From: a virus
Taxonomy: Duplodnaviria > Heunggongvirae > Uroviricota > Caudoviricetes
Virus record (IMG/VR): IMGVR_UViG_2850756110_000003
DNA: 35,235 nucleotides
Strand: one strand, 5' to 3'
Shown here: piece by piece, positions 1-35,235 of the stretch
How the letters are laid out: every line of letters begins with the position of its first letter
Position numbering within the stretch: the stretch's first letter is position 1
Program-made: the position numbers and the translations under genes
The notes under the pieces: generated by a model
Told to the model about the DNA's origin: nothing
The model's input: the letters and a program-made list of their open reading frames with translations, nothing else
Database searches by the model: none

Positions 1-11485: not shown

Positions 11486-12126
11486 TTGTCGGTATACCTC
11501 TCTCGTTTACTCAGTTGTTCAGGAATATGGTGCAGCAGCTCACCGTCGCCGCAGTAAATGGCGGCATGATTCGGCACCGATGAACCAAAACAGCACAGCA
11601 GCACATCGCCCGGTTGTGCTGATGACAACGGCACCTGATACAGCCCTGTGGCCTCCAGATTATCCAGATAGAGATTCTGACCGTGACGCCACCAGTCATC
11701 CCCGCGATGAAAATCCGGCATCTCAATCCCCGCCAGATGATAAGCATCCCGGAACAGCGTGTAACAGTCCGTCACCCCGTGCTCAAAGCGCCGCCCGGTG
11801 AGATGCGGCACACAGCGGAACTTGTGAATCGCCCCCCGGCAGACCAGCCACCACGGCAAATCACTCTGCACCTGCAGCCGCCGGTCAGCCTCACTCAGCC
11901 AGGGCAGACCACCGGGATGACTGTGGACCAGTGCCACAATCTCACCCTGCATTTGTGCCCGCAGCCAGTCCTCCGGAGCCATCCGGAACCGTTCCTCCGG
12001 CTCACCGGAGATATTCTCGCTGGGAAGATACCTGTCTCCCTCCGGCGTTCTCACCACGAAGCCACACGACTCCGCTGGCGCACATCGCCGGGCGTGCGCC
12101 AGAATCGCTGATTCTGTCTGTGTCAT
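11383..12126 (-). CDS. K: Tail assembly protein K
   Basis: Starts MTQTESAILAHARRCAPAESCGFVV... at the ATG at 12126; contains the HSHP motif; overlaps the start of I by about 100 bp, as I recall for lambda K and I. The first 88 codons of the track ORF are read-through. Confidence 0.8.
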   Translation of the reverse strand: MTQTESAILAHARRCAPAESCGFVVRTPEGDRYLPSENISGEPEERFRMAPEDWLRAQMQGEIVALVHSHPGGLPWLSEADRRLQVQSDLPWWLVCRGAIHKFRCVPHLTGRRFEHGVTDCYTLFRDAYHLAGIEMPDFHRGDDWWRHGQNLYLDNLEATGLYQVPLSSAQPGDVLLCCFGSSVPNHAAIYCGDGELLHHIPEQLSKRERYTDKWQRRTHSLWRHREWHASAFTGICNDLAAASTFV

Positions 12127-12130
12127 GGAT

Positions 12131-12829
12131 TTACTGAGAAAGTTTATTGATGGAAAGGAAACCGCCGAAATTACCGGTATTGTTGCGCAACTCACACCCG
12201 CGCATACACTTGCTGCATTTGTCCTTCCGGATATCCGTCGTTGGTTTGTCGAACTCGTCAGCCACTGCCCTGCCCGTGTAACCACACTCATCAGAACGGT
12301 AGGTCCACATACAGGTATTCGCCAGCATGATATGCCCCGGGAAAACCACGCCATCCGTCTCCGTTGGTGTGGCCAGCACAAAAGAGGCACTGACCGCGCT
12401 CAGTTCGCTGCACTGCTCGATGCGCCAGCGGCTGATCACCTCCTGCTCCGGATCGGCGTCACTGTTTCCGTTGACGAAGTTCACCGCATCCAGAAAACGG
12501 GCGTAAACCTTACGCCGGACCACCGTTCCGCCGACCAGACTCTGCAGATCTTCCGCCATCCCGGCGACCATACCGTACAGGTTAGAAACCGTCAGCGTGG
12601 GGCGCGTACTGGTGCCTTTGCCATTCAGTTCAAAACCACTCCCCTGAATGGGATACGGCTGATACTGTCGCCCCTGCCAGGTGACCGGCTCACCTTTTTC
12701 GTTCTGCTCATTACAGAAAAAATAACGTTCTCCACCGACCTCTGTCAGGTCGATTTCCCAGAGCACCACGCTGGCCGACTGCTCCGCACGGGTGCATTCA
12801 TTCAGTGTTTCCTGCCGGATATCCTGCAT
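12131..12829 (-). CDS. L: Tail tip protein L
   Basis: 232 aa, MQDIRQETLNECTRAEQSASVVLWEIDLTEVGG...; Cys-rich C-terminus; lambda L-like. Confidence 0.9.
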   Translation of the reverse strand: MQDIRQETLNECTRAEQSASVVLWEIDLTEVGGERYFFCNEQNEKGEPVTWQGRQYQPYPIQGSGFELNGKGTSTRPTLTVSNLYGMVAGMAEDLQSLVGGTVVRRKVYARFLDAVNFVNGNSDADPEQEVISRWRIEQCSELSAVSASFVLATPTETDGVVFPGHIMLANTCMWTYRSDECGYTGRAVADEFDKPTTDIRKDKCSKCMRGCELRNNTGNFGGFLSINKLSQ

Positions 12830-13158
12830 CAGTTCACCACCTGTTCAAAATCGGCCGTTACAGTCACCCATAACGCCCCCACGCTTGCCGACCATTTACG
12901 ACAAACCACCCTGATCGGTTTCCAGTCATAAGGTGGCGTCCACTGAAATGCGCGGACGCCACCGTGCCGTTCCAGAAAGGCTTTTAAAGGTGGGTGTTCA
13001 CCTTTACGAACACGTATCGTCACGCTGTAAGTCGACAGCAGATTATTCAGTCCCGCCGGGCGACGCTGTTCATAACCATCACCCAGCTTCACTGCCACCA
13101 CTTTTGGCTCTGATACCACATTCATATCCGGGCGCACCTTCCAGCGAAACGTCTCCAT
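12829..13158 (-). CDS. M: Minor tail protein M
   Basis: 109 aa, METFRWKVRPDMNVVSEPKVVAVKLGDGYEQRRPAGLN...; lambda M-like; abuts L and H. Confidence 0.9.
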   Translation of the reverse strand: METFRWKVRPDMNVVSEPKVVAVKLGDGYEQRRPAGLNNLLSTYSVTIRVRKGEHPPLKAFLERHGGVRAFQWTPPYDWKPIRVVCRKWSASVGALWVTVTADFEQVVN

Positions 13159-16100
13159 TACCGGTATGCTCCACTTAACCGGCCACCATCACGGGCCTGC
13201 TGTTGCATAAAGTCCGCGGCCGCTTTTTTCCCGAGGTCATAAACCACCTTCAGTGCTGCCGGACCTATCTGCCCGTTCGTGCCGTCGTTATTGATCCCGA
13301 TGTTGTACTGCGGGGCAAACATCACCATGCCTGAACCACCAGTATCCGCCACAACCCCCAGCTTACCATCAGCACCGCGACGCAGTGGCAGAATGGCTTC
13401 AGGTCCCGCTTCCCCCATCACACCCGCTCCTTTTGCAAAAGCAAAAAACGTCGGACGGTTAACCACCGTGCCACTGTAGCGACTCAAATCAGCAGACTGG
13501 TAAACACCGCCATCAGCATTAGTCGTGAAGCCGAATAAAGAACCGACGCCCTTTACCGCCTGCATCATGGCCATCTGTGCCATAATTCTGGCCATATCTG
13601 ACAACAGGGAAGAGGTGAAGGATTTAAAATTCAGCTTACCGGTGGTACAGAATGTCGCCAGTGCATTACCGGCACTGCTGAATGCCACTGTAAACATCTG
13701 TTCTGCCGTTCCCGCCGCATTATCCGCATCCGCCGTAAAATTCTGAAACGCCCGCATGGCACCGTTTTTCCAGTCGCCCTGCGCCACTTCCAGTTCCTGC
13801 CAGTAGCGTTTGTTTTCATTCAGTTGTCGCTTCAGGCTCCCCTTCAGCACCTCCTCAGCCCTCCGGTAGTCCTCCGTCCCGTAAGTGCCTTTCTGGCGAC
13901 TGTCATTCTCAAGCTGTTGCAACTGTTGCCGGTATTCCTGCCGGATGCGCAACTGTGCCTGGTAGCGCTGCCGCTGCTTATCCCCCATACCTGCAGTGGC
14001 AATATCCAGATTGTGCTGCTCACGCAGTGCACGTTCTTTGTCTGCCAGCTGGCTGGTCAGCTGAACCGTTTTTTTTCTCAGGTCGTTAAGCGCTGTCTGT
14101 TTCTGCAGCTCCTGCTGTTTCACATCCAGCAGCGTCAGCGCCTGAATCAGCTCATTCTTACGGGCCAGCACACTCTTTTCATCTGCCGTCAGCTTTTTCC
14201 CGTCCAGGTCGCTGATGCGCTGCTGCAGGGCCAGAAGCTGTTTATGCGCTTCAGTCATCCTTTCAGTGGCAATGCCTGCTGACTGTCTGGCAGCAGCAAT
14301 CTGCCCTTCCACCTGTGCCTGCTGCTGACTGTACTGCAGCAATAACCGGGTGGCCTCATCATTACGGGTTGCCCGTGTATTTTTCTTAATGGCTTTTTCG
14401 TAACGTTCATTTTCACGCTGTATCGCCGCATCCCTGACAGCCTGGTCGGCGTACTGCATGGCATTAATACGCGCAATTTCCCGCTGATGTCGTGCAGCTT
14501 CCGTTTCATTCATCCGGTTCAGCACGGCATTTTCAGCATTCCGGCGTTTCTGTTGCTCCTGGTAATTCCGTTCTGCCTGCGCTTTTGCATCCTGCAAATC
14601 CTTCCGGCGTTTTTTCTCCTGAAGATCGTTAAGACGCTGCTGATCGTACTCCACCTGTGTGGAGGCGTTTGTCCACGGATATTTTTTCGCGCGCTGAATT
14701 TTTTCCTGTAACGCATCAATCTGCGCATCCAGCGAGTCTTCACGACCAATATTCATGGCCGCATCCCAGAACTGCTTCCACCAGTCAGACAAGGTTTGCA
14801 GCGTACTACCCAGCGCATTGAGATTATTATCAATATCAGATGTGCGTTTACCGGTTTCCTCTGCCAGCGCAGACATGGCGATCCGGGCCGCATCACTGGA
14901 CCGCCCCTGCTCCCCAAGGACGCGTATCTGCTCAAGCTGAGTGGCAGTCAAAAAATGCAGCGCATTGTCCAGCGCCTTCGCGGCATTTACAGGATCATCC
15001 TTCAGCCGCTTAAACTGATTTATGGTATCGCTGACCGACTGGCCAACCGATCGCTCCATCTGTGCGGCAGCTTTCGCCACCATACCAATATCGTTTCCAT
15101 GAAATGCCCCACTGCCCACCACCTGTGCCAGCGCACCGGCTGCCGCATGTTGCGTGATACCATTCCCGGATATGGCCCGGCTGAGTTTCCACAACTGCCC
15201 GACAGTGACACCGGCATAATGTCCCGTCAGCGCCAGCTGACGGTTAAATTCCTCGCCCTCCTTCCGGCCGTCATGCCAGGCTTTACCCAGACCCAGGACC
15301 GCCGCGACAAGTCCGCCAATAACGCCGCCAGTCATCATGCCTTTCGGCGACATCAGTGCGCCTGTCCATACGGCACGGTTAGCCAGCGTTATCCCGGATC
15401 CCCTCAGCGCACCAAAATTGCCGCGCGCCATCTGACTGATTAACACCCCCAGCTCCCGCCGGGCTGCCGCACTTTTCAGCCCCAGCGAATGTGTGGCTTT
15501 TCCTGCCCGCTCCATTTTGCGGATATACACTTCTCCAGCACTGCTTACCCCCAGCTGAGCCGCCCTGGCGCGAAGCAACTCAGAAGACGACAGATTCTGG
15601 CGGGTTGCCTGCTCTTTAAGCTGGCGGATAAACGCCGCTTTCTGCCGGGTGGCCTGTTCCTCTGCCTGCGTCAGGGCACGGGTTTTCGCCGTGATCTCCG
15701 AAATCAGCGCCAGATAATCCTGCTGACCAACCCCGCCACTGTTTCTGGCCTGTCGGATCTGCTGCTGAATACGCTGTAATTCCTGAAGCCCCGCACCGGC
15801 CTGTTTCACACTGTCAATCTGGCGATAAAAGGCGGCAGCCGCTTTATCCTGCGCCTCCGCCAGTGCCCTGGCCTGCGCCTGTTCCTCGCGCATTTTCTGA
15901 TTCAGGGCATCCACGCGCAGACGGGTTTGTTCCACCTCACGGGCCATGCGTTCATGAGCCCGTGCATTCTTCTCCACCGTCTGCGCATGGGCTGATGCTG
16001 CTGTTGCAGCCGAAGAAGCCGCATGCATTGTCTGCCGGGCCGCCTGAGTCTGACGCTCCATAAAACGCTGCATACGGGCAGAAGACCGTTCTGCATCACC

Positions 16101-16199
16101 GGCTGCACCATTCAGAAGGTTTTTGATACGGGGAATTTCATTTTTAAACTCTGCCGCATCAATCCCCAAATCAATGACCAGGTTGGCTATCTGGTCCAT
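13158..16199 (-). CDS. H: Tail tape measure protein H
   Basis: About 1013 aa, long coiled-coil Gln/Ala/Arg-rich middle and Gly-rich C-terminus; likely start MDQIANLVIDLG... at the ATG at 16199, preceded by GGAGGTG. Confidence 0.9.
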   Translation of the reverse strand: MDQIANLVIDLGIDAAEFKNEIPRIKNLLNGAAGDAERSSARMQRFMERQTQAARQTMHAASSAATAASAHAQTVEKNARAHERMAREVEQTRLRVDALNQKMREEQAQARALAEAQDKAAAAFYRQIDSVKQAGAGLQELQRIQQQIRQARNSGGVGQQDYLALISEITAKTRALTQAEEQATRQKAAFIRQLKEQATRQNLSSSELLRARAAQLGVSSAGEVYIRKMERAGKATHSLGLKSAAARRELGVLISQMARGNFGALRGSGITLANRAVWTGALMSPKGMMTGGVIGGLVAAVLGLGKAWHDGRKEGEEFNRQLALTGHYAGVTVGQLWKLSRAISGNGITQHAAAGALAQVVGSGAFHGNDIGMVAKAAAQMERSVGQSVSDTINQFKRLKDDPVNAAKALDNALHFLTATQLEQIRVLGEQGRSSDAARIAMSALAEETGKRTSDIDNNLNALGSTLQTLSDWWKQFWDAAMNIGREDSLDAQIDALQEKIQRAKKYPWTNASTQVEYDQQRLNDLQEKKRRKDLQDAKAQAERNYQEQQKRRNAENAVLNRMNETEAARHQREIARINAMQYADQAVRDAAIQRENERYEKAIKKNTRATRNDEATRLLLQYSQQQAQVEGQIAAARQSAGIATERMTEAHKQLLALQQRISDLDGKKLTADEKSVLARKNELIQALTLLDVKQQELQKQTALNDLRKKTVQLTSQLADKERALREQHNLDIATAGMGDKQRQRYQAQLRIRQEYRQQLQQLENDSRQKGTYGTEDYRRAEEVLKGSLKRQLNENKRYWQELEVAQGDWKNGAMRAFQNFTADADNAAGTAEQMFTVAFSSAGNALATFCTTGKLNFKSFTSSLLSDMARIMAQMAMMQAVKGVGSLFGFTTNADGGVYQSADLSRYSGTVVNRPTFFAFAKGAGVMGEAGPEAILPLRRGADGKLGVVADTGGSGMVMFAPQYNIGINNDGTNGQIGPAALKVVYDLGKKAAADFMQQQARDGGRLSGAYR

Positions 16200-16507
16200 A
16201 ACGCACACCTCCGGAAATACCTTCCCCAAGATGCATCAGTTCTTCGTCCGTTCGCTCCGGTATCCCGTTCTCTTCCGGTAAAAGGCTGAAATCAGCCACC
16301 GCAGCATCACTGCTGCCGGACACCATTCTCACGATCAATGCCTTCAGCGAGGCAAACTGCGCATCCATCCACACATCACTGAAGCTCTGCATCCGGAAAT
16401 AATCGCCCCCTCACCAAGCTCAGTGGCCGACATTTCCGACAGCATCCGCCGCCAGTCTGCCCGCCGGAACTCCCGGGCAAGCCGCATGACAAACTGCATT
16501 TCCCGCG
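16171..16507 (-). pseudogene. T: Region expected to encode the T extension of the G-T tail chaperone; appears frame-disrupted
   Basis: The -1 frame from the end of G stops after about 57 codons (near 16337); a different frame (ORF 16171-16392) then runs to overlap the H start. No clean G GGA AAG heptamer seen. Confidence 0.3.
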
Positions 16508-16894
16508 TCAGGACTTTTCCGGCGTCAGCGCCTCATGATCATCATCCCCGGCATTCTCAATGGTCCCCATACCGCTCAGCGACAGAACCCTCTCCGCCCC
16601 CGCGCCCAGCGCATCATACGACCATGTTGTCATAATGGATGCGCAAAGCGTCTCAACATCCTGAGACTGCTCAGCATTCCACAGTGAGCGGGAAAGCAGC
16701 CAGGCATTGATATCCATTCCCATACGCAGAAAAGCAATCTGTCGTTCAGCCTCCGGCAGTTCTCCCTCCTGTGCATCAAACTTTGCCGTTCGCTGCTGAA
16801 CAAACGTCAGATATTCAATTCTCTGCAGCCCGTACAGCTCACTGAGCACCACGGACTGTTTTTCATAATTAAACGTATCCTGTTTCAGAAACAT
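16508..16894 (-). CDS. G: Tail assembly chaperone G
   Basis: MFLKQDTFNYEKQSVVLSELYGLQRIEYLTF...; tandem ATGs at 16897 and 16894 with GGAG upstream; acidic C-terminus. Confidence 0.8.
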   Translation of the reverse strand: MFLKQDTFNYEKQSVVLSELYGLQRIEYLTFVQQRTAKFDAQEGELPEAERQIAFLRMGMDINAWLLSRSLWNAEQSQDVETLCASIMTTWSYDALGAGAERVLSLSGMGTIENAGDDDHEALTPEKS

Positions 16895-16952
16895 CATGTT
16901 CTCCGGATGCAAAAAGCCCCGGATAACCGGGGCAATGATGAGTATCGTCCTG

Positions 16953-17753
16953 TTATGGTGCGCTGACGGTCACCGCAGCCACTGCCACAAACTCTCCGTC
17001 AGAGGTCATGCCCACGATGCTGACACTGCCCTGCTTCACGCCTTTCACCGTGGCCACAAGCCCGCTCAGGGTCACCGAAGCAGTCTGAGGATCTGACGAA
17101 TGCACACTGATCGCTTTGTCACTGGCCCCATCAGGTTTTACTGTAAAGGTCAGTGTGGTGGTTGCTCCCGCTTTGACACTGACAGATGCCGGTGCCACCG
17201 TCAGTCCGGTAACACCCACGGTTTCAGCGCCCTCCTCTGCCAGATACGGACGCCCCACACCGCTGATTTTTACAGTACGGGTCATCACCTCTTTTGAGGT
17301 AATGGTTTTACCCAGTGAACTCATCCAGCCACGGAAAACATCAACCGTACCGTTGGGGTATTTGATACGAAACGCGCAGACTTCACCGGAATCGAACAAC
17401 TGAACCAGTTTTTTCTGCCCGCTGTCACCCGGACGCCAGGCCAGCGTCGCCAAAGTATCACCGACGGATTTCTGCCCCTGGGTTGTCGTTTTCCAGTCTG
17501 CATCTTCATCATCGAGATAAGTGTCATCTTCTGCATCAGCGGTCATTTCGCCAGGTTGCAGATCCTTCACCATCGCAAGACGCAGCCAGTCAGTGTCCGA
17601 CAAAGGGTTCGCAAACGCATCGCCCTTGCCGGTGTACATCCAGAACGTCGTTCCCGCACCTTTCGTCTTTGCCAGTGGATTTGGTGGTAAGGCAGTATGA
17701 CTTTCCGTGAGACAGATGCTGGCCAACGTGGGATATTTAACGCGGGTTAACAT
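16953..17753 (-). CDS. V: Major tail protein V with C-terminal Ig-like domain
   Basis: ...KTKGAGTTFWMYTGKGDAFANPLSDTDWLRL... matches the lambda V core; C-terminal Big_2-like region. The first roughly 20 codons (MLTRVKYPTLASICLTESHT) do not resemble V and may come from the adjacent IS. Confidence 0.8.
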   Translation of the reverse strand: MLTRVKYPTLASICLTESHTALPPNPLAKTKGAGTTFWMYTGKGDAFANPLSDTDWLRLAMVKDLQPGEMTADAEDDTYLDDEDADWKTTTQGQKSVGDTLATLAWRPGDSGQKKLVQLFDSGEVCAFRIKYPNGTVDVFRGWMSSLGKTITSKEVMTRTVKISGVGRPYLAEEGAETVGVTGLTVAPASVSVKAGATTTLTFTVKPDGASDKAISVHSSDPQTASVTLSGLVATVKGVKQGSVSIVGMTSDGEFVAVAAVTVSAP

Positions 17754-19212
17754 CGTTGTCAGAGCCGCATGGGTGAGCTGTTGCTACACCCCGGTATTTC
17801 CACCACGGAGGCCAGCATGAACAACAATAACACATTGTACGTCGGGTTAGATGTTCACAAAGAATCGATTACTGTCGCTTATGCTATCAATTCAGAACCT
17901 GTTGAACTGATGGGTAAAATTGGCACATCACCTACTGATATTCAGAATCTTTGTAAACGTCTCAGGTCAAAGTCATCGCAGGTCAGTATCGTTTATGAAG
18001 CGGGGCCCTGTGGTTATGGACTTTATCGTCGGCTGGTGAAATCCGGTTTTGACTGCATGGTCTGCGCCCCCTCACTTATCCCGAAAAAACCGGGGAGCGG
18101 GTTAAAACCGATCGCCGTGATGCCATCAGACTTGTGCGTTCACTGCGTGCAGGAGATCTTTCTGCTGTCTACGTACCCGGCATTGAAGATGAGGCATTCC
18201 GGGATTTGGCCCGGGCATGGGCATCTGCCCGCGATGATTTACGGCATGCAAGGCAACGTCTGAAATCGTTTCTTCTGGTTCATGGGGTCCATTATGTCGG
18301 GCGAGCAGATTGGGGCCCTGCACACCGACGCTGGCTCAGCAAATACTCATTCGAAAGTCCCTGGCGACAATTAGCTTTTGACGAACACCGTCGTACAATA
18401 GAAGACCGGCAGGCACAATGTGAACGGCTGGAATCCGCCCTGAAGGAGGCCGTTACCGAATGGAGGCTGTATCCGGTAGTAGAGGCGCTGCAAGCCATGC
18501 GAGGGATTCAGTTTATTACTGCGGTTGGATTAATTTCTGAACTGGGTGATCTGACCCGTTTTGAACATCCACGACAACTGATGTCATGGTTTGGTATCAC
18601 GCCATCAGAATATTCATCGGGTGGAAGCAGACATCAGGGCAGCATTACCAAAGCCGGAAACAGCTATGCCAGAAAGCTATTGGTCGAGGCAGCGTGGAGT
18701 TACCGTCATCCGGCACGCATCAGTCCGGCAATACAAAAAAGGCAGGAAAATTTACCCCGCCCCGTCATTGACAGAGCATGGGATGCTCAACTCAGGCTTT
18801 GTAAGAGGTATCGAAAACTTCAGGCCAAAGGAAAGAATGTCAATATTACAATTGTTGCTGTTGCACGTGAGCTGGCGGGTTTTATCTGGGATATGGGCCG
18901 AATAGCAATGTCTGTCGCACAACAACCACAATGTCACAAATAAAAAATGAGAATAACCAGTTCCCTGAAGGCGACGTAGCCCGGTACAAGAGTAACCCAC
19001 GTTAGCGCTTGGCGACGGCGGAACAAAGCTGATTCGCGACGTAAGAAAGTGGCAGGCTCATATGACGGACCTCTGTAATGCGGTATCCAACCCGCGAATA
19101 TCAGCGTGATTCACCGTCGGATTTACTGCTACGTCGCCCTCAGGGAATTAAACCTAAAAAGAAAATCGTCAAAATTAGAGATTCCGGTTTGACACGGAAA
19201 GTCATATCAGCG
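17700..19212 (+). mobile_element. IS110-family insertion sequence (boundaries approximate)
   Basis: Holds a DEDD-type IS110-family transposase gene; sits where the U-V junction should be; this family has no obvious terminal inverted repeats, so ends are inferred from the flanking V and U remnants. Confidence 0.4.
17817..18943 (+). pseudogene. IS110-family transposase, frameshifted
   Basis: MNNNNTLYVGLDVHKESITVAYA... (ORF to 18263) continues in another frame as ...ERVKTDRRDAIRLVRSLRAGDLSAVYVPG... (ORF 18134-18943); the shift is at the run CCGAAAAAACCGGGG near 18085-18095. Confidence 0.8.
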
Positions 19213-19561
19213 TCAACGGAGCACCGTATTGACGCTTACCCTGAAGACATCGGTAAGTTGTGACGGCTGACAGCACATCCGTACTCCACCGGGAAGGAAG
19301 AGCGTGACTGGCTCATTCGTGACGGGCTGTGGTACATCAGCATGCAGTGGTGGCGCAATATGAACGTAAGCGTACAGCCTGCCAGTCGTCCTCATCCGTC
19401 ATTTTTCCGGTGTACTGCGCATCACTCAGCCACACCGCCACGGCGGGCAGTTCCTGCGCATCAATAAATGCCGGAAGCCCGTCAAAAAGCACGACATTCC
19501 CCCCGCATTCGCCCTTCAGGCTTGCCAGTACTGCCTGGCGGATTTGTGTGTGCCTGTTCAT
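19213..19561 (-). pseudogene. U: Minor tail protein U, N-terminal part intact then frame-disrupted
   Basis: MNRHTQIRQAVLASLKGECGGNVVLFDGLPAFIDAQELPAVAVWL... resembles the lambda U N-terminus (memory); premature stop at 19337 with a second frame continuing to 19213. Confidence 0.5.
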
Positions 19562-20145
19562 CCCAAATGTATCCTCAGTTGCTGTTTCAGGGCATACCCC
19601 AGCTGTTTCGGCATTTCCGCGGCAATGATGCGGTCGCGGGCATCCTCAAATGCCTGTGTCAGCGGTCCGGCCAGCGGAATTTTCACAACCTCCACGGGCA
19701 GACGATTTTTTCTGGGCCGCCCCTTACTGTCCTTTCCTGTTTCAAAACACGCTTCAGGAAGACGCCTGAGAACATGCCAGCGACCGTTCGCCAGCTGCTG
19801 GATAAACGCACCACGAAAAAAGTATTTCCCCACCTTCAGTCCGTCACCGGCACGCCGGCATGTTGTGCCAAGCTTAATGGCGGGCAGATTGCCCCGGTTA
19901 ACACGGATACGGGCATACATTTTTCCTGCCGGACTGGCTTTAAATACCCGGACGCGCTGACGCACCAGTTTCAGGGGGCCCCCCTTCACCTGGTTATCTC
20001 CCGCAACGGTATTCCTGGCGACCTGCCGGGTGGCAACCGAGACAACTTTTGCAGCAACCCGGTTTACTGCCCATGCGCTGGCCTGCGGCACCATACGGGT
20101 ATCAAGACTGTTCAGATTGCGGATGGCATTCTCAAGCACCCTCAT
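19558..20145 (-). CDS. Z: Tail completion protein Z
   Basis: 195 aa with the conserved ...IPGAFIQQLANGRWHVLRRL... and ...PKQLGYALKQQLRI... stretches recalled from lambda Z. Confidence 0.85.
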   Translation of the reverse strand: MRVLENAIRNLNSLDTRMVPQASAWAVNRVAAKVVSVATRQVARNTVAGDNQVKGGPLKLVRQRVRVFKASPAGKMYARIRVNRGNLPAIKLGTTCRRAGDGLKVGKYFFRGAFIQQLANGRWHVLRRLPEACFETGKDSKGRPRKNRLPVEVVKIPLAGPLTQAFEDARDRIIAAEMPKQLGYALKQQLRIHLG

Positions 20146-20392
20146 AATATCCCCCTGCCCTTACGTTTCCTGCTCCTTCACGCCGCAACCGGATATAACT
20201 ACATCCGCCGTCATCAGGAGTAATACGATCCACGCTGAAAGACTCCCGGCCAATCATCAGCGAATCATTGCGACACAGCTGTAAAATATCTGCCGTTTTC
20301 ACAAACAGGGATGGTAAAGAGTCTTCAATACGCACACCGCCGGCTACCAGAGAAATACTTTCAGGATCGTCAAAAACGCCGGAAATCCGGTG

Positions 20393-21818
20393 TAATGCCG
20401 ATCAGTTAAGGATCAGTTGACCGATCCAGTGGCTGTGTAAGAATCCGGAAACGCTCACTTGTTTCCGGATTTTTTTATGCACATTGGACAGGCTCTTGAT
20501 CTGGTATCCCGTTACGATTCTCTGCGTAACCCACTGACTTCTCTGGGGGATTACCTCGACCCCGAACTCATCTCTCGTTGCCTTGCCGAATCAGGTACTG
20601 TAACGCTACGCAAGCGCCGTCTTCCCCTCGAAATGATGGTCTGGTGTATTGTTGGCATGGCGCTTGAGCGTAAAGAACCTCTTCACCAGATTGTGAATCG
20701 CCTGGACATCATGCTGCCGGGCAATCGCCCCTTCGTTGCCCCCAGTGCCGTTATTCAGGCCCGCCAGCGCCTGGGAAGTGAGGCTGTCCGCCGCGTGTTC
20801 ACGAAAACAGCGCAGCTCTGGCATAACGCCACGCCGCATCCGCACTGGTGCGGCCTGACCCTGCTGGCCATCGATGGTGTGTTCTGGCGCACACCGGATA
20901 CACCAGAGAACGATGCAGCCTTCCCCCGCCAGACACATGCCGGGAACCCGGCGCTCTACCCGCAGGTCAAAATGGTCTGCCAGATGGAACTGACCAGCCA
21001 TCTGCTGACGGCTGCAGCCTTCGGCACGATGAAGAACAGCGAAAATGAGCTTGCTGAGCAACTTATAGAACAAACCGGCGATAACACTCTGACGTTAATG
21101 GATAAAGGTTATTACTCACTGGGACTGTTAAATGCCTGGAGCCTGGCGGGAGAACACCGCCACTGGATGATACCTCTCAGAAAGGGAGCGCAATATGAAG
21201 AGCTCAGAAAACTGGGTAAAGGCGATCATCTGGTGAAGCTGAAAACCAGCCCGCAGGCACGAAAAAAGTGGCCGGGACTGGGAAATGAAGTGACAGCCCG
21301 CCTGCTGACCGTGACGCGCAAAGGAAAAGTCTGCCATCTGCTGACGTCGATGACGGACGCCATGCGCTTCCCCGGAGGAGAAATGGCGGATCTGTACAGT
21401 CATCGCTGGGAAATTGAACTGGGATACAGGGAGATAAAACAGACGATGCAACTGAGCAGGCTGACGCTGAGAAGTAAAAAGCCGGAGCTTGTGGAGCAAG
21501 AGCTGTGGGGTGTCTTACTGGCTTATAATCTGGTGAGATATCAGATGATTAAAATGGCGGAACATCTGAAAGGTTACTGGCCGAATCAACTGAGTTTCTC
21601 AGAATCATGCGGAATGGTGATGAGAATGCTGATGACATTGCAGGGCGCTTCACCGGGACGTATACCGGAGCTGATGCGCGATCTTGCAAGTATGGGACAA
21701 CTTGTGAAATTACCGACGAGAAGGGGAAGGGCCTTCCCGAGAGTGGTAAAGGAGAGGCCCTGGAAATACCCCACAGCCCCGAAAAAGAGCCAGTCAGTTG
21801 CTTAACTGACTGGCATTA
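20393..21818 (+). mobile_element. IS4 copy A (1426 bp) with 13-bp target-site duplication
   Basis: Ends TAATGCCGATCAGTTAAG (20393) and CTTAACTGACTGGCATTA (21818); direct repeat CGGAAATCCGGTG at 20380-20392 and 21819-21831. Confidence 0.9.
20477..21805 (+). CDS. insG: IS4 transposase (InsG)
   Basis: [27 protein letters not shown]... 442 aa; DDE transposase of IS4. Confidence 0.9.
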
Positions 21819-21950
21819 CGGAAATCCGGTGTCCTTTTAACTGGCCTGATGTAATGACTGCAGTAATGCCCATATTGCGAATAATGGCCCTGTCTGCGAG
21901 ATCAAGCGCGGCATCAAACAGATTATCGAAATCAGCCACAATCCCCCCTG

Positions 21951-35235: not shown

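Follow-up and report, generated by a model that had tools for sequence, protein, structure and literature searches.

An ISSso6 copy within IS66-family debris between U and V of a Shigella prophage, with a predicted right-end guide RNA and a doubtful transposase frameshift

The DNA inserted between genes U and V in the window, as the whole analysed stretch of 35,235 nucleotides is called here, is a copy of the already known IS110-family element ISSso6, and its insertion is an ordinary one. Very probably, U and V had lost sequence and received IS66-family debris before ISSso6 entered this debris by a guided insertion, with a predicted guide RNA encoded in its right end and a transposase frameshift that is of doubtful standing.

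Identity, family and limits of the element

Named copies of ISSso6 are 99.9-100% identical to the inserted element over 1519-1520 bp, and the RefSeq records carrying this name ('IS110-like element ISSso6 family transposase') match it at 99.9%; near-identity to the ISSso6 reference is found at both the nucleotide and the protein level. A comparison with ISfinder, which the earlier note had proposed for identifying the element, leads to the same name, the N-terminus of the ISSso6 protein from ISfinder (PMC11187229 supplement) being identical to that of the window element. Intact copies are 1520 bp long, and a copy from E. coli (L002) differs from the window element by a single G over the whole of ISSso6. 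A literature search on ISSso6 returned listings, with nothing on its target or on a frameshift. In a published identity matrix (PMC11187229 supplement), the values in the ISSso6 row, taken without regard to which elements the columns stand for, are only 17-25%.

The presence of an IS110-family transposase gene between V and the U remnant, as read from the sequence before, was borne out by domain searches. In the window, PF02371 alone was detected by Pfam, whereas the intact homologue L002 (375 aa) matches both the DEDD/RuvC-like domain PF01548 (E = 2.4e-11) and the C-terminal PF02371 (E = 8e-24) as well as NCBIfam NF033542 (273.9 bits, cut-off 140). The DEDD domain goes undetected in the window because the frameshift splits the N-terminal domain, and the 148-aa ORF1, in which this domain is cut, has no Pfam match. 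The gene is preceded by the ribosome-binding site GGAGG at 17807-17811. Two further features of the IS110 family were found, namely site-specific insertion without target duplication at a short common core (13 copies and the empty site) and a structured RNA in the non-coding end with loop nucleotides that covary with the target flanks. The layout, with a left end of 125 nt and a right non-coding end of 267 nt, is IS1111-like, and the subterminal repeats fall within the 7-17 bp of the IS1111 group, in which a long right non-coding end with an RNA is also found. In contrast, the transposase exceeds both the 330-350 aa usual in this group and the 315-330 aa of the IS492/IS621 branch, and its C-terminal motif is GITPSEYSSG (G--P----SG) instead of GL-P----S(t)G.

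The limits of the element (Table 1) were set by alignment with empty sites, and 12 further copies, whose flanks differ, have the same termini. Because both the left flank (..TAAG) and the right end of the element (..TCAG) carry the core AG, the boundary can be placed only to within 2 nt. The approximate ends given earlier, 17700 and 19561, have to be replaced, since positions 19211-19373 are IS66-family debris and 19374-19561 are U. Terminal inverted repeats, said before to be lacking, are represented by a 14-bp subterminal pair, the variable middle of which changes in step at both ends when relatives are compared. Ends at 17687 and 19238, the limits of a block shared by three database copies, were dropped, since the empty site assigns 5 + 28 nt of this block to an IS66 repeat tip; those copies, too, are inserted in tips of IS66 repeats, and the block therefore extends beyond ISSso6.

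Table 1. Features of the U-V region (window coordinates)
Feature	Position	Strand	Remarks and basis
V (tail tube), first 7 nt and RBS missing	16953-17686	-	Pfam; alignment with relatives
GTAAG, left 5 nt of the split 33-bp ISEc23-type IS66 repeat tip (target)	17687-17691		uninterrupted 33-mer in empty sites
ISSso6 copy	17692-19210	+	1519 bp; empty-site alignment (7 loci) and 12 other copies
Left subterminal inverted repeat TATGACTTTCCGTG	17696-17709	+	14 bp; partner 19193-19206
Transposase gene (DEDD recombinase)	17817-18943	+	split: ORF1 17817-18263, then -1 frame
G4 run (G5 in reference copies)	18092-18095	+	preceded by A6-CC (18084-18091)
Structured non-coding RNA (predicted bridge/seekRNA)	18957-19149	+	long closing stem and two arms with internal loops; MFE and consensus fold
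Predicted right-target guide UAGCGCUU	19003-19010	+	5' side of first internal loop; complement of core and right flank (AAG|CGCUA)
Predicted left-target guide ACGUAAG	19039-19045	+	3' side of same first internal loop; same sense as left flank and core
TTGACA, perfect -35 box	19189-19194	+	16 nt from right end; sequence, conserved in relatives
Right subterminal inverted repeat CACGGAAAGTCATA	19193-19206	+	14 bp; partner 17696-17709
CGTCAACGGAGCACCGTATTGACGCTTA, right 28 nt of the split ISEc23-type 33-mer	19211-19238		uninterrupted 33-mer in empty sites
ISEc49 (IS66 family) tnpA internal fragment	19239-19366	-	128 bp; gene nt about 180-307; 100% identity
GTAAGCGTACAGCCTG, tnpA-side repeat tip of a common IS66-like element	19366-19381	+	16 nt; identity
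U remnant, codons 1-63	19374-19561	-	PF06141 positions 1-62 of 130; alignment with intact U

Damage to U and V and the IS66-family debris

At least seven other assemblies of the same prophage lack ISSso6 and have the same 74-aa U stump, a V gene without nt 1-7, and about 170 bp of IS66 debris. The set of empty sites comprises seven loci that are displayed and ten similar ones that are not, all with an uninterrupted 33-mer, and excision of 17692-19210 from the window restores the empty site exactly. Among the prophage loci compared, only one (L012) is occupied, and its sequence is the same as that of the window, which is identical to GCA_002949415.1 (CP026805.1).

These comparisons bear on the reading of the earlier note that both lesions, the replaced start of V and the disrupted U, came from the IS110-family element itself when it entered the U-V junction. 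The element does lie exactly between both damaged genes, and the V reading frame now begins inside it. However, ISSso6 was not the cause of the damage to U and V, because genomes without it already have both lesions; to the right of the element lies IS66-family DNA instead of U, and nothing was removed by the insertion. IS110-family insertion is conservative, in line with the exact restoration of the empty site. The reading that blames the IS110-family element for both lesions is therefore scarcely credible.

The altered start of V was otherwise described correctly, with about 20 non-V codons and no obvious RBS. The longest reading frame of V, on the minus strand at 16953-17753, opens with 23 non-V codons and draws on 62 nt from ISSso6 and 5 nt from the IS66 tip, and a Shine-Dalgarno sequence is not visible upstream; an exact look-up of this hybrid ORF returned no record. 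U had been called frame-disrupted, but it is truncated and fused to foreign sequence without a frame-shift, its ORF (19337-19561) running into the debris for 11 extra codons. An alignment of V and U to relatives, suggested before as a way of finding what had been replaced, did reveal the U stump and the loss of V nt 1-7; the replacement is IS66 debris that is older than ISSso6.

Three pieces make up the debris, namely the 33-bp ISEc23-type tip, 128 bp of ISEc49 tnpA and a tip from a further IS66-type repeat, each identified by identity to the terminal repeats or genes of IS66-family elements. The 128-bp fragment is 100% identical to sequences within annotated tnpA in CFT073 and other genomes, which is why 19239-19373 was rejected as a diverged U allele. 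At the U junction, TAAGCGT was likewise rejected as a copy of an ISSso6 end, being part of an IS66-type repeat tip. Positions 19366-19381 form a microhomology junction because the last 8 nt of GTAAGCGTACAGCCTG, ACAGCCTG, are also U sequence. Among the genomes compared here, no intermediate was found for a stepwise history of the debris.

The loss in U and V is tied to the IS66-family fragments and precedes ISSso6. In the proposed order of events, the defective lambdoid Shigella prophage would first have lost the 3' half of U, the U-V spacer and nt 1-7 of V, with about 170 bp of IS66-family debris taking the place of the lost bases before ISSso6 arrived. A single copy of ISSso6 would then have entered the repeat tip between GTAAG and CGTCAA, an insertion that probably neither lost nor duplicated anything except the common core AG.

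Target choice and the predicted right-end RNA

ISSso6 is inserted at GTAAG^CGTCAA in the tip of the 33-bp ISEc23-type terminal repeat. This 33-mer, which is the outermost tnpC-side terminus of ISEc23, is present in 4309 of 5426 E. coli genomes, at 10,899 places in all. The flanks of 13 ISSso6 copies at different sites all read (G/A)TAAG | CG(T/C), and the left junction ..AG| is kept in Burkholderiaceae relatives (71-81% amino acid identity), the rest of the flank varying. Target-type sequences include ACGTAAGCGCTA and, for the IS66 tip, GTAAGCGTCAACGG.

The 267-nt region 3' of the transposase gene is predicted to encode a bridge/seekRNA of about 190 nt. Its minimum free energy corresponds to a z-score of -4.7, and a consensus fold of 21 relatives contains 50 pairs, seven of them with compensatory changes; an Rfam scan of 17000-20500 at E <= 1 detected no family. 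The two predicted guides follow their targets among 28 distinct relatives: the right guide matches the right flank at 113 of 140 positions (45.3 +/- 5.7 when permuted) and the left guide matches the left flank at 89 of 140 (49.9 +/- 5.1), and none of 10,000 permutations reached the observed value for either guide. The guides ACGUAAG and UAGCGCUU lie in one internal loop, and from their sequences the ideal target would be ACGTAAG^CGCTA. The tips of IS66 repeats (GTAAG^CGTCA) come close to this ideal and are abundant; at the site in the window the guides match imperfectly (left 5/7, right 3/5 plus one G.U). Chromosomal sites that match the guides are also occupied, upstream of nhaA, at an ornithine/lysine decarboxylase and at a transketolase. 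The ends of ISSso6 hardly vary among relatives. GGCAG (19052-19056) is not claimed as a guide for the left end, as it stays unchanged in relatives whose left end has a different first base.

Like IS621 of the IS110 group (PMC11208160, PMC11208158), ISSso6 has a DEDD recombinase, a predicted RNA in which left-target (bottom strand) and right-target (top strand) guides share an internal loop and both include the core dinucleotide, insertion that duplicates nothing of the target but the core, and a target that is programmable among relatives. Unlike in IS621, the RNA is located in the right end instead of the left, the two guides follow each other in the opposite order within the loop, the core dinucleotide reads AG and not CT, and the subterminal repeats, at 14 bp, are long. 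The downstream non-coding region and the subterminal inverted repeats are shared with the IS1111-type elements ISEc11, ISPa11 and ISKpn4 and their seekRNAs (PMC11187229). In IS1111-type RNAs the match to the top strand comes first, 5' of that to the bottom strand (PMC11187229), and the guide order of ISSso6 fits this arrangement.

A further likeness to these IS1111-type elements is the -35 box close to the right end, a potential component of a junction promoter. Joined ends of ISSso6 would place TTGACA 17 nt from CAGTAT (17693-17698), and TTGACA may thus be one half of a circle-junction promoter such as those of ISEc11/ISEc21 and IS621 (PMC11187229, PMC11208160). By analogy with these published relatives, ISSso6 would be excised as a circle, be expressed from the junction promoter TTGACA-17 nt-CAGTAT, and undergo strand exchange at the core by the DEDD recombinase.

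A preferred target inside another mobile element is also known for other IS110/IS1111-family members: IS4321/IS5075 target the terminal repeats of the Tn21 family (Partridge & Hall 2003, as reported in a citing paper), and ISEc21 targets transposase genes of the IS3 family. ISSso6 differs from them in that it preys on the terminal repeats of IS66-family elements, at their outermost tip (GTAAG^CG), and in that it is also found in chromosomal sites matching its guides.

The G run in the transposase gene

The transposase frame had been said to shift near 18092. A break is indeed present at the G run 18092-18095, which reads GGGG in the window, whereas three intact copies and the ISfinder protein have GGGGG, and the -1 frame is open from 18053 to the stop at 18943; the biological reality of the break is doubtful, and an assembly error is possible. 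The k-mers that tell the two forms apart are AAAAAACCGGGGAGCGGG (G4) and AAAAAACCGGGGGAGCGGG (G5).

A homopolymer undercall in a long-read assembly is somewhat likelier as the source of the one-base loss than a real mutation. None of 97 E. coli copies of ISSso6 has G4, and at orthologous chromosomal sites one genome has G4 where its sister genome has G5. The window has another private G5-to-G4 loss at 22360, in the same A6-C-G5 context, where seven other assemblies have G5, and the long-read sister assemblies L013 and L014 contain 3-9 private G/C-run deletions in 13 kb. In addition, long-read complete assemblies dominate the exact G4 records, 15 of the 19 blocks having contigs above 1 Mb, against 170 of 2016 for the intact protein.

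The same evidence stands against G4 as a real inactivating mutation, by which transposase-dead copies at at least ten other sites would have kept their ends and guide RNA and been moved in trans by intact ISSso6. This reading is a serious contender all the same, though it falls short of an even chance. G4 copies at nine sites, in at least six assemblies, are identical over 1519 bp, with G4 as the sole difference, and two more are truncated; wherever their junctions are readable, the flanks are proper GTAAG|CG. These copies show no miscall in the adjoining C5 and A6 runs, GCA_002950315.1 and GCA_002968185.1 each contain intact as well as G4 copies, and 148-aa ORFs have also been deposited by separate projects (S. 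boydii 3594-74, S. flexneri K-315). Furthermore, transposase and seekRNA are known to act in trans on mini-elements (PMC11187229). Two other sources were discarded as evidence for G4: the 148-aa ORFs seen in Logan short-read contigs come from another copy, which is decayed and has additional indels in this stretch, and the 245-aa ORF2 records of S. sonnei drafts could equally come from contigs starting inside the element, which would give the same gene call. It is rather unlikely that G4 is real and marks a natural non-autonomous bridge-RNA element, transposase-dead but still making its guide RNA, which uses intact ISSso6 or is sustained by low-level -1 slippage on A6 and has reached ten or more genomic sites in several lineages of Shigella.

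Programmed frameshifting is found in IS1/IS3-type elements, and a -1 slip of the ribosome or RNA polymerase on A6 (CCG AAA AAA CCG GGG) would yield a near-native transposase with a single P-to-T change. The A6 tract lies shortly upstream of the G run, and a slip anywhere in 18053-18095 would restore the protein because the -1 frame is open from 18053. Against such a bypass, which is very improbable, the heptamer is out of the X XXY YYZ register and a stimulatory element was not identified. A conserved two-ORF layout is likewise lacking; selection for recoding is not visible, because the reference, the E. coli copies and the Burkholderiaceae relatives all encode one continuous ORF. An undercall is somewhat favoured as the explanation, and G/C-run frameshifts in long-read-only Shigella assemblies should not be taken as biology without the reads.

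If the loss of the G were real, the window copy would be non-autonomous, yet would keep its ends and guide RNA. The U-V region also provides an example of an IS110-family element that is mis-bounded when it sits inside the terminal repeat of another IS, and of damage to neighbouring genes that is wrongly blamed on the most visible insertion. The target, the core (AG) and the predicted guide positions of ISSso6, together with their covariation in Burkholderiaceae relatives, may be used to predict insertion sites of this element in Shigella and E. coli.

An ISSso6 copy in IS66-family debris of a degraded prophage

The tail-gene block of this lambdoid prophage lies on the minus strand in the order tape measure, G/T, V, U and Z, with a plus-strand transposase gene between V and the U stump. 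Matches in E. coli with 99-99.9% identity (megablast, 5,426 complete genomes) carry the annotation 'IS110-like element ISSso6 family transposase'. The three ISSso6 copies retrieved with flanks have a single 375-aa ORF, and the protein of intact copies matches PF01548 (DEDD), PF02371 and NCBIfam NF033542 ('IS110 family RNA-guided transposase') and has the N-terminus of the ISfinder ISSso6 protein (supplement of PMC11187229). Thus, the IS110-family DEDD-type transposase gene described in the earlier note between V and the U remnant is correctly assigned, and the ISfinder comparison proposed there leads to a known element, ISSso6, in a degraded prophage. The degradation is heavy: two IS4 copies flank the FI gene, and the FII (Phage_attach) gene known in relatives is absent from the window as well as from the compared loci L010 and L012.

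Searching for exact copies of the 74-aa U-stump ORF led to many assemblies that share this prophage. Seven of these loci and ten similar ones lack ISSso6, yet U is reduced to the same stump in them, and V has the same truncation. ISSso6 is present at one matched locus, L012 (GCA_002949415.1, CP026805.1), to which the window is 100% identical across 12,225 bp. Alignment of empty and occupied sites places the insertion point between GTAAG and CGTCAACGG and gives the element as 17692-19210, in place of the span of 17700-19561 previously assigned to it; the boundary is ambiguous by 2 nt because left flank and IS share the terminal dinucleotide AG.

Compared with intact relatives, an alignment that had also been suggested before, the 3' half of U, the spacer and nt 1-7 of V are missing, about 217 bp in all. 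This damage had been attributed to the IS110 element. As judged from the alignments, however, the ISSso6 insertion caused no sequence loss, its ends leaving V and U untouched. The uninterrupted target site is a 33-mer (GTAAGCGTCAACGGAGCACCGTATTGACGCTTA) with 10,899 occurrences in 4309 of the 5426 E. coli genomes, and it forms the extreme end, on the tnpC side, of ISEc23-type IS66 elements. It is followed by two further IS66-family pieces (see table), the final 8 nt of the second (ACAGCCTG) doubling as U sequence. Since the empty sites are damaged as well and the debris is of IS66 origin, the damage to U and V is older than ISSso6 and tied to IS66-family DNA. The earlier note holds in part, both in what it observed and in how this was read.

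In the window, the longest V ORF extends to 266 aa by fusion with 23 IS-derived codons, in agreement with the roughly 20 non-V codons noticed earlier; the protein collection contains no entry for this hybrid. Where the site is empty, gene callers choose an internal Met start for V, giving 228 aa. Elsewhere, on E. coli plasmid NZ_CP024246.1 (locus L016, 901-934), an isolated palindromic 34-mer (GTAAGCGTCAACGGAGCACCGTATTGACGCTTAC) has no neighbouring IS66 genes; the outer 11 nt on either side resemble IS66 ends, so that it might act as a minimal IS66-end pair.

Features of the window around the ISSso6 insertion
Feature	Position	Remarks
Tape measure gene	13158-16229	minus strand, tail block
V, longest ORF	16953-17753	minus strand
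ISSso6	17692-19210	1519 bp; from empty/occupied site alignment
CAGTAT	17693-17698	part of putative junction promoter
G run of transposase gene	18092-18095	GGGG
Block 1	19003-19010	TAGCGCTT; reverse complement of core + right flank
Block 2	19039-19045	ACGTAAG; same sense as left flank + core
AUAUCAG	19098-19104	second arm; same sense as right end + core
UACUGC	19125-19130	complementary to left end GCAGTA
TTGACA	19189-19194	part of putative junction promoter
ISEc49 tnpA internal piece	19239-19366	right of 33-mer; 100% identity
Second ISSso6-type target	19364-19375	unoccupied; ACGTAAG/CGTAC
Repeat tip (tnpA side) of a further common IS66-like element	19366-19381	sequence identity
Z gene	19558-20145	minus strand, tail block
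First IS4 copy	20392-21821	flanks FI
Transposase of first IS4 copy	20459-21805
FI gene	21951-22334	minus strand
Second IS4 copy	22374-23800	flanks FI

Guide RNA, relatives and target choice

The layout of ISSso6 is IS1111-like: its left end is short, its right end is long and bears the RNA, and there are 14-bp subterminal repeats, so that the earlier premise of IS110-family elements lacking inverted repeats does not apply here. The 375-aa length and the GITPSEYSSG motif of its protein agree with the IS110 side of the division described in PMC11187229. Scanning a single genome for each species provided the 80 best relatives (L028-L107, 71-81% protein identity), nearly all from Paraburkholderia, Caballeronia and Cupriavidus. 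The closest relatives outside the Enterobacteriaceae among these loci are from Burkholderiaceae soil bacteria, frequently with many copies per genome and an own target for each lineage, and none of the 80 comes from an intermediate host.

The ends of the relatives are conserved, the AG of the left flank being followed by G, T or A and CAGTATGACTnnnCGTG on the left, and CACGnnnAGTCATATCA by G or A on the right. The middle of the subterminal repeat is variable, both ends changing together, and the flanks differ from one element to another. The last right-end base varies between copies of one element (..ATATCAA or ..ATATCAG in L058, L062, L063 and others), while their left flank constantly ends in AG; this may reflect resolution of the second core position in strand exchange.

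Alignment of the 3' non-coding regions revealed two short variable blocks in an otherwise conserved sequence. For 28 distinct elements, non-core positions of each block were compared with the element's own flank and with 10,000 permuted pairings. Block 1 agreed with its right flank at 113/140 positions (permuted 45.3 +/- 5.7, maximum 72) and block 2 with its left flank at 89/140 (49.9 +/- 5.1, maximum 70); no permutation reached the observed value for either block. The right non-coding region folds well by itself (z = -4.7). In the consensus structure of 21 relatives, with a long closing stem, two arms and compensatory changes in 7 of 50 predicted pairs, both blocks face each other across one internal loop, and the strand order of the guides is that reported for IS1111-type seekRNAs (PMC11187229). 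From their sequence, AUAUCAG and UACUGC are candidate donor guides; the element ends are nearly invariant among relatives. In a circle junction, TTGACA would lie 17 nt from CAGTAT, and a junction promoter is inferred by analogy alone.

All 13 ISSso6 copies at different sites have the left flank (G/A)TAAG; the right flank is CG(T/C) in every copy whose right end could be read. Many copies occupy IS66 repeat tips; chromosomal sites lie upstream of nhaA, in ornithine/lysine decarboxylase and transketolase genes, and adjoining a NicO-family (nickel/cobalt efflux) gene. The ideal target according to the guides is ACGTAAG^CGCTA. Block 1 matches the nhaA-upstream and decarboxylase sites at 8/8 positions, while IS66 tips (AAG^CGTCA) require one G.U pair and one mismatch; the left guide matches the prophage site at 5/7 positions. 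The prophage copy is taken as a normal RNA-guided insertion into the end of another IS. The second, unoccupied target in the window matches the left guide at 7/7 positions and has the sequence of the occupied site of locus L018.

The frameshift in the transposase gene

The frame break reported near 18092 is present in the sequence: the window has GGGG (G4) where reference copies have GGGGG (G5), and restoring the transposase takes a -1 shift, the -1 frame being open from 18053. Slippage by -1 on the A6 run is a conceivable but unsupported way of recoding: the slippery heptamer does not lie in register, and every relative has just one ORF.

The frameshift could be a real mutation. G4 occurs at 11 loci from at least six Shigella assemblies; seven of these copies are identical to the window throughout 1519 bp with their other homopolymers unaffected, two more differ by one SNP, and two are truncated. 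ORFs of 148 aa are also on record for S. boydii 3594-74 and S. flexneri K-315. However, G4 was found in none of 97 copies from 43 complete E. coli genomes, and exact G4-ORF records, in contrast to intact-protein records, are mostly from complete long-read assemblies. G4 and intact copies coexist in one genome, and the same chromosomal sites differ between genomes in having G4 or G5. Furthermore, another private loss from G5 to G4 is present in the window at 22360, again in the AAAAAAC-GGGG context (TAAAAAAC-GGGGCATA), where 7/7 other assemblies, two of them outside the complete-genome batch, have G5; because of the shared context, this loss probably reflects an undercalled homopolymer in this assembly. 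Private one-base G/C-run deletions (3-9 in 13 kb) also occur in the sister assemblies L013 and L014. On balance, we incline slightly towards an artefact.

In the 12-kb loci L013 (GCA_002950175.1, nine deletions) and L014 (GCA_002950075.1, three), the affected runs are 3-6 nt long within about 13 kb, and IS4 transposase, Z, G and tape-measure genes are broken. Both complete genomes are taken to be long-read assemblies by accession series and error pattern; as these two look error-prone, their 'pseudogenes' call for caution. Short-read contigs considered as proof of G4 contained another copy, which is decayed and differs in its indels. An old ISSso6-like relic with 96-97% identity is fixed at one locus between autotransporter and CaiF/GrlA genes (L121-L128, several short-read assemblies) and has different indels in the A6-CC-G5 stretch (A6-C-G5; A7-C-G6), which has thus been hit repeatedly in relic and window.

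Mini-elements of ISEc11 and ISEc21 have been moved in trans (PMC11187229). If its frameshift is real, the G4 copy of ISSso6 would be non-autonomous and could be mobilised in trans.
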